DNA of 64,000 nt from an uncultured Gillisia sp. (lineage in GTDB: Bacteria; Bacteroidota; Bacteroidia; Flavobacteriales; Flavobacteriaceae): NCBI GenBank assembly GCA_963972215.1, contig CAXATE010000006.1, forward strand, positions 54,476 through 118,475. Direction: 5' to 3'. This document shows positions 1 to 64,000 of this stretch, in pieces (the stretch's first letter is position 1; each line of letters begins with the position of its first letter). The notes under the pieces are model-generated. The model was not told the DNA's origin, made no database searches, and saw only the letters and a list, made by a program, of their open reading frames with translations. Position numbers and translations under genes: made by a program.

Positions 1-333
1 GAGAAAAATGACCAGAATAAAACTCGCTTGATCGGAAATAGTTCAGATTTAAATGATTTAAACACAATTCTCGCTTTAGACCACCACGAGGCTTTAGTTG
101 CTTTTGACGAAAAAGGATATTCTCTTGAAAGAGCAAAAGAATTAACTGGAGTTCAAGATGTAGTATTTCGTGATTTTATTGCAAATGCTCACAATTATTT
201 AGAAAAAGCTGACAGGATGATTTTAAAAGTTAAAGAGATATATCCTGATTTAGAAGTAGATTTAAGAAACATCAAACTTCTTTCTAATAAAATAAGTAGT
301 ACTGCTAAAGAAATGAATGACTATGAAGGATAA
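1..333 (+). CDS. C-terminal end of a hypothetical protein, truncated by the left edge; possibly the tail of a ParB-like-domain protein
   Basis: Frame is open from base 1 (EKNDQNKTRL...), so the TTG at 28 is not the true start. The stop overlaps the next ATG. The ParB-like idea is only recollection of similar helical tails. Confidence 0.55.
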   Translation, partial: EKNDQNKTRLIGNSSDLNDLNTILALDHHEALVAFDEKGYSLERAKELTGVQDVVFRDFIANAHNYLEKADRMILKVKEIYPDLEVDLRNIKLLSNKISSTAKEMNDYEG

Positions 334-1291
334 AATTAATAATTTCTTTCGTCATTTTACCTTGACATTATCAGAGAAATATCCTTTTGATTCCAAAAAG
401 TATTTGTATGCTGACTATTTTGAATTGGTTTCTCTTTTTAACTCTGGCAGTCTTATCACAGTTGGAGATATGCTTGACCGATTAAACGATGAAGGTATTT
501 TAGACCAAACTAAAGAAGTCTCTGACCAAGCACAGCAGAATGACGATGAAGAATTTTTTGTTCGAAGTATTTTTGAAATTCTCAACCAACGTCAAGAATT
601 ATTTGGTTATGATTATCCTTTCGAATACTCAAAAGAATCTATTACAATAATAGCAGAATTAAACCAAAAACAAAAAACGTATATCTTTTTATTGTTATCT
701 TCTAATTTAAACCTATTCCCTGATTTTCAATCTAATTTAACTAATGAATTTGAACTGTTATCACTCGAAGCTTTAAAAAATTATTTACCACCATTTGCTA
801 TAACTACCTCATTTGGGAAAAACACAGATTTCAAAGGATATACCTATGACAAAATACAGCAACTTGCGAAATTAATGAATTTAGAGCCAGACGAATTTTA
901 TCTAAATACTATATCAAAAAAAGGTACACAAGACTTGGGTTTAGATATAGCTGGATGGATACCATTTATTGATAATGTTGGAAATTATTTTTCTATTTTC
1001 GGTCAATGCGCTTGCGGAAAGAATTGGACAAGTAAGTTAAACGAAACAAGACGTTACAATAATTTTTTAAAAGTCTATCATTCAAATATAAAACATTCAA
1101 TATTCATACCTTATGCTTTAATTAATAGTAACAACAATTCATTTTTTGAACATCACGAATTTGGAACAGATATTCTTGTCTTCGAACGAAAAAGAGTTCT
1201 ATCATTGATACAGAATGAAGAAGTTTTCAAGAATTTTGAGTCTGCTTTATTAGTAGATAGTTGTTTAGGATTTGTCGAAAACATTGTTTAA
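317..1291 (+). CDS. Hypothetical protein with divergent Mrr/PD-(D/E)xK restriction-endonuclease-like motif
   Basis: 324-aa ORF (ATG 317 or 323). Motifs FE..S..AL, QDLGLDIAGW and FGQCACGxxWxxK resemble the Mrr-type DxGxD...(Q/E)xK core. Confidence 0.5.
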   Translation: MTMKDKINNFFRHFTLTLSEKYPFDSKKYLYADYFELVSLFNSGSLITVGDMLDRLNDEGILDQTKEVSDQAQQNDDEEFFVRSIFEILNQRQELFGYDYPFEYSKESITIIAELNQKQKTYIFLLLSSNLNLFPDFQSNLTNEFELLSLEALKNYLPPFAITTSFGKNTDFKGYTYDKIQQLAKLMNLEPDEFYLNTISKKGTQDLGLDIAGWIPFIDNVGNYFSIFGQCACGKNWTSKLNETRRYNNFLKVYHSNIKHSIFIPYALINSNNNSFFEHHEFGTDILVFERKRVLSLIQNEEVFKNFESALLVDSCLGFVENIV

Positions 1292-1732
1292 AAATAGTAA
1301 TGAAAATTGCCAACGCTAAAAGCCGTAGACATTTGCAATTCGCTACAGCCACCAAAAATTGCAAAAGAGTATTTATCGCTAACGCACATTGTATGACCCG
1401 AATCAAGAGTCGTTCATTACTAACTGGAAAATGATTCATAATAATAGTATAATAAACTTTAATTCTCAAAATGAGAGTCTAGAATTTTCAGGTAACCAAG
1501 TATCAAAAACTACCAAGAAAACGAATCGATTACGATTGGGCACTCAAATTTAATTACCTAAAAAATTAGCTTGGTTTCCTTCTATAGAATATCTCAACTG
1601 GCACAATAAGGAAGTTTATTTACTTTAAATTTTATTATAAAACTATTTTAACCTCGCCTAGAGAATTTTTAGTTACAACTTATTCAATACCTACTCACCT
1701 TCTTAAGGTGGTAATATCTAAGCATTTTTTTT

Positions 1733-1781
1733 AAACAAAAAACCCGCAACTTTCGTTGCGGGTTTTCGTTTGCGGAGAATG
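1733..1781. repeat. 49-bp direct repeat, copy 1 (tRNA-Ser 3' tip plus terminator; att-like)
   Basis: 48/49 identical to 2068-2116; single mismatch g1768 vs c2103. Confidence 0.9.
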
Positions 1782-1798
1782 TGGATTACAAAAAAATG

Positions 1799-1905
1799 TG
1801 ATCCCGTTAGGGGGAACCTGGGCAAAGAAAAACCCGCGCCACGCTAGAAAAAAGCGTGCCTATGTTTTTTGTTTTCCAAAAACGCCTTCAAGCGAAAAGC
1901 TTGGG
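1799..1905. repeat. ~105-bp structured repeat unit A
   Basis: About 90% identical to 1953-2056; right arm of its last hairpin is truncated. Confidence 0.9.
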
Positions 1906-1952
1906 AATTTTAAATACACTTATGTTAGAGAGTCAAATAGGATTAACTGCGT

Positions 1953-2056
1953 TGATCCCGGAAGGGGGATCCTGGGCAAAGAAAAACCCGCGCCACGCCA
2001 AAAAGCGTGGCTTTGTTTTTTGTTTTCCAAAAACGCCTTCAAGCGAAAAGCTTGGG
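1953..2056. repeat. ~105-bp structured repeat unit B
   Basis: Hairpins GATCCC/GGGATC and CCACGC/GCGTGG, plus a long stem (ttttttgttttc...gaaaacaaaaaa) running to 2077. Confidence 0.9.
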
Positions 2057-2071
2057 CGTTTTTTTGAAAAC

Positions 2072-2101
2072 AAAAAACCCGCAACTTTCGTTGCGGGTTT
2101 T
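2072..2101 (-). terminator. Intrinsic terminator of tRNA-Ser
   Basis: aaaaaacccgcaac-tttc-gttgcgggtttt hairpin with a U-tract on the minus strand, directly after the tRNA. Confidence 0.8.
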
Positions 2102-2107
2102 CCTTTG

Positions 2108-2192
2108 CGGAGAATGAGGGATTCGAACCCCCGGAGGTGTAACCCTCAACAGTTTTCAAGACTGCCGCATTCGACCACTCTGCCAATTCTCC
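2108..2192 (-). tRNA. tRNA-Ser(TGA)
   Basis: Reverse complement GGAGAATTGGCAGAGTGGTCGAATGCGGCAGTCTTGAAAACTGTTGAGGGTTACACCTCCGGGGGTTCGAATCCCTCATTCTCCG: acceptor GGAGAAT/ATTCTCC, long variable arm, TTCGA T-loop; CCA not encoded. Confidence 0.97.
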
Positions 2193-2205
2193 AATTGTGG
2201 ATACC

Positions 2206-2260
2206 TTTTCAAGATTCCGCTTCCGATAGCTATCGGAACGGTCACTCTGCCAATTCTCCA
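2206..2260 (-). pseudogene. Orphan 5' half of tRNA-Ser interrupted by an 18-bp perfect palindrome
   Basis: 2243-2260 is identical to 2176-2193; ttttcaag (anticodon loop) recurs at 2206; ttccgatagctatcggaa at 2221-2238. Confidence 0.8.
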
Positions 2261-2294
2261 GTGTGTCTCATCAGGTATTCTCTGATTGCGGGTG

Positions 2295-2302
2295 CAAATA
2301 TA
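2295..2302 (-). promoter_or_regulatory. Bacteroidota -7 promoter box for tRNA-Ser
   Basis: caaatata is TATATTTG on the minus strand (TAnnTTTG consensus). Confidence 0.7.
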
Positions 2303-2519
2303 ACAAGCTTTTTTTGAAAAATTAAAAAATCTGGTAGCTTTTTTTTATTTTTTTTTATTTCAATAATCTTAAGCCCTCGAACAAGCTAAAGCTCAATCCA
2401 ATACTGCTCTTAACCAAAAACAGCAACATCTTAGAATTAAGATTTATTTATAGCTCCTAATCTCAGAAATCCTAGTAAATCTCTTATATTGCCGAACTTA
2501 TTAAAATTAGTATACCCTT

Positions 2520-3539
2520 ATGAAAAAAGTACTTTTTAGTGCCTTAACTGTAGTTCTAGTTGGCTGCGGCGCTCATCAATCTAAACAGATTGAAGATATT
2601 AATCCAATGGAATTTGCTGAAAGCATTACTTCCAAAGAATTAAAAGAACATTTATACATTTTTGCCAGTGACGAATTTCAAGGTCGTGAGACAGGGGAAC
2701 CAGGTCAAAAAATGGCAGCCGAATACCTTAAAAAAGAATATAAAGCCTTGAATATTGTATCTCCTATTGGGGGAGACGATTATTACCAAGAAGTTCCTGC
2801 CGCTATGTTTAGAGGTGGCGTTAAAGATTCTGAAAACGTGTTAGCCTACATTCCAGGTTCTGAAAAACCAAATGAAATTTTAGTGATCTCTTCTCATTAT
2901 GATCACGTTGGGATGGATGATGAAGGAAATATCTTTAATGGAGCCGATGATGATGGCTCTGGAACCGTTGCCGTTTTAGAGATCGCTGAAGCATTTGCAA
3001 AAGCAAGAAAAGAAGGATTCACTCCAAAACGCTCTATCTTATTTCTAAATGTAACAGGAGAAGAAAAAGGATTGATAGGATCTAAATTCTATACAGATAA
3101 CCCTGTTTTTGCTTTAGCTCAAACGGTAGCCGATCTTAACATAGATATGATTGGAAGAACAGATGCTGCTCATAAGAAAAATGACAACTACGTTTATCTT
3201 ATTGGAAGTGATAAATTAAGTTCAGAACTTCATAAATTAAGTGAAGAGGTAAATGCCAAATACACAAAACTAGATCTGGATTATACCTATAATGATGAGA
3301 ATGATCCAAATAGATTCTACTATAGAAGTGATCATTATAACTTCGCAAAGAACAATATCCCAATTATCTTTTATTTTAATGGTGTTCACGCCGATTATCA
3401 TAAAATATCAGATACTCCAGATAAAATTAGATATGACCTGTTAGAAAAACGTGCGCGTTTAGTATTCTTAACCGCATGGGAGATCGCAAATAGAGACGAA
3501 CGTCCGTTTGTTGATAAACCCGCTCCTGCATCTAACTAA
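2520..3539 (+). CDS. M28 family metallopeptidase, lipoprotein
   Basis: LVGC lipobox; SSHYDH, GADDDGSG, GEEKGL, NIDMIG and SDHY Zn motifs. Confidence 0.92.
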   Translation: MKKVLFSALTVVLVGCGAHQSKQIEDINPMEFAESITSKELKEHLYIFASDEFQGRETGEPGQKMAAEYLKKEYKALNIVSPIGGDDYYQEVPAAMFRGGVKDSENVLAYIPGSEKPNEILVISSHYDHVGMDDEGNIFNGADDDGSGTVAVLEIAEAFAKARKEGFTPKRSILFLNVTGEEKGLIGSKFYTDNPVFALAQTVADLNIDMIGRTDAAHKKNDNYVYLIGSDKLSSELHKLSEEVNAKYTKLDLDYTYNDENDPNRFYYRSDHYNFAKNNIPIIFYFNGVHADYHKISDTPDKIRYDLLEKRARLVFLTAWEIANRDERPFVDKPAPASN

Positions 3540-3556
3540 AGCTGGAACTAGAATAT

Positions 3557-3595
3557 AAAAAAATCCTGAAAGTATTTCTTTCAGGATTTTTTTTT
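3557..3595 (+). terminator. Intrinsic terminator after the M28 gene
   Basis: aaaaaaatcctgaaag-tattt-ctttcaggattttttt. Confidence 0.8.
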
Positions 3596-3667
3596 GCGTT
3601 GATATTAAAAGAGACTTCGCTGGTTTACTATTCAATAAAACTGTAGTTTAATCCAAGGATGTTTTAA

Positions 3668-3760
3668 AGTCCTCACCTTCGGGGAGGATTTAGGAGGGGA
3701 TGAGAAAGTGATTTATTTTAATTCATCCCAACCCCAAGCCTTCCCCAAGGGAAGGGAGCA
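3668..3760. repeat. Inverted pair of GC-rich REP-like palindromes
   Basis: gtcctcaccttcggggaggatttaggagggg and, in opposite orientation, cccaaccccaagccttccccaagggaagggagc, in an AT-rich convergent gap. Confidence 0.6.
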
Positions 3761-3985
3761 TAATATTCCAATTATTAATAATTCACTAAACCTAAACCCT
3801 TCACAATTTATTATATTAAAAACCTTGTAAACAAATGTAATTTCTTGACTTAAATTTTAATCCTGCTACATTTAGACAGGAACTCAATAAAGCACGTTAT
3901 CATATTAGGTTTGATATTTTTTTTATTTAGGACTTAGTTTACTTCGAGCATATTAAATTTCTTAATTATAAAATTGAATTCAACC

Positions 3986-4075
3986 GGCTCAGTCTGACAT
4001 TGTAATGCGGTCACCCTGAGCACGTCGAAGGGCTGACAAACTGTACACAATGTCCCCTCGAGCGGATTCGAGAGG
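3986..4075. repeat. Cluster of three REP-like units (gtcaccctgagc...gtcgaaggg type)
   Basis: gctcagtctgac; gtcaccctgagcacgtcgaaggg; gtcccctcgagcggattcgagagg with ctcga/tcgag arms. Confidence 0.6.
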
Positions 4076-4107
4076 TTATTAATTACTATAAGAACAAGAA
4101 TAAACAC

Positions 4108-5484
4108 CTACTTCATCGTATTCAAGATCAAATCTATATCCGCCTCCGTAGTATCGGGATTGATAAAGCAGAATCTGGAAATGGTTTCATATTCCCCATT
4201 ATTCTTCCACTTTGTAGGTGTAACCAAGGCAATTCCTTCTCTGTGGTTCTTATAGGTCCAATCCCTGTATTGATCTGGAGTCCATCCTTTACGTCTGTAT
4301 AACACCACCGAAAGGCTTGCAGGCCGAACCAGCTCTAAGTAATCCCTTTCCTTAATTTTATCTGCTGCTATCTGAGCCAACTCAATTCCGCGTTCTATAG
4401 AATCTCGATATTTCTCTGTTCCATGCATCGCTAAAGAAAACCATAAAGGCATTCCGCGTAATCTTCTGGTTAACTGAATTTGATAATCTGCCGGATTAAA
4501 TCCGTGCGCTCCTTCATCTTTAAAGATTTCGAGATAAGAGCCTTTTTGAGAGTGGGCATTCTTTGCCAATTCTAGATCTTTATAGATCACCGCTCCACAA
4601 TCATAAGGTGAAAAAAGCCATTTATGAGGATCTATAGTAATACTATCTGCTTTTTCTATTCCATTAAACAAGTGTCTTACAGAAGGTGCAGCAAGTGCTC
4701 CTCCTCCATATGCACAATCTACATGGAACCAGGTTTGTTCTTTTTCACAAACTTCTGCAATGCTATCTAACTCATCTATGATCCCTGCATTTGTTGTACC
4801 ACCGGTAGCTACAACCGCAAAAAGACGTTCCCTGTCAAAAGGTTTAAGCGTATCTATGGCTAATTGCAAAGATTTTCCTGTAAGATATTCTTCATCATCA
4901 TCAATTAAAATGAGATCGGCATCCATCACTTTTGCCATGGCCTGAATGGAACTATGTGCAGAAATAGAGGTGAGCAACAGACCTTTAAACTCTGAGTTCT
5001 TGGGATTCCTAGTACGCCAATCTTCTCTTGCCGCCACTAAGGCTGATAAATTTGCCGCAGTTCCTCCACTTGTAAAAACCCCAAAAGCATCTTTTGATAA
5101 TCCGGTTAAAGAGACCAACCATTTCATGGCTTGATTCTCACAAAAGATCCCTCCTGCTCCTTCCATCCAATAAGCACCGTGAATACTTGAGGCAGAGGTA
5201 ACCAGATCGAACATGATCGCTGCCCTTGTTGGTGCTGCTGGAACAAAGGCCAAATGCCTTGGATGATCTATTGGCACCGTTGCCTTTACCAGTATATCTT
5301 TAAAAAGCTTAAAAGCAGTTTCCCCTCCAATCCCTTTTGGAGTGATGGTTTCCCCCACCAACGCAAACAATTCTTCTTCTTTTTTTGGGGCACCCAGTTC
5401 AGGGGTTACATTTGATATTCGGTCTATTGTATATTTCATAACATCCAGCGTCATTTCCACCAGATCCATATCTATACTGTGCAT
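4108..5484 (-). CDS. PLP-dependent group II amino-acid decarboxylase
   Basis: FTSGGTAAN, GGTTNAG, WFHVDCAYGG and DPHKW (PLP lysine). ATG at 5484 preferred over TTG at 5499. Confidence 0.9.
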   Translation of the reverse strand: MHSIDMDLVEMTLDVMKYTIDRISNVTPELGAPKKEEELFALVGETITPKGIGGETAFKLFKDILVKATVPIDHPRHLAFVPAAPTRAAIMFDLVTSASSIHGAYWMEGAGGIFCENQAMKWLVSLTGLSKDAFGVFTSGGTAANLSALVAAREDWRTRNPKNSEFKGLLLTSISAHSSIQAMAKVMDADLILIDDDEEYLTGKSLQLAIDTLKPFDRERLFAVVATGGTTNAGIIDELDSIAEVCEKEQTWFHVDCAYGGGALAAPSVRHLFNGIEKADSITIDPHKWLFSPYDCGAVIYKDLELAKNAHSQKGSYLEIFKDEGAHGFNPADYQIQLTRRLRGMPLWFSLAMHGTEKYRDSIERGIELAQIAADKIKERDYLELVRPASLSVVLYRRKGWTPDQYRDWTYKNHREGIALVTPTKWKNNGEYETISRFCFINPDTTEADIDLILNTMK

Positions 5485-5491
5485 TTTATTT

Positions 5492-7102
5492 TTATCCAAG
5501 GCTCACTATTTTAAACTTTAATTCTAATGGGTCCAATTGTTCTATAAGTGTAGGAATAAGGCTGTCGCCATACTCCAAGTACATCTCCGAAAAATTGGTT
5601 TGCCGTTCCTGCAAACTTTTTATTGGGAACAATTCATTTTGCAAGTCTGCAATTCGGGAAACCTCATCCTTTAATTTTCTCTTTTGAGCTTTTAGCAATC
5701 TATGTTCTAAATTATCTAAACCTTTTAGTTGCTTTACCTCTTGGGCTTTTACGGCTCCAAGAAAGGAGGCATCGGTTTGTTCTGCCAAGGTATACATCTC
5801 CTTAAATTGTTTCACCAATAATTCCTTCTGTGGTGAAAAATCGATATCGATATTCGAGATTTTTCTAACTTTTCTATTGATGAGTTCATGTTGCTTCAGA
5901 AATAATTCGGCTTGAGAAATGTCCAACTTCTTACGTTTCTCATTTTGCTTTTGGGTTTCAATTAGCGCTGAATTCCGAAGCAATAGCACTGGGAATGGAA
6001 CTTCAAAAACTTCGAACATATCTTTAAGTTGAAACCAATAGGCTAGCTCTCCACCTCCACCTATATAGCTTAAATTAGGCAGGATCACTTCTTGGTAAAG
6101 TGGACGAAGCATTACATTAGGACTAAACCGCTCTGGATACTTGTTAAGCTCCATTTGCATTTCTTCCTTGCTCCATTTAAAAGTAGTGTCATGCACAGCA
6201 AAGCCTAGCTCCTGCTCTACAATTCGCTCTCTTAAGCCATTATGCAGATAGAACATATTGATCTCCCTTGGATTTACCTGTACTCCATAACCCAACTCAT
6301 TCAATTTTTCTGAGGTTTTTAGGCTTGTGGAATGGGAAGCCTTTTCAAATAATTCTTTTTCGATATATGGAATAAAGGCTGTTTTAAGAGTGGCATTATG
6401 CCCATCCAAAATGATTAGGCCATGATCTTTAAATAATTCATGTGCTAAAAACCGGGTAGCATCGGTTAAATTATCATGCTCTAAATAAGCCGATTTAAAT
6501 AAGCGCTTAAGTTCTTCGGCATTCTTACTTCCACCTATTTCTGCAGAAAATAATTCAAAAACTTCCTGCAGCCCCTCTGTGTTTAATTCTCCTACCGCAT
6601 TAGAACCTGCAGCCTTTTCAGTACTATTCCACTTAAATTTTTTCCCTTTTAGATTAAAATAATTGATCTCCTCAAAATCATGATCTTCTGTAGCCATCCA
6701 ATAAATAGGAACAAAATCTGACTTTGGATATCCCTTTTTTAAGGCTGAAGCTAAATTGATAGTAGAAACAATTTTATATAAAAAATATAATGGACCTGTA
6801 AATAGATTTAGCTGATGCCCTGTGGTTACTGTAAAAGTATCCTCCTTTAACAATAGATCTAAATTTGCTGAAACCGATTCTGTTAGTTCTAAACCTTGAT
6901 ATTGAGTTTTTAAAACATCTACGAGGATCCTTCTTTTCTCTAATGTGAAAGAGGCTTTTTTCTCCTCCATCTGAGCTTTAAAATTCTCAAGGTTCGGAAA
7001 TCTATTATAGAATTGTTTTAATTCTTCTTTCTGGTCCAGGTAATCTGAAATTAAAGGAGAGAAATAATTGGTTTCACGATAGGAAAGGCAGTCTGAAGGC
7101 AT
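5492..7102 (-). CDS. bshC: Bacillithiol biosynthesis cysteine-adding enzyme BshC
   Basis: VTTGHQLNLFTGPLY, YWMATEDHDFEEI, RFSPNVMLRPLYQE, YIGGGGELAYW and LQER motifs; 536 aa. Confidence 0.93.
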   Translation of the reverse strand: MPSDCLSYRETNYFSPLISDYLDQKEELKQFYNRFPNLENFKAQMEEKKASFTLEKRRILVDVLKTQYQGLELTESVSANLDLLLKEDTFTVTTGHQLNLFTGPLYFLYKIVSTINLASALKKGYPKSDFVPIYWMATEDHDFEEINYFNLKGKKFKWNSTEKAAGSNAVGELNTEGLQEVFELFSAEIGGSKNAEELKRLFKSAYLEHDNLTDATRFLAHELFKDHGLIILDGHNATLKTAFIPYIEKELFEKASHSTSLKTSEKLNELGYGVQVNPREINMFYLHNGLRERIVEQELGFAVHDTTFKWSKEEMQMELNKYPERFSPNVMLRPLYQEVILPNLSYIGGGGELAYWFQLKDMFEVFEVPFPVLLLRNSALIETQKQNEKRKKLDISQAELFLKQHELINRKVRKISNIDIDFSPQKELLVKQFKEMYTLAEQTDASFLGAVKAQEVKQLKGLDNLEHRLLKAQKRKLKDEVSRIADLQNELFPIKSLQERQTNFSEMYLEYGDSLIPTLIEQLDPLELKFKIVSLG

Positions 7103-7218
7103 AAATAGATTTTAAAAACGTAAAGATATCGAAGATACATGTTTTATGTCCTATTTTTTAGTTAATTCCGGGCTGAATGCTATCTTTACTACCCTAATTT
7201 AAAATTTATCCCATTTAA

Positions 7219-9714
7219 ATGAAAAAAACAATATTCTTCCTCGCTTGTTTTCTAATTAGCATTACTGCTGCAGTTTCTCAAGACTTACAATCTCCCGAAC
7301 AATTTTTGGGTTATGAAATAGGCACGCAATTTACCCGTCATGCAGATGTGGTAAATTATTTTAATCATGTGGCTAAAAATTCCAACATGGTTATCTATAA
7401 TACGTATGGAAAAACAAATGAAAACCGACCTCTTACTTATGCCGTAATATCTTCTGAAGAAAACTTGAAGAATCTTGAAGTCATCAAGAAGGAACATTTA
7501 AACAGCACAACGAGTTCTTCAGAAAACAAACCTAGCAAAGCCATTGTTTGGCTAAGTTATAATGTTCATGGAAATGAATCTTCGAGTACCGAGGCTGCTA
7601 TGAAAACCGTATACGAACTGGTGACAAAAAAGAAAGATTGGCTAGAAAACACTGTAGTTATCATGGATCCATGTGTAAATCCCGATGGTAGAGATCGTTA
7701 TGCCAATTGGTATAATCAGGTTAAAACAACGCCTTACAATCCATCTCCTTTGGCGGCAGAACACAATGAACCTTGGCCTGGAGGAAGACCAAATCATTAT
7801 CTTTTCGATCTTAACAGAGATTGGGCTTGGGCTACCCAAGTAGAGACCAGAGCTAGGTTAAAGATCTACAATCAATGGATGCCTCATATTCATGTAGATT
7901 TTCATGAGCAAGGCATTAACGAACCTTATTATTTTGCACCTGCAGCAGAGCCATTTCATGAAATAATCACTCCATTTCAGCGTGATTTCCAAGCTGAAAT
8001 AGGTAAAAATCATGCAAAATATTTTGATGAAGAAGGCTGGCTTTATTTTACCAAAGAACGATTCGATCTATTATATCCTAGTTATGGCGACACTTATCCA
8101 ACTTACATGGGATCTATAGGAATGACCTATGAGCAAGCTGGTGGAGGTCAAGGTGGATTAGGAATTCAAACTGCAGAGGGATATGAATTAACCTTGGTAG
8201 ATCGCGTTGCCCATCACTTTACAACAGGAATCTCTACTGTGGAGATCGCTTCACAAAACATAGATAAATTAAATTCGGAGTTCAGTAAATTCTATAAGAA
8301 TGAACAGCTAGCCAAGAAGAGCTATGTTTTAAACGGGAGTCCAGATAAAATTGCTGCCTTAAAAGCACTTATGGATACTCATAATATAACCTATGCCAGT
8401 ACAAATTCTGGAAAGATAAAAGGATATAATTATAACACTTCTAAAACTTCAGATTTTACGGCTAATGAAAATTCGTTGGTAATAAGCACCGATCAGGCTA
8501 AAGGGAAAATGGTAAAAGTTCTATTTGAACCTAATGCAAAGCTAAGCGATTCTTTAACCTACGATATAACTGCGTGGAGTTTACCTTATGCCTATGGTTT
8601 GGATGCTGTTGCGAGTGAAAAACTGGTTACCACTACTAAATCTGCAACTCCTGCCGTAGTTATGAATGCTGAAAATTCTTCTGCTACAGGATTTATTACT
8701 AAATGGGATAGCATGGAAGACGCCAGATTTTTGGCAGAACTTTTAAAGGAAGGAATAAAGGTTAGATTCAGCACTTTAGAATTAGAGAATGCAGGCGAAA
8801 AATTTAATCCGGGTAGTTTAGTGATAACTAAAAGCGATAATAGAAATCTAGAAAATTTTCATGCAAAGGTGGTTGCCCTTGCAAATACTCATGGAAGAAA
8901 GCTTACTGCTGCAAATACCGGTTTTTCTAAAAGCGGACCCGACTTTGGTTCTTCAGAAATAAAAATAATTAACAAACCACGAGTGGGAGTGCTTCGAGGA
9001 GAAGGCGTTTCTTCATTGAATTTTGGGGAAATATGGTACTTTTTCGAAAAAGATCTTAATTACCCTATCACTCCAATAGATACAGATTATTTTGAAGAAG
9101 TAGATCTTACTTTAATAGATGTTTTAGTGATCCCATCAGGAAGATATAGTAGTTTGCTAAATAAAGAAGGATTAGGAAAATTAAATGATTGGGTTAAAAA
9201 TGGCGGAAAAGTAATCGCTATTGGGAATGCAGTAGGAAGTTTTGCGGGTAAGGAAGGCTTCAACTTAAAAGAAAACAAACCTGAAACCAAAAAAGATACT
9301 ACAGCAAAGGCTAATTTAATTCCTTATAGCAGCCGTGAAAGAGAAGGAATTAAAGAGTTAATAACAGGAAGCATTGTGAAAACCACTTTGGATAATACAC
9401 ACCCAATGGCTTTTGGATATAACGATACCTATTTCAGCTTAAAATTGAGCAGCGATAGTTTCGGCTATTTATCTGAAGGCTATAATATCGCCTATTTAAA
9501 GGATTCACCAGAGATCGTTTCCGGTTTTGCGGGAAGTGAGGCTTTTAAGAACATGAAAAACTCCATGATCTTTGGAGAAGAGCGAATTGGGAATGGTAGC
9601 ATTATTTATATGGTAGATAATCCTGTATTTAGAGCTTTTTGGGAAAATGGAAAATTGTTTCTAGCAAATGCTATTTTCTTTGTGAACAATGATACTTATA
9701 GAATGAAGATTTAA
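7219..9714 (+). CDS. M14 family zinc carboxypeptidase, secreted
   Basis: Signal peptide; HGNE, NPDG, DLNRD and DFHEQ motifs. Confidence 0.9.
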   Translation: MKKTIFFLACFLISITAAVSQDLQSPEQFLGYEIGTQFTRHADVVNYFNHVAKNSNMVIYNTYGKTNENRPLTYAVISSEENLKNLEVIKKEHLNSTTSSSENKPSKAIVWLSYNVHGNESSSTEAAMKTVYELVTKKKDWLENTVVIMDPCVNPDGRDRYANWYNQVKTTPYNPSPLAAEHNEPWPGGRPNHYLFDLNRDWAWATQVETRARLKIYNQWMPHIHVDFHEQGINEPYYFAPAAEPFHEIITPFQRDFQAEIGKNHAKYFDEEGWLYFTKERFDLLYPSYGDTYPTYMGSIGMTYEQAGGGQGGLGIQTAEGYELTLVDRVAHHFTTGISTVEIASQNIDKLNSEFSKFYKNEQLAKKSYVLNGSPDKIAALKALMDTHNITYASTNSGKIKGYNYNTSKTSDFTANENSLVISTDQAKGKMVKVLFEPNAKLSDSLTYDITAWSLPYAYGLDAVASEKLVTTTKSATPAVVMNAENSSATGFITKWDSMEDARFLAELLKEGIKVRFSTLELENAGEKFNPGSLVITKSDNRNLENFHAKVVALANTHGRKLTAANTGFSKSGPDFGSSEIKIINKPRVGVLRGEGVSSLNFGEIWYFFEKDLNYPITPIDTDYFEEVDLTLIDVLVIPSGRYSSLLNKEGLGKLNDWVKNGGKVIAIGNAVGSFAGKEGFNLKENKPETKKDTTAKANLIPYSSREREGIKELITGSIVKTTLDNTHPMAFGYNDTYFSLKLSSDSFGYLSEGYNIAYLKDSPEIVSGFAGSEAFKNMKNSMIFGEERIGNGSIIYMVDNPVFRAFWENGKLFLANAIFFVNNDTYRMKI

Positions 9715-9920
9715 CTGCTTATTAGTAAGGTATACTAAAACGATCTAGGACTTTATCCTGAAATTGGTATAGAATCTCATTAAACTGAAAATGAATACAA
9801 TAAATTGGTACATGATCTAATTCCGATAACTATTGAAACTGTATTATGAATATCAGTTAAAGTAATTACTAGCATTAAATTGGAACATCAAAAATTTAAA
9901 AAAAACATAGAAATATAAAC

Positions 9921-12737
9921 ATGAAGAATACTTTTTCAGCTTTATTACTACTTTTCTTAGCGATCCCTATTTCCATAGTAGCTCAAGATAAAGCCAAAGG
10001 CATCAATATAGATTTTGAAACATTTACGCTTCAAAACGGACTTCGGGTTATTTTGCATGAAGACAAATCAGATCCTGTGGTGGCGGTTGCTTTAACAAGT
10101 CATGTAGGTTCTGCAAGAGAAATTGAAGGCAGAACTGGATTTGCACATCTATTTGAGCACCTCTTATTTCTGGAATCTGAGAATCTGGGAAAAGGCGGTT
10201 TAGATAAAATGAGCGCGAGAATTGGAGGTTCTGGAGCTAATGGATCTACCAGTAGAGATCGAACCAACTATTTCCAGACCGTTCCTAACGATGCTCTGGA
10301 AAAAATGATCTGGGCTGAAGCAGATAAACTGGGCTATTTTATAAATACGGTTACAGAGCCTGTACTTGCAAAGGAAAAGCAAGTGGTGAAAAATGAGAAA
10401 AGACAAGGAGTAGATAATTCGCCTTATGGACACACAATGGCAGTGATAGATAAAAATCTGTATCCACAGGATCATCCTTATAACTGGCAGGTAATTGGCT
10501 CTTTAGAAGATCTTCAAAATGCCACTTTGCAGGATGTAAAAGACTTTTATAACAGATGGTATGTGCCAAATAATGTGACCTTGACCATAGCTGGTGATTT
10601 TGATAAAGAACAAGCTAAAGAATGGGTTCACAAATATTTTGACGAGATAAAACCTGGAAAAGAGATCGCTATATTAGAAAAACGACCAGCAAATTTAAAG
10701 GAAATCAAGCAACTATATTATGAAGATAACTTCGCCAATTTACCAGAATTAACCTTAACCTGGCCATCTGTATATTCTTATCACGAAGACTCCTATGCCT
10801 TAGAAATCTTAACGAAATATTTATCTGAAGGTAAAAGCGCACCACTATACAAAAAGTTAGTTGAAGAAAAGAAACTTACAGACAGAGTTAGAATGTTCGA
10901 TTACACCTCGGAATTGGCAGGACAGCTAATGCTTCAGGTTCGTGCTTTCGACGGAAAAGATCTGGATGATGTTAAAAAAGCCATAGACGAAAGTTTCGCT
11001 GAATTTGAAAAGAAGGGAATTTCAGAAAAAGATCTAAAACGCATTAAAGCAGGACAGGAAACCGATTTTTATAACGGCATTTCCAGTGTTTTAGGAAAGG
11101 GATTTCAGTTAGCACAATATCAGATCTTCGCCAACGATCCAAATGAGATCAACAAGAATGTAGAAAAGATCTTAAATGTGACTCGAGATGATGTAATGAA
11201 GGTTTATAATAAATACCTAAAAGGGAAACCTTATATCGCAACATCCTTTGTTCCGAAGGGACAGGCAGAATTGGCTCTAGAAAATTCGGTTCTTGCTGAA
11301 ATTGAAGAAGAAAAAATTGTTGAGGGAGCCGAAGAAGAATTCGACGCAAATGCTGATGCTTCCTACCAGAAAACTCCAAGCAGTTTTGACAGAAGTAGTG
11401 AACCTCCTTACTGGGGAAATCCGGAAGTAAGGACCCCAGATATTTGGAAATTTAATTTACCATCTGGATTAACAGTTTCTGGAATTACCACCAATGAAGT
11501 TCCTATTGTCTATTTCACTTTAGAGATGGAAGGTGGACTATTATTAGAAAAATCTACTAAAACAGGGGTTTCTAATTTATTAGCAAACTTGCTTACAAAA
11601 GGCACCAAAAATAAAACTCCGCAAGAATTAGAAGAGGCAATAGAATTATTAGGTTCTAATATCTCTGTAGATGCAGATGATGAAAAAATTACGCTTAGCG
11701 GAAGTAGCTTAAGCCGTAATTATGCCAAGACCATGGAATTGGTAAAAGAGATATTGCTGGAACCTAGATGGGATGAAGCAGAATTTAAATTGGAAAAGCA
11801 AAAGGTTTTAAGTCAGTTACAACAACAAGAAGCCAATCCAAATAGTATTGCGAGTAATGAGTTCAAGAAATTGATCTATGGAGAATATCATATACTTTCC
11901 AACAATCTTCTTGGTACGCCGGCTTCAGTAAATGCTATAAAACTTGAAGATCTAAAGAATTATTACAAGAATAATCTAACTCCATTGCGTGCAACTTTTC
12001 TTGCGGTTGGTGATATCAATGAAAAACAAACACGAGAATCTTTAAAGGCAATTTCTGCAAATTGGAAACCTGTTAGCGTTAAGATTCCAGAATATCCACA
12101 GCCAGAAGCTCCACAAGAAGCTAAGGTTTATTTTTATGATGTACCAGGTGCAAAACAATCTGTTATCAAAATTGGAGCTCCAGCTTTAAAGGCTACAGAT
12201 GAAGATTTCTACAAAGCCGAAGTGATGAATTATCGTCTTGGAGGGGGTAGTTTTGCTTCTCAACTCACCCAACAACTTAGAGAAGGAAAAGGCTATACCT
12301 ACGGAATAAGATCTAGATTTAATGGAAGCAATTTGGTTGGACCTTTTGAAATTTCGAGTGGTGTTCGTTCTAATATTACCTTTGAAGCGGTCTCCCTTAT
12401 AAAGGATATTCTTGAAAATTATTCTGAAAGTTTAACTCCCCTGGATCTTGAAGTCACCCAAAGTTTTATGATTAAAAGCAACGCTAGAAAATTTGAAACT
12501 CTTGGGGCCAAATTAAATATGCTAAGCGATATTAACTCTTACAATTATTCACCAGATTATATTAAGCAGCAAGAAGTTGAAGTGAATAACCTAAGTCTGG
12601 AAGACCTTAAAATGTTAGCTAAAAAATATGTGGATCCTAATAAGATGTATTATTTGATAGTTGGAGATGCTGCAACGCAACTCAAAAAATTAGATGATCT
12701 AGGATTTGGGGAACCAATTCTCTTAAATGAAAATTAA
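9921..12737 (+). CDS. M16 (pitrilysin/insulinase) zinc protease, double-domain
   Basis: Signal peptide; inverted HxxEH (HLFEH), NGST, LREGKGYTY. Confidence 0.93.
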   Translation: MKNTFSALLLLFLAIPISIVAQDKAKGINIDFETFTLQNGLRVILHEDKSDPVVAVALTSHVGSAREIEGRTGFAHLFEHLLFLESENLGKGGLDKMSARIGGSGANGSTSRDRTNYFQTVPNDALEKMIWAEADKLGYFINTVTEPVLAKEKQVVKNEKRQGVDNSPYGHTMAVIDKNLYPQDHPYNWQVIGSLEDLQNATLQDVKDFYNRWYVPNNVTLTIAGDFDKEQAKEWVHKYFDEIKPGKEIAILEKRPANLKEIKQLYYEDNFANLPELTLTWPSVYSYHEDSYALEILTKYLSEGKSAPLYKKLVEEKKLTDRVRMFDYTSELAGQLMLQVRAFDGKDLDDVKKAIDESFAEFEKKGISEKDLKRIKAGQETDFYNGISSVLGKGFQLAQYQIFANDPNEINKNVEKILNVTRDDVMKVYNKYLKGKPYIATSFVPKGQAELALENSVLAEIEEEKIVEGAEEEFDANADASYQKTPSSFDRSSEPPYWGNPEVRTPDIWKFNLPSGLTVSGITTNEVPIVYFTLEMEGGLLLEKSTKTGVSNLLANLLTKGTKNKTPQELEEAIELLGSNISVDADDEKITLSGSSLSRNYAKTMELVKEILLEPRWDEAEFKLEKQKVLSQLQQQEANPNSIASNEFKKLIYGEYHILSNNLLGTPASVNAIKLEDLKNYYKNNLTPLRATFLAVGDINEKQTRESLKAISANWKPVSVKIPEYPQPEAPQEAKVYFYDVPGAKQSVIKIGAPALKATDEDFYKAEVMNYRLGGGSFASQLTQQLREGKGYTYGIRSRFNGSNLVGPFEISSGVRSNITFEAVSLIKDILENYSESLTPLDLEVTQSFMIKSNARKFETLGAKLNMLSDINSYNYSPDYIKQQEVEVNNLSLEDLKMLAKKYVDPNKMYYLIVGDAATQLKKLDDLGFGEPILLNEN

Positions 12738-13755
12738 ATTTAAGGCGCTTATAAATGCAACTTCGGGAATTCTACAACTTCCTGCAGTTGCATTTTTTTT
12801 GTTTAAAAATGTAAGGACACAAAAGAAATTCATTAAAAAGCATTTAGTAGGAGAACTGAAACCATTTAGGGTAACTAGTGATAACAGCTTAAGCAAGGAG
12901 GATTTTATTAAGATCACTCATTATTATGGCCTTGGGGTACCGGCTATTCTGGGAAGTACATTCTGCCGACTTCACAATAAAAAATTTGAGAAACAGGAGC
13001 GAATAGTAATGACCTATTTAGGAGGGATCTCTGGACTTTTGGACGACCTGTTTGATGATCCCGAAAGAGAATGGAATCATTTAGAAGAATTTATTTTAGC
13101 TCCAGGAAAATTGGAACCAAAAAACAATTTGGAAGCCATCCTAAAACAACTGTATTTAAAAGGTCTTGAAAGTTCTGAAAATTCAGATACTCTTAAAAAG
13201 CAAGCATTATTAGTCTTTATAACTGAAAAACAAAGTCTCCAACAACAATCCAGTATTGCCCCTTCAAAAATCAAAGAACTCACTTTCCTTAAAGGCGGTC
13301 ATTCTTTCATCTATTATAGATTGTGTCTTAACGCTCCATTACTCGGCCCCGAGCGTAAAATGATCTATCAATTTGGAGGGCTTATGCAAATGGGAAATGA
13401 TATTTTTGATGTTTGGGAAGATTGTCAACAAGGAATACACACCCTAGCTACTATAGAAAAAGATATTAAGCATTTAAGAAGATGTTTTAACATGGAACTG
13501 GATCTGGCACTGAATTACACTTATGCTTGTGAATTTAAAGAAAAACAAATTGAGCAATTCCTAAAGCTCACCTTATTTGGACTATGCCGGGTATTTGTGT
13601 GTTTAGACCAATTAGAAAAACTTCAGAACACCACAAATGGCATTTTTGAACCTCATTCCTACTCCAGAAAGCAGCTAATTTGTGACATGCAACGTTCTGA
13701 AAACAAAAAAGCAGCTTTAAAATATTATTTAAAACTGCTTTCAGAAATTATATAG
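12727..13755 (+). CDS. Class I isoprenoid/terpene-synthase-fold protein, function unknown
   Basis: DDLFDD (DDxxD) and QMGNDIFDVWED...G..T second metal motif; helical; overlaps the M16 stop by 11 bp. Confidence 0.6.
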   Translation: MKIKFKALINATSGILQLPAVAFFLFKNVRTQKKFIKKHLVGELKPFRVTSDNSLSKEDFIKITHYYGLGVPAILGSTFCRLHNKKFEKQERIVMTYLGGISGLLDDLFDDPEREWNHLEEFILAPGKLEPKNNLEAILKQLYLKGLESSENSDTLKKQALLVFITEKQSLQQQSSIAPSKIKELTFLKGGHSFIYYRLCLNAPLLGPERKMIYQFGGLMQMGNDIFDVWEDCQQGIHTLATIEKDIKHLRRCFNMELDLALNYTYACEFKEKQIEQFLKLTLFGLCRVFVCLDQLEKLQNTTNGIFEPHSYSRKQLICDMQRSENKKAALKYYLKLLSEII

Positions 13756-13759
13756 AAAA

Positions 13760-14443
13760 TTAAATTCCGGGTTTGGAAGGACCTTTTTTCTTTCTGTGTT
13801 TTAATACTTCAGCCTCTAGATAAAAAATGATCTCTTCTCCAATATTAGTGATCAGGTCTCCTACTCTTTCAATTTTCTTAATAACCGAGAAAAGCAATAA
13901 ATATTGATCTATTAATTTAGGATCTTTTTGAACTTCTTCAGAAATAACTGCAAAAGAGTTTAGATTGATCTTATTAAGGATCTTATCTTTTTTAAACACC
14001 TTTCTAGCCTTTTTTGCATTTCCGGTCTTATAGGCGTCTCTAATATCGTCCAGCATAGATAAGGCGGCTTTGTACATCTCCTCAAATTCTAATTTGTCTA
14101 ATACTTCCTGAATTACCGGTGTGTCTACTTCCACTATATAACTGGAAATACCATAGGCGTGATCTCCGATACGCTCCAAGTCAAAGTTTATTTTGCGTAA
14201 AGCCAAAACAAATCTAAGATCTCCAGCTACGGGATTATGCAGTGCAATAAAGCGCTCACACTCCCTATCTATTTTAAGATCCATGCCATTTACACGATTT
14301 TCGGTGTGTAAAACTTCTTCGGCTAGATCGCTATCATGCGTAAGAAATGCATCTTTAGATTTTATAAATTGTTTTCTAACAAGCTGGAACATTTCCAAAC
14401 CTGACTGATTCAAAATTTCTCTGTGATCTTCTAAGTTCAACAT
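13760..14443 (-). CDS. phoU: Phosphate signalling protein PhoU
   Basis: PVAGDLR, LERIGDHA and IERVGDLITNIGE repeats; last gene of the pst operon. Confidence 0.95.
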   Translation of the reverse strand: MLNLEDHREILNQSGLEMFQLVRKQFIKSKDAFLTHDSDLAEEVLHTENRVNGMDLKIDRECERFIALHNPVAGDLRFVLALRKINFDLERIGDHAYGISSYIVEVDTPVIQEVLDKLEFEEMYKAALSMLDDIRDAYKTGNAKKARKVFKKDKILNKINLNSFAVISEEVQKDPKLIDQYLLLFSVIKKIERVGDLITNIGEEIIFYLEAEVLKHRKKKGPSKPGI

Positions 14444-14454
14444 AATATTTAAGT

Positions 14455-15255
14455 TTATCCGAAACGACCAGTGATATAGTTCTCGGTTTGTTTTTTCTCA
14501 GGATTGGTAAAGATCTTGTTGGTCTTGTCATATTCTATAAGTTCTCCCAAATAGAAAAATGCTGTATTATCGCTAATCCTACTTGCTTGTTGCATGTTAT
14601 GCGTAACAATTACGATAGTATACTTGTCTTTTAACTTATAAATAAGCTCCTCGATCTTTGCTGTAGAAATTGGATCTAAGGCAGAAGTAGGCTCATCCAT
14701 CAAAATAATTGAAGGTTCTACTGCTAAGGTTCTGGCAATACATAAACGTTGTTGTTGCCCACCAGACAGCGCCAGTGCAGACTTATTAAGATCGTCCTTT
14801 ACCTCACTCCATAAAGCTACTTGTTTCAAAGAGCTCTCCACACGTTCTTGCAAAAATGCTTTGTCTTTTAAACCTTGTATTTTAAGTCCGTATGCTACAT
14901 TTTCAAAAATAGACTTTGGAAATGGGTTTGGTTTCTGAAAAACCATACCTACTTGCTTTCTTAACAATTCTACATTTATATTCTTATCGTAGATATCTTT
15001 TCCATCGATGTTTATATCTCCACCCATTTTAAAATCGTCTACATAATCATTCATTCTATTGAACAACCTTAAGAACGTGGATTTCCCACAACCCGAAGGA
15101 CCAATAAAGGCAGTTACTTTATTAGCCTTGATATCCATACTCACGCCTTTAATCGCCATAAAATCACTATACCAAACTTTTACGTCTTTGGCCTGTAATT
15201 TATATTTACGCTTAATGCTACTCTCTATAATACTTTCGTTATTTTCTTCACTCAT
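14455..15255 (-). CDS. pstB: Phosphate ABC transporter ATPase
   Basis: [42 protein letters not shown]. Confidence 0.98.
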
Positions 15256-15270
15256 AATATAACACTTCTG

Positions 15271-16125
15271 TTATTTAAATTTTTTCTGCCATTTATTTCT
15301 GAAATAAACTGCAATACCATTCATTACAAAAGTAATCAACAATAAAATAATAATTGCCGCAGCGGCATTCTCTACAAATCCATGCTGAGGGCGTGTGATC
15401 CAGTTAAATATTTGAATTGGCAATACCGAAAACTCGTCCATAGGCGAACTTGGTGCAAAAGGTACATAGGCCAATGCTCCAATTACAATTAATGGAGCTG
15501 TTTCTCCTACGGCTCTGGATAATGCCAAGATAATTCCGGTTAAGATCCCACCAAAAGATGCAGGTAATAATTGATGATACACTGTTTGCCATTTAGAAGC
15601 TCCCATTGCAAAGGAAGCATCTCTAATAGATTTTGGAACCGCTTTAATAGCTTCTCTGGTAGAAACTATAACAATTGGCAAAATTAATAAGGCCAAGGTA
15701 CAACTTCCTGCAAGTACACTTGCTCCCATTTCCATGATCCTAACAAATACCTCTAATCCTAAAAGCCCGTAAATAATAGATGGCACACCTGCCAAGTTAG
15801 AGATATTCACTTCTAAGATAGTAGAAAGTTTATTCTTCTTGGAATACTCCTCTAGGTAGATCGCTGCTGCAATACCAATTGGCAAGGCAATAAGTGTTGT
15901 TAGTAGCAATACCCAAATACTACCCATAAGGGCGGTATAAATTCCTGATTCTTCAGCATGCCTAGAAGGAAGGTTCATTACAAATTCCCAGTCTATTCTT
16001 AAAATTCCATCGATAAGAATATTACCAATAAAAATAGCCAGTAATACAAGGCCTAATAAAGTACAGGCAATTCCCCATATTTTAAAAGCCTGATCCTTTA
16101 GCCTGTTCTTTTTAATATTATTCAT
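15271..16125 (-). CDS. pstA: Phosphate ABC transporter permease
   Basis: NLAGVPSIIYGL, ALSRAVGETAPL. Confidence 0.96.
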   Translation of the reverse strand: MNNIKKNRLKDQAFKIWGIACTLLGLVLLAIFIGNILIDGILRIDWEFVMNLPSRHAEESGIYTALMGSIWVLLLTTLIALPIGIAAAIYLEEYSKKNKLSTILEVNISNLAGVPSIIYGLLGLEVFVRIMEMGASVLAGSCTLALLILPIVIVSTREAIKAVPKSIRDASFAMGASKWQTVYHQLLPASFGGILTGIILALSRAVGETAPLIVIGALAYVPFAPSSPMDEFSVLPIQIFNWITRPQHGFVENAAAAIIILLLITFVMNGIAVYFRNKWQKKFK

Positions 16126-16996
16126 ATTTCTCTTGGAATTTTTTTCGAATTCTGTAACTAATTGTATTCAGTAAAAAGGTGAACACAAACAAGGTGATAC
16201 CCGCTGCAAATATTGTTTTATACTCTAAGGAATCATGTTGAACATCTCCTAAACTCACTTGAACAATATATGCGGTAATTGTTTCTACAGGTACTGTAGG
16301 ATCAAAAGTCAATCTTGGTTGCTGTCCTGCAGCAATTGCAACGATCATGGTTTCTCCAATAGCTCTTGATATAGCCAAGATAATAGAGACAATAATTCCC
16401 GAAGAGGCTGCTGGTACAATTACTTTAAAAGCATTTTGCAATCTGGTAGAACCCATTCCATAGGCTGCTTCTCTTAAAGTATAAGGAACCGCATGTAAAG
16501 CATCTTCACTTAACGAGGAGATATAAGGAATGATCATAATTCCCATTACGATCCCAGCGGATAAGGAGTTGAAACTAGATAATCCCGGAATTATGGTTTG
16601 CAAAAATGGGGTAACCACCATTAATGCAAAGAATCCATAAACTACCGTTGGTACAGCAGCCAGCAATTCTAGTAAAGGTTTAATAGTTCTTCTAAAACTC
16701 TTAGGCGCATATTCACTTAAATAGATACTTATAGACAATCCTACAGGCAATGCAAATGCAATAGCAATAAAGGAGGTTAATAAGGTCCCAGAAAGTAAGG
16801 ACATTATTCCGAAGTGTTTATCTGTGAATAATGGGGTCCATTCCGGATCTGTTAAAAAATCGATTATAGAAACTTCGCTAAAAAACTTTATTGCTTCAAT
16901 AGAAAGCACCAGAATAATTCCAACAGTTACGGCAATAGTAATAAGAGCACTCAATAATAAGCCGCGTTCTATTACTAATTCCTTAATTTTTCGCAT
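16118..16996 (-). CDS. pstC: Phosphate ABC transporter permease
   Basis: LAAVPTVVYG, AISRAIGETM. Confidence 0.96.
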   Translation of the reverse strand: MRKIKELVIERGLLLSALITIAVTVGIILVLSIEAIKFFSEVSIIDFLTDPEWTPLFTDKHFGIMSLLSGTLLTSFIAIAFALPVGLSISIYLSEYAPKSFRRTIKPLLELLAAVPTVVYGFFALMVVTPFLQTIIPGLSSFNSLSAGIVMGIMIIPYISSLSEDALHAVPYTLREAAYGMGSTRLQNAFKVIVPAASSGIIVSIILAISRAIGETMIVAIAAGQQPRLTFDPTVPVETITAYIVQVSLGDVQHDSLEYKTIFAAGITLFVFTFLLNTISYRIRKKFQEKYE

Positions 16997-17179
16997 TGAT
17001 AATAAAATATATTAAATAAAGAGATTTCTATTAAATTTCTCAATTCTAGTTGTAAGAAGAAGTTATTATCTCGATACAATATTAGATACTGAAAACCCGC
17101 CCAATAACTGGGCAGGCTAAATCAGTCTTTTAGAACTTTAGGTTCTCAGAAATAATTCTTTATTTTAGGGGTGATTACT

Positions 17180-18124
17180 TTATTTGTTTTCTGCCACAAA
17201 CTTATTAAATTTTTCCTTTTGTGCAGCATACTCTTCTTTAGTTAAAGCAATATATCCAACATCTTTTGCCAAAGCTCCAGCTTCATCTAGGTAAAAGTTC
17301 ACAAAATCTATCACTTCCGGGTTTTTCATTGAAGAACTGTTCACATAGATATATAATGGTCTTGACAATGGAGTATAAGTTCCATTTTTCACAGTTTCGG
17401 TTGAAGGTTTTACACCACCATTACCACCATCTACTGCTGCTAACGCCAATTTATCTGCATTAGCCTCGTAATATGCTAAACCAAAAAAACCTAATCCGTA
17501 TTTATCTCCAGCAACACCTTGAACCAATACATTATCATCTTCACTAGCCGTAAAATCTCCTCTACTAGATCCGCTTTTTCCAACAATTGCTTCAGTAAAG
17601 TAATCGAAAGTTCCAGAGGCTACTCCAGGTCCAAATAAATGAATTTCTTCATTTGGCCAAGCCGGATTAATCTGGTTCCATTTTTTAATGGTTCCTTGTG
17701 CAGCTGGCTCCCAGATCTTTTTCAACTCTTCTACTGTAAAAGAAGTAGCCCAATCATTTTCAGGATTAATTACAACTGCAAGCCCATCGTAAGCAACTTC
17801 CAATTCTACATAAGAAATATTGTTTTCTTTAGCAACGGCAGCTTCTTCAGCTTTAATAGGTCTTGATGCATCTGCAATATTGATCTCTCCTCTTCCAAAT
17901 TTTTGAAAACCTCCACCAGTTCCTGATACTCCAATGGTAACATCTACTTTTGGTTGTACCGCTCTAAATTCTTCGGCAACGGCTTCAGTAATAGGATATA
18001 CAGTACTTGAGCCATCTATAGCAATAGTTCCAGAGCCTTCGCCTCCATTTTCAGAGTCTTGACCTTTGTTGTTCCCGCATGAAATAACTGCAAGGGATAA
18101 AAATGTAAATAATAATTTTTTCAT
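17180..18124 (-). CDS. pstS: Phosphate-binding lipoprotein
   Basis: ISC lipobox; [38 protein letters not shown]. Confidence 0.95.
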
Positions 18125-18137
18125 GATCTAGTTATTG

Positions 18138-19340
18138 TTAAAAATGAATATCTATTTGTAATCTATACTCTAAACTATTGTCTAGGTTGTTTTCGTAGTC
18201 ATTCCAACTTACATCTGTTTGTACTTTTAATTTATGTCCAACAATGTATTTTGAAAGTCCTAATGTATATTGATCTTCTATTCCTTCTCCAGTAATTTGC
18301 TCATCTAAAGAAACTTGTGTGAATCTACCAACAACTTCAAAATTGTTTTTAAACACATAACCTGCCTGCATGTTAATACCATCTCCAACTTCTACAACTC
18401 TTCCTGTAGGAGTACCATCTGCATTTACAGCAATTGGATTATCTGCTGTTCTTTTAGCATATTCTGCCATGGCAGAGAATCCTTGGTACTTAAAAATTCC
18501 ATCTACAAAGAACGTGTTTATATCGGTTTCAAAAAAACCAGTATCTGTAGTCATATAACTTCCACTATTGGAACGAGTCCTTACAGCATTGCTGTTATGA
18601 TCGTAACTTACACCTACGGCAAATTTTGGTGAGGTCTCTCTGTCAAGATCCGCTCCCGAATAATCATCAAATTCTCCTAAAGGAAGAATTTCTACTCGGC
18701 CAGTATATTCATATCCACCTAGATTTTCTGAAGTTACATTTCTACCTTCACCCTGAGAAATTGCCAATGCTTCTCTCACAATAACATTTTCTCCTAAATT
18801 AATATAATGATGTAATTGGAATCCCATATCACGATCCACATTAAATTCTCCATTCACCAAAGAACGATCTACGGTTTGAAGATTTGCTGAAGAAATTACT
18901 CGCTCTCTGTTACCAGGTAGTTTAGTTTGGCCGGCCCATAATTCGAAATTCTCGTAGAAATTCCATTTTAATACAGCATCCAGAATATATCTTGGTGCGT
19001 TACTTGTAAATTCTGACGCTCCACTAATATCCCTGTTAGATAAGCCTAACTCTATTTTATAAGTAAGTTTTGGGGAATATGCAAAACCTTCGAATTTTAA
19101 TCTTGCTCTTCTAATGGAGAATTGATCTTCTTTATTTTCCAGATTATCATTGTCTGCAAAATCCCAAGAACTGGTATATAACGACTGAAAACGCGCTGCA
19201 AATTTTACGCTGAAAGAGCTATCCTTTGCTACTACGTTTACCAATCCTTTACCAAATTTGTTGTTTGTGATATCTTGCGCTTGCGCAAAATAAGAGGTTA
19301 CTAATCCAAAGACAAGCAACATGCACCATTTTAATTTCAT
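18138..19340 (-). CDS. Phosphate-selective outer-membrane porin (OprO/OprP-like)
   Basis: Signal peptide; FSIRRARLK motif; C-terminal Phe; first gene of the pst operon. Confidence 0.85.
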   Translation of the reverse strand: MKLKWCMLLVFGLVTSYFAQAQDITNNKFGKGLVNVVAKDSSFSVKFAARFQSLYTSSWDFADNDNLENKEDQFSIRRARLKFEGFAYSPKLTYKIELGLSNRDISGASEFTSNAPRYILDAVLKWNFYENFELWAGQTKLPGNRERVISSANLQTVDRSLVNGEFNVDRDMGFQLHHYINLGENVIVREALAISQGEGRNVTSENLGGYEYTGRVEILPLGEFDDYSGADLDRETSPKFAVGVSYDHNSNAVRTRSNSGSYMTTDTGFFETDINTFFVDGIFKYQGFSAMAEYAKRTADNPIAVNADGTPTGRVVEVGDGINMQAGYVFKNNFEVVGRFTQVSLDEQITGEGIEDQYTLGLSKYIVGHKLKVQTDVSWNDYENNLDNSLEYRLQIDIHF

Positions 19341-19377
19341 TATCTTCTAGTTTTTGTCGATGCAAATGTGCGACTCC

Positions 19378-19407
19378 AATGTTAAGTTAATGTTACCTGC
19401 AAGTTAT
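19378..19407 (-). promoter_or_regulatory. Putative Pho-box-like direct repeats
   Basis: aatgttaa (19378), aatgttac (19389) and caagttat (19400) at an 11-bp period, upstream of the porin-pst operon. Confidence 0.55.
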
Positions 19408-19438
19408 GCTTTGATAAAAATAGCTATATTTAAAATAA

Positions 19439-19461
19439 AAGCCGCCTTTATAAGGCGGCTT
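19439..19461 (-). terminator. Terminator hairpin after rimO
   Basis: aagccgcctt-tat-aaggcggctt followed by a U-tract on the minus strand. Confidence 0.7.
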
Positions 19462-19679
19462 CTTCATAAATCGATGTCGACAAAAACTAAAGATTTTATG
19501 AAATAGCCTTAATTGTTAAGGCTATTCAAATATGCTGCTACTTATTTAGATAAATATGAAGTAAAAATTAAGCAATTATTATGTTATTGTAACCAAGCCT
19601 AATAATTTATCTATGGAACTATTAATTAATTCTGAATAAAGTGAAAATAATTAGCCTTAGAAAAATTTTATACAAACTA

Positions 19680-21032
19680 TTAAGTAGTCCTGATCTTTAA
19701 TTCCTTTCTCACTGGTTTTGAAACATCTGCATTCACAGGTATACCATATAGATCGAAATCTGCAGCCTCATTTATCTTAACCTCGTAGAATTCTCCAGTC
19801 TTTAAATAGATCTCGGTAGCATCAATAAGAACTTCATTGTCCACATCTGGCGAATCGAACTCAGTTCTTCCAATAAAATAGTTCCCATCTTTTCTATCAA
19901 TGATCACTTTAAAGGTTTGGCCTATTTTCTCCTGATTCAATTCCCAAGAGATCTGAGATTGAATTTCCATGATCTCATTTGCGCGTTGTTGTTTCACTTC
20001 TTGTGGCACATCATCTACTAAATTGAAGGCATGCGTATTTTCCTCATGAGAATAAGTAAAGCATCCCAAACGCTCGAAACGCATTTTGATCACCCAATTC
20101 TTTAAAGTTTGATAATCTTCTTCGGTTTCTCCAGGATACCCAACAATAAGTGTAGTTCTTATGGTCATGTTAGGAACCGCCTTTCTAAATTCCTGAAGTA
20201 GTTTTGTAGTTTTCACCTCAGTAGTTCCTCTTCGCATAGATTTGAGAATAGAATCTGAAATATGTTGCAATGGAATATCTAAATAGTTACAGATCTTAGG
20301 CTCTCTATTCATTACATCCAGCACATCCATCGGGAAGCCAGTAGGAAATGCATAGTGCAATCTTATCCATTCTATTCCTTCCACCTGTACTAAATTCTCT
20401 AACAACTCGGCAAGGTTTCTTTTCTTATAAATGTCTAGCCCATAATAGGTAAGATCTTGTGCTATTAAAACCAATTCTTTTACTCCGTTTGCGGCTAAAC
20501 CTTTGGCTTCTTTCACCAATTGCTCTATAGGTGTAGATCTGTGCTTACCTCTCATTAGTGGTATTGCACAAAAAGAACATGGACGGTCACAACCTTCAGC
20601 AATCTTTAAATATGCATAATTCTTGGGCGTAGTTGTTAATCGTTCTCCTAGTAATTCGTGCTTATAATCTGCCTCTAGTGCAGCTAATAATTCTGGCAAT
20701 TCTGTAGTCCCAAAATATTGATCCACATCTGGGATCTCTTTCTGAAGATCTGGCTTATAACGCTCACTTAAACATCCGGTTACAAATACTTTATCTACCT
20801 CTCCTTTTTGCTTCTTCTCTACAAATTCGAGGATGGTATTAACAGATTCTTCCTTAGCGTTATCTATAAATCCACAAGTATTAATAACAACAATATTCCC
20901 TTCTTCTTCATGTACCACATCTTTATTGTTTGCACGAAGTTGTCCCATTAACACTTCACTGTCGTAAACATTTTTACTACAACCTAGTGTTACTACATTA
21001 ATCTTGTTCTTTCTTCTGGACTTTGTTCTCAT
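19680..21032 (-). CDS. rimO: Ribosomal protein S12 methylthiotransferase
   Basis: TLGCSKN, NTCGFI, AYLKIAEGCDRPCSFCAIP (CxxxCxxC), C-terminal TRAM region. Confidence 0.97.
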   Translation of the reverse strand: MRTKSRRKNKINVVTLGCSKNVYDSEVLMGQLRANNKDVVHEEEGNIVVINTCGFIDNAKEESVNTILEFVEKKQKGEVDKVFVTGCLSERYKPDLQKEIPDVDQYFGTTELPELLAALEADYKHELLGERLTTTPKNYAYLKIAEGCDRPCSFCAIPLMRGKHRSTPIEQLVKEAKGLAANGVKELVLIAQDLTYYGLDIYKKRNLAELLENLVQVEGIEWIRLHYAFPTGFPMDVLDVMNREPKICNYLDIPLQHISDSILKSMRRGTTEVKTTKLLQEFRKAVPNMTIRTTLIVGYPGETEEDYQTLKNWVIKMRFERLGCFTYSHEENTHAFNLVDDVPQEVKQQRANEIMEIQSQISWELNQEKIGQTFKVIIDRKDGNYFIGRTEFDSPDVDNEVLIDATEIYLKTGEFYEVKINEAADFDLYGIPVNADVSKPVRKELKIRTT

Positions 21033-21099
21033 AACTTAAATACCATTAATGAATTCACTATCCATAAAATTTGATATTACGGGTAGTAGAAAACGGCTG

Positions 21100-21107
21100 C
21101 AAAGATA
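21100..21107 (-). promoter_or_regulatory. -7 promoter box of rimO
   Basis: caaagata is TATCTTTG on the minus strand. Confidence 0.65.
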
Positions 21108-21327
21108 CAACCTATTAATTGAATAGCAGAATCTGTTTTAAACAGTTAAGAATCTAATACTTAAATTTGTATTTGAAATCTAATTTTATGAATTCATCAA
21201 CCTCTTAGGTTGAAAAATCCTATAAATAAAGAAGATCATAATCAATGTCCTACTTCCCTTAGCTTTTATTTAAATAGCCTATAAACAATATCGAAATAGG
21301 GATTCGGATATTTTGAAGCAGTTAAAA

Positions 21328-22218
21328 TTAAGATGAACTTCGGGTAAGTTTTAAGAAGGCCTCTTGAAGCTGCCTTGTAATTTCCCCGGTCTCCGGCCTA
21401 TTGAAGATCTCCTTGTCATTTAAAAGCATAGATTTTACCGATAAAATTTGAGTAGTGGTACCGGTTAGGAAAACTTCCTCAACCTTTGTTACCTCATCTA
21501 TATGTAAGGCTTTCTCAATTACCTGAATTTCCATCTCCCGACACAGGTCAAGAATTACTTTTCTGGTAATTCCTGAAAGAATATGAGGGCCTTCAGGGTG
21601 TGTGAAGATCCTTTGGTTTTTCAGGAAAAATACAGAAGAGTGAGATCCTTCAGTAAAAAATCCATCCCTAATCAATAAATTTTCATCAAGCCCTAAACTA
21701 TGAGCTTGATTATTTGCCTTGATATTAGCCAATAAGGAAATAGATTTTATATCACAGCGATGCCATCTTAAATCTTCAGAAACCAAAAGGCTAGCCTGTT
21801 TATTTTCAAATCCATTAAGCACAACTGAAAAGGCATACAATAAAACTGTAGGTTGTATTTGCTCAGGAAAAAAATGGGTACGGGGTGCAACACCTCTCGT
21901 TATCTGGATATAAACAGCGCAATCACTTTGTAAGAAACCTGAACGGGAAACCGCCTTCAACATTATTTCCTGTAAAGAAACCGCGTTAAACTCAATCTGT
22001 ATCTCGTTCAGACAGTATTGCAATCTATCGAGGTGCTCTTTCAGTTTAAATGGTTTACCATCATAAAAAGGAGTTACTTCATAAATACCGTCTCCCAGCA
22101 GGAATCCCCTATCAAAAACTGAAACAAAAGCATTTTCAGGATTTATCCACTCCCCATTAAGAAATACTTCCTTAGGAAATGTCTTTTTAGGTTGACGTTT
22201 GAGATTAGTTATTATCAA
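21328..22218 (-). CDS. Class IV PLP aminotransferase, D-alanine aminotransferase-like
   Basis: DRGFLLGDGIYEV, TRGVAPRTH, RWHRCDIKS (PLP lysine), ILSGITR; start codon uncertain. Confidence 0.85.
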   Translation of the reverse strand: MIITNLKRQPKKTFPKEVFLNGEWINPENAFVSVFDRGFLLGDGIYEVTPFYDGKPFKLKEHLDRLQYCLNEIQIEFNAVSLQEIMLKAVSRSGFLQSDCAVYIQITRGVAPRTHFFPEQIQPTVLLYAFSVVLNGFENKQASLLVSEDLRWHRCDIKSISLLANIKANNQAHSLGLDENLLIRDGFFTEGSHSSVFFLKNQRIFTHPEGPHILSGITRKVILDLCREMEIQVIEKALHIDEVTKVEEVFLTGTTTQILSVKSMLLNDKEIFNRPETGEITRQLQEAFLKLTRSSS

Positions 22219-22224
22219 ATTCGT

Positions 22225-22509
22225 TTATCTATTAAAATACTCGTGCAGAATAACTACCCAATCTGCCTCATAATATCTTATAGCACTTATTACTAGCACC
22301 CCTGCAATCACATAGATCCAAGAAAAGGCTTCATTTTTCATTAAAAGTGCTCCAATTATGGCGAAGATCAAAAACGGAATCGCCAGAATTAAATTGGGAA
22401 GCGCCCAGGCGCCATCAAAAACAATAGCTATTAGCTTCATGACTACATAAAACACAGAGTAGAATACAATGATCTTACTTATAATAGCCCTGAAATTGGT
22501 TTTAGGCAT
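22225..22509 (-). CDS. Small membrane protein (about 3 TM helices)
   Basis: 94-aa hydrophobic ORF packed between the amidase and the aminotransferase. Confidence 0.7.
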   Translation of the reverse strand: MPKTNFRAIISKIIVFYSVFYVVMKLIAIVFDGAWALPNLILAIPFLIFAIIGALLMKNEAFSWIYVIAGVLVISAIRYYEADWVVILHEYFNR

Positions 22510-22511
22510 TC

Positions 22512-24146
22512 CTATTTCTTATAATTTGAAGGAGTAACTCGTTTCTTAGAGGCTTTTTCATAGGCCATTGCCCAAGTAAAAAGATTAGCTTCTTGATAAG
22601 GTCTCGCAATAAATGTTAGTCCTTTAGGGGCATTATCTGCTGCATAACCCATAGGAACTGTAATAGCAGGATATTTTGCTACTGCAGCAAAACCTGCGTG
22701 ATAGTTATTTATAGACAAGATTCCATCTAAATTATGTTCTTTCATTGGAACCTCAAAAAATTGTTTCCCGTTTGTAGTCAAAGTGTCCTTAATAGCTGCA
22801 AATTCTTCTGAAGATGCCAAATCTGCTACTATTCCGTCAAACAATTTCTGACCATATGGAGAGCGAACTAATGTATCTTGGTTATTATAATTCACTACAT
22901 CCTTTACGCTTTTGAATTGCAGATCCTTATTCCCATATTTTTTGAAATAGACCGGAAGATCTCTTTTCATTTCAATATTTAAAAATCGGGTAAAATTAGG
23001 AAGCTCTAATTCTTCGGCTTCAAATTCCACTATTTCCGCTCCTGCACTTTTTAGGTCTTCTAAAGCTTGTACATATAGCGAATCTTCCATCAAAGATTTA
23101 ATTGCACCAAAGCGCTTCCCTTTTAAAGTAACTTCAGCTAAACTCTCATAGTAATTTGAGGTATTGTTTTTATTTTCCACCGAAGCTGGGTCTTGTGAAT
23201 CTCTGCCAGACATCGCAGAAAATAAAATCGCATTGTCGGTTACATTCTTGGTTATTGGTCCAGGAGTATCTAAATAGCTAGAAATTGGCACTATTCCTCC
23301 TCTACTTAACACCCCAATAGTTGGCTTTAGCCCAACCAACGAATTTTGACTCGCCGGCGAAAGTATAGAACCTGCAGTTTCAGATCCTACCGCAACGGGT
23401 GCAAAATTAGCGGCAACAGATACTGCACTTCCAGAACTGGAACCACCGGTATCTAATGTTCTTCTTCCATAAGGATTAAGGGTTTGCCCTCCAACAGCGG
23501 AATATCCACTAGGACATTCTCCACAAAAGAAATAAGCCCATTCACTTAAATTAGCTTTCCCAAGGATTATCGCTCCATTCTCTTTTAAACGTTTCACTAT
23601 AAATGCATCATCTGTAGTGTTATTTTTTAATGCCACCGCGCCTGCAGTAGTAGGCATATCTAAAGTGTTAATATTATCTTTCAACAGTACAGGGATCCCA
23701 AAGATTGGATGCTTCTGCATTTTATTTTTCAAAGCTTGATCTCTTTTTCTCGCGTCTTCTAAAACATTTGGATTTAACGAAATAACTGAATTCAAACTCA
23801 AGTCGTTATTTCTGTCATATTTCTGAATACGTTTCAAATAGAAAAGTACCAATTCTTCATAACTGAAAGTATTGGCTGCTACAGATTTTTGAAGCGAAGG
23901 AATATCCTTATCTAAGATAAGTGGTACTAATTCCGAATAACGATCCTCTGAAAATGCGGAAAGTTCTTTATTAAAAGGAGCCCAAAGAGAGTCTACATCA
24001 ATGACCTTTGAATCCAAAACTTTGAATTCTCTGAAATCTTTAACTTCAGTAGTGTCTTGAGTGATTTCAGTCTGAGTGAGTTGCTTAGAGTCATCTTTGC
24101 AACCGATCATTGCAATTATAGATAGGAAAAGTACTAATTGTTTCAT
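22512..24146 (-). CDS. Amidase signature family protein, lipoprotein
   Basis: IGC lipobox; LLKDNI, GKANLSEWA, GGSSSGSA, GSETAGSI. Confidence 0.92.
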   Translation of the reverse strand: MKQLVLFLSIIAMIGCKDDSKQLTQTEITQDTTEVKDFREFKVLDSKVIDVDSLWAPFNKELSAFSEDRYSELVPLILDKDIPSLQKSVAANTFSYEELVLFYLKRIQKYDRNNDLSLNSVISLNPNVLEDARKRDQALKNKMQKHPIFGIPVLLKDNINTLDMPTTAGAVALKNNTTDDAFIVKRLKENGAIILGKANLSEWAYFFCGECPSGYSAVGGQTLNPYGRRTLDTGGSSSGSAVSVAANFAPVAVGSETAGSILSPASQNSLVGLKPTIGVLSRGGIVPISSYLDTPGPITKNVTDNAILFSAMSGRDSQDPASVENKNNTSNYYESLAEVTLKGKRFGAIKSLMEDSLYVQALEDLKSAGAEIVEFEAEELELPNFTRFLNIEMKRDLPVYFKKYGNKDLQFKSVKDVVNYNNQDTLVRSPYGQKLFDGIVADLASSEEFAAIKDTLTTNGKQFFEVPMKEHNLDGILSINNYHAGFAAVAKYPAITVPMGYAADNAPKGLTFIARPYQEANLFTWAMAYEKASKKRVTPSNYKK

Positions 24147-24274
24147 ATAATTTATGGATAAGTTAGATTTATAGTTGAATTGTGTAAATTTAAAATGAAT
24201 AAAAAGAAATTAGCATAATCGAGCTGAATATATAAATTTACTCTAACTATCTGTAATTCCTAAATTGCTAATGT

Positions 24275-25231
24275 TTATTTCTTAAAGAAAGAATCTACGA
24301 ATTCAATTTTATTGAAAACCTGAAGATCCTCTAATCCTTCCCCTACTCCAATATATTTTACAGGTATTTTGAATTGATCGCTAATCCCTATTACAACTCC
24401 TCCTTTGGCAGTTCCATCGAGTTTGGTAACCGCAAGTGAAGTAACTTCTGTAGCCGCTGTAAATTGTTTTGCCTGCTCAAAAGCATTCTGACCTGTACTA
24501 CCATCCAAAACCAATAATACTTCATGAGGTGCGTTAGGGATCACTTTCTGCATTACCCGTTTCACCTTGGTGAGTTCATTCATCAAGTTCACCTTATTAT
24601 GCAATCTTCCAGCAGTATCTATAATTACAACATCTACATCTTGCTTCACTGCACTTTCCACAGCATCATAGGCAACAGAGGCAGGATCGCTTCCCATTTG
24701 CTGTTTTACAATTGGCACCCCTGTTCTATCTGCCCAAACTTGAAGTTGATCTATAGCTGCCGCTCTAAAGGTATCTGCAGCGCCTAAAAGCACCTTTTTA
24801 CCATCTTTTTTAAACTGATGCGCAAGCTTACCTATGGTTGTAGTTTTTCCAACACCATTTACACCAACCACCATGATCACATAAGGCTTATCTACTTTAT
24901 CGAAATTAAAACCATTCCCCTCTCCAGATTCAGTTTCAGATAATAATCCAGCTATTTCTTCTCTTAGGATCCCATTTAACTCATCGGTTCCCAAATATTT
25001 ATCACGCTCTACTCTTGCCTCAATTCTTTTAATGATCTTAATAGTTGTTGCCACCCCAACGTCACTGCTTACCAAAACATCTTCCAAATCATCTAGAACC
25101 TCATCATCTACTTTAGATTTTCCGGCAACAGCCTTACTCATTTTAGAGAAGAAATCGGTCTTGGATTTTTCCAAGCCTTTATCCAAGGTTTCTTTTTTTT
25201 CCTTAGAAAATAATTTTTTAAATAAACTCAT
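24275..25231 (-). CDS. ftsY: SRP receptor FtsY
   Basis: GVNGVGKTTT, DTFRAAA, DTAGR, TKLDGTAKGG. Confidence 0.98.
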   Translation of the reverse strand: MSLFKKLFSKEKKETLDKGLEKSKTDFFSKMSKAVAGKSKVDDEVLDDLEDVLVSSDVGVATTIKIIKRIEARVERDKYLGTDELNGILREEIAGLLSETESGEGNGFNFDKVDKPYVIMVVGVNGVGKTTTIGKLAHQFKKDGKKVLLGAADTFRAAAIDQLQVWADRTGVPIVKQQMGSDPASVAYDAVESAVKQDVDVVIIDTAGRLHNKVNLMNELTKVKRVMQKVIPNAPHEVLLVLDGSTGQNAFEQAKQFTAATEVTSLAVTKLDGTAKGGVVIGISDQFKIPVKYIGVGEGLEDLQVFNKIEFVDSFFKK

Positions 25232-25318
25232 TTTAGTTAGATGGTTTTTCTTGCTGATTTCGGTTGTGAAATTAAACAGCTTTCAGCAGAAATTCAAGCG
25301 TAAATATACATAAAAAGA

Positions 25319-25350
25319 AAAAGCCGTTCCGATGGCTCGGGACGGCTTTT
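25319..25350 (-). terminator. Terminator after rpmB-rpmG-DUF4295
   Basis: aaaagccgttcc...gggacggctttt. Confidence 0.7.
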
Positions 25351-25368
25351 AAAATATTTTAAAATAAC

Positions 25369-25521
25369 CTATTTTTTACTCAAAAACTCGTCTACTAGTT
25401 CTGGAACCATAATACTTTCAACAAAAGTATAAGCACCGGTTTTTGGAGATCTTACCATCTTAACGGCTTTTGATAATCTCTTGGATCCTGTTTGTAATGA
25501 AGCTACTGATTTTTTTGCCAT
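25369..25521 (-). CDS. DUF4295-type small protein (absent from the ORF track)
   Basis: Translated by hand: MAKKSVASLQTGSKRLSKAVKMVRSPKTGAYTFVESIMVPELVDEFLSKK (50 aa), in its usual Bacteroidota position between rpmG and ftsY. Confidence 0.85.
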   Translation of the reverse strand: MAKKSVASLQTGSKRLSKAVKMVRSPKTGAYTFVESIMVPELVDEFLSKK

Positions 25522-25530
25522 GACTTAAAC

Positions 25531-25713
25531 TTATTTAATTTCTTTATGAACCGTCATTTTCTTAAGAATAGGGTTAAATTTCTTTAACTCCAATCTATCT
25601 GGCGTGTTCTTTTTATTTTTAGTTGAAATATATCTTGAAGTTCCTGGTTTTCCAGATTCTTTATGCTCTGTGCATTCTAAGATAACTTGTATTCTATTGC
25701 CTTTCTTTGCCAT
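25531..25713 (-). CDS. rpmG: 50S ribosomal protein L33
   Basis: [11 protein letters not shown]...[22 protein letters not shown]...HKEIK. Confidence 0.98.
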
Positions 25714-25738
25714 TTTTCCGTGTCTTTATGGTTGAGGA

Positions 25739-25978
25739 TTATTTGTTTAAAAATCCTTTTTCTCTTGCTTCTTTCATAACAGCAGAGATCCCTTTTTTAT
25801 TGATGTTCTTTAATGCAGAAGCAGATATTTTAAGGGTTACCCATTTATCTTCTTCAGGAATATAAAAACGTTTCTTTAATAAATTAATATTAAATTTACG
25901 TTTGGTTTTATTCATAGCGTGAGAAACATTGTTCCCAACCATTGCTCTTTTACCCGTAAGTTCACAAACTCTTGACAT
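25739..25978 (-). CDS. rpmB: 50S ribosomal protein L28
   Basis: [10 protein letters not shown]...[15 protein letters not shown]. Confidence 0.98.
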
Positions 25979-26140
25979 TGTTCTATTCTTTATCTTGTTA
26001 TTTCAAAACAGGCTGCAAATTAACGATTTTTTTAAGTAACTGCCAACATAAAAATAATAATTTTTTAAGTCTATTAATGGAAGCTGTTACAGATTAGTTT
26101 GTATCTGATTTCATATCAAATACTTCCGTAAAACTATTCC

Positions 26141-27388
26141 TTAAGAAAGTAATTCCTTAAGCAACAGCTCTAAAGCCTTATTCACCGTTTTATTCACCAC
26201 TTGATCCCTACTTCTTCCAAATTTAAATTCTTCAGAAAATACTTTTTCCGGAGTTGCAATCCCAATAAAAACCGTTCCAATTTCGGCATCACTATCTCCT
26301 TTTTCAGGACCTGCATTTCCAGTTGTTGCAATTGCGTAATCTGATTTAAAGAGACGTTTTGCATTTTTAGCCATCTCTTCTACTACCGCTCCGCTAACTA
26401 CAGAATTATCGTTTATTATTGATTTCGGAACATTTAAAACATCCTCTTTAGATTGTGTAGCATAAGTCAACACGCCTCCTTTAAAGCTATTTGAAGCTCC
26501 GGGATTCTTTGTGAATTTTGTAGCCAACTCTCCACCAGTGCAACTTTCAGCAACTGCTAGATACATTTCTTTTCTCTCAAGAAGCTGCCTGATAGTGATG
26601 GTAATATCTTCATTTTCTCCATTAACATCTGCAATAATATCGCTGAGTAATGGGTAGATCTTTTCAAACTCACTTTCAATGGAAATTTTAAGAGCTTCTT
26701 CATTTAATCCTTTTCCAGATAACCTTAATCTTACCGTACCATAACTAGGTAAATAAGCCAGCTTTATGTGAGAAGGTAAATCATCCTCCCATGATTCTAT
26801 ACGCGCTGCAATAGCGCTTTCACCTAATCCATAAGTTCTTATGGTCTTGTGGTAAATAAAAGGCCTTTTAAACTCCTTTATCAATCTAGGCAATACTTCA
26901 TGCTGAATTAAAGATTTCATCTCGAAGGGAACTCCTGGCATTGCGATAAAAACTTTCTCCCCTTCTTTAATCCAAAGCCCAGGTGCTGTTCCATATTCGT
27001 TATGAAGCGCTAATGCCTTGGTTGGCACAAGAGATTGATCTCTATTGATCTCGGAAATTGGAGTGCTAATATATTTAGCGAAGATAGATTCTATATGTGC
27101 CAAAACCTGAGGATCTCTAACCAGAGTATCCCCAAAATATTCACATAAAGTGGTTTTGGTAATATCGTCCTTAGTCGGTCCCAATCCGCCGGTTATCAAA
27201 ATGATGTCAGCGCGTTTTGAAGCCTCTTTTAGCGTGGTAAGTATATGTTCACGCTCATCTTCTACAGAAGTGATCTGATGAACAGAAACACCAATTTTAT
27301 TGAGCTCCTGAGCAATGTAAGCCGAGTTTGTATCTACAATCTGACCGATTAGAATCTCATCTCCAATCGTAATTATTTCTGCGATCAT
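26141..27388 (-). CDS. cinA: CinA-family NMN deamidase / competence-damage inducible protein
   Basis: [31 protein letters not shown]; PncC domain AESCTGG. Confidence 0.93.
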
Positions 27389-27726
27389 TACAACTCAAAA
27401 TCATTCTTTAATTCCCTCTCGGCCAATCTAACCTTTGCGGCTATTTTTTCTCCTGCATCGCTTGCTGTTGTTTCTCTCTCTCTTCCCTTGGACCAGCCTT
27501 CTATTAAAAGGATCTGATCCATGAGGTTAAGGCCAAACAGCTGCAAATTTGGTTTCATTTTATGAGCAAACTGATAAGCTAATGCGGGGTTACTATTAGC
27601 AATAGCTTCAGACATCGAATCTACATCTGGTGGGATTTCCTCTAAAAAAGTTTGTACTATAATCTTCACAAAATCATCATCACCACCTGCCATTTCAATT
27701 ACGTCGTCTAAGTTGTAGTTGCTCAT
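27388..27726 (-). CDS. Stand-alone Hpt domain protein
   Basis: AHKMKPNL phospho-His helix; 112 aa. Confidence 0.8.
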
Positions 27727-28341
27727 CTATTTTACTTGTATTGAAAATAATTGTTTTTCTTCTATAAATCCAGTTAAAACATCATTCGCCTCAACCTTGC
27801 CCACTCCCTCAGGAGTTCCTGTAAAAATAATATCACCGATCTTAAGTGTGAAAAACTGAGAAACATAAGAAATAAGCTCGTCTATTTTCCACAACATAGC
27901 ACTAGTATTACAGCTTTGAACGGTTTCATTATTTTTAAGTAAGCTAAAGTTAATATTATTTAAACTGTTAAAGGAATTTTTATTAATCCATTTTTCTCCA
28001 ATTACCGCAGATCCATCAAATCCCTTGGCTTTTTCCCACGGTAAGCCTTTATCTTTTAACTTTTGCTGAAGGTCTCTAGCGGTAAAATCTATTCCTAATC
28101 CTATCTCGTTATAATATTTATGAGCATACTGCTCTTCTATATACTTCCCTACTCTATTTATCTTTACTAAAACCTCTACTTCATAATGCACATCCTTGCT
28201 GAAATCTGGAATAAAAAAGGCTTGTTTTTTAAGAAGAATCGCGGTGTCTGGCTTTAGGAAGACTACAGGTTCTAAAGGCTTTTCATTATTTAATTCTGAA
28301 ATATGGGCGCTATAATTTCTCCCGATACAAATGATCTTCAT
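27727..28341 (-). CDS. Fumarylacetoacetate hydrolase family protein
   Basis: KIICIGRNY, HYEVE, DFTARDLQ, WEKAKGFD, TGTPEGVG. Confidence 0.93.
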   Translation of the reverse strand: MKIICIGRNYSAHISELNNEKPLEPVVFLKPDTAILLKKQAFFIPDFSKDVHYEVEVLVKINRVGKYIEEQYAHKYYNEIGLGIDFTARDLQQKLKDKGLPWEKAKGFDGSAVIGEKWINKNSFNSLNNINFSLLKNNETVQSCNTSAMLWKIDELISYVSQFFTLKIGDIIFTGTPEGVGKVEANDVLTGFIEEKQLFSIQVK

Positions 28342-28351
28342 AGAGCTTTAG

Positions 28352-29128
28352 CTATTTCAGTTTAGTATTAAGTTTCCTCAATTTTATCCCTGTTAGGATC
28401 TTCTTGGTATATAGCGGAAAATCTGCATTTTGGATCCATCCAAAATATCCGGGTTCTTCTTCAAGCACCTGTTCTACTAGCTTCCCTTTATATTTCCCGA
28501 ATGAGAAAACTTCTCTTCCTTGCTTATCGAAAGCTATAAAACCTGCGAAATCTGCATACTTACGTCTGGAACTAAAAGTAGAAAGCCAGGACATATCATT
28601 CTCCAAAACTTCATATTTGTCTAACTGAGATTTAAGTACTTCATACGTAGCATTGGTATCTGCTTCAGCTCCATGAGCGCCTTCGAGATCCTTTTGGCAA
28701 TAAAACTTGTAAGCAGCAGTTAGTGTACGTTGCTCCATCTTATGAAAGATGGTTTGCACATCTACCGATGCCAAATTCTTCATATCAAAATCTATATCTG
28801 CGCGTAGCATTTCTTCTGCAAGCAAGGGAATATCAAATCTGTTAGAATTATATCCTCCCAGGTCACAGTTCTTTATCATTTCGTAGATCTTAGGTGCTAA
28901 CTGATTAAATGTTGGCTCATTAGCCACTTTTTCATTAGTTATACCATGAATTGCAATTACCTCTGCCGGAATTTCCATCTCAGGATTCACCAGCCAGGTT
29001 TTGCTTTCTTTATTTCCGTTAGGGAAAACTTTAAGTATAGAAATTTCAACTATTCTATCCTTTGCCACATTGGTACCTGTGGTTTCCAGATCGAAAAAAC
29101 ATATTGGCTTTGAGAGCTTTAACTCCAT
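28352..29128 (-). CDS. DnaQ-like 3'-5' exonuclease
   Basis: FDLETTG, GYNSNRFD and HGAEAD (DEDDh) motifs. Confidence 0.92.
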   Translation of the reverse strand: MELKLSKPICFFDLETTGTNVAKDRIVEISILKVFPNGNKESKTWLVNPEMEIPAEVIAIHGITNEKVANEPTFNQLAPKIYEMIKNCDLGGYNSNRFDIPLLAEEMLRADIDFDMKNLASVDVQTIFHKMEQRTLTAAYKFYCQKDLEGAHGAEADTNATYEVLKSQLDKYEVLENDMSWLSTFSSRRKYADFAGFIAFDKQGREVFSFGKYKGKLVEQVLEEEPGYFGWIQNADFPLYTKKILTGIKLRKLNTKLK

Positions 29129-29297
29129 ATAAATAAGTGATTTTTGTAAAGATACTATATTTTGACTGTTCCTAAAATTTCAAATTAAGTGCGCAAAATC
29201 GCAGCTCTTATTTAAAAAATTCAGAAAAACAAAAAGCCACAAATACGATAAGATTATTAGCGTATTATATGGCTTTTAAATTAATTTATTTTAATAC

Positions 29298-30617
29298 TTA
29301 AACTTCATGATTTTTATCGAAAGCTTCAAGATAATTAGCAACACGTTGCACAAATTGTCCTCCTAAAGCTCCATTTACGACTCTGTGGTCATAACTGTGA
29401 GAAAGGAACATTTTATAACGAATTCCTATAAAATCTCCTTCCGGAGTTTCTATTACCGCAGGCACCTTTCTTATAGCTCCAAGCGCAAGAATTGCAACTT
29501 GAGGCTGGTTGATAATTGGCGTACCCATGATGCTTCCAAAAGTTCCAACATTAGTTACAGTATAGGTTCCTCCTTGGATATCGTCTGGTTTCAACTTATT
29601 CTCTCTGGCTCTATTAGCAAGATCGTTCACCGCTTTAGCCATACCAACTAGATTTAATCTATCGGCATTCTTAATTACCGGCACAATTAGATCTCCGTTA
29701 CCAAGGGCCGCGGCCATTCCAAGGTTAATATTTTTTCTCTTTATAATTTTATCTCCGTCTAAAGCAATATTGATCATTGGGAAATCCTTGATCGCTTTAG
29801 CAACGGCTTCCATAAAGATGGGTGTAAAAGTTAATTTTTCACCTTCTCTTTTCTCGAATGCATTTTTATTTTTGTTTCTCCAATTCCAGATATTGGTTAC
29901 ATCTACTTCTATAAAAGATTGAACATGTGCAGAGGTTTGAACGCTTTCCACCATGTGATGAGCGATCATTTTACCCATTCTACTCATCTCAATTATTTCA
30001 TCTTCTCCATTAACGCTAATTGGAGCAGAAGGCTTTTTCGCAGCCGGCGCAGATTGAGCAGATTGCGCCGGAGCAGCAACTCCAGCAGTGGACTTTGGTT
30101 GTGTAGCTTTTTCTTCTAAATATCCTAAAATATCGTTCTTCGTAACTCTACCTTCTTTCCCAGTTCCCTCTAATCGTTCTAATTCCTGAAGAGAAACTCC
30201 TTCTTTTTTAGCTATATTCTTAACTAACGGAGAATAGAATTTAGTAGACTCAGAAAAATCTGGAGAAGTTGTAGATCCTGAAACGGCTTTTCCAGCAGTT
30301 ACCATTTCCTCCGCTTCCTCTACCATCGCCTCTGGTTTACTGGTTTCTGCGGAAGATGAACTGGATTCGTCACCACCTTTAATTTCAATAATTGCAATAG
30401 TTTGACCTACTTGCACAACATCATCTGGGTTGAAAAGTTTTTCTATTAATACGCCATCAACTTCACTTGGCACTTCGCTATCTACTTTATCTGTAGCTAT
30501 TTCCAGTACCGCTTCATCTGCTTCAATAGTATCTCCAACTTCTTTTAACCAACTTGTTATAGTTGCTTCCGCAACACTTTCACCCATTTTGGGTAACTTA
30601 AGTTCAAACTTTGCCAT
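29298..30617 (-). CDS. 2-oxoacid dehydrogenase E2 dihydrolipoamide acyltransferase
   Basis: Lipoyl domain EIATDKVDSEVPS, E3-binding domain, catalytic DHRVVNG. Confidence 0.93.
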   Translation of the reverse strand: MAKFELKLPKMGESVAEATITSWLKEVGDTIEADEAVLEIATDKVDSEVPSEVDGVLIEKLFNPDDVVQVGQTIAIIEIKGGDESSSSSAETSKPEAMVEEAEEMVTAGKAVSGSTTSPDFSESTKFYSPLVKNIAKKEGVSLQELERLEGTGKEGRVTKNDILGYLEEKATQPKSTAGVAAPAQSAQSAPAAKKPSAPISVNGEDEIIEMSRMGKMIAHHMVESVQTSAHVQSFIEVDVTNIWNWRNKNKNAFEKREGEKLTFTPIFMEAVAKAIKDFPMINIALDGDKIIKRKNINLGMAAALGNGDLIVPVIKNADRLNLVGMAKAVNDLANRARENKLKPDDIQGGTYTVTNVGTFGSIMGTPIINQPQVAILALGAIRKVPAVIETPEGDFIGIRYKMFLSHSYDHRVVNGALGGQFVQRVANYLEAFDKNHEV

Positions 30618-30826
30618 ATTATTATTTCAACGATGTTTTTTGTAATTCTGATTGCGAAATTAATCAATTTAAGCCTTCAGATGTATTAAATATGTAATAA
30701 AATTATTTTTAAAATTGCATTGTATTAGCAAATCAATAACGCGATTGACGTAAAATTACAATTATGATCCCTTAAAATGAAAGGATTCTACTCTTTTAGA
30801 TAAATTTTAAGCTGAATGTCTTACTA

Positions 30827-31444
30827 TTAATTCCTAAGTGAGCTTTCAAATGGAATTCTGTTGGTGATGCTTCTACCAAGTGTAACTTCATCTGCATACT
30901 CCAACTCATCACCCACCGAGATCCCTCGTGCAATAGTTGAAGTTTTAATATTGGTTCCTTCTAATTGTTTAAATATGTAAAAATTAGTGGTGTCTCCTTC
31001 TAAGGTGCTGCTCAACGCAAAAATAATTTCTTCCACTTCCCCTTCTTTTACTTTATCAATCAAAGATTTAATGGTGAGTTGTGAAGGCCCTATCCCATCC
31101 ATTGGGCTTATCTTACCTCCTAATACATGATATAAACCTCGATATTGACCTGTATTTTCTATTGCCATTACGTCACGAATATCCTCTACCACGCAAACCA
31201 ACTCTCTTTTTCTATTGGGATTGGAGCATATCTCACAAACTTCGGTATCGCTAATATTGTGACAATTCTTACATAATTTAATATTAGATCTCAAATTTAA
31301 TAATGCTTCAGAAAGTTGTTGGGTTTGCGTAGTTGGTTGCTTTAAAAGATGAAGGACCAATCGTAATGCAGTACGTTTACCAATTCCTGGTAATTGCGAC
31401 ATTTCTGCAACTGCTTGTTCTAATAATTTTGAAGAAAAATCCAT
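30827..31444 (-). CDS. recR: Recombination mediator RecR
   Basis: [12 protein letters not shown]4 zinc finger, Toprim region CVVE...YHVLGG. Confidence 0.97.
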
Positions 31445-31548
31445 TATCCAAAATTACATATTTTTAGTGTAGCTCGCTAAATTATACCTACAGAACCTGT
31501 GTAAAAACAACTTCATTATTTGTATTTTGGCTCCGAAATTAAAAATAT

Positions 31549-32994
31549 ATGCAACCAGTTTACATGTTACTGCTCATAGCCGCCTACTTTGGAGCACTTC
31601 TAATCATATCCTATTTCACAGGTAAAAATTCCAATAACGATGCGTTTTTTAAGGCTAACAGGCAATCCCCCTGGTATATGGTGGCATTTGGAATGATTGG
31701 AGCTTCCTTAAGCGGAGTCACTTTTATCTCCGTACCAGGTTGGGTAGAAGCTAGCCAATTTAGCTACATGCAGGTGGTTTTGGGATACATGGTTGGGTAT
31801 GCTGTTATTGGGCTAGTGCTGTTACCCCTCTATTATAAAATGAATCTCACCTCGATCTATACCTATTTAGAAAGTAGATTTGGAACCTATTCTTATAAAA
31901 CTGGTGCTTCCTTTTTCCTATTATCTAGAGTTGTTGGTGCGAGCTTTAGGTTATTTTTGGTAGCTAACGTCTTGCAAATTATACTTTTTGATGCCTTGGG
32001 AATTCCGTTTTGGGCAACAGTAATTATGACCATTGCCTTAATTTGGCTATATACCTTTAAATCCGGTATTAAAACAATTGTTTATACAGATACCTTGCAA
32101 ACCTTGTGTATGCTAATTGCGCTTGGAGTGAGTATTTATTATGTCTCTGAAAGTCTTGGAATTCAAGGTGGTGATTTAATTGGCCATATTGCCAATAGCG
32201 ATTTTTCTAAAATGTTCTTTTTCGACGATTTTAAAAGTGCCGATTACTTTTGGAAACAATTTATATCGGGTGCATTTATTGCTATTGTAATGACTGGACT
32301 AGATCAAGATATGATGCAAAAAAATCTTACCTGTAGAAATCTGAAGGATGCCCAAAAGAACATGTTCTGGTTCACTATTGTTCTTACAATTGTTAATTTG
32401 ATCTTTCTTGCACTTGGAGTTTTACTTACAGAATATGCTAGACAGAACGGAATTGAAGCATTTAAAGATGACCTTTTTCCAGTAATTGCTACGCAGAGTG
32501 GAATGGGAATAGGAATTGCCATCTTCTTCATTCTAGGACTAATTGCTGCGGCTTATAGTAGTGCAGATAGCGCTCTTACCGCACTTACCACTTCCTTTAG
32601 TATAGATATTATAGATATAGAAAAACGCTATAAAGCTGCAAAACAAGAAATTGTAAGAAAGCGAATTCATGTTGGAGTATCAATTGTCCTCATCTTGGTG
32701 ATCGTGAGTTTTAAATACATCATTCAGGATGAAAGTGTGATCGCCAAACTTTTTGTTTTTGCCGGCTACACCTACGGACCATTATTAGGTTTATATAGCT
32801 TTGGATTATTTACGAAATGGCAGGTTAAGGATAAGTTAGTTCCTATAGTTGCTATTCTATCTCCAATAATTTGCTATTTAATAAGTACGAACAGTGAAGA
32901 ATGGTTTGGATTTGAATTTGGATTCTTTGTACTAATTTTAAATGGAACTCTAACTTTCTTAGGTTTAATATTGATTCGTAGAAAGCATAACTAA
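31549..32994 (+). CDS. Sodium:solute symporter family transporter
   Basis: SLSGVTFISVPG, GLDQDMMQK, AAAYSSADS; about 13 TM helices. Confidence 0.92.
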   Translation: MQPVYMLLLIAAYFGALLIISYFTGKNSNNDAFFKANRQSPWYMVAFGMIGASLSGVTFISVPGWVEASQFSYMQVVLGYMVGYAVIGLVLLPLYYKMNLTSIYTYLESRFGTYSYKTGASFFLLSRVVGASFRLFLVANVLQIILFDALGIPFWATVIMTIALIWLYTFKSGIKTIVYTDTLQTLCMLIALGVSIYYVSESLGIQGGDLIGHIANSDFSKMFFFDDFKSADYFWKQFISGAFIAIVMTGLDQDMMQKNLTCRNLKDAQKNMFWFTIVLTIVNLIFLALGVLLTEYARQNGIEAFKDDLFPVIATQSGMGIGIAIFFILGLIAAAYSSADSALTALTTSFSIDIIDIEKRYKAAKQEIVRKRIHVGVSIVLILVIVSFKYIIQDESVIAKLFVFAGYTYGPLLGLYSFGLFTKWQVKDKLVPIVAILSPIICYLISTNSEEWFGFEFGFFVLILNGTLTFLGLILIRRKHN

Positions 32995-33327
32995 AGTACA
33001 GGCATTTTCAAACTGAATATTATTCTTACGAAGCAGATCGTAAAGAACAGGATTTTCGGTTCCGGGATTAAAGATCACTCGTTTCGGCTGTAGATCTATA
33101 ATGTAATCATAATACGCTTCCTGTCTTTTTGCGTTTAGATAAAGGGTGATCGTATCTATGCCTTCAAAATCTATCATTTCTGAATTAATAGTAACCCCAT
33201 TAACCGTTCCCTCTCTTAAACCAATTGCTACAGTCTCCACGTTTTTTCTTACAAGACGCCCTATAGCGAGATTAGAATAACGGGTTGGATTTAGAGATGC
33301 GCCAAGAACTAGAGTTTTCTTTTTCAT
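32965..33327 (-). CDS. CoA-binding domain protein
   Basis: KTLVLGAS, RVIFNPGTEN, ACTLVML; ATG at 33327 preferred. Confidence 0.85.
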   Translation of the reverse strand: MKKKTLVLGASLNPTRYSNLAIGRLVRKNVETVAIGLREGTVNGVTINSEMIDFEGIDTITLYLNAKRQEAYYDYIIDLQPKRVIFNPGTENPVLYDLLRKNNIQFENACTLVMLSTNQY

Positions 33328-33624
33328 AGATAGCAAATTTAATATTTAGCTCGCAGTGTAACAAATTAAAATTTAGCTAGTCTATTGGATATAAGCAAAT
33401 ATGTAAATTTAATATACTTAGATGCGGGTATCTTTATATGCCTTTCTACAAATTTTGAGGATAAAAGAATAAAGCCTTGTGACGCAAAAATCGGGATGAT
33501 AACAAAACAGATGTGGGTGGATTATTTTAGACAATTCAATAAACTGTTATTTAATTAGTTAGTCAAAAATAAAGCCCTAATAGATTTATCTAATCGAGCT
33601 TTCTTGATTTTAAATTATTATATT

Positions 33625-34635
33625 TTACCATTCAATAATAGCACTTCCCCAAGTGAATCCGCTTCCAAAGGCAGCCAAAACAACAACATCTCCATCTTTT
33701 ATCTTGCCTTGTTCCCAAGCCTCTGTAAGCGCAATTGGAATGGATGCAGCAGTTGTATTTCCATATTTCTGAATATTATTGAACACCTGATCATCGCTTA
33801 ATTTTAATTTCTTCTGAATAAATTGAGAAATCCTTAAATTTGCCTGATGCGGTATAAGCATATTAATATCCTTGACTTCCAAGCCATTTTCTTTTAAGCC
33901 TTCATGGATAACTTCAGAAAAACGTTCAATTGCATTTTTAAATACAAACTGCCCATTCATATAAGGATAATAAGGAATATCATCTCCCTGAGGATTTTCA
34001 GCAATTATCTCTGGCACCCAATGCAACGTACTTGGTCCTTTAAGTGAAAGTTCCATGGCATGTTTCCCTTCAGAATGTAAGTGTGTAGATAGAATTCCCT
34101 GACCAATATGGTTACTTCTGGTAAGTACAGCTGCTCCTGCTCCATCACCAAAAATAACAGAAACAGACCTCCCTCGGTTTGTAAAATCCAATCCACCACT
34201 ATGATTTTCACTTCCAATTACCAGCACATTTTTGTACATCCCGGTCTTTATGAACTGATCTGCTACAGATAATGCATATATAAATCCGCTACACTGGTTT
34301 CGAACATCTAAAGCAGGACAGGTATTTATATCTAACATTTCTTGTACTTGCACTCCACATCCTGGGAAATATAAGTCTGGGCTTAAAGTTGCAAATACGA
34401 TAAGATCTATATCGTCCTTAGATATTTTTGCGCGCTCTATGGCAATCTTTGCGGCCTTAACACCCATAACCGCTGTGGTATTCCCATCTCCTTTTTTTAT
34501 ATGTCTACGTTCCTTGATCCCAGTTCTCTCTTGAATCCAAGCATCGTTGGTATCCATCAATTTAGAGAGATCGTCATTTGTTACCACATTTTCAGGAACA
34601 TAACTTCCCAATCCGGCTATTTTTGATTGATACAT
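33625..34635 (-). CDS. fabH: 3-oxoacyl-ACP synthase III
   Basis: NQCSGF (Cys), PHQAN (His), KYGNT (Asn), FGSGFTWG. Confidence 0.93.
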   Translation of the reverse strand: MYQSKIAGLGSYVPENVVTNDDLSKLMDTNDAWIQERTGIKERRHIKKGDGNTTAVMGVKAAKIAIERAKISKDDIDLIVFATLSPDLYFPGCGVQVQEMLDINTCPALDVRNQCSGFIYALSVADQFIKTGMYKNVLVIGSENHSGGLDFTNRGRSVSVIFGDGAGAAVLTRSNHIGQGILSTHLHSEGKHAMELSLKGPSTLHWVPEIIAENPQGDDIPYYPYMNGQFVFKNAIERFSEVIHEGLKENGLEVKDINMLIPHQANLRISQFIQKKLKLSDDQVFNNIQKYGNTTAASIPIALTEAWEQGKIKDGDVVVLAAFGSGFTWGSAIIEW

Positions 34636-34775
34636 ACGTTTATAATTATGGTATTAATATTTATTCTTCTTAAATTTAAGCAATTATTAAATTTTTGCCC
34701 TGCAATATAAGAAACATTAATTTTTTGGAACTCTATTATTCAAGGGCGTTACTGAAATACTTAAAAAATTAACTC

Positions 34776-37232
34776 ATGAAAAAAATTGTTTTATGCTTTT
34801 TAGCTTGTTTCTTGTTTGTAAATCTCCAAGCTCAAGAAAATTTAACCTACCAAAAACCGCCACAAGCAATTATGGATCTGGTAGATGTCCCATTAGCGCC
34901 TATTACTCTTGTAGACAGTAAAGGAGAAATGATGGTGTTCTTATATAGAGATCAATATAAATCTATAGCAGAGTTAAGTGAACAAGAATTAAGATTAGGT
35001 GGACTAAGAATAAATCCGAAAACCAATATTAATAGTAGAACCACTTACTATAATAATGTTGAAGTAAAATCTTTAAAATCTGAAACTCCAAAATCCATTT
35101 CTGGCTTACCGGAAAATCCACGTTTGGCAAATTTCTCTTGGTCTCCAGACGAATCTAAAATTGCAATGACGCATACTACAGATACTGGTGTGGAATTATG
35201 GGTATTGGATATTGCAGCGGCTTCAGCTAAAAAATTGACAGATGCTACGCTAAATGCGAACATGAGTGATGTAATTAATTGGTTTAAAGATGGCTCTGCC
35301 GTTTTGGTTAAAATGCTTCCTGAAAATAGAATGGAGTTAATTAACACCAATACAGCGGTACCTACGGGACCTACAGTCTCTACCAGTGATGGACAGAAAG
35401 CACAAAATAGAACGTATCAGGATTTACTTCAAACACCAAATGATGAATTTAATTTCGAGCAATTAGCAAAGGCGGCACTTGTAAAAGTAGATCTTAACGG
35501 AAGCGCTACACCTTGGATGGCTTCTAAAATGTATAATGAGATCTCCTTTTCTCCAGATGGTAATTATGTGATGATCTCTACTATTAAAAGACCATTCTCC
35601 TATCTAGTACCATATAATAGATTTCCTTTTGAAACCATGATCTACGATAAGACTGGAAAAGAAATAAGCAAAGTGAATGATGTGCCCCTTTCTGAAGTAT
35701 TGCCTATTGGATTTATGGCTGAAAGAGAAGGAAGAAGATCTATGAGTTGGAGAAGTGATGCTCCAGCCACCTTGGTTTATGCTAAAGTATTAGATGGTGG
35801 AGATCCTGAAGTAGATGTTGCATACAGAGATGAAATATTTTTGTTAGATGCACCTTTTAGTGGTGAGGGAAGATCTATTTTAAAAACAATAGACAGGTTT
35901 TCTGGAATAACCTGGGGAAATAAGAACACAGCAATTGCATACGATTACTGGTGGAACAACAGAAACACTAGAACCTATGTTTTTGATCCTTCCAATAACA
36001 AAAAAGCACCAAAAGTATTATTCGATAGAAATTATCAGGATGAATATAGCGATCCGGGAGATTTTGTCACTAAGAAAAATCAGTATGGAACAAGTATCCT
36101 TGCATTAAAAGAAAACAATGCATACTTACTTGGAAGCGGATTTACAGAAAAAGGACAATTCCCTTTTGTGGACAAAATAGATCTGGAAAGTGGACAAACC
36201 AGCAATTTATATAGATCCAACTATAACAAGAAAAAAGAAACCTTAGTTGAAGCTATAGATATTACTCAAGGAAAAATTTTAGTTAGAATTGAATCTTCTA
36301 CAGAATATCCTAATTATTATTTAAGGGACATAAATAAAAATGATGGGTTAACTCAAATAACGAGTTTTGAAAATCCTTTTAAAGCACTGCAAGATGTTCA
36401 TAAAGAAGTGATCACTTATAAAAGAGATGACGGATTGGAATTAAATGGTACTTTATACTTACCTGCGAATTATAATAAAGATTCCAAGGAGAAACTACCT
36501 ATGATCCTGTGGGCCTATCCAAGAGAATTCAAGGACAAAAATTCGGCTTCACAAAATACTTCCAATGCAAATGATTTTACTTACCCTTACTATGGCTCTC
36601 CAATTTACTGGGTGAACCGAGGATATGTAGTTTTGGATGATGCTTCTTTTCCAATTATTGGGGAAGGAGAAGAAGAACCTAATGATAGTTTTATAAAACA
36701 ATTAGTTGCAAACGGAAAAGCAGCCATAGATGCTATAGACGAAATGGGCTATATAGATAGAAATAGAGTGGCTGTTGGCGGCCATAGTTATGGGGCATTT
36801 ATGACGGCAAACTTATTATCTCACTCCAATCTTTTTGCTGCAGGAATTGCAAGAAGTGGTGCTTACAATAGAACCTTAACTCCATTTGGCTTTCAAAGTG
36901 AAGAACGAAGCTATTGGGAAGCTCCAGAGGTTTATAATACCATGTCTCCTTTTATGCATGCCGATAAAATGAAGACTCCATTGTTATTAATACATGGAGA
37001 AGCAGATAATAATTCTGGAACTTACCCTATGCAAAGTGAACGTTACTTTAATGCGTTAAAAGGACTTGGGGCTACTGCAAGATTAGTCATACTTCCCAAA
37101 GAGAGTCATGGCTATAGTGCAAAAGAATCTGTACTACACGTATTATGGGAGCAAGACCAATGGCTAGACACCTATGTGAAAAATAGAGTGAAATCTGAAA
37201 TAAGTAAAAAAGAAGAGACTATGCAAAACTAA
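34776..37232 (+). CDS. S9 family serine peptidase, secreted
   Basis: Signal peptide; GGHSYG nucleophile, HGEADNN, ESHGY. Confidence 0.92.
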   Translation: MKKIVLCFLACFLFVNLQAQENLTYQKPPQAIMDLVDVPLAPITLVDSKGEMMVFLYRDQYKSIAELSEQELRLGGLRINPKTNINSRTTYYNNVEVKSLKSETPKSISGLPENPRLANFSWSPDESKIAMTHTTDTGVELWVLDIAAASAKKLTDATLNANMSDVINWFKDGSAVLVKMLPENRMELINTNTAVPTGPTVSTSDGQKAQNRTYQDLLQTPNDEFNFEQLAKAALVKVDLNGSATPWMASKMYNEISFSPDGNYVMISTIKRPFSYLVPYNRFPFETMIYDKTGKEISKVNDVPLSEVLPIGFMAEREGRRSMSWRSDAPATLVYAKVLDGGDPEVDVAYRDEIFLLDAPFSGEGRSILKTIDRFSGITWGNKNTAIAYDYWWNNRNTRTYVFDPSNNKKAPKVLFDRNYQDEYSDPGDFVTKKNQYGTSILALKENNAYLLGSGFTEKGQFPFVDKIDLESGQTSNLYRSNYNKKKETLVEAIDITQGKILVRIESSTEYPNYYLRDINKNDGLTQITSFENPFKALQDVHKEVITYKRDDGLELNGTLYLPANYNKDSKEKLPMILWAYPREFKDKNSASQNTSNANDFTYPYYGSPIYWVNRGYVVLDDASFPIIGEGEEEPNDSFIKQLVANGKAAIDAIDEMGYIDRNRVAVGGHSYGAFMTANLLSHSNLFAAGIARSGAYNRTLTPFGFQSEERSYWEAPEVYNTMSPFMHADKMKTPLLLIHGEADNNSGTYPMQSERYFNALKGLGATARLVILPKESHGYSAKESVLHVLWEQDQWLDTYVKNRVKSEISKKEETMQN

Positions 37233-37250
37233 CTATGCTTTCATAAACTT

Positions 37251-37288
37251 AAAATAAAGTCTGCCTAAATTTAGGCAGCCTTTATTTT
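37251..37288. terminator. Terminator between the convergent S9 and ABC1 genes
   Basis: aaaataaag-t-ctgcctaa-at-ttaggcag-c-ctttatttt. Confidence 0.7.
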
Positions 37289-37372
37289 ATATCAATAGAA
37301 TTAAAATTTACAAAAGGGAAGCTCCATATGCAAAAATGGTGCTTCCCTTATCAACCTAACCAATATAAACTT

Positions 37373-38680
37373 TTAACCCATCAATTTATAATTATTAACT
37401 TCAATTTTTGCCTCTAGATCATGAAGCAAATTATAAAGTCCGAAGAAAGTTCTACTCATATATAAAAAATGCTGACTTCCTCTGGACCCATTCATTTTTC
37501 GTAATTCTGGATCTTTACTATATCTTTCACTTAATTCTGTGAGATTGTTCCAAAAAGCTTCATCTGTAAAATCAAAAGTTTCTGATTGATACGGTGTAGA
37601 GAACATGTTGAACATTTCGTAAAACATCTCTGTAAAGAAATCTCGTTCCTTTCTTGAATCACTTTCACGTAAAATTTCCAATTCAAATAATTTCTGATTG
37701 AAAAACTCTTTATTATTTAAATTCTCTCTATTAGCTAGCTGAAAATATGGAGTATAAAAATCTTCTGGAATCCTTTTAACGCAACCAAAATCTATTGCTA
37801 TAAGATTAAAATACTTATCTACTAAAAAATTACCAGGATGAGGATCTGCATGCATCGCTCTTAATTTGTGCATTTGGAACATATAAAAATCCCACAGCGC
37901 CTGACCTATTTTATTTGCTAGATTTCGATCTGAATTTAACTTTGAGAATTCACTAAGATGAATACCATCCATCCAATCCATAGTTATTATGCGCTCACTT
38001 GATAAGTCTTCGTAATACTTAGGGAATTTAAGATTTGGAATATGAGCACAAGCTTGAGAGATCTCCTTACTCTGCTTTACTTCTAAAATATAATCTGTTT
38101 CCTCTAATAATTTTCCTTCAACTTCTTTAAAATATCTTTCAGAATCTTTCCCTTTTAAATTAAACATTCTAGTTGCAATAGGTTTTACCATTGCAAGATC
38201 TGAACTGATACTATCTGCAACGCCCGGATATTGGATTTTCACAGCAAGTTTTTTCCCATTCTTCGTAGCCTTATGCACTTGTCCAATGCTGGCTGCATTT
38301 ACCGACTGCGTTGCAAACGTATCATAAAGTTCCTCGGGGTAGCTTCCATTATATTTTTTAAAGGTTCTTCTCACTAAAGGCGCAGAAAGTGGAGGAACAC
38401 TAAACTGTGCTAATGAGAATTTTTCTACATATGCACTGGGCAGCAAACTTTTCTCCATGGAGAGCATCTGAGCTACTTTAAGTGCACTACCTTTCAAACT
38501 TTTTAAACCATCATAGATATCAGAAGCATTATTTTCATTAAGCTCTTCTCTGGTCGTGGCAGAATCGAAAGCCTTTTTACTGTAATACTTAATGTAATTA
38601 CCACCTACCTTTACTCCCGTTTGGACCATTTTACTGGTTCTTCCTAGTTTGCCTGTAGGGATGCTATCTATTGTCTTCAT
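37373..38680 (-). CDS. ABC1/UbiB/AarF family atypical kinase
   Basis: KGSALKVAQ, AASIGQVH, AVKIQYPG, HADPHPGN, IDFGC. Confidence 0.93.
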   Translation of the reverse strand: MKTIDSIPTGKLGRTSKMVQTGVKVGGNYIKYYSKKAFDSATTREELNENNASDIYDGLKSLKGSALKVAQMLSMEKSLLPSAYVEKFSLAQFSVPPLSAPLVRRTFKKYNGSYPEELYDTFATQSVNAASIGQVHKATKNGKKLAVKIQYPGVADSISSDLAMVKPIATRMFNLKGKDSERYFKEVEGKLLEETDYILEVKQSKEISQACAHIPNLKFPKYYEDLSSERIITMDWMDGIHLSEFSKLNSDRNLANKIGQALWDFYMFQMHKLRAMHADPHPGNFLVDKYFNLIAIDFGCVKRIPEDFYTPYFQLANRENLNNKEFFNQKLFELEILRESDSRKERDFFTEMFYEMFNMFSTPYQSETFDFTDEAFWNNLTELSERYSKDPELRKMNGSRGSQHFLYMSRTFFGLYNLLHDLEAKIEVNNYKLMG

Positions 38681-38758
38681 ATTATGTAGTTGATCTTTAA
38701 AAAGCCATACAGGAATAAAATAATTGTAGGGAGCATTCCTGCATGGCTAAAAATCTAA

Positions 38759-39436
38759 TTAATTCATTTTTTCTTTCCACAAAAATTTACCTAGATCCAA
38801 TACTCTTTCTAAAGGAGTATTATCAAAAAGATCAAAAACTGTATTTACAGATTTTTCTATCACAACATCTGTACTTTCAAATTTTGCAGAGTTATCCTCT
38901 ATCCAAAATTTTAAAATAAATAGGAATTGTACCCAGGTAGCTTCAGAAAAAATCGTCTCAGACTGCTTTAAAAAATTTGCGTTTTTATTTTCATTACCTT
39001 CAGCAATTAGCTCACGTGAAAATTCCTTGATGTTCTTCCTTAATCCTTTTAATTGTTCCAGATTTTTAATTCGGTCTGGATTTTCATTTAGTGCTACAAG
39101 TACATAACTTCTATTAGCAGTTAGTAACTCAAAAAATGTATAATAGAATGTCAATAATTTTTCTCTTGGGAAAAATGCATCAAATTCCAAGCTCTTATTT
39201 AAAAGGGCTAAGGTGTTCGAATAAAATTCACTCCAAATTCCTTTTTTTAAGCCATCAAAACTTCCGAAGTATTGATAGAATTGATCTTCGGTTATATTAT
39301 TCGCCTTAGCAAATTTATAAACACTTTTCGGCATAGTTTCATGCTCTAATACATGATCCATATACATCCCGATAAGGATCTCTTTACTAAATGTTGGGGT
39401 AGTTTTTTTTTCTGAAGCTTGTTTCTTGGTCGCCAT
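38759..39436 (-). CDS. TetR-like transcriptional regulator
   Basis: Degenerate TetR HTH (SVYKFAK...FYQYFGSFDGL) plus a helical C-terminal domain. Confidence 0.75.
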   Translation of the reverse strand: MATKKQASEKKTTPTFSKEILIGMYMDHVLEHETMPKSVYKFAKANNITEDQFYQYFGSFDGLKKGIWSEFYSNTLALLNKSLEFDAFFPREKLLTFYYTFFELLTANRSYVLVALNENPDRIKNLEQLKGLRKNIKEFSRELIAEGNENKNANFLKQSETIFSEATWVQFLFILKFWIEDNSAKFESTDVVIEKSVNTVFDLFDNTPLERVLDLGKFLWKEKMN

Positions 39437-39453
39437 AATTCTTTCTTCTAATA

Positions 39454-39496
39454 CAAAGATACAAAGTGTTTAAACTTTTTAAACAATCTTTAAACA
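39454..39496 (-). promoter_or_regulatory. tetR -7 box with adjacent palindromic operator candidate
   Basis: TATCTTTG (minus strand) at 39454-39461; TGTTTAAA-ctt-TTTAAACA at 39467-39485; a further tttaaaca at 39489. Confidence 0.55.
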
Positions 39497-39654
39497 AAAT
39501 TGTTTGTTAAATTTTAAGTGACACTTAATCACCTTGAAAGCTTAGACGTTTTAATCTATCGTGCATTACAAGTGTCACTTTGTCAGCGGAACAGTCTTGG
39601 TATTTTTTTTGACTTAAGTATGGAAACAAATAATTCAACTAAATATTTTGATAT

Positions 39655-41541
39655 ATGGCAACAGGAAACATTAATGTATCTGTAGAAAACATTTTTCCAC
39701 TAATTAAAAAGTTCTTATACAGTGATCACGAGATCTTTTTACGTGAATTAATATCTAATGCAACAGATGCAACCTTAAAACTGAAACATCTTACCAGCAT
39801 TGGAGAAATAGATGTAGTATATGGAGACCCTAAGATCGAAGTAAAAATTAACGAGGAAAATAATACGCTTCATGTTAAAGACCAAGGGATTGGAATGACC
39901 AAAGAAGAGGTTGAAAAGTATATTAATGAAGTAGCTTTCTCCGGAGCCGAAGAATTCTTAGAAAAATATAAAGATTCTGCTAAAGATAGTGGCATCATTG
40001 GCCATTTTGGACTTGGTTTTTATTCTGCCTTTATGGTAGCTAATAAAGTAGAGATCATCACCAAATCTTATAAAGATGAGCCTGCAGCACATTGGATCTG
40101 TGAAGGAACTACCCAATTTACTTTGGAGGAATCCGATAGAACAGAGCGTGGTACAGAGATCATTCTTCATATTAATGATGAGGACAAACAATTTCTTAAA
40201 GAAGGAAGAATAAGTGAATTGCTTGTTAAGTATAATAAATTTATGCCCGTGCCAATTAAGTTTGGGACTAAAGAAGAGGCACTTCCTTTACCAGAAGATG
40301 CTGCTAAAGATGCTAAAGCAGAAACTGTAGAAGTAGATAATATTATAAATAACCCTACTCCGGCTTGGACAAAACAACCAGCAGATCTTGAGGATAAAGA
40401 TTACAAGAGTTTCTACAGGGAATTATACCCAATGCAGTTCGAAGACCCTTTATTTCATATCCATTTAAATGTAGATTATCCTTTTAACCTTACCGGGATC
40501 TTATATTTCCCAAAAATGGGTCAGGATATGAATATGCAAAAGGACAAGATCCAATTATACCAAAATCAGGTATATGTTACAGATAATGTAGAAGGAATTG
40601 TACCGGAATTTTTAACCATGCTTCGCGGGGTTATAGATTCTCCAGACATTCCATTAAACGTTTCAAGATCTTACCTTCAGGCAGATGGTGCTGTAAAAAA
40701 GATCTCTAGTTATATTACAAGAAAAGTTGCAGATAAGTTAAAAGCACTTTTCACTAATAATAGAGAAGATTTCGAAAAGAAATGGAATGATATTAAGATC
40801 GTTATTGAATACGGAATGCTTTCTGAAGATAAATTCTTTGAAAAGGCAGATAAATTCGCATTATATCCAACCGTAGATAATACGTATTTCACTTTTGAAG
40901 AACTTCAAGAAAAAATAAAAGATTCTCAAACAGATAAAGATGGAAATCTTATCATTCTTTATGCTTCTAATACAGATGCTCAACACAGCTATATTGAAGC
41001 TGCTAAAGAGAAAGGATATCAAGTTCTTTTATTAGATTCTCCAATAGTTTCCCACTTAATTCAGAAGTTAGAAACTTCAAAAGAAAAGATCTCTTTTGTT
41101 CGTGTAGATGGAGATAATATTGATAATTTGATCAATAAGGAAGAAGAAAAGATCTCTAAACTTTCTGAAGAAGAAAAAGAAAAGTTAAAAGCAGATTTCG
41201 AAAAAGTTGTTCCTCAAGGAAAATATACTGTGCAATTAGAAGCCATGGATAGCAATGCTTCTCCGCTTATCATTACTCAGCCTGAGTTTATGAGAAGAAT
41301 GAAGGAAATGCAACAAACCGGTGGTGGTGGAATGTTTGGAATGGGCAACATGCCGGAAATGTATAATTTGGTGGTGAATACTAATCACGAGTTAATTTCT
41401 GAAATTCTAAACACTAAAATAGAGAAAAAACAAGAACGCCTAATTAAGCAATCTTTAGATCTAGCCAGATTATCTCAAAACCTATTAAAAGGGGAAGAGC
41501 TAACTGCATTTATTAAACGTAGTTTTGAAATGGTGAAGTAA
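39655..41541 (+). CDS. htpG: Hsp90 chaperone HtpG
   Basis: FLRELISNATDA, DQGIGMT, IGHFGLGFYSAF, LNVSRSYLQ. Confidence 0.98.
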   Translation: MATGNINVSVENIFPLIKKFLYSDHEIFLRELISNATDATLKLKHLTSIGEIDVVYGDPKIEVKINEENNTLHVKDQGIGMTKEEVEKYINEVAFSGAEEFLEKYKDSAKDSGIIGHFGLGFYSAFMVANKVEIITKSYKDEPAAHWICEGTTQFTLEESDRTERGTEIILHINDEDKQFLKEGRISELLVKYNKFMPVPIKFGTKEEALPLPEDAAKDAKAETVEVDNIINNPTPAWTKQPADLEDKDYKSFYRELYPMQFEDPLFHIHLNVDYPFNLTGILYFPKMGQDMNMQKDKIQLYQNQVYVTDNVEGIVPEFLTMLRGVIDSPDIPLNVSRSYLQADGAVKKISSYITRKVADKLKALFTNNREDFEKKWNDIKIVIEYGMLSEDKFFEKADKFALYPTVDNTYFTFEELQEKIKDSQTDKDGNLIILYASNTDAQHSYIEAAKEKGYQVLLLDSPIVSHLIQKLETSKEKISFVRVDGDNIDNLINKEEEKISKLSEEEKEKLKADFEKVVPQGKYTVQLEAMDSNASPLIITQPEFMRRMKEMQQTGGGGMFGMGNMPEMYNLVVNTNHELISEILNTKIEKKQERLIKQSLDLARLSQNLLKGEELTAFIKRSFEMVK

Positions 41542-41566
41542 AAGAATCTTACTTAAATTAATAAGG

Positions 41567-41601
41567 AACCGTTTAGCTCATAATATTATGACTAAACGGT
41601 T
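41567..41601 (+). terminator. Terminator after htpG
   Basis: aaccgtttag...ctaaacggtt followed by a T-run. Confidence 0.7.
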
Positions 41602-41669
41602 TTTTAATTTTAAAACCTGAAAGCTTTGAAAGCTTTTGTAATTTTAGACCACCATAAAATATTAAAAAG

Positions 41670-42500
41670 ATGAAAAACTATATCCTCGCATTTGCAATAC
41701 TAGCTTTTATTGGTTGTAAAGATGAAACCAAAATTGATTCGAAAAAAGAAGAAGTTATTATGACGGAACCAAATGGAGGAATTGGAAAAGGCGCTGTATC
41801 TCCTGCTGTTGCCTTTGCTCAAGGAATAGAAAGTGCTCATAATAAAGCAGATTGGAATAATAAAAGAGCGGTCTCTTTCGATATTTCTCTATCCTTTGGA
41901 GGACAAGAACGATTAAACGGAAAAGTAACCTCACTAACCAATTCTTCAAAAGTGAGAATAGACAAAAAGAACGGCACACAACTTATCTATGATGGAAAAG
42001 AGGTGTATTTATGTCCCTCGAATGCTGATGCAAAAGGAGCTAGATTTGATATGTTTACTTGGCAATATTTCTTTTCAATTCCTTTTAAATTGACCGATCC
42101 CGGAACAAAATGGGAATCTATGGAATCTGTACAATTAAATGGAAATCCATACGATGTTGGAAAATTGAGTTTTGAAAACAATATTGGTGATGCGCCAGAT
42201 GATTGGTATGTAGTTTATCAAGAGAGACAATCCGGACTTTTACATGCTGCTGCTTATATAGTAACTTTTGGAACAGAACAAGAAAAGGCGGAGCAAAATC
42301 CACATGCCATAGTATATTCAGATTATAAGGTAATAGAAGGAATTCCAATTGCAACTAAATGGTCTTTCCATAACTGGAGTAAAACAACAGGATTTGGAGA
42401 TAAAATTGGGGAAGCTACGATTAGTAATGTGGTGTTTTTTGAAGCTGAAGATTCACTTTTTAAAGAACCAAAAAATTCTCTCGTTATAACTAAAGACTAA
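41670..42500 (+). CDS. Hypothetical lipoprotein (DUF6503-like)
   Basis: FIGC lipobox; IESAH, WQYFFSIPFKLTDPG, APDDWY motifs; family name from recollection. Confidence 0.6.
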   Translation: MKNYILAFAILAFIGCKDETKIDSKKEEVIMTEPNGGIGKGAVSPAVAFAQGIESAHNKADWNNKRAVSFDISLSFGGQERLNGKVTSLTNSSKVRIDKKNGTQLIYDGKEVYLCPSNADAKGARFDMFTWQYFFSIPFKLTDPGTKWESMESVQLNGNPYDVGKLSFENNIGDAPDDWYVVYQERQSGLLHAAAYIVTFGTEQEKAEQNPHAIVYSDYKVIEGIPIATKWSFHNWSKTTGFGDKIGEATISNVVFFEAEDSLFKEPKNSLVITKD

Positions 42501-44719
42501 TTAAGAATTCCAGTTGGGAGATTCTTGAAGATCACTTGATAAAAGCGAGCTGTGTCATACGGTTTAACTATGATATCGTTTAATCCAGCTTCATAGATCT
42601 CCTCTCTAATTTCATCAATTTCCATGGCGGTTAATGCTATTATAGGGATCTCTTTATTAAATACACGAATTCTCTTTGTGGCTTCCAAGCCAGAAATACC
42701 TGGCATGTTCACATCCATTAGTACCATTTCAAAGGTCTGATATTTCACCATTTCTATAGCATCTAACCCATTATCACAAATCTCTACCACAAACTGTTGT
42801 TGCTCTAAAATCCTTCTTGAAACAACCTGATTTATGCGGTTATCATCTACAACAAGAATTCTTTTATCACCCGAAGCCATTATAGAGCTTAAGATCTTTT
42901 CTTGATCTAAGATCTCATTTAATTCGGCAGCTTTAGAAATATCTGCATTTTCAAATTCTATGGTAAAGCTAAAAGTAGATCCAACGCCTTCTGAACTATC
43001 TAAATGAATAGAAGAATTAAATAAGGTCAATAATTTTTTAACAATAGGCAATCCTAAACCAGTTCCTTGATAATTGTAATTAGCCGACTGTAATTGTGAA
43101 AATTCTTCGAAAATGATCTCTTGATTACTCTTAGATATCCCAGATCCGTTATCCTTTATTTCGAAATAGACCATTGATCTATTATTAGGTGCTTCTATTA
43201 TCTTAGCAATTATCCAAATATCCCCTCTTTCTGTAAATTTCATGGCATTTCCCACCAAGTTCATCAAGATCTGAGAAAGTCTTACTTTATCCCCAATCAA
43301 ATTGATAGATTTATTCCCTTCCAATTCTAAATGAATGGTGTTTTTATTTTGAAGTCTTGTAAATTCAAATGATTTTACGATGCTATTCATTAATTCATTT
43401 AAATTGAAAGGCATATTTTCCAAATCCAATAAATTAGATTCCATCTTATTCATTTGCAAAACATCATTTATCAAAGCCAATAAATAATCTGCAGAGAATT
43501 TCAAGGATTTTAGATCTTCCTCATGTTTAGAAAGGGATTCGTCCTCCATTAGGATAGATGTTAAGCCAATTACGCCATAAAGTGGTGTTCGTAATTCATG
43601 ACTTATCGTGGAAAAGAATTTCGTTTTCAGCATAGAAAGTCGCTCTGCTTCCTCCTTAGCTTCCAACAACTCTTCATTTTTTTTACTTAATTCATTTATC
43701 AAAGTTCTTCTGGAAAGATTGATGCGATAAACGAAAATTATAATTATTAAAAGAACCACAAACGATCCAATCATAATATACATTCGCTCTCTGGACTTTT
43801 CTATTAATCCATCTTTATATAATTGTTCCTTACGAGCTATTTCCAGATCTCTTTGATATTCTCCTACATCAAATTTTGCGCTCGCAATTTGAATTTGTTC
43901 TAATTTTTCTTTCTGAAAGATCTTATCACTATACAGTTTAGCCTTTTCCAGCGCTTTATATGCTTCAGGATATTCTCCCTGGCTTTGCAATAAGTAAGCA
44001 TATTCAGAATAGATTTCTTCACCAAATACCACTAAACTATCACGCTCAACAATAGCTACCGACTTATCAAAATATTCTTTGGCTAAGGGGAAATTTTCCT
44101 TGGCTACGTAATACCTTGCTGTTAAAAAATTGAGTTGTGATAAATAAGAATTATTATCGGTGTCAGAATATAATTTTTGTCCCTTTTCAAGGTAAACCCA
44201 TGCTTTGTCATATTTCTTATAATCAATATATGTCCAAGCAATATTCAAGGTAGGAATCAATAATTCCTCCTTCATATTCATTTCTGTGGCAATATCTATT
44301 ATTTTCTGATAATAATTTATTCCCTTTTCAACAGTTTTTGGATTTTCAGAATAAATATTACCAAGGTAATTATAGGCTGTTAATACATAGCTAATATCAT
44401 TGAGCTTTTTAGCAAAATCTAACACATAGTTGTAATGTTTTAGTGCTCGAACAGTATCATTGAGATCTTCATAACTGAAGCCTAATAGAGCGTGGCCTTG
44501 ATAACTGTAGTAATTATTGGATTTGGCCTTCGCCTCAATTACCAGATCCATAGCATGCTCTATGGTTTCCTTATAATTATAGGTTTCTAGGAATTTAGCC
44601 GAATTATTATATAAAGAATCTAGATATTTGTCCTCATAGGGATTCTCCTGAGAAAGCATATTTCCAGTAGCAAAGACAAATAATAAAAGCAGAAAGTAGC
44701 TTTTTTCCAAAGATTTCAA
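42497..44719 (-). CDS. TPR-sensor hybrid histidine kinase / response regulator
   Basis: TPR-like sensor region, TM helix, SHELRTPL (H box), NLVGNAMKFT, DNGSG, GTGLGL, REC domain LMDVNMPG; TTG start. Confidence 0.93.
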   Translation of the reverse strand: MKSLEKSYFLLLLFVFATGNMLSQENPYEDKYLDSLYNNSAKFLETYNYKETIEHAMDLVIEAKAKSNNYYSYQGHALLGFSYEDLNDTVRALKHYNYVLDFAKKLNDISYVLTAYNYLGNIYSENPKTVEKGINYYQKIIDIATEMNMKEELLIPTLNIAWTYIDYKKYDKAWVYLEKGQKLYSDTDNNSYLSQLNFLTARYYVAKENFPLAKEYFDKSVAIVERDSLVVFGEEIYSEYAYLLQSQGEYPEAYKALEKAKLYSDKIFQKEKLEQIQIASAKFDVGEYQRDLEIARKEQLYKDGLIEKSRERMYIMIGSFVVLLIIIIFVYRINLSRRTLINELSKKNEELLEAKEEAERLSMLKTKFFSTISHELRTPLYGVIGLTSILMEDESLSKHEEDLKSLKFSADYLLALINDVLQMNKMESNLLDLENMPFNLNELMNSIVKSFEFTRLQNKNTIHLELEGNKSINLIGDKVRLSQILMNLVGNAMKFTERGDIWIIAKIIEAPNNRSMVYFEIKDNGSGISKSNQEIIFEEFSQLQSANYNYQGTGLGLPIVKKLLTLFNSSIHLDSSEGVGSTFSFTIEFENADISKAAELNEILDQEKILSSIMASGDKRILVVDDNRINQVVSRRILEQQQFVVEICDNGLDAIEMVKYQTFEMVLMDVNMPGISGLEATKRIRVFNKEIPIIALTAMEIDEIREEIYEAGLNDIIVKPYDTARFYQVIFKNLPTGILN

Positions 44720-44885
44720 TGGTTAAGTTAAATAAAACAGGGGCGGCAATTTACTCTATTCTAAACAATTAGCCAAAATTATCCTAAATATTTTATTTAT
44801 ACTTATTAAATAAACGTTTTCACTGCGATTTAAATTTCTTTTATTTAATTTCAACAGTTAAGAAATCTACCAAAAACAATTAACT

Positions 44886-45239
44886 ATGAATTATCCCTGG
44901 CACTTTATTTTAATGTCTGTTATGTACATAATTGCAGGAATATTTCATTTTATAAAGCCAAAGGCTTACTTAAGAATAATGCCTAGATATTTACCATCTC
45001 ATATAGCATTGGTATATCTAAGTGGGCTCGCAGAAATTGTTTTAGGTGTATCATTATTTTTCCCTGAAACCAAGGATCTTGCAATTTATGGAATCATTCT
45101 TATGCTCTTGATCTTCTTGTTGGTCCATTTCTATATGTTAAGCTCGAAGAAAGCTGGGGCTGGCATTCCAAATTGGATGTTACTACTTCGCCTTCCGCTT
45201 CAATTCGTTCTAATTTGGTGGGCATATTTTTACCTATAA
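44886..45239 (+). CDS. DoxX-like membrane protein
   Basis: AGIFHF, YLSGLAEI, RLPLQ; about 4 TM helices. Confidence 0.75.
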   Translation: MNYPWHFILMSVMYIIAGIFHFIKPKAYLRIMPRYLPSHIALVYLSGLAEIVLGVSLFFPETKDLAIYGIILMLLIFLLVHFYMLSSKKAGAGIPNWMLLLRLPLQFVLIWWAYFYL

Positions 45240-45242
45240 TAA

Positions 45243-45839
45243 TTGAATACAGATAAAACCTGCAATATTATTTCACTTCCAGATGCAGATCTATGTTATT
45301 ATCCAAAATTTTTAAATAAAATATGTGCTAATGAATTGTACAACAATCTTTTAAAAGAACTGGATTGGGAACAATACTATATTACGCTCTTCGGAAAAAA
45401 AATTGCGCAGCCAAGACTTACTGCCTTGTATGCAATAAATGAAAGTACCTATACCTATTCTGGACTTCAACTAATTCCTGAGCCTTACACCCAGGAATTA
45501 AAGAAATTGAATTCGTCGCTAAATGAATTAACTCGTCAAAAATTTACGCATTGCCTGGCAAATCTCTATAGAGATGGAAATGATAGCATGGGATGGCATT
45601 CAGATAATGAAAGGGAATTAGGAAAAGATCCTGTTATTGCATCCATTAGTTTAGGATCTGTTAGAAATTTTCAGCTTAAGCATATTAAAAATCCTGAATT
45701 TAAACACAATATCTACCTTGAGAATGGGAGTTTGCTTATCATGAAAGGGAGCACGCAAAAATTTTGGAAGCATCAATTACCAAAGTCAAAAAAAGATTTT
45801 TCGCCACGAATAAACCTCACTTTTAGAACTATTATATAA
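45243..45839 (+). CDS. AlkB-like 2OG-Fe(II) dioxygenase
   Basis: NLYRDGNDSMGWHSDNE (HxD), WKHQLPK, RINLTFR. Confidence 0.92.
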   Translation: MNTDKTCNIISLPDADLCYYPKFLNKICANELYNNLLKELDWEQYYITLFGKKIAQPRLTALYAINESTYTYSGLQLIPEPYTQELKKLNSSLNELTRQKFTHCLANLYRDGNDSMGWHSDNERELGKDPVIASISLGSVRNFQLKHIKNPEFKHNIYLENGSLLIMKGSTQKFWKHQLPKSKKDFSPRINLTFRTII

Positions 45840-45896
45840 ATTGTTGTACTCTGGTATTAAAAATTTACTGAATTTTAAAAAACGATAAAAATCCCC

Positions 45897-45904
45897 TACT
45901 TTTG
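45897..45904 (+). promoter_or_regulatory. -7 promoter box four bases before the Ktr/Trk start codon
   Basis: TACTTTTG followed by gctg and ATG at 45909. Confidence 0.6.
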
Positions 45905-45908
45905 GCTG

Positions 45909-47657
45909 ATGAATTTTGATTTAAAAAAACTAAATAGGACCGCTTTTTGGGCAAGTGTTCTAGGAATGTTTGCCTTTATTTTTGATTTTGGTTTTTCACA
46001 AACAATTCTAAGTCAACAAATAATTGATACGTTTTACTTTGTTGTAATAGCAATTGGTTTATTATCAACCTTTGCCAGATATATTAATAATCGGATTCTT
46101 TTAAAGAGAAAAGTAGCAATTTTCGATCTACTTTCAGTTGTTTACACATTGTACATTTTCTTTATGTACTTATTCGTGGGAGAAGCATTTAAAACCGATT
46201 TAATTTTAGAAAACCCGCTTTGGGTAGTTTTGGCGGTTATTTTGTCTTTCATTAGAGAATTTTCAGAATTAAAATTAAACTTAAATAGAACTTATCTTAA
46301 TCCAGCTCAGTTGTTCATTTTAAGTTTCTTCAGTATTATTCTCCTTGGCAGTTTTTTACTTTTATTACCAAAAGCAACTCACGATGGTATATCGTATATC
46401 GATGCATTGTTTACCTCTACAAGTGCGGTTTGTGTTACAGGTTTAATCGTAGTAGATACAGGTACCTATTTTACAGTTTTTGGACAATCTATTATTTTGT
46501 TTCTCATTCAAGTTGGTGGTTTAGGTATTTTAACTTTTGCCAGTTACTTTAGTTATTTCTTTAAAGGAGGAAGTACTTATGAAAATCAGTTGACATTAAG
46601 TGAAATGACGAATTCCCGAAAGATTGGTGATGTATTTGAAACTTTAAAAAACATCATTATAATCACTGCAACAGTTGAACTTAGTGCTGCTTTGCTTATC
46701 TTTTTTTCACTGGAAACTTCAATAATAAGCAGCTTTGCGGATAAGGTCTATTTTTCAATATTTCATGCAATTTCAGCCTTTTGTAATGCTGGATTTTCTA
46801 CATTAAGCAATAGTATTTACGAAACAGGCTTCCGTTTTAACTATCCCTTACAATTGGTTATTATCGCGACCTTTGGGTTGGGAGGTTTGGGGTTCCCAAT
46901 TGTAATGAATCTTATAAGTTATATAAAGCAGAAGATTTTCAATGTTTTTCGATTCAATTCCAAAGTTATAATCTATAAACCTTGGGTATTAAACATCAAT
47001 AGCAGAATTACATTGATCACCACTTTATCCCTTACAATTATTGGATTTATACTTTTTTTTATTTTGGAATACAATAACACCTTGGCAGAACATTCATTAT
47101 TTGGAAAAATTGTGAACGCATTGTTTGGAGCAGCTACACCTAGAACTGCTGGTTTTAATTCGGTTGATATGACAGCTTTAGCATTTCCAACCTTAATGAT
47201 AACATTTTTACTAATGTGGATTGGTGCTTCCCCAGCCTCCACTGGTGGTGGTATAAAAACCAGCACCTTTGCCATAGCAACCTTAAATATTTTAAGCTTA
47301 GCGAAAGGAAAGCAAAGGATAGAAGTTTTTAGAAGGGAAATTGCAGATATTTCGGTTAGACGAGCATTTGCAACCATAGCGCTTTCACTAATTGTAATAG
47401 GATCTGGAATAGTACTTATAACCATTTTTGACCCAGAAAAAAGTCTATTGGATATTGCATTCGAAAGTTTTTCAGCTTATAGCACAGTGGGTTTAAGTTT
47501 AGGGATTACAGGAAGCTTGAGTACTGTAAGTAAATTTATTGTTATTGTAATCATGTTTGTTGGTAGGGTAAGCATGCTTTCTATAATGGTAGCCGTATTT
47601 AAGAACATAAAACATAAAAATTATCGTTACCCTAGCGAAGAAATAACAATCAACTAA
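45909..47657 (+). CDS. TrkH/KtrB potassium uptake membrane subunit
   Basis: Four pore motifs: SAVCVTGL, AFCNAGF, PRTAGF, AYSTVGLSLG. Confidence 0.93.
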   Translation: MNFDLKKLNRTAFWASVLGMFAFIFDFGFSQTILSQQIIDTFYFVVIAIGLLSTFARYINNRILLKRKVAIFDLLSVVYTLYIFFMYLFVGEAFKTDLILENPLWVVLAVILSFIREFSELKLNLNRTYLNPAQLFILSFFSIILLGSFLLLLPKATHDGISYIDALFTSTSAVCVTGLIVVDTGTYFTVFGQSIILFLIQVGGLGILTFASYFSYFFKGGSTYENQLTLSEMTNSRKIGDVFETLKNIIIITATVELSAALLIFFSLETSIISSFADKVYFSIFHAISAFCNAGFSTLSNSIYETGFRFNYPLQLVIIATFGLGGLGFPIVMNLISYIKQKIFNVFRFNSKVIIYKPWVLNINSRITLITTLSLTIIGFILFFILEYNNTLAEHSLFGKIVNALFGAATPRTAGFNSVDMTALAFPTLMITFLLMWIGASPASTGGGIKTSTFAIATLNILSLAKGKQRIEVFRREIADISVRRAFATIALSLIVIGSGIVLITIFDPEKSLLDIAFESFSAYSTVGLSLGITGSLSTVSKFIVIVIMFVGRVSMLSIMVAVFKNIKHKNYRYPSEEITIN

Positions 47658-47667
47658 ATTATAAGGA

Positions 47668-48351
47668 ATGAAATATATAATTATTGGTCTAGGAAATTTT
47701 GGAGCCTCTTTAGCAGAAAAATTGACGGCACAAGGAAATGAAGTGATTGGAATAGACAGCAAAATGAATAAAGTAGATCTATTGAAGGAAAAAATATCAC
47801 ATACTATTTGTATGGATGCCACAGACGAGTTTACCGTTTCTGGCTTACCTCTTAAAGACACAGATGTAGTTATTATTGCCATTGGCGAGGATCAAGGGAC
47901 GAATATAATGGCTACTGCACTATTTAAAAATTTGCAGGTAAAACGTTTAATTAGTAGAGCTATAGACCCATTACACGAAAAGGTATTAATAGCCATTGGA
48001 GTGGATGAAATTGTTCATCCCGAAGAAGAAACAGCAGAACGTTGGGCTAAGAAACTATGTTTAAATAACGTGATAGACTCATTTGAATTAAGTGATCACT
48101 TTAGTATAATAGAAATAAATATTCCTGAAAGACATATAGGTAAAACTATTAGGGAAATTCAATTACGAAGGAACTACAACATTTTAGCACTTACCACTAT
48201 CAAAAAGACAGAAATAAAAAGTGTGGTTGGTAAAACCCGTAATGAAGATAAAGTTCAAGGCGTTGCTTCACCAGATACTATTCTTGAAGAAAATGATATT
48301 TTGGTGATCTATGGTGCAAATACAGACTTAAGAAAATTCACAAATCAATAA
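47668..48351 (+). CDS. TrkA/KtrA RCK regulatory subunit
   Basis: IIGLGNFG Rossmann motif, VHPEEE, TrkA-C region. Confidence 0.93.
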   Translation: MKYIIIGLGNFGASLAEKLTAQGNEVIGIDSKMNKVDLLKEKISHTICMDATDEFTVSGLPLKDTDVVIIAIGEDQGTNIMATALFKNLQVKRLISRAIDPLHEKVLIAIGVDEIVHPEEETAERWAKKLCLNNVIDSFELSDHFSIIEINIPERHIGKTIREIQLRRNYNILALTTIKKTEIKSVVGKTRNEDKVQGVASPDTILEENDILVIYGANTDLRKFTNQ

Positions 48352-48455
48352 AACGAAATAATAACACAATAGCTAAGGAATAAAATGAAATCGGCCATAA
48401 TAGAATACAGCCGATAACAGGTGATTTTCAATAATAAATTATCTAAAAGTTAAGC

Positions 48456-49238
48456 CTAATCAAAAATTTCATTTAAAACAGAAGCTAACCTAATCCCTCC
48501 TTTTTGTAATTGTTCTCCAACAACTGGAAACCAATCATACATATAGTTATATCCTAATTTCTCGCCAATTTCTGCCGACGCATATACTCTTTCACTTAGA
48601 GCTTTAGACTCGTACATCCAATCTTCAAAAGAACCAGAAGCAATTGCTTTTTTCTGTGTTTCAGAAAGTCTTGCAGTATTACTCGCCATTTCTGTGTAGC
48701 TCATCTGGTAAGAATCTATCATATCACTATCCCAAACTCTATGTAAATTTGTTCCTTCACCAAACCATCTTACCTGAATATCGTTTCCTCCTTTGTCCTC
48801 TCCTCTACCAGCGTGGAGAGGTTGATGTAAATCCCCAAGGAAATGAACCAACATCTTTAAATAAAATTCTTTTTCCTCTTTTGATGATTTTTTATCCTTC
48901 AACACCTCGACGCTTTTTCTTATCGCCATCAATAAATCTCCATCGGGATTAGCGTCTTCCGCCTTATATTCAGATGCCCCACCAGGTAAGTTCACATAAT
49001 GCCATGGACTATACATTCTGTATTTAGAATCACTTTTAATTTCGTCTCCAAACGTAGAGGCAAAGGCAAGGCTTCTTCCATTAAGCAATTTAGAGATCTC
49101 CTTTTTCGCATCTTTACTTAAATAGGATTGCGCGATCTCTGCTGTGGTTCTATGTCCCGTTTGCCCCCAATCATTATCACCTGCAAATCCAATAAATCCA
49201 TTTAATAAAATTAAGGCCGTAACTACTATTTGCTTCAT
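48456..49238 (-). CDS. S1/P1 nuclease, secreted
   Basis: Signal peptide; WGQTGH, WHYVN, HFLGDLHQPLH, NLHRVWD. Confidence 0.95.
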   Translation of the reverse strand: MKQIVVTALILLNGFIGFAGDNDWGQTGHRTTAEIAQSYLSKDAKKEISKLLNGRSLAFASTFGDEIKSDSKYRMYSPWHYVNLPGGASEYKAEDANPDGDLLMAIRKSVEVLKDKKSSKEEKEFYLKMLVHFLGDLHQPLHAGRGEDKGGNDIQVRWFGEGTNLHRVWDSDMIDSYQMSYTEMASNTARLSETQKKAIASGSFEDWMYESKALSERVYASAEIGEKLGYNYMYDWFPVVGEQLQKGGIRLASVLNEIFD

Positions 49239-49326
49239 AAATTAATTTTTTACAAATATATACAACCTAAAATAATCATATTGTTAATGTTTGATTAGTA
49301 AATTACAAATTATTATAATACATTTA

Positions 49327-49345
49327 TGATATCAATTTAATATCA
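49327..49345. promoter_or_regulatory. Tandem TGATATCA boxes upstream of the SPFH operon (candidate RHH operator)
   Basis: TGATATCA (49327-49334) and TAATATCA (49338-49345), 11-bp period. Confidence 0.5.
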
Positions 49346-49362
49346 CTTATAATTTTATTATT

Positions 49363-50226
49363 ATGGATTCCAACGAAAAAACTACCACTCCATCCAATGG
49401 CTATGTAATGCTTTCTTTTATTGTTATTTTTCTAATAATTGGAGTAGCTGGACTTATCACTATGAAAATGCCATTATTCCTCCTTTTAATTTTAATAACA
49501 CTCGCTCTTGTCCCAGGATTGATCTTAGTAAATCCTAACGAGTCCCGAGTATTACTACTTTTCGGAAAATATAAAGGTACCGTAAAGAACAACGGACTTT
49601 TTTGGGTGAATCCTTTCTTTACAAAAACTAAGATCTCACTTAGAGCTAGAAATTTTGACAGCGAACGTTTAAAAGTAAATGACAAACTAGGAAACCCAAT
49701 AATGATAAGTACTATTTTGGTTTGGAGAGTAAAGGACACTTTTAAAGCTTCTTTTGATGTTGATAATTTTGAGAATTTTGTAGTGGTACAAACCGATGCC
49801 GCTGTTAGAAAACTTGCCAGCATGTATCCATATGACAACTTTGCTGATGAAGGTTTGGAAGAAGATATTACGCTGAGATCTAGTGTAAATGAAGTAAGCG
49901 AAGCTTTAGAAAAGGAATTGCAAGAACGTCTTGATATAGCAGGTATTGAAGTGTTAGAAGCTAGGATTGGTTATTTAGCATATGCGAATGAAATTGCCAG
50001 TGCCATGCTCAAGCGCCAGCAAGCCACAGCTATAGTTGCTGCAAGACATAAGATTGTGGAAGGTGCGGTAAGCATGGTGGAAATGGCATTAAATGAATTA
50101 AGTAAGAAGAATATTGTACATCTGGACGACGAGCGCAGAGCTGCTATGGTAAGTAATCTTATGGTGATCCTTTGTGGAGACAAAGATGCTTCCCCAATTG
50201 TAAATGCTGGAACTTTAAATCATTAA
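49363..50226 (+). CDS. SPFH (band 7) domain membrane protein
   Basis: Two N-terminal TM helices; FGKYKGT, LKVNDKLGNP, MLKRQQA. Confidence 0.92.
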   Translation: MDSNEKTTTPSNGYVMLSFIVIFLIIGVAGLITMKMPLFLLLILITLALVPGLILVNPNESRVLLLFGKYKGTVKNNGLFWVNPFFTKTKISLRARNFDSERLKVNDKLGNPIMISTILVWRVKDTFKASFDVDNFENFVVVQTDAAVRKLASMYPYDNFADEGLEEDITLRSSVNEVSEALEKELQERLDIAGIEVLEARIGYLAYANEIASAMLKRQQATAIVAARHKIVEGAVSMVEMALNELSKKNIVHLDDERRAAMVSNLMVILCGDKDASPIVNAGTLNH

Positions 50227-50227
50227 T

Positions 50228-50716
50228 ATGAGAATATTTGAGGAGAAGCAACAATTTAGTCAGTGGTGGTTAATAGCCATTTTGGCCATCACCAATGGAG
50301 GAATATTTTTAAATCTCTATTATGAAACAGAAGGCTTCAGTAATATAGGGTCTAACACAACTACTGTACTAACTTTAATAATTACCTCCTTTATTATTGC
50401 CAGCATCTTTATTTTAGAATTGCAAACAAAAATAGATTCAACTGGAGTTTCAGCTAATTTTTCACCATTCCCTTTTTTTAAAAAACATTACAACTGGTCT
50501 CAAATAGATAAAATATATGTTAGAAAATATTCAGCATTAACCGAATATGGCGGATGGGGAATTAGAGGATTTAATGAAGTTAAAGCTTATAATGTTTCAG
50601 GGAACTATGGCATTCAAATTGTAACTAAGGATAAAAAGCAGTTTTTAATAGGAACTCAAAAGCCTCAAGATGCAGAAGGAGTTTTAAAAAGATATGCTGA
50701 AAAAATTAGCCAATAA
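50228..50716 (+). CDS. Hypothetical membrane protein
   Basis: Two TM helices; FEEKQQFSQWW and EYGGWGIR motifs; 1 bp after the SPFH stop. Confidence 0.7.
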   Translation: MRIFEEKQQFSQWWLIAILAITNGGIFLNLYYETEGFSNIGSNTTTVLTLIITSFIIASIFILELQTKIDSTGVSANFSPFPFFKKHYNWSQIDKIYVRKYSALTEYGGWGIRGFNEVKAYNVSGNYGIQIVTKDKKQFLIGTQKPQDAEGVLKRYAEKISQ

Positions 50717-50732
50717 ATTCTTATTAGAAATC

Positions 50733-51665
50733 ATGAAAAATTATTTACTCCTTTTAGCTATTTTAGTTTTCAATATAGGATTTTCACAGAGCGATTCTAT
50801 TGTGGAAAGCGAGGTCTCCATAAATAAGTTTATAGATGGAACCTTAACAATGCCAGTAGCTGGAGAACAGCCAAATCTTGTGATCTTGATCCAAGGTTCT
50901 GGCCCTACAGACAGAAATGGAAATGGATTTATGATGAAAAATAACGCCTCTAAACTCATTGCAAAAGAATTAGCTAAAAATGGTATTGCGTCGTATAGAT
51001 TCGATAAGAGAATCTTTAAGATGAATAAATTTAAAATTCGTGAAGAGGAACTCTCGTTTGAAGATTTTGTACAAGATGTCTCTTCAATTTTAGATTATTT
51101 TAAAGCCGAGAAAACCTACAAAAAGATAATTATTGCTGGACATAGTGAAGGGTCACTCATAGGAATGCTTGCCGCAAAAGACAAGGCCGATGCTTTTATT
51201 TCCCTTGCAGGTGCCGGAAGAAGTATAGATAAGATTATTGTAGATCAGTTAGCAAAACAATCTGAAGGTTTAGCCGAAAACGCTAAAAGCTCTTTTCAAG
51301 ATATAAGAGAAAAAGGAAAAAGCATTGAATATAACCCATTATTGCAGTCAATTTTTAGACCAAGTGTACAGCCTTTTCTCAAATCTTGGATGAAATATGA
51401 GCCTACCGAAGTTATTTCTACTTTAGAAATACCTATTCTTATAATTAACGGTAGTTTCGATATTCAAGTGGATACTTCAGAAGCACAATTATTAAAAGAG
51501 GCAAATCCTAAAGCACAACTGGTAATTCTGGATAAAATGAACCATGTCTTCAGAAAAATTGATGGAGACAACTTAGAGAACACTAAGGCTTATAATGAAC
51601 CTAATAGAGCTCTTCACCCAGAATTAATGTCCACTTTAGTAGATTTTATAAAGACTATTAAATAA
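50733..51665 (+). CDS. Alpha/beta hydrolase, secreted
   Basis: QGSGPTDRNGN, GHSEG nucleophile, MNHVF; ATG at 50733 preferred over the track start at 50694. Confidence 0.88.
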   Translation: MKNYLLLLAILVFNIGFSQSDSIVESEVSINKFIDGTLTMPVAGEQPNLVILIQGSGPTDRNGNGFMMKNNASKLIAKELAKNGIASYRFDKRIFKMNKFKIREEELSFEDFVQDVSSILDYFKAEKTYKKIIIAGHSEGSLIGMLAAKDKADAFISLAGAGRSIDKIIVDQLAKQSEGLAENAKSSFQDIREKGKSIEYNPLLQSIFRPSVQPFLKSWMKYEPTEVISTLEIPILIINGSFDIQVDTSEAQLLKEANPKAQLVILDKMNHVFRKIDGDNLENTKAYNEPNRALHPELMSTLVDFIKTIK

Positions 51666-51666
51666 A

Positions 51667-51834
51667 ATGAGCAAAAAGAAAGCATTTGCCTTACGGCTAA
51701 ATGAAGATATGCTAAAAGCTATCGAGAAATGGGCTTCAGATGATTTCCGAAGTACCAATGGACAGATAGAATGGATGCTTTCTAAGTCGCTAAAGGAAGC
51801 CAAAAGGCAACCAAAACCAAAAGAAGAAAATTAG
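51667..51834 (+). CDS. Arc/ribbon-helix-helix DNA-binding protein (absent from the ORF track)
   Basis: Translated by hand: MSKKKAFALRLNEDMLKAIEKWASDDFRSTNGQIEWMLSKSLKEAKRQPKPKEEN (55 aa); beta-ribbon FxLRL followed by two helices. Confidence 0.85.
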   Translation: MSKKKAFALRLNEDMLKAIEKWASDDFRSTNGQIEWMLSKSLKEAKRQPKPKEEN

Positions 51835-52653
51835 ATGAAGTATAAAATTGTTTTTTCAGATATCGACGGCACACTACTAAATAAAGAGCGACAACTATCT
51901 CCCACCACCATCTCTGAAATAAAAAAGTTACAAGGGAAAATTCCTTTTATTTTAATATCGGCAAGAATGCCTTCAGCAATGAGGCATCTTCAGAAAGAAT
52001 TGGAAATTGAGGCTTTACCTATAATTAGTTATAACGGCGGTTTGATCTTGGTGAATGATAAAGTGGTGAGTTCTACAGAAATTCCGATGCATATTATTAA
52101 AAGTCTTACTGCATGGAATACTCAAATGAATTGCCACTTAAGTTTGTATCATAATGATGAATGGTATGTACCTGCAATGGATGAATGGGCTACTCGTGAA
52201 GAAAATAATACCAAGGTAACTCCCGAAATAAAAGACCACACTAGTGTTATTGAGAAATGGACGGTAGAAAATAAAGGAGCCCACAAGATCATGGCCATGG
52301 GAGATGCTTCCCAAATTGATATAATTGTAGAATTTCTTTCAGCGAATTTCTCTGAAGAATTGCATTTATACAGATCTAAAACCACTTATTTAGAAATTTC
52401 TCCTAAACTAGTCTCTAAACTCACCGCTGTTAATTATTTAATAGAAAAACATTTTAATTTTGAACTTGAAGATGTTATAGCTTATGGCGATAATTATAAT
52501 GATGTAGAAATGCTGAATCATGTTGGTTTTGGTGTGGCCGTTGGAAATGCAAGAGATGAAGCAAAGGAAGTTGCCAAACATATCACTAACTTAAGTACAG
52601 AAGATGGAGTAGCTCAAAGCTTACAACAATTAATTCCATTTAAAAATTGGTAA
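51835..52653 (+). CDS. Cof-type HAD-IIB hydrolase
   Basis: SDIDGTLL, SARM, YGDNYNDVEML, GNA. Confidence 0.93.
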   Translation: MKYKIVFSDIDGTLLNKERQLSPTTISEIKKLQGKIPFILISARMPSAMRHLQKELEIEALPIISYNGGLILVNDKVVSSTEIPMHIIKSLTAWNTQMNCHLSLYHNDEWYVPAMDEWATREENNTKVTPEIKDHTSVIEKWTVENKGAHKIMAMGDASQIDIIVEFLSANFSEELHLYRSKTTYLEISPKLVSKLTAVNYLIEKHFNFELEDVIAYGDNYNDVEMLNHVGFGVAVGNARDEAKEVAKHITNLSTEDGVAQSLQQLIPFKNW

Positions 52654-52718
52654 ACGCAAAGTTCATCACTTTTTAAACTAATAAAAATTGTATTTTGGCG
52701 GGCAAACAAAAATAATTC

Positions 52719-53984
52719 ATGGAAAACGCTCCTCTCTTTACTAATGATGCCATTGTATTAGGCATTTTAATGATCTCCCTTGGTTTTGTATTCTACACTT
52801 CAGAAAAAGAGGAGGGTTTTTGGAAAAAATTCTATTCTGTGGTGCCGGCATTGCTAATGTGTTATTTAATTCCGGCAATATTTAATTCCCTCAATATAAT
52901 ATCAGATGAGACCTCGCAACTTTATTTTGTTGCGAGCAGGTATCTTTTACCAGCATCCTTGGTCTTAATGACTTTAAGCATAGATCTTAAAGCTATCTTT
53001 AACTTAGGCCCAAAAGCATTGATAATGTTCTTTACCGGAACTGTTGGGATTATTATTGGTGGACCATTGGCTATACTGCTAATATCTATTGTTTCCCCAG
53101 AGACCGTTGGTGGAATTGGACCAGATGCAGTTTGGAGAGGACTTTCTACGCTTGCAGGAAGTTGGATTGGTGGTGGTGCAAATCAGGCTGCAATGTTGGA
53201 GATCTACGAGTATAACCCAGATCTTTACGGGGGAATGGTATTAGTAGATATAGTTATTGCAAATCTTTGGATGGCTATAATTCTGTTTGGAATAGGCCGT
53301 AATGAAAAAATTGATAAATGGTTAAATGCAGATGATTCTGCTATTGTAAACCTTAAAAATAAAGTTGCAGCATATTCAGAAAGTGTAACTCGAAATCCTA
53401 GCCTATCAGACACAATGATCCTGCTTGCTATGGCTTTTGGGGCGGTGGGTATAGCACATTGGGGAGCAGATGGTATTTCAAATTTCCTATTGACAAACTT
53501 CGAAACCTTTAGTGATAACAAAAGTGCACTTTCCTCCTTCTCTTCCTCATTCTTCTGGATGATCACTATTGCAACTGCACTGGGAATCTTATTTTCTTTT
53601 ACCAAATTAAGATCTTATGAGGGAGCAGGAGCCAGCAAATTAGGGAGTGTTTTTATTTATATGCTGGTAGCAACCATCGGAATGAAAATGGACCTTACTA
53701 TGATTTTCGAAAATCCAGGCTTGATAGCAATTGGTTTTGTTTGGATGACCATTCATGCAATCTTATTAATTATTGTTGCAAAATTGATTAAAGCACCTTA
53801 TTTCTTTTTGGCTGTAGGTAGTCAGGCTAATGTAGGTGGAGCTGCAAGTGCACCCGTTGTTGCCGCTGCTTTTCACCCCTCACTTGCAACTGTTGGGGTA
53901 TTACTAGCCGTATTTGGTTATGTAGTTGGGACCTACGGGGCAATTTTATCTACAATTCTAATGCAAATGGCAGCTGCGAGTTAG
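52719..53984 (+). CDS. DUF819 family membrane protein
   Basis: GSWIGGGAN and GSQANVGGAASAP motifs; polytopic membrane protein. Confidence 0.85.
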   Translation: MENAPLFTNDAIVLGILMISLGFVFYTSEKEEGFWKKFYSVVPALLMCYLIPAIFNSLNIISDETSQLYFVASRYLLPASLVLMTLSIDLKAIFNLGPKALIMFFTGTVGIIIGGPLAILLISIVSPETVGGIGPDAVWRGLSTLAGSWIGGGANQAAMLEIYEYNPDLYGGMVLVDIVIANLWMAIILFGIGRNEKIDKWLNADDSAIVNLKNKVAAYSESVTRNPSLSDTMILLAMAFGAVGIAHWGADGISNFLLTNFETFSDNKSALSSFSSSFFWMITIATALGILFSFTKLRSYEGAGASKLGSVFIYMLVATIGMKMDLTMIFENPGLIAIGFVWMTIHAILLIIVAKLIKAPYFFLAVGSQANVGGAASAPVVAAAFHPSLATVGVLLAVFGYVVGTYGAILSTILMQMAAAS

Positions 53985-54037
53985 TATTAATTCAAAAATA
54001 ATAAGATATTTGCCGACTCATATTCCAACTAAATTTC

Positions 54038-54769
54038 ATGAAAAAACTAAGCTTTTTACTACTTATACTTATTAGTGTTACTGCATGTTCTGAAAAAGAA
54101 AATAACCTTTTTGTTACAGGTCATGTGAAAGGATTAAAAAAAGGTACCATCTATCTTCAGAAAATTGAAGATACGGTGCTAATAAATGTAGATTCTGTAC
54201 AAGTTGATGGTGATGCTAATTTTGAACTTGGGGATTATATTAAAAGTCCACAGATCATGTATCTCTACTTAGAAAAAGTTGATAATGCAGAATATATCGA
54301 TCGAATAGAATTTTTTGCTGAAGCAGGTGAAGTTAGAATTAACACAACTTTGAAAAATTTTCAAGTTGATGCTAAGGTTGTAGGATCGGCAAATCAAGAA
54401 AAGCTGATGGATTACCGTAAAATGATGCAACGTTTCAACGATAAAAATTTAGAGTTGATCCAGAAGAATTTTGAAGCACAACGTGATGAGAATGAAGAAT
54501 TAATAATCGCTACCAATAATGATTTCGACAAACTTTTAATAAGAAAATATCTCTATACTGTTAACTTTGCGATTAATAACAAGGATCTAGATATTGCACC
54601 TTATTTGGCACTATCAGAAGTATTCGACGCTAATATTAAATATTTAGATACTATCTACAGCTCTCTAACTCCAGAGGTTAAAAAGAATAAGTACGGAAAA
54701 GAGCTTAAGGATTTTTTAAAAGAAAGAAGAAAACTTGAAAAGTTAGAAGAAAAAGTAGCGGACCAGTAA
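54038..54769 (+). CDS. DUF4369-domain lipoprotein
   Basis: TAC lipobox; GHVKGLKKGTIYLQK and FFAEAGE motifs; no CxxC. Confidence 0.75.
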   Translation: MKKLSFLLLILISVTACSEKENNLFVTGHVKGLKKGTIYLQKIEDTVLINVDSVQVDGDANFELGDYIKSPQIMYLYLEKVDNAEYIDRIEFFAEAGEVRINTTLKNFQVDAKVVGSANQEKLMDYRKMMQRFNDKNLELIQKNFEAQRDENEELIIATNNDFDKLLIRKYLYTVNFAINNKDLDIAPYLALSEVFDANIKYLDTIYSSLTPEVKKNKYGKELKDFLKERRKLEKLEEKVADQ

Positions 54770-54797
54770 AAACCCTAGTTCCTATTTTCTTCGTGAT

Positions 54798-54838
54798 AAA
54801 AAGATGCTCCCTCGTAAAAGGGGAGCATCTTTTTTTTT
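54798..54838 (+). terminator. Intrinsic terminator
   Basis: aaaaagatgctccc...gggagcatcttttttt. Confidence 0.8.
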
Positions 54839-54933
54839 GCTTATCACTTCGCCAAACTGAACTAAACGCAAAATATGAATTATGTGAGTTTTCTCAAAAA
54901 CAAAAAAAACGTTCTTTTCAGAAAGGTTCTTTG

Positions 54934-54954
54934 TTTAGAGGCGATAGAGCGACT
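54934..54954. repeat. Degenerate copy of the tRNA-Thr 3' end (att-like scar)
   Basis: tttagaggcgatagagcgact vs tttagagccgatagagggact (55036-55056), 19/21 identical. Confidence 0.7.
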
Positions 54955-55040
54955 TCCTTCGATTCCGAGCAGAACAGGCTTCCAGGTCCAAACGCAATAA
55001 AACTAAAAAAGCTCCTCCTAAAGGAGAAGCTTTTTTTTAG

Positions 55041-55114
55041 AGCCGATAGAGGGACTCGAACCCACGACCTGCTGATTACAAATCAGCTGCTCTAGCCAGC
55101 TGAGCTACATCGGC
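55041..55114 (-). tRNA. tRNA-Thr(TGT)
   Basis: Reverse complement GCCGATGTAGCTCAGCTGGCTAGAGCAGCTGATTTGTAATCAGCAGGTCGTGGGTTCGAGTCCCTCTATCGGCT; terminator-like hairpin follows. Confidence 0.97.
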
Positions 55115-55126
55115 ATCTAATATATA

Positions 55127-55393
55127 TTATAATTTATTTATCTTCTCTACCAAAGCGTTTGCTTTAGTTTCAAGATCTTTTTCTATCCCTTTAAAATGCT
55201 GTTTTTTATTCTCAACATTCTTCTGATTAATTTTAGCGATCAATTCATCAAAAGCTACGATAGCTTCATCAACAATCGCCTCTGTTTTTTTAGGGTCTTG
55301 CTTAGGATCTGCTAATTGGTGGATATATGCGGCTTCAATAATATCTCCCATCACATAATTCACATCCCTTTTTAACAATCTCTTACTTGCCAT
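55127..55393 (-). CDS. Small helical hypothetical protein
   Basis: 88 aa (MASKRLLKRDVNYVMGDII...KQHF); stop lies 12 bp before the tRNA-Thr 5' end. Confidence 0.75.
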   Translation of the reverse strand: MASKRLLKRDVNYVMGDIIEAAYIHQLADPKQDPKKTEAIVDEAIVAFDELIAKINQKNVENKKQHFKGIEKDLETKANALVEKINKL

Positions 55394-55439
55394 AATTTCT
55401 AAATTTTAAGTTGCGAATTTAATCTATTTTCTGATAATA

Positions 55440-56417
55440 CTACACACTTACCTCTAAAATTTTTGCTCCTTTGCTTTTTATATCAATTTTACACGCGGAA
55501 GCAGGCACCAACAAGGTTTCCCCTTGTTTTAAAACTTCATATTTACCAGAGTCCATACGTATTGTTGCTTCACCCTCCACTCCCATCAATACTATAAAAC
55601 AGTCTTTTTCGGAATAGTTTATAGTTATTTCATCTTTTACTTCAACTATATTGGTAATAAAATAATTTGTCGAAATTATTTCTGAAGCGCAGTTTTGCTT
55701 TGCTTGGTAAGATATTTTATGTCCATTATTACTTGAAAGATCTATAGCCTCCAACGCCAACGCTGTATGTAATTCTCTTTTTTCACCATTTTCTTCTTCC
55801 CTATCCCAATCGTAAATTCTATAAGTTACATCCGATGTTTGTTGTATTTCTGCTAATACAACTCCTTCCCCAATTGCGTGAATCAATCCTGGCGGAATAA
55901 TAAAAGCATCTCCAACAGATACCTTCACTCTATTTAAGGCATCTGGCAATTCATTCTTTTCAACCAGTTCCACATATTTAGATTTCGAAATAGGTTCTTT
56001 AAAACCAAGAATAAGTTCTGCTCCTTCATCTGCTTGCATGATATACCACATTTCCGTTTTCCCGAAAGAGTTATGTTTCTCTTTCGCAATAACATCATTT
56101 GGATGCAACTGAATACTCAAATTCTCTGCAGCATCTATATATTTTATTAGAAGCGGGAATTTTATTCCAAAGGTTTTAAAAACCTTCTCACCTACCAGAT
56201 CCTCTTTAAATTCTTCTAATAATTCCTGAATTGATTTTCCAGCTAGTGGTCCATTGGTTACTACAGAGGTATTATCTTCGAGATCGGAAATCTCCCAGCT
56301 CTCCCCTGTTTTTGAAGAAACCGATCTTTTATTGAAAAGCTTTTCCAACTTATTTCCTCCCCATACCTTTTCTTTTAGAATAGGCTCAAATTTTAAAAGA
56401 TATAGATCTTTCTTCAT
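55440..56417 (-). CDS. manA: Type I phosphomannose isomerase
   Basis: EKVWGG, GESWE, LSIQLHP, KTEMWY, IHAIG, EIQQTSDVTYR; ATG at 56417 preferred. Confidence 0.9.
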   Translation of the reverse strand: MKKDLYLLKFEPILKEKVWGGNKLEKLFNKRSVSSKTGESWEISDLEDNTSVVTNGPLAGKSIQELLEEFKEDLVGEKVFKTFGIKFPLLIKYIDAAENLSIQLHPNDVIAKEKHNSFGKTEMWYIMQADEGAELILGFKEPISKSKYVELVEKNELPDALNRVKVSVGDAFIIPPGLIHAIGEGVVLAEIQQTSDVTYRIYDWDREEENGEKRELHTALALEAIDLSSNNGHKISYQAKQNCASEIISTNYFITNIVEVKDEITINYSEKDCFIVLMGVEGEATIRMDSGKYEVLKQGETLLVPASACKIDIKSKGAKILEVSV

Positions 56418-56438
56418 TCTGTAATTACTTAATCCCAT

Positions 56439-56849
56439 TTACGAACCATCATAGGTTACAAAATTTCTTGGCGTCTCATATAAAGTAACAGATAGCGATA
56501 AGGATTTCTTGAGATTAGGGCGAAGTTTATTCCAGATAACTACAGAAATATTTTCAGCAGTTGGATTCATTTCTTTAAATTCTTCAACTTCAACATTCAA
56601 ATTCTTATGATCCAGGTAGGTCTCAACTTCAGAGTAAATGAGATCTTTCAATAATTTCATATCTACAACAAATCCAGTTTCGGGATCAATTTCACCAGTA
56701 ACCGAAACAATTAGTTCGTAGTTATGTCCATGAAAATTAGGATTGCTGCATTTACCAAAAATATCGCGATTCCTTTGATCGTCCCAGTCTTTTCTGAACA
56801 AACGGTGAGCAGCATTAAAATGTGCTTTTCTATGTACGGTTACTTTCAT
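56439..56849 (-). CDS. queD: 6-pyruvoyl-tetrahydropterin / 6-carboxytetrahydropterin synthase
   Basis: HFNAAHRL, CSNPNFHGHNY, PTAEN, LYETPRN. Confidence 0.9.
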   Translation of the reverse strand: MKVTVHRKAHFNAAHRLFRKDWDDQRNRDIFGKCSNPNFHGHNYELIVSVTGEIDPETGFVVDMKLLKDLIYSEVETYLDHKNLNVEVEEFKEMNPTAENISVVIWNKLRPNLKKSLSLSVTLYETPRNFVTYDGS

Positions 56850-57364
56850 CGTTGTATAGATTGGTAATATTTATCAAAAATGATTTTGAACCATTCTGTA
56901 TAAACTGAAGGGTTTACCTCCATATCTTTTGCAACTTCTTCCAATCCCATCCATTTCCAATCTTCCGCCTCTTCTGGATTCAGTTTTGGTTCCTCATTAT
57001 AATTTCCAACCAAGATATGGTCAAATTCATGCTCAGTTAATCCATTATCAAAAGGTGCCTTATAAATAAAGGAAATCGTATCCTCAAGTTCTGCTGAAAA
57101 ACCCATTTCTTCTTGTAAACGCCTTTTACCGGCAGCAATATTGCTCTCACCTTCCCTTTGATGGCTGCAACACGTATTAGTCCACAATCCAGGGGAATGA
57201 TATTTGGATAAGGCTCTTTGCTGAAGCATTAATTCATTCTTTTCATTAAATATAAAAACGGAAAATGCACGGTGTAACAGCCCTTTTTCATGTGCTTCCA
57301 TCTTTGGCATTAGACCAATAGGTTCGTCCTTTTGATTTACCAAGATCACTTTTTCTTCTGTCAT
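56846..57364 (-). CDS. idi: Type 1 isopentenyl-diphosphate isomerase
   Basis: HRAFSVF, WTNTCCSH, EHEFDH. Confidence 0.96.
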   Translation of the reverse strand: MTEEKVILVNQKDEPIGLMPKMEAHEKGLLHRAFSVFIFNEKNELMLQQRALSKYHSPGLWTNTCCSHQREGESNIAAGKRRLQEEMGFSAELEDTISFIYKAPFDNGLTEHEFDHILVGNYNEEPKLNPEEAEDWKWMGLEEVAKDMEVNPSVYTEWFKIIFDKYYQSIQR

Positions 57365-57500
57365 AGCTGAATTTGAATTTCAAAAATACAAAATCGAACT
57401 ACCAAATCATAAGAAAAATAGGTGCTAACAGTGATAATTTTGGATTTAAATAAACCCATGCTTATCTGAATACAATTCCATTTTCTCCATCAAAAAATTT

Positions 57501-57508
57501 TATCTTTG
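57501..57508 (+). promoter_or_regulatory. -7 promoter box of prfC
   Basis: TATCTTTG, 17 nt before the ATG. Confidence 0.7.
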
Positions 57509-57525
57509 CAGCCTTAATTAAGCAT

Positions 57526-59112
57526 ATGAAATTTACCGACGAGATAAAAAGAAGAAGAACATTTGGGATCATTTCTCACCCGGATGCAGGAAAAACCACT
57601 TTAACCGAAAAGTTATTGCTATTTGGTGGAGCGATTCAGGAAGCTGGTGCGGTAAAATCAAATAAAATAAAAAAAGGTGCGACGAGTGACTTTATGGAAA
57701 TAGAGCGCCAACGTGGAATTTCTGTAGCAACCTCTGTACTGGCATTTGAATATGACGGAATAAAAATAAATATACTTGATACGCCTGGACACAAGGATTT
57801 TGCCGAAGATACTTTTAGAACTTTAACAGCGGTAGATAGTGTTATTGTAGTAATAGATGTTGCAAAAGGTGTAGAGGAACAAACCGAGAAACTGGTAGAG
57901 GTTTGTAGAATGCGTAATATTCCAATGATCGTATTTATTAATAAAATGGATCGTGAAGGAAAGGATGCATTCGAATTAATGGATGAAATAGAACAAAAAC
58001 TAAACTTAACAGTTACTCCTTTAAGTTTCCCTATAGGAATGGGTTACGACTTTAAAGGAATTTATAATATCTGGGAGAAGAATATAAATCTTTTCACTGG
58101 TGACCCAAGAAAGGATATTGAAGACACTATAGAGATCTCCGATCTTAAATCAGAAAAACTAGATGAACTTTTAGGATCCAAAGCGGCTGACACTTTAAGG
58201 GAAGAACTTGAGTTAATTGAAGGAGTATATCCTGAATTTGATAACCAAACCTATTTAGAAGGTAACTTACAACCTGTTTTCTTTGGCTCTGCCTTGAACA
58301 ATTTTGGAGTTAGAGAACTTTTGGATTGTTTTGTAAGCATTGCACCAACTCCTAGGGCTAAAGCGAGTGAAGAACGTGTTGTTAAACCAGATGAAAAACA
58401 ATTCACTGGATTCGTTTTCAAAATTCATGCGAATATGGATCCTAAACATAGGGACCGTTTAGCCTTTATAAAAATCGTGTCTGGGATCTTCGAAAGAAAC
58501 AAACCCTATTTACATGTAAGACACGGGAAGAATTTAAAATTTTCAAGTCCTAATGCCTTCTTTGCTGAAAAGAAAGAAATTGTAGATATATCATACCCAG
58601 GAGATATCGTTGGTCTACATGATACCGGAAACTTTAAGATTGGTGATACTTTAACTGAAGGAGAGATCCTTAATTATAAAGGAATTCCTAGTTTCTCTCC
58701 AGAACATTTTAGATACATCAACAATGCAGATCCTATGAAATCTAAGCAATTGGAAAAAGGGATCGATCAGCTAATGGATGAAGGTGTGGCTCAGTTGTTT
58801 ACTTTAGAGATGAACAACAGGAAAGTAATTGGAACGGTGGGTGCACTACAATTCGAAGTTATTCAATATAGACTGGAGCATGAATATGGAGCGATGTGTA
58901 CCTATGAAAACGTAAATGTTTTTAAGGCCACTTGGGTTGAAGCTAAAGATGTTAAAAGTGAAGAGTTTAAGGAATTTAAAAGGGTAAAAGCCAAATTCTT
59001 AGCGCATGATAAGCGTGGACAGTTGGTGTTTTTCGCAGATTCCCAATTTTCTTTGCAAATGACACAGCAGAAATATCCTTCTATAAAATTCCATTTGGTT
59101 TCTGAATTTTAA
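57526..59112 (+). CDS. prfC: Peptide chain release factor 3
   Basis: RRTFGIISHPDAGKTT, DTPGHKDF, NKMD, GALQFEV. Confidence 0.98.
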   Translation: MKFTDEIKRRRTFGIISHPDAGKTTLTEKLLLFGGAIQEAGAVKSNKIKKGATSDFMEIERQRGISVATSVLAFEYDGIKINILDTPGHKDFAEDTFRTLTAVDSVIVVIDVAKGVEEQTEKLVEVCRMRNIPMIVFINKMDREGKDAFELMDEIEQKLNLTVTPLSFPIGMGYDFKGIYNIWEKNINLFTGDPRKDIEDTIEISDLKSEKLDELLGSKAADTLREELELIEGVYPEFDNQTYLEGNLQPVFFGSALNNFGVRELLDCFVSIAPTPRAKASEERVVKPDEKQFTGFVFKIHANMDPKHRDRLAFIKIVSGIFERNKPYLHVRHGKNLKFSSPNAFFAEKKEIVDISYPGDIVGLHDTGNFKIGDTLTEGEILNYKGIPSFSPEHFRYINNADPMKSKQLEKGIDQLMDEGVAQLFTLEMNNRKVIGTVGALQFEVIQYRLEHEYGAMCTYENVNVFKATWVEAKDVKSEEFKEFKRVKAKFLAHDKRGQLVFFADSQFSLQMTQQKYPSIKFHLVSEF

Positions 59113-59131
59113 AACATTGCTTTTATGATAT

Positions 59132-59163
59132 AAAAACCCCGAAGAAAAATCTTCGGGGTTTTT
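59132..59163. terminator. Bidirectional terminator between prfC and DUF3467
   Basis: aaaaaccccgaaga-aaaa-tcttcggggttttt. Confidence 0.85.
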
Positions 59164-59182
59164 ATATCTCTAAATTTTCGAA

Positions 59183-59258
59183 TGTCATTCCGACGAAGGA
59201 GGAATCTCCTAAATAATAACAAGATTCTTCACTGCATTTCTTTTCGTTCAGAATGACA
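59183..59258. repeat. Inverted REP-like pair (gtcattcc...gaatct / agattc...gaatgac)
   Basis: tgtcattc/gaatgaca outer arms and gaatct/agattc inner arms. Confidence 0.6.
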
Positions 59259-59267
59259 GTACTATTT

Positions 59268-59582
59268 CTAAGCCTGCCCAGTTGGCCCAAAATTCAATGG
59301 GATTGGTGGTTGCTCATAATCTTTAATTTCTCCATGTGCTTTTTCAAAGCGTTTCACATTTTCACCCAAGGCTTTCAATAATCTTTTTGCATGTTGGGGT
59401 GTTAAGATAATCCTGGATTTCACCTTGCTCTTCGGCGTTCCAGGCATGATACTTACAAAATCTACAACAAACTCTGATACCGAATGATTAATTATAGCTA
59501 AGTTGGAATAGATACCTTCAGCTATTTTTTCATCCAATTCTATATTGATCTGTCCCGGTTTAGGATTTTTATCTTCACTCAT
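59268..59582 (-). CDS. DUF3467 family protein
   Basis: GIYSNLAIINHS, SRIILTPQHAKRL; usual position after rpoC; ATG at 59582 preferred. Confidence 0.88.
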   Translation of the reverse strand: MSEDKNPKPGQINIELDEKIAEGIYSNLAIINHSVSEFVVDFVSIMPGTPKSKVKSRIILTPQHAKRLLKALGENVKRFEKAHGEIKDYEQPPIPLNFGPTGQA

Positions 59583-59702
59583 AATTTCTAATATTTTGTC
59601 TAAAATAAGAAAATCTGCATTCAATCGGCCGAAGCTTCAAAAAATGCAGATCTCTATTATTAATTTTCAAGGCTACTTTGCAGAAACTTCAAAAAATAAG
59701 GT

Positions 59703-62700
59703 TTAATTATAATTAACTTCTTTTTTTCTTTCCATCATTTCGTCGAATTCTTCTTTAGAACCAACTATAATGTTATCGTAAGCACGCATTCCAGTTCCCG
59801 CAGGGATCTTATGTCCAACAATTACGTTCTCTTTAAGACCTTCTAAGTAATCTATCTTACCGGCTACCGCTGCCTCATTCAATACTTTAGTAGTTTCCTG
59901 GAAGGAAGCTGCAGAGATGAACGATTTAGTTTGTAACGAAGCTCTAGTAATACCTTGAAGTATTGGAGTAGCTGTTGCATTAACTGCTTCTCTCGCTGTT
60001 GCAAGTTCTTTATCCTCTCTTCTTAAAGATGAATTTTCATCTCTAAGTTCGCGAATAGTTACTAATTGACCCGCTTTCAGTTTTGTAGAATCTCCAGCAT
60101 TCTCGATAACCTTTAATCCAAATAATTTGTCATTTTCTTCAATGAAATCTGACTTATGAATCAATTGGTTCTCTAAGAAAATAGTATCTCCAGAGTCTAC
60201 AATTCTTACTTTACGCATCATTTGTCTAACAACAACCTCAAAATGCTTATCGTTAATCTTCACACCTTGTAAACGATATACTTCTTGTACTTCGTTCACT
60301 AGGTACTGCTGAACAGCATTTGGTCCTTTTATGCTTAAGATATCTTCTGGAGTTATTGATCCATCAGACAATGGCATTCCTGCACGAACATAATCGTTTT
60401 CCTGAACAAGGATCTGGTTAGAAAGTTTCACTAGATACTTTTTAACTTCACCTAATTTAGACTCAACGATGATCTCGCGGTTACCTCTTTTAATTTTTCC
60501 AAAAGAAATTACACCATCAATCTCACTAACAACTGCAGGGTTAGAAGGGTTACGTGCTTCGAATAATTCGGTTACACGTGGAAGACCTCCTGTAATATCC
60601 CCAGCTTTAGAAGATTTTCTTGGAATTTTAACCAAGATCTTACCAACCTTGATCTTCTCATCTTTATCTACCATAAGGTGAGCCCCAACAGGTAGGTTAT
60701 AAGAACGAATCACTTCATCTTTCTTACCTAGAATAAGTAAGGTAGGAATCATTTTTTTGTTCTTAGAATCTGAAATTACTTTTTCTTGGAATCCGGTTTG
60801 CTCATCTATTTCAACTTGGTAGGTATATCCTTGTTCGATGTTCTCATATTTGATTTTACCAGCAAATTCTGAAATGATCACCCCATTATAAGGATCCCAT
60901 TGGCAAACAATATCATCAGGTTTAACAGTATCGCCATCTTTAACAAAGATCTGAGAACCATAAGGAATGTTATTTGTACTAAGTACCACTCCGGTTTTCT
61001 TATCTTTTACTTTAAGCTCTGAAGTTCTTGAGATAACGATATCAGTAATTGTTCCATCAGGACCTTCACCTTTAACAACCTTTAGATCTTCAATATCAGC
61101 AACACCACCATACTTAACAATAAGTTTGTTTTCTTCTGAAATGTTTCCTGCAATACCACCCACGTGGAAGGTACGTAGGGTAAGTTGTGTTCCCGGTTCC
61201 CCAATAGATTGAGCAGCAACAACACCTACAGCTTCTCCACGTTGCACCAATTTATCTGTTGCAAGGTTTCTACCGTAACATTTCACACAAATTCCTTTCT
61301 TAGCTTCACAAGTAAGAGCAGATCTTACTTCTACGCTAGCAATAGGAGCTTCGCTTATTTTCTTAACAGCACTCTCCATGATCTCACTTCCTGCAGAAAC
61401 TAAAAGTTCTTCAGTTAATGGATTGTAAACATCATTCAAGGATATACGCCCTAAAATTCGTTCACCTAAAGATTCTACTATTTCGTCATTCTTTTTAAGT
61501 GGGGTAACTTCTACTCCTCTTAATGTTCCACAATCTTCTTCATTTACAATAACATCTTGCGAAACATCTACCAATCTACGTGTTAAGTAACCCGCATCGG
61601 CAGTTTTAAGTGCAGTATCGGCAAGACCTTTACGAGCACCGTGAGTTGAAATAAAGTATTCAAGAATTGAAAGACCTTCCTTAAAGTTAGATAAAATTGG
61701 GTTTTCAATAATTTCTCCTCCACCAGAGTTAGATTTCTTAGGCTTTGCCATCAAACCACGCATTCCGGTTAACTGACGGATCTGTTCTTTAGATCCACGC
61801 GCACCAGAATCAAGCATCATGTACACAGAGTTGAATCCTTGGTTATCCTCACGGATACGTTTCATAGCCAATTCTGTAAGTCCAGCATTGGTAGAAGTCC
61901 AAATATCAATAACCTGATTGTAACGCTCGTTGTTGGTAATAAGTCCCATGTTGTAATTACCAATGATTCCTTCCACCTGTTCGTTGGCTTCATCAATCAT
62001 AGATTGCTTCTCTTCTGGAATAATAATATCACCTAAACTAAATGACAAACCACCTGTATAAGCGAATTTGTATCCTAAAGTTTTAATATCATCAAGGAAA
62101 GCAGCAGTTTCAGCAACACTAGTTACCTTTAATACTCTACCAATAATATCACGCAAAGATTTCTTAGTTAATACCTCATTGATGTATCCAGCTTTTGCAG
62201 GAACAGTTTCATTAAATAAAACTCTACCAGTGGTAGTTTCAATAATTTTCTTAACTAGTTCTCCATCTTCGTTTAGATCTTGAGTTCTAATTTTTATGGA
62301 AGCATTAAGATCTACCATTTTCTCGTTGAAAGCGATAATAACCTCTTCCGGTGAGTAAAAAGTAAGTCCTTCTCCTTTTATCTTCACATCATCTGTAGAT
62401 ACTCTTAGTTTGGTCATGTAGTAAAGACCAAGTACCATATCCTGAGATGGAACCGTAATTGGCGATCCATTTGCAGGGTTCAAGATGTTGTGAGAACCTA
62501 ACATTAAAAGTTGAGCTTCCAAGATAGCTTCTGGTCCAAGTGGCAAGTGTACCGCCATTTGATCCCCATCAAAATCGGCGTTGAATGCCGTTGTTGCTAA
62601 TGGGTGAAGTTGGATCGCTTTTCCTTCAATAAGTTTTGGTTGGAATGCCTGGATTCCTAAACGGTGAAGCGTAGGAGCCCTGTTCAATAATACAGGATGT

Positions 62701-64000
62701 CCTTTAAGAACATTCTCTAAAATATCCCAAACAACTGGTTCTTTTTTGTCTATGATCTTCTTAGCAGACTTCACAGTTTTTACAATTCCTCTTTCGATCA
62801 ATTTTCTAATCACAAAAGGCTTGTAAAGTTCTGCAGCCATATCCTTAGGAATACCACATTCAAACATTTTTAATTCTGGTCCTACAACAATTACAGAACG
62901 AGCAGAATAATCCACACGCTTACCAAGTAAGTTCTGACGGAAACGCCCTTGTTTTCCTTTTAAGGAATCTGAAAGGGATTTTAATGGTCTGTTAGAATCT
63001 GTTTTTACTGCTGAAGATTTTCTTGTATTATCGAACAATGAATCTACAGATTCCTGTAGCATACGTTTTTCGTTACGAAGAATAACTTCTGGAGCCTTTA
63101 TTTCCATTAATCGCTTTAAACGATTATTACGGATAATTACTCTACGATAAAGGTCATTTAAATCTGAAGTTGCAAAACGTCCACCATCCAAAGGCACTAA
63201 AGGTCTAAGTTCTGGAGGAGTAATTGGAATTACCTTCATGATCATCCATTCTGGACGGTTCTCTCTATTCTTGTTTGCATCACGGAAAGCTTCTACAACC
63301 TGAAGTCTTTTTAAAGCCTCCATTTTACGTTGTTTAGAAGTTTCGTTGTTAGCTTTATGTCTTAAGTCATAAGACAACTCGTCAAGATCGATTCTCTTTA
63401 AAAGTTCGATCAAACACTCAGCTCCCATTTTCGCGATGAATTTATTTGGATCTGCATCGTCCAAATAAAGGTTTTCTTGCGGAAGACTATCCAAAATATC
63501 AAGATATTCTTCTTCTGTTAGGAAGTCCATTTTCTTTAATACTTCACCTTCAGCATTCTTTGCAATACCTGCCTGGATCACTACGTAACGTTCGTAGTAA
63601 ATAATCATATCCAATTTCTTGGAAGGAAGACCCAATAAGTATCCTATTTTGTTAGGTAAAGAACGGAAATACCAGATATGAGCAACCGGAACTACCAAAT
63701 TGATATGTCCCACACGGTCACGACGTACTTTTTTCTCTGTAACTTCTACCCCACATCTATCACATACAATTCCTTTGTATCGGATTCTTTTATATTTTCC
63801 ACAGGCACATTCGTAATCCTTAACAGGACCAAAAATTCGCTCACAGAATAACCCGTCACGCTCAGGCTTGTGCGTACGATAATTGATAGTTTCAGGCTTT
63901 AGAACTTCTCCTCTGGATTCCGCTAAAATGGATTCCGGGGAAGCTAAACCTATAGAGATCTTGTTAAACCTCTGTTCTGTACTCTTTTCATTACTTCTAG
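59703..64000 (-). CDS. rpoC: RNA polymerase beta' subunit, N-terminus cut by the right edge
   Basis: NADFDGD active site; frame stays open beyond the track start ([22 protein letters not shown]...[14 protein letters not shown]) to the window end. Confidence 0.99.

Follow-up and report, generated by a model that had tools for sequence, protein, structure and literature searches.

Hairpin-marked repeats behind tRNA genes of Bacteroidota: a possible tRNA-tail module at tRNA-Ser(TGA) of a Gillisia genome

The repeat stack behind tRNA-Ser(TGA)

The 64,000-nucleotide stretch of an uncultured Gillisia sp. analysed here (the window) carries an intact gene for tRNA-Ser(TGA), with a stack of repeats on its 3' side (Table 1). 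All of the repeats described in a first-pass annotation of this DNA are present at the locus. The direct repeat, which had been given as 49 bp with one mismatch, retains that stretch as its core, composed of the terminator hairpin and the final 13 nt of the tRNA (+ strand), and extends in full over 60 bp at 93% identity; the copies of the tRNA-Ser 3' end for which it had been called att-like are indeed contained in it. The 286 bp between the repeats consist of repeat units built from hairpins, together with spacers, and the open reading frames listed over this segment extend across the antisense tRNA too. The segment is non-coding and structured, as had been proposed.

Two units, A and B, of about 110 bp each, are 90–94% identical, in agreement with the earlier estimate of about 90%; a 3-nt indel separates the first 52 nt, where identity is 90%, from the last 63 nt, where it is 94%. 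Each unit contains three hairpins, also as described before, with the third of unit A truncated at its right side. In its own 3.18-Mb genome, BLAST of the unit, a check proposed at the outset, and a motif search place both units at the tRNA-Ser(TGA) locus and nowhere else.

Table 1 Features of the tRNA-Ser(TGA) locus (window coordinates; ^ marks a junction).
Feature	Position	Strand	Sequence or composition	Basis or remark
Intact tRNA-Ser(TGA)	2107-2192	minus		ARAGORN; Rfam tRNA model 58.8 bits
T-loop/tail boundary of tRNA-Ser(TGA)	2119-2123^2124	plus	GGATT^CGAACC	
Direct repeat	1725-1784 / 2060-2119			60 bp
Core of direct repeat	1733-1781 / 2068-2116			49 bp
tRNA terminator termW	2074-2101	minus	AAAACCCGCAAC-TTTC-GTTGCGGGTTTT	intrinsic; inverted repeat I14
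Unit B	1953-2062			
Hairpin 3, unit B	2027-2066		long stem, apex CAAGC-GAAAA-GCTTG (2040-2054)	sequence and MFE fold
Hairpin 2, unit B	1992-2011		GCCACGC-CAAAAA-GCGTGGC, then T run 2012-2027	
Inverted copy of tRNA trailer and terminator left arm	1974-1991		GGGCAAAGAAAAACCCGC	inverted repeat I11
Hairpin P1, unit B	1954-1971		GATCCC-GGAAGG-GGGATC	sequence and alignment of homologous units
Hairpin P0, unit B	1940-1958		GGATT^AACTGCGTTGATCC	distal boundary of module 1; unique in genome
Degenerate tail copy, start of module 2	1928-1944		GAGAGTCAAATAGGATT	
Unit A	1799-1911		P1 1800-1817; hairpin 2 ~1838-1860; hairpin 3 1885-1905 without right flank	direct repeats D1 and D3; own-genome BLAST, 90% identity to unit B
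P0 variant, unit A	1783-1804		GGATTAC-AAAAAAAT-GTGATCC	P0-like stem shape, A-rich loop
Module 3 remnant	1725-1787		A/T run; terminator copy 1739-1766; tail copy GCGGAGAATGTGGATT 1772-1787	distal copy of the 60-bp direct repeat (D2); tail by fuzzy search
Separate 67-bp head module	2193-2259	minus	upstream of tRNA-Ser(TGA)	direct repeat D5, 18/18 nt

We consider it quite possible, if somewhat short of probable, that the stack represents a non-coding 'tRNA-tail module', self-complementary and present as a short tandem array. In the sense of the tRNA, the module begins with a 17-nt 'tail', which repeats the tRNA sequence from T-loop position A58 through the 3' end, and continues with an intrinsic terminator, a long hairpin with the apex AAGC-N-GCTT, the terminator and trailer in mirror image, and finally a T-arm pseudo-copy in which the T-loop is swapped for the P0 hairpin, GGATCAAC-GCA-GTTAATCC. 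Counted this way, the stack behind tRNA-Ser amounts to two and a half module copies, that is, two units and the stub of a third. The earlier picture of a 286-bp mini-element nested in one att pair is not supported, the 60-bp repeat being the tail and terminator of module 1 and of the truncated module 3.

In module 1, termW directly follows the tail; it shows compensatory pairs and is also found 3' of tRNA-Ser(TGA) in other genera. The third hairpin of unit B is the symmetry centre of the module and the second is the mirror counterpart of the tRNA terminator, with A and T runs on either side of each. Inverted repeat I11, of 16 nt, is 94% complementary to positions 2093-2108 and provides the closing stem in the minimum free energy (MFE) fold, while the two arms of P1 in unit B both copy the T-arm, one in degenerate antisense form and the other in sense. 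The segment GTCAAATAGGATT of the degenerate tail copy at the start of module 2 is common to Gillisia sp. CAL575. The P0 variant of unit A also occurs in another genome (G006), and a similar variant, whose loop is T-rich when read in the tRNA sense, in an unrelated metagenome-assembled genome at tRNA-Ser(GGA).

On the other side of the tRNA, the head module consists of an exact copy of tRNA positions 1–17, the palindrome TTCCGATAGCTATCGGAA (2221-2238), which belongs to a family of 22 copies in this genome, and a degenerate copy of the anticodon arm; it is absent from relatives. In the same genome, tRNA-Val(TAC) and tRNA-Asn are directly followed by small genes of the GIY-YIG type, with open frames of 97 and 137 aa, and in both cases a tail pseudo-copy and a palindrome come next. 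Tail duplications are also seen behind tRNA-Thr and behind tRNA-Gly, where two copies stand 115 bp apart. Dnd-like defence genes are located left of the array, and on the contig we found no further tail copy or integrase that would delimit an island around them.

Modules with a P0 hairpin across Bacteroidota

The hallmark of the module is P0, a conserved 19-base hairpin that occurs in at least 119 genome stretches from five orders (Flavobacteriales, Chitinophagales, Sphingobacteriales, Bacteroidales and Cytophagales). About 90 of the stretches have a tRNA gene at a distance of 140–190 bp, always with its 3' end toward the motif, and the neighbouring tRNAs are of 11 types (Ser, Pro, Val, Arg, Gln, Ala, Lys, Tyr, Leu, His and Cys). 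Units often stand in arrays of 2–6, with periods of 85–187 bp, and many arrays include internal units without a terminator; cultured strains with an array include Muriicola jejuensis KCTC 22299 and Lutimonas halocynthiae CECT 8444; the presence of arrays of one to six units in many independent assemblies argues against an assembly artefact. At 17 or more of 77 loci, the 17 nt left of the junction agree with the tail of the local tRNA at 15 or more positions, and clean tail repeats are found in about a fifth of loci only. The distribution is patchy, with the exact motif in 3 of 401 genomes sampled across the phylum and the unit matched by BLAST in 8 of 33 genomes of the genus. Our search of the literature, for the sequence of the motif as well as for accounts of repeats of this kind, returned nothing relevant, and we found no description of the module there.

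The module is a discrete insertion with its boundary between T-loop positions G57 and A58, and the adjacent tRNA is intact. Within Gillisia, the site is empty in one genome (G014), where flank, native terminator and tRNA are present, and filled in another (G028), where an insert of 179 bp accompanies the same flank and terminator. The insert opens with AACTGCG and closes with a second GCGGAGAATGAGGGATT, and the repeat in G028 is exact over 17 bp. This insert has a terminator of its own, unlike the native one, and is mirror-symmetric around it. Two unrelated module bodies occupy one tRNA in one genus, with hairpins P0 and P1 alone in common. In several loci, among them that of G016, the terminator nearest the tRNA looks native, from which it follows that the boundary of the moving part is not fixed.

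Over 77 loci, the modules fold with a median MFE z-score of -5.0 and reach a mirror-alignment score of 23, compared with 8.6 in shuffled sequences. The whole-module MFE fold is a three-hairpin junction closed by pairing with the tRNA tail, and the apex motif AAGC-N1-5-GCTT is present in 40 of the 77 units against 0.7 expected by chance. P0 is kept in 12 of 15 sequence variants, an apparent invariance that is partly due to ascertainment, all family members having been found by the P0 pattern itself; a compensatory change, AAC/GTT to AGC/GCT, is seen in its inner stem, and its outer stem tracks the local T-stem. A T·G wobble in P0 was considered as an indicator of the active strand and dropped, since a variant with A·A at that position makes it a conserved mismatch.

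We found no gene linked to the motif. Among the 119 P0 loci, neither an ORF family nor a nuclease gene was found adjoining the units, and the recurrent small ORFs within 1.5 kb of the motif were spurious frames crossing the tRNA and unrelated housekeeping neighbours only. Longer segments bounded by the motif (L148, L149, L055, L089, L120, L136 and L151) contain ordinary or island genes. A search of 2.9 million viral contigs gave no P0 match, hence no phage copy or attP.

Insertion, duplication or function

We favour, with slightly less than even confidence, a non-autonomous insertion module aimed at the tRNA T-loop/tail and reliant on a trans-acting factor, a mechanism that we infer. The suggestion of a structured cassette mobilised in trans, made in the first-pass annotation, comes close to this tentative reading. 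Insertion would regenerate the target, so that further copies could enter beside the tRNA; alternatively, copies might multiply by unequal exchange between tail repeats, and either route would lead to arrays with decaying outer copies, which is what unit A, the degenerate tail of module 2 and the module 3 stub would fit. As the module has no gene, insertion would need a factor supplied in trans, which would probably recognise the P0 hairpin and/or the T-arm as folded DNA. The internal units that lack a terminator fit local duplication better than repeated insertion, and both the single locus in this genome and the restriction of clean tail repeats to roughly one in five loci count against a mobile module. 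A broader proposal, which we regard as doubtful, is that the P0 modules represent minimal selfish DNA of a new class, gene-less and about 110–180 bp long, that would home to the tRNA T-loop as folded single-stranded DNA and rebuild the tRNA with their own tail copy, served by a host or unlinked enzyme reading the tRNA-gene cloverleaf or P0; the head module and the mini GIY-YIG cassettes would then be sister lineages in one superfamily of tRNA-gene parasites.

The repeats could instead be a functional RNA or a cis-acting trailer, either a read-through extension of the tRNA or a small RNA with its own promoter, acting as multi-hairpin terminator or insulator, in processing or as a decoy, with P0 as a protein-binding site and the copies as simple duplications; we judge this unlikely. 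It would account for the compensatory changes in the terminator and in hairpin 2, where RNAalifold finds pair 65-85 as CG in 7 sequences and AU in 5, with 62-88 and 66-84 covarying, as well as for the junction closed by the tRNA tail and the A/T runs around hairpins 2 and 3. The interior hairpins also fold better on the tRNA-sense strand at 53 of 77 loci (p = 1e-4), a test confounded by G+T skew, and tRNA terminators, taken as a positive control, do so at 56 of 76. However, the sparse occurrence in phylum and genus and the empty sites in close relatives are unlike a conserved housekeeping element, and one 19-mer at 11 tRNA types requires movement between loci. A scan of window positions 1-5000 with Rfam 15 (E up to 10), which included self-cleaving ribozymes and Bacteroidota motifs, passed the tRNA alone, other matches staying far below threshold. 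It is less likely still that the units are a gene-less relic or satellite of mini GIY-YIG (Ssn-like) cassettes lodged at tRNA genes; in this scheme, folded tRNA-gene DNA would be cut by a nuclease whose gene now lies elsewhere, and the cassette would be copied during repair. The cassettes behind tRNA-Val(TAC) and tRNA-Asn do resemble the module in layout (tail, terminator, cargo, hairpin, tail), and the 5' head module has a palindrome of their type. But a GIY-YIG profile run against all ORFs of the 119 P0 loci found none between unit and tRNA and one nearby, on the far side of the tRNA (L084), and a P0-like motif was present at none of 30 GIY-YIG loci of relatives. The SRM consensus of Ssn nucleases, HGTCWYN(0-2)YYVSBRHN(0-5)WNVSBRGN(0-2)RNCYNB (PMC11893778), occurs 0 times in the window and 4 times in the whole genome, in no case at the units or at any of the four GIY-YIG loci.

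A passive origin would lie in replication errors. Behind a tRNA gene under heavy transcription, template switches at the short palindromes of T-arm and terminator would yield sense/inverted/sense duplications, with no dedicated element or function. The module can be described in just such terms, as the adjacent trailer mirrored and then a direct copy of T-arm and tail, with both turns at short palindromes (the hairpin-3 apex and P1), and the tRNA-Gly and tRNA-Thr duplications show that tails have been copied elsewhere in this genome; yet independent errors would not give one 19-nt P0 and a shared apex motif at 11 tRNA types in five orders, nor does the G028 terminator match the native one, and we hold this explanation to be quite improbable. 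Very improbable, in our assessment, is the earlier model of layered attL/attR scars left by tyrosine-integrase elements at tRNA-Ser and tRNA-Arg. Copies of the tRNA-Ser tail do flank the units, and within the genus integrase islands have a hot spot at tRNA-Ser(TGA), but the crossover point contradicts the model: for the islands it is GCGGAGAA(A/T)GAGG^, at a distance of four bases from the GGATT^ boundary of the units (islands of G017, L056 and L140 break at ...GAGG^, units at ...GAGGGATT^), and the islands displace an intact unit rather than create it. The integrases of L056 and L140 lie outside the units, as part of these islands, and no integrase or remnant was found within the repeat-bounded segment or beside units in the 119 loci; the absence of the motif from viral contigs likewise speaks against scars. 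The 26-kb insert of G017 carries genes for glycerol and mannan utilisation along with IS3 and ISL3, and no tyrosine integrase among its ORFs of at least 100 aa. As for two target tRNAs, the tRNA-like 3' end noted earlier on the units is real in part, as a T-arm-like copy, but what follows this copy is a tRNA-Ser tail and not a tRNA-Arg end, every unit end at the locus being a T-arm pseudo-copy joined to that tail (AATCC...). The likeness to tRNA-Arg is confined to unit A, whose end shares 20 of 27 aligned positions with the final 28 nt of tRNA-Arg(TCT). Unit A scores 12, marginally above the null 95th percentile (11), and unit B scores 9, inside the null range; the match of unit A rests on a GGTTC stretch that the homologous units of G006 and G017 lack.

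tRNA genes are classic landing pads of genomic islands, and partial copies of them are routinely taken for integrase scars. The module indicates that tRNA tails in Bacteroidota are duplicated by a second process as well, gene-less and marked by a hairpin, and island finders relying on tRNA fragments could misplace borders where it occurs. If mobile, it would rank with the smallest known elements that have a specific target, and would suggest an enzyme recognising folded tRNA-gene DNA; if an RNA element, it would be a new structured RNA linked to tRNA genes. Either way it offers a testable motif, GGATT^AACTGCGTTGATCC, at 140–190 bp behind a tRNA gene.

Relation to known repeat systems

Williams reportedly dealt in 2002 with partial tRNA genes left by integrative elements. 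Such attR-type direct repeats, and the tandem accretion of non-autonomous CIME-type elements, have been described (PMC9897764; PMC5704250). The module is similar in that a duplicated tRNA 3' segment flanks it, a functional tRNA is restored and non-autonomous copies stack in tandem at one tRNA. It differs in its size of only about 110–180 bp without integrase or remnant, in its G57^A58 boundary, which is not the crossover point of the islands at this tRNA, in the absence of its motif from viral contigs and in the use of one end motif at 11 tRNA types.

Correia/CREE, ERIC, BOX and RUP are MITE-like palindromic repeats of bacteria. The module resembles them in being small, non-coding, patchy in distribution and highly self-complementary (mirror score 23 versus 8.6), with a long stem-loop and terminator-like hairpins. 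Unlike them, it is not dispersed, its two copies here sharing one locus, and per genome it keeps to a single site that is always behind a tRNA gene; it also has no short target duplication of fixed length, and we know of no cognate IS transposase. With REP/BIME repeats and their RAYT enzymes it shares hairpins repeated in mirror pairs downstream of genes and a proposed enzyme acting in trans, but two copies stand here against hundreds, and the Y1 transposase domain (Y1_Tnp, PF01797) is absent from the P0-carrying G006, G016 and G028. The present genome has a sub-threshold Y1_Tnp fragment of 21.7 bits with stop codons, and across the genus the profile shows no correlation with P0.

Ssn single-strand nucleases have NTS/SRM hairpin repeats (Chenal et al. 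2025, PMC11893778). By analogy, the hairpin of the module with its oriented flank could serve as a nuclease site, and small GIY-YIG genes with flanking palindromes adjoin tRNA genes in this genome; in contrast to that system, P0 and P1 fall outside the SRM consensus and an ssn-like gene stands beside no P0 unit.

In integron cassette arrays, attC hairpins are recombined as folded single strands. Module units, unlike cassettes, are without ORFs, 3 nt instead of tens of nt separate their arms, and their target is a tRNA T-loop. They are nonetheless like integron arrays in being arranged one way round, in tandem and at one fixed site, with an imperfect end palindrome that includes an unpaired base. 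The ...TTAAC / GTTGA... of P0 is reminiscent of the inverse core and core of integron sites, RYYYAAC / GTTRRRY, and, as read from the sequence, GATTAAC...GTTGATC has one mismatch to each.

A gene-less tandem array at tRNA-Ser(TGA)

The repeats on the 3' side of tRNA-Ser(TGA) form a tandem array of discrete, highly structured modules that hold no gene and whose boundary is fixed in the T-loop of the tRNA. In tRNA sense, the tRNA body leads into ...GGTTCG|AATCCCTCATTCTCCGC, the final 17 nt of which, from A58 to the 3' end, we call the tail. Hairpin 3 of module 1 is long, with the plus-strand apex CAAGC-GAAAA-GCTTG, and unit A ends, in tRNA sense, in GGGATCAC-ATTTTTTT-GT. The 49-bp att-like repeat of the first-pass annotation exists, as the core (one mismatch) of a 60-bp repeat, but it is not a site pair enclosing a single element; the module anatomy identifies it as the tail and terminator of array members 1 and 3. 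No further copy of the unit or of its junction was found outside the tRNA-Ser locus in the genome of origin (3.18 Mb, 13 contigs).

Features of the array and of neighbouring or comparable loci (window positions unless a contig is named; contigs belong to the genome of origin, C6 carrying the window, except in the G017 row)
Feature	Position	Description
tRNA-Ser(TGA)	2107-2192	minus strand; repeats on its 3' side
Direct repeat, 60 bp	1725-1784 / 2060-2119	93% identical
Units A and B	1799-1911 and 1953-2062	halves 90% and 94% identical, 3-nt indel between halves
Module 1 (tRNA sense)	terminator 2074-2101, hairpin 3 2027-2066, hairpin 2 1992-2011	then GCGGGTTTTTCTTTGCCC, P1, GGGATCAACGCAGTT
Module 2	tail 1928-1944	degenerate tail AATCCTATTTGACTCTC, 22 unique nt, unit A from mid-hairpin 3 onward
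Module 3	tail 1772-1787, terminator 1739-1766	good tail copy AATCCACATTCTCCGC, repeat copy of module-1 terminator, unique flank beyond
tRNA-Ser 5'-end repeat, 18 bp	2176-2193 / 2243-2260	exact
Head module, 67 bp	2193-2259	minus strand, between promoter and tRNA-Ser
Dnd-like cluster	C6:48674-53687 (window -5801 to -788) and 1-1291	left of array
Split frame	about 1261-1629	short ORFs; stop about 1629
tRNA-Thr(TGT)	55040-55114
Tail pseudo-copy	about 54938-54954	AGTCGCTCTATCGCCTC (15/17), 85 nt 3' of tRNA-Thr
GIY-YIG open frames	C5:11758-12700, C2:1-760	97 and 137 aa; outside window
tRNA-Gly(TCC) locus	C8:26480-26830	outside window
YCCGAT-N2-6-ATCGGR palindromes	C1:102699-105446, C2:171, C5:12430, C6:56697	examples among 22 sites
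JM1 insert	G017:C2:425470-451915	26.4 kb

On its plus strand the unit reads GGGCAAAGAAAAACCCGC, hairpin 2, TTTTTTGTTTTCC, AAAAACGCC..., a series homologous to that of the tRNA-sense trailer (GCAAAGGAAAACCCGC, terminator, TTTTTTGTTTTC, AAAAAAACGCC...), so that the module is a single long imperfect palindrome centred on the hairpin-3 apex, and a second turn, at hairpin P1, leads to the T-arm and tail copied in sense orientation.

Presence and absence among Gillisia relatives

BLAST matched the unit in 8 of 33 congeners, among which five states were seen 3' of tRNA-Ser(TGA), the module being polymorphic for presence and absence among close relatives. The site is empty, with its native terminator, in G014 and G013; it holds a single type-1 unit in G016 (locus coinciding with Gillisia sp. 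CAL575), a single type-2 unit with an unrelated body in G028 (coinciding with G. mitskevichiae) and, truncated, in G008, and two units in G006, G011 and G027; in about a dozen genomes an integrase-type island lies right at the tRNA. G014 and G028 have flank and native terminator in common and form a clean empty-versus-filled comparison in which 17 bp of tRNA tail are duplicated: the additional 179 bp of G028 start with AACTGCGTTGATCCC, end with a second GCGGAGAATGAGGGATT and bring their own terminator, unlike the native one. This type-2 body is also mirror-symmetric, around its own terminator.

A terminal hairpin common to many tRNA types

The hairpin P0, GGATT|AACTGCGTTGATCC, forms the left edge of unit B; we used it as the family signature, scanning one genome per species with the pattern GGATTAACTGYGTTGRYCC. 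It occurred in at least 119 stretches, and the matches listed fall in Flavobacteriaceae, Weeksellaceae, Chitinophagales, Sphingobacteriales, Bacteroidales and Cytophagales, with a few additional, probable chance hits (in Proteobacteria or within genes). Among these matches, a tRNA gene lies 140-190 bp past P0 in at least about 90 stretches, invariably antisense to it (Ser with four anticodons, Pro, Val, Arg, Gln, Ala, Lys, Tyr, Leu, His and Cys), and arrays comprise 2-6 motifs with a period of 85-187 bp. One terminal hairpin is common to 11 tRNA types and five orders, with a sparse, patchy distribution: in an even sample of 401 Bacteroidota genomes, 3 had the exact motif, and P0 had no match among 2.9 million viral contigs.

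P0 is best described as a T-arm whose loop has been made into a helix, with an outer stem derived from the T-stem, then a single conserved mismatch, an inner stem of 3 bp and a loop of 3 nt. Its invariance is overstated because the family was gathered with the P0 pattern itself. Of 15 sequence variants, 12 retain the shape; the inner stem AAC/GTT becomes AGC/GCT at three loci, the outer stem tracks the local tRNA (GAGAT/ATCTC, CAGGAT/ATCCTG, GGAGGAT/ATCCTCC), and G006 and an unrelated MAG share the unit A variant (CAC, T-rich loop, GTG). Over 77 loci, MFE z-scores had a median of -5.0, the best mirror alignment scored 23 against 8.6 for shuffled sequence, and the apex motif AAGC-N1-5-GCTT was found in 40 units against 0.7 expected.

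Readings of the module and other features near tRNA genes

We tentatively read these observations together, with a confidence just short of even, as insertion at the T-loop and tail, local multiplication and dependence on a trans-acting factor. The module would insert, or would once have inserted, at this point and regenerate an intact tRNA, local copies arising through re-insertion or through unequal tail-to-tail exchange, and a putative trans-acting factor would read P0 and/or the folded T-arm; the exact mobile piece of DNA cannot be fixed because cyclic permutations within the 17-bp repeat are equivalent. At 17 or more of 77 loci, the 17 nt preceding the junction match the local tRNA tail (at least 15 of 17 positions). 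Passive duplication by template switching seems quite unlikely as the origin of the module. A trailer function at the RNA level is unlikely. Hairpin 2 contains compensatory pairs, and at 53 of 77 loci (p = 1e-4) the tRNA-sense strand gives the better fold of the interior hairpins, as it also tends to do for the tRNA terminators; G+T skew confounds this test. The genome of origin carries small GIY-YIG genes directly 3' of tRNA-Val(TAC) and tRNA-Asn, each with a tail pseudo-copy and the palindrome ATCCCGAT-N4-ATCGGGA, and the module could be a satellite or relic of such a cassette, a special case of insertion that we judge unlikely. No GIY-YIG gene lay between unit and tRNA in the 119 P0 matches listed, none of 30 GIY-YIG loci of relatives had a P0-like motif, and the SRM consensus of Ssn nucleases (PMC11893778) was absent from the window and from the four GIY-YIG loci of its genome. 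Y1/RAYT transposases were missing from the P0 carriers G006, G016 and G028, and the genome of origin has a broken fragment only.

At true integrase islands the tRNA-Ser(TGA) fragment stops at ...GAGG|; examples are the 26.4-kb insert of G017 and two stretches (L056, L140) in which Phage_integrase-domain proteins of 415 and 419 aa adjoin the break. Units break at GGATT|, four bases beyond; the islands displaced unit, terminator and 13-14 nt of tRNA as an intact block, and no integrase or other recurrent ORF was found inside or adjoining units among the P0 matches listed. On breakpoint, displacement and lack of an integrase we rejected the units as integrase scars, and the earlier proposal of scars from elements targeting two tRNAs is highly improbable. 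Its supposed tRNA-Arg resemblance was at best marginal against a null drawn from the best matches of shuffled queries among all 39 tRNAs (unit A scored 12, null 95th percentile 11; unit B scored 9, inside the null range). When the unit A end is aligned with the final 28 nt of tRNA-Arg(TCT), 20 of 27 positions agree, and the GGTTC stretch carrying this match is absent from the homologous G006 and G017 units. A tRNA-Ser tail comes after every unit, and copies of the T-arm of tRNA-Ser account better for the unit-end segment.

The module's tail repeats and their stacking recall att scars and CIME accretion; as a small palindromic non-coding repeat it resembles MITE, Correia and REP-BIME elements, and in its one-way arrays ending in imperfect hairpins, integron cassettes. 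It misses a defining feature of each of the first two groups, and its units, unlike integron cassettes, carry no ORF. No description of it was found in the literature, also when searched by motif letters. We file it with the known kinds of small non-autonomous repeat elements; that it is a new class of tRNA-gene parasite is possible but doubtful.

In Gillisia sp. JM1 (G017; stretches L034/L035), the insert separating a displaced unit from tRNA-Ser carries glycerol-utilisation genes, a mannan-type SusC/SusD locus and IS3 and ISL3 copies, is bounded by the 14-bp repeat TGCGGAGAATGAGG and showed no tyrosine integrase among ORFs of at least 100 aa.

The Dnd-like cluster encodes PAPS-reductase/DndC-like and SMC/AAA_23 DndD-like proteins and a helicase-like ATPase with a fused DndE domain. 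The two ORFs that follow had no Pfam match, and neither a second tRNA-Ser fragment nor an island-delimiting integrase was found on the contig. In the split frame, the 30 nt running up to the stop are similar to the end of the array-flanking gene in G006, of which it may, judged by eye, be a decayed orthologue.

The tRNA-Val(TAC) at the GIY-YIG cassette is present in three tandem copies. After each tRNA-linked GIY-YIG gene come a hairpin and a degenerate duplicate of tRNA tail and terminator, and after the tRNA-Val cassette a second, truncated gene copy. The head module, absent in G006, G016 and G028, repeats tRNA positions 1-17 exactly and continues with ACCG, the palindrome TTCCGATAGCTATCGGAA and a degenerate copy of the anticodon arm; the 18-bp repeat flanks it. 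Copies of the dispersed YCCGAT-N2-6-ATCGGR palindrome occur there and at both GIY-YIG cassettes; the family looks like a local counterpart of nuclease-associated hairpin repeats that misfits the published SRM consensus. The tRNA-Thr pseudo-copy comes after GGAAGCCTGTTCTGCTCGGAATCGAAGG and ahead of a terminator of its own, its junction differing in type from P0. Beyond tRNA-Gly(TCC) the 17-nt tail recurs exactly, twice, at a spacing of 115 bp, each junction reading CCTTC-AACTGCG-CTCAGG on the strand antisense to the tRNA and so having AACTGCG in common with P0.
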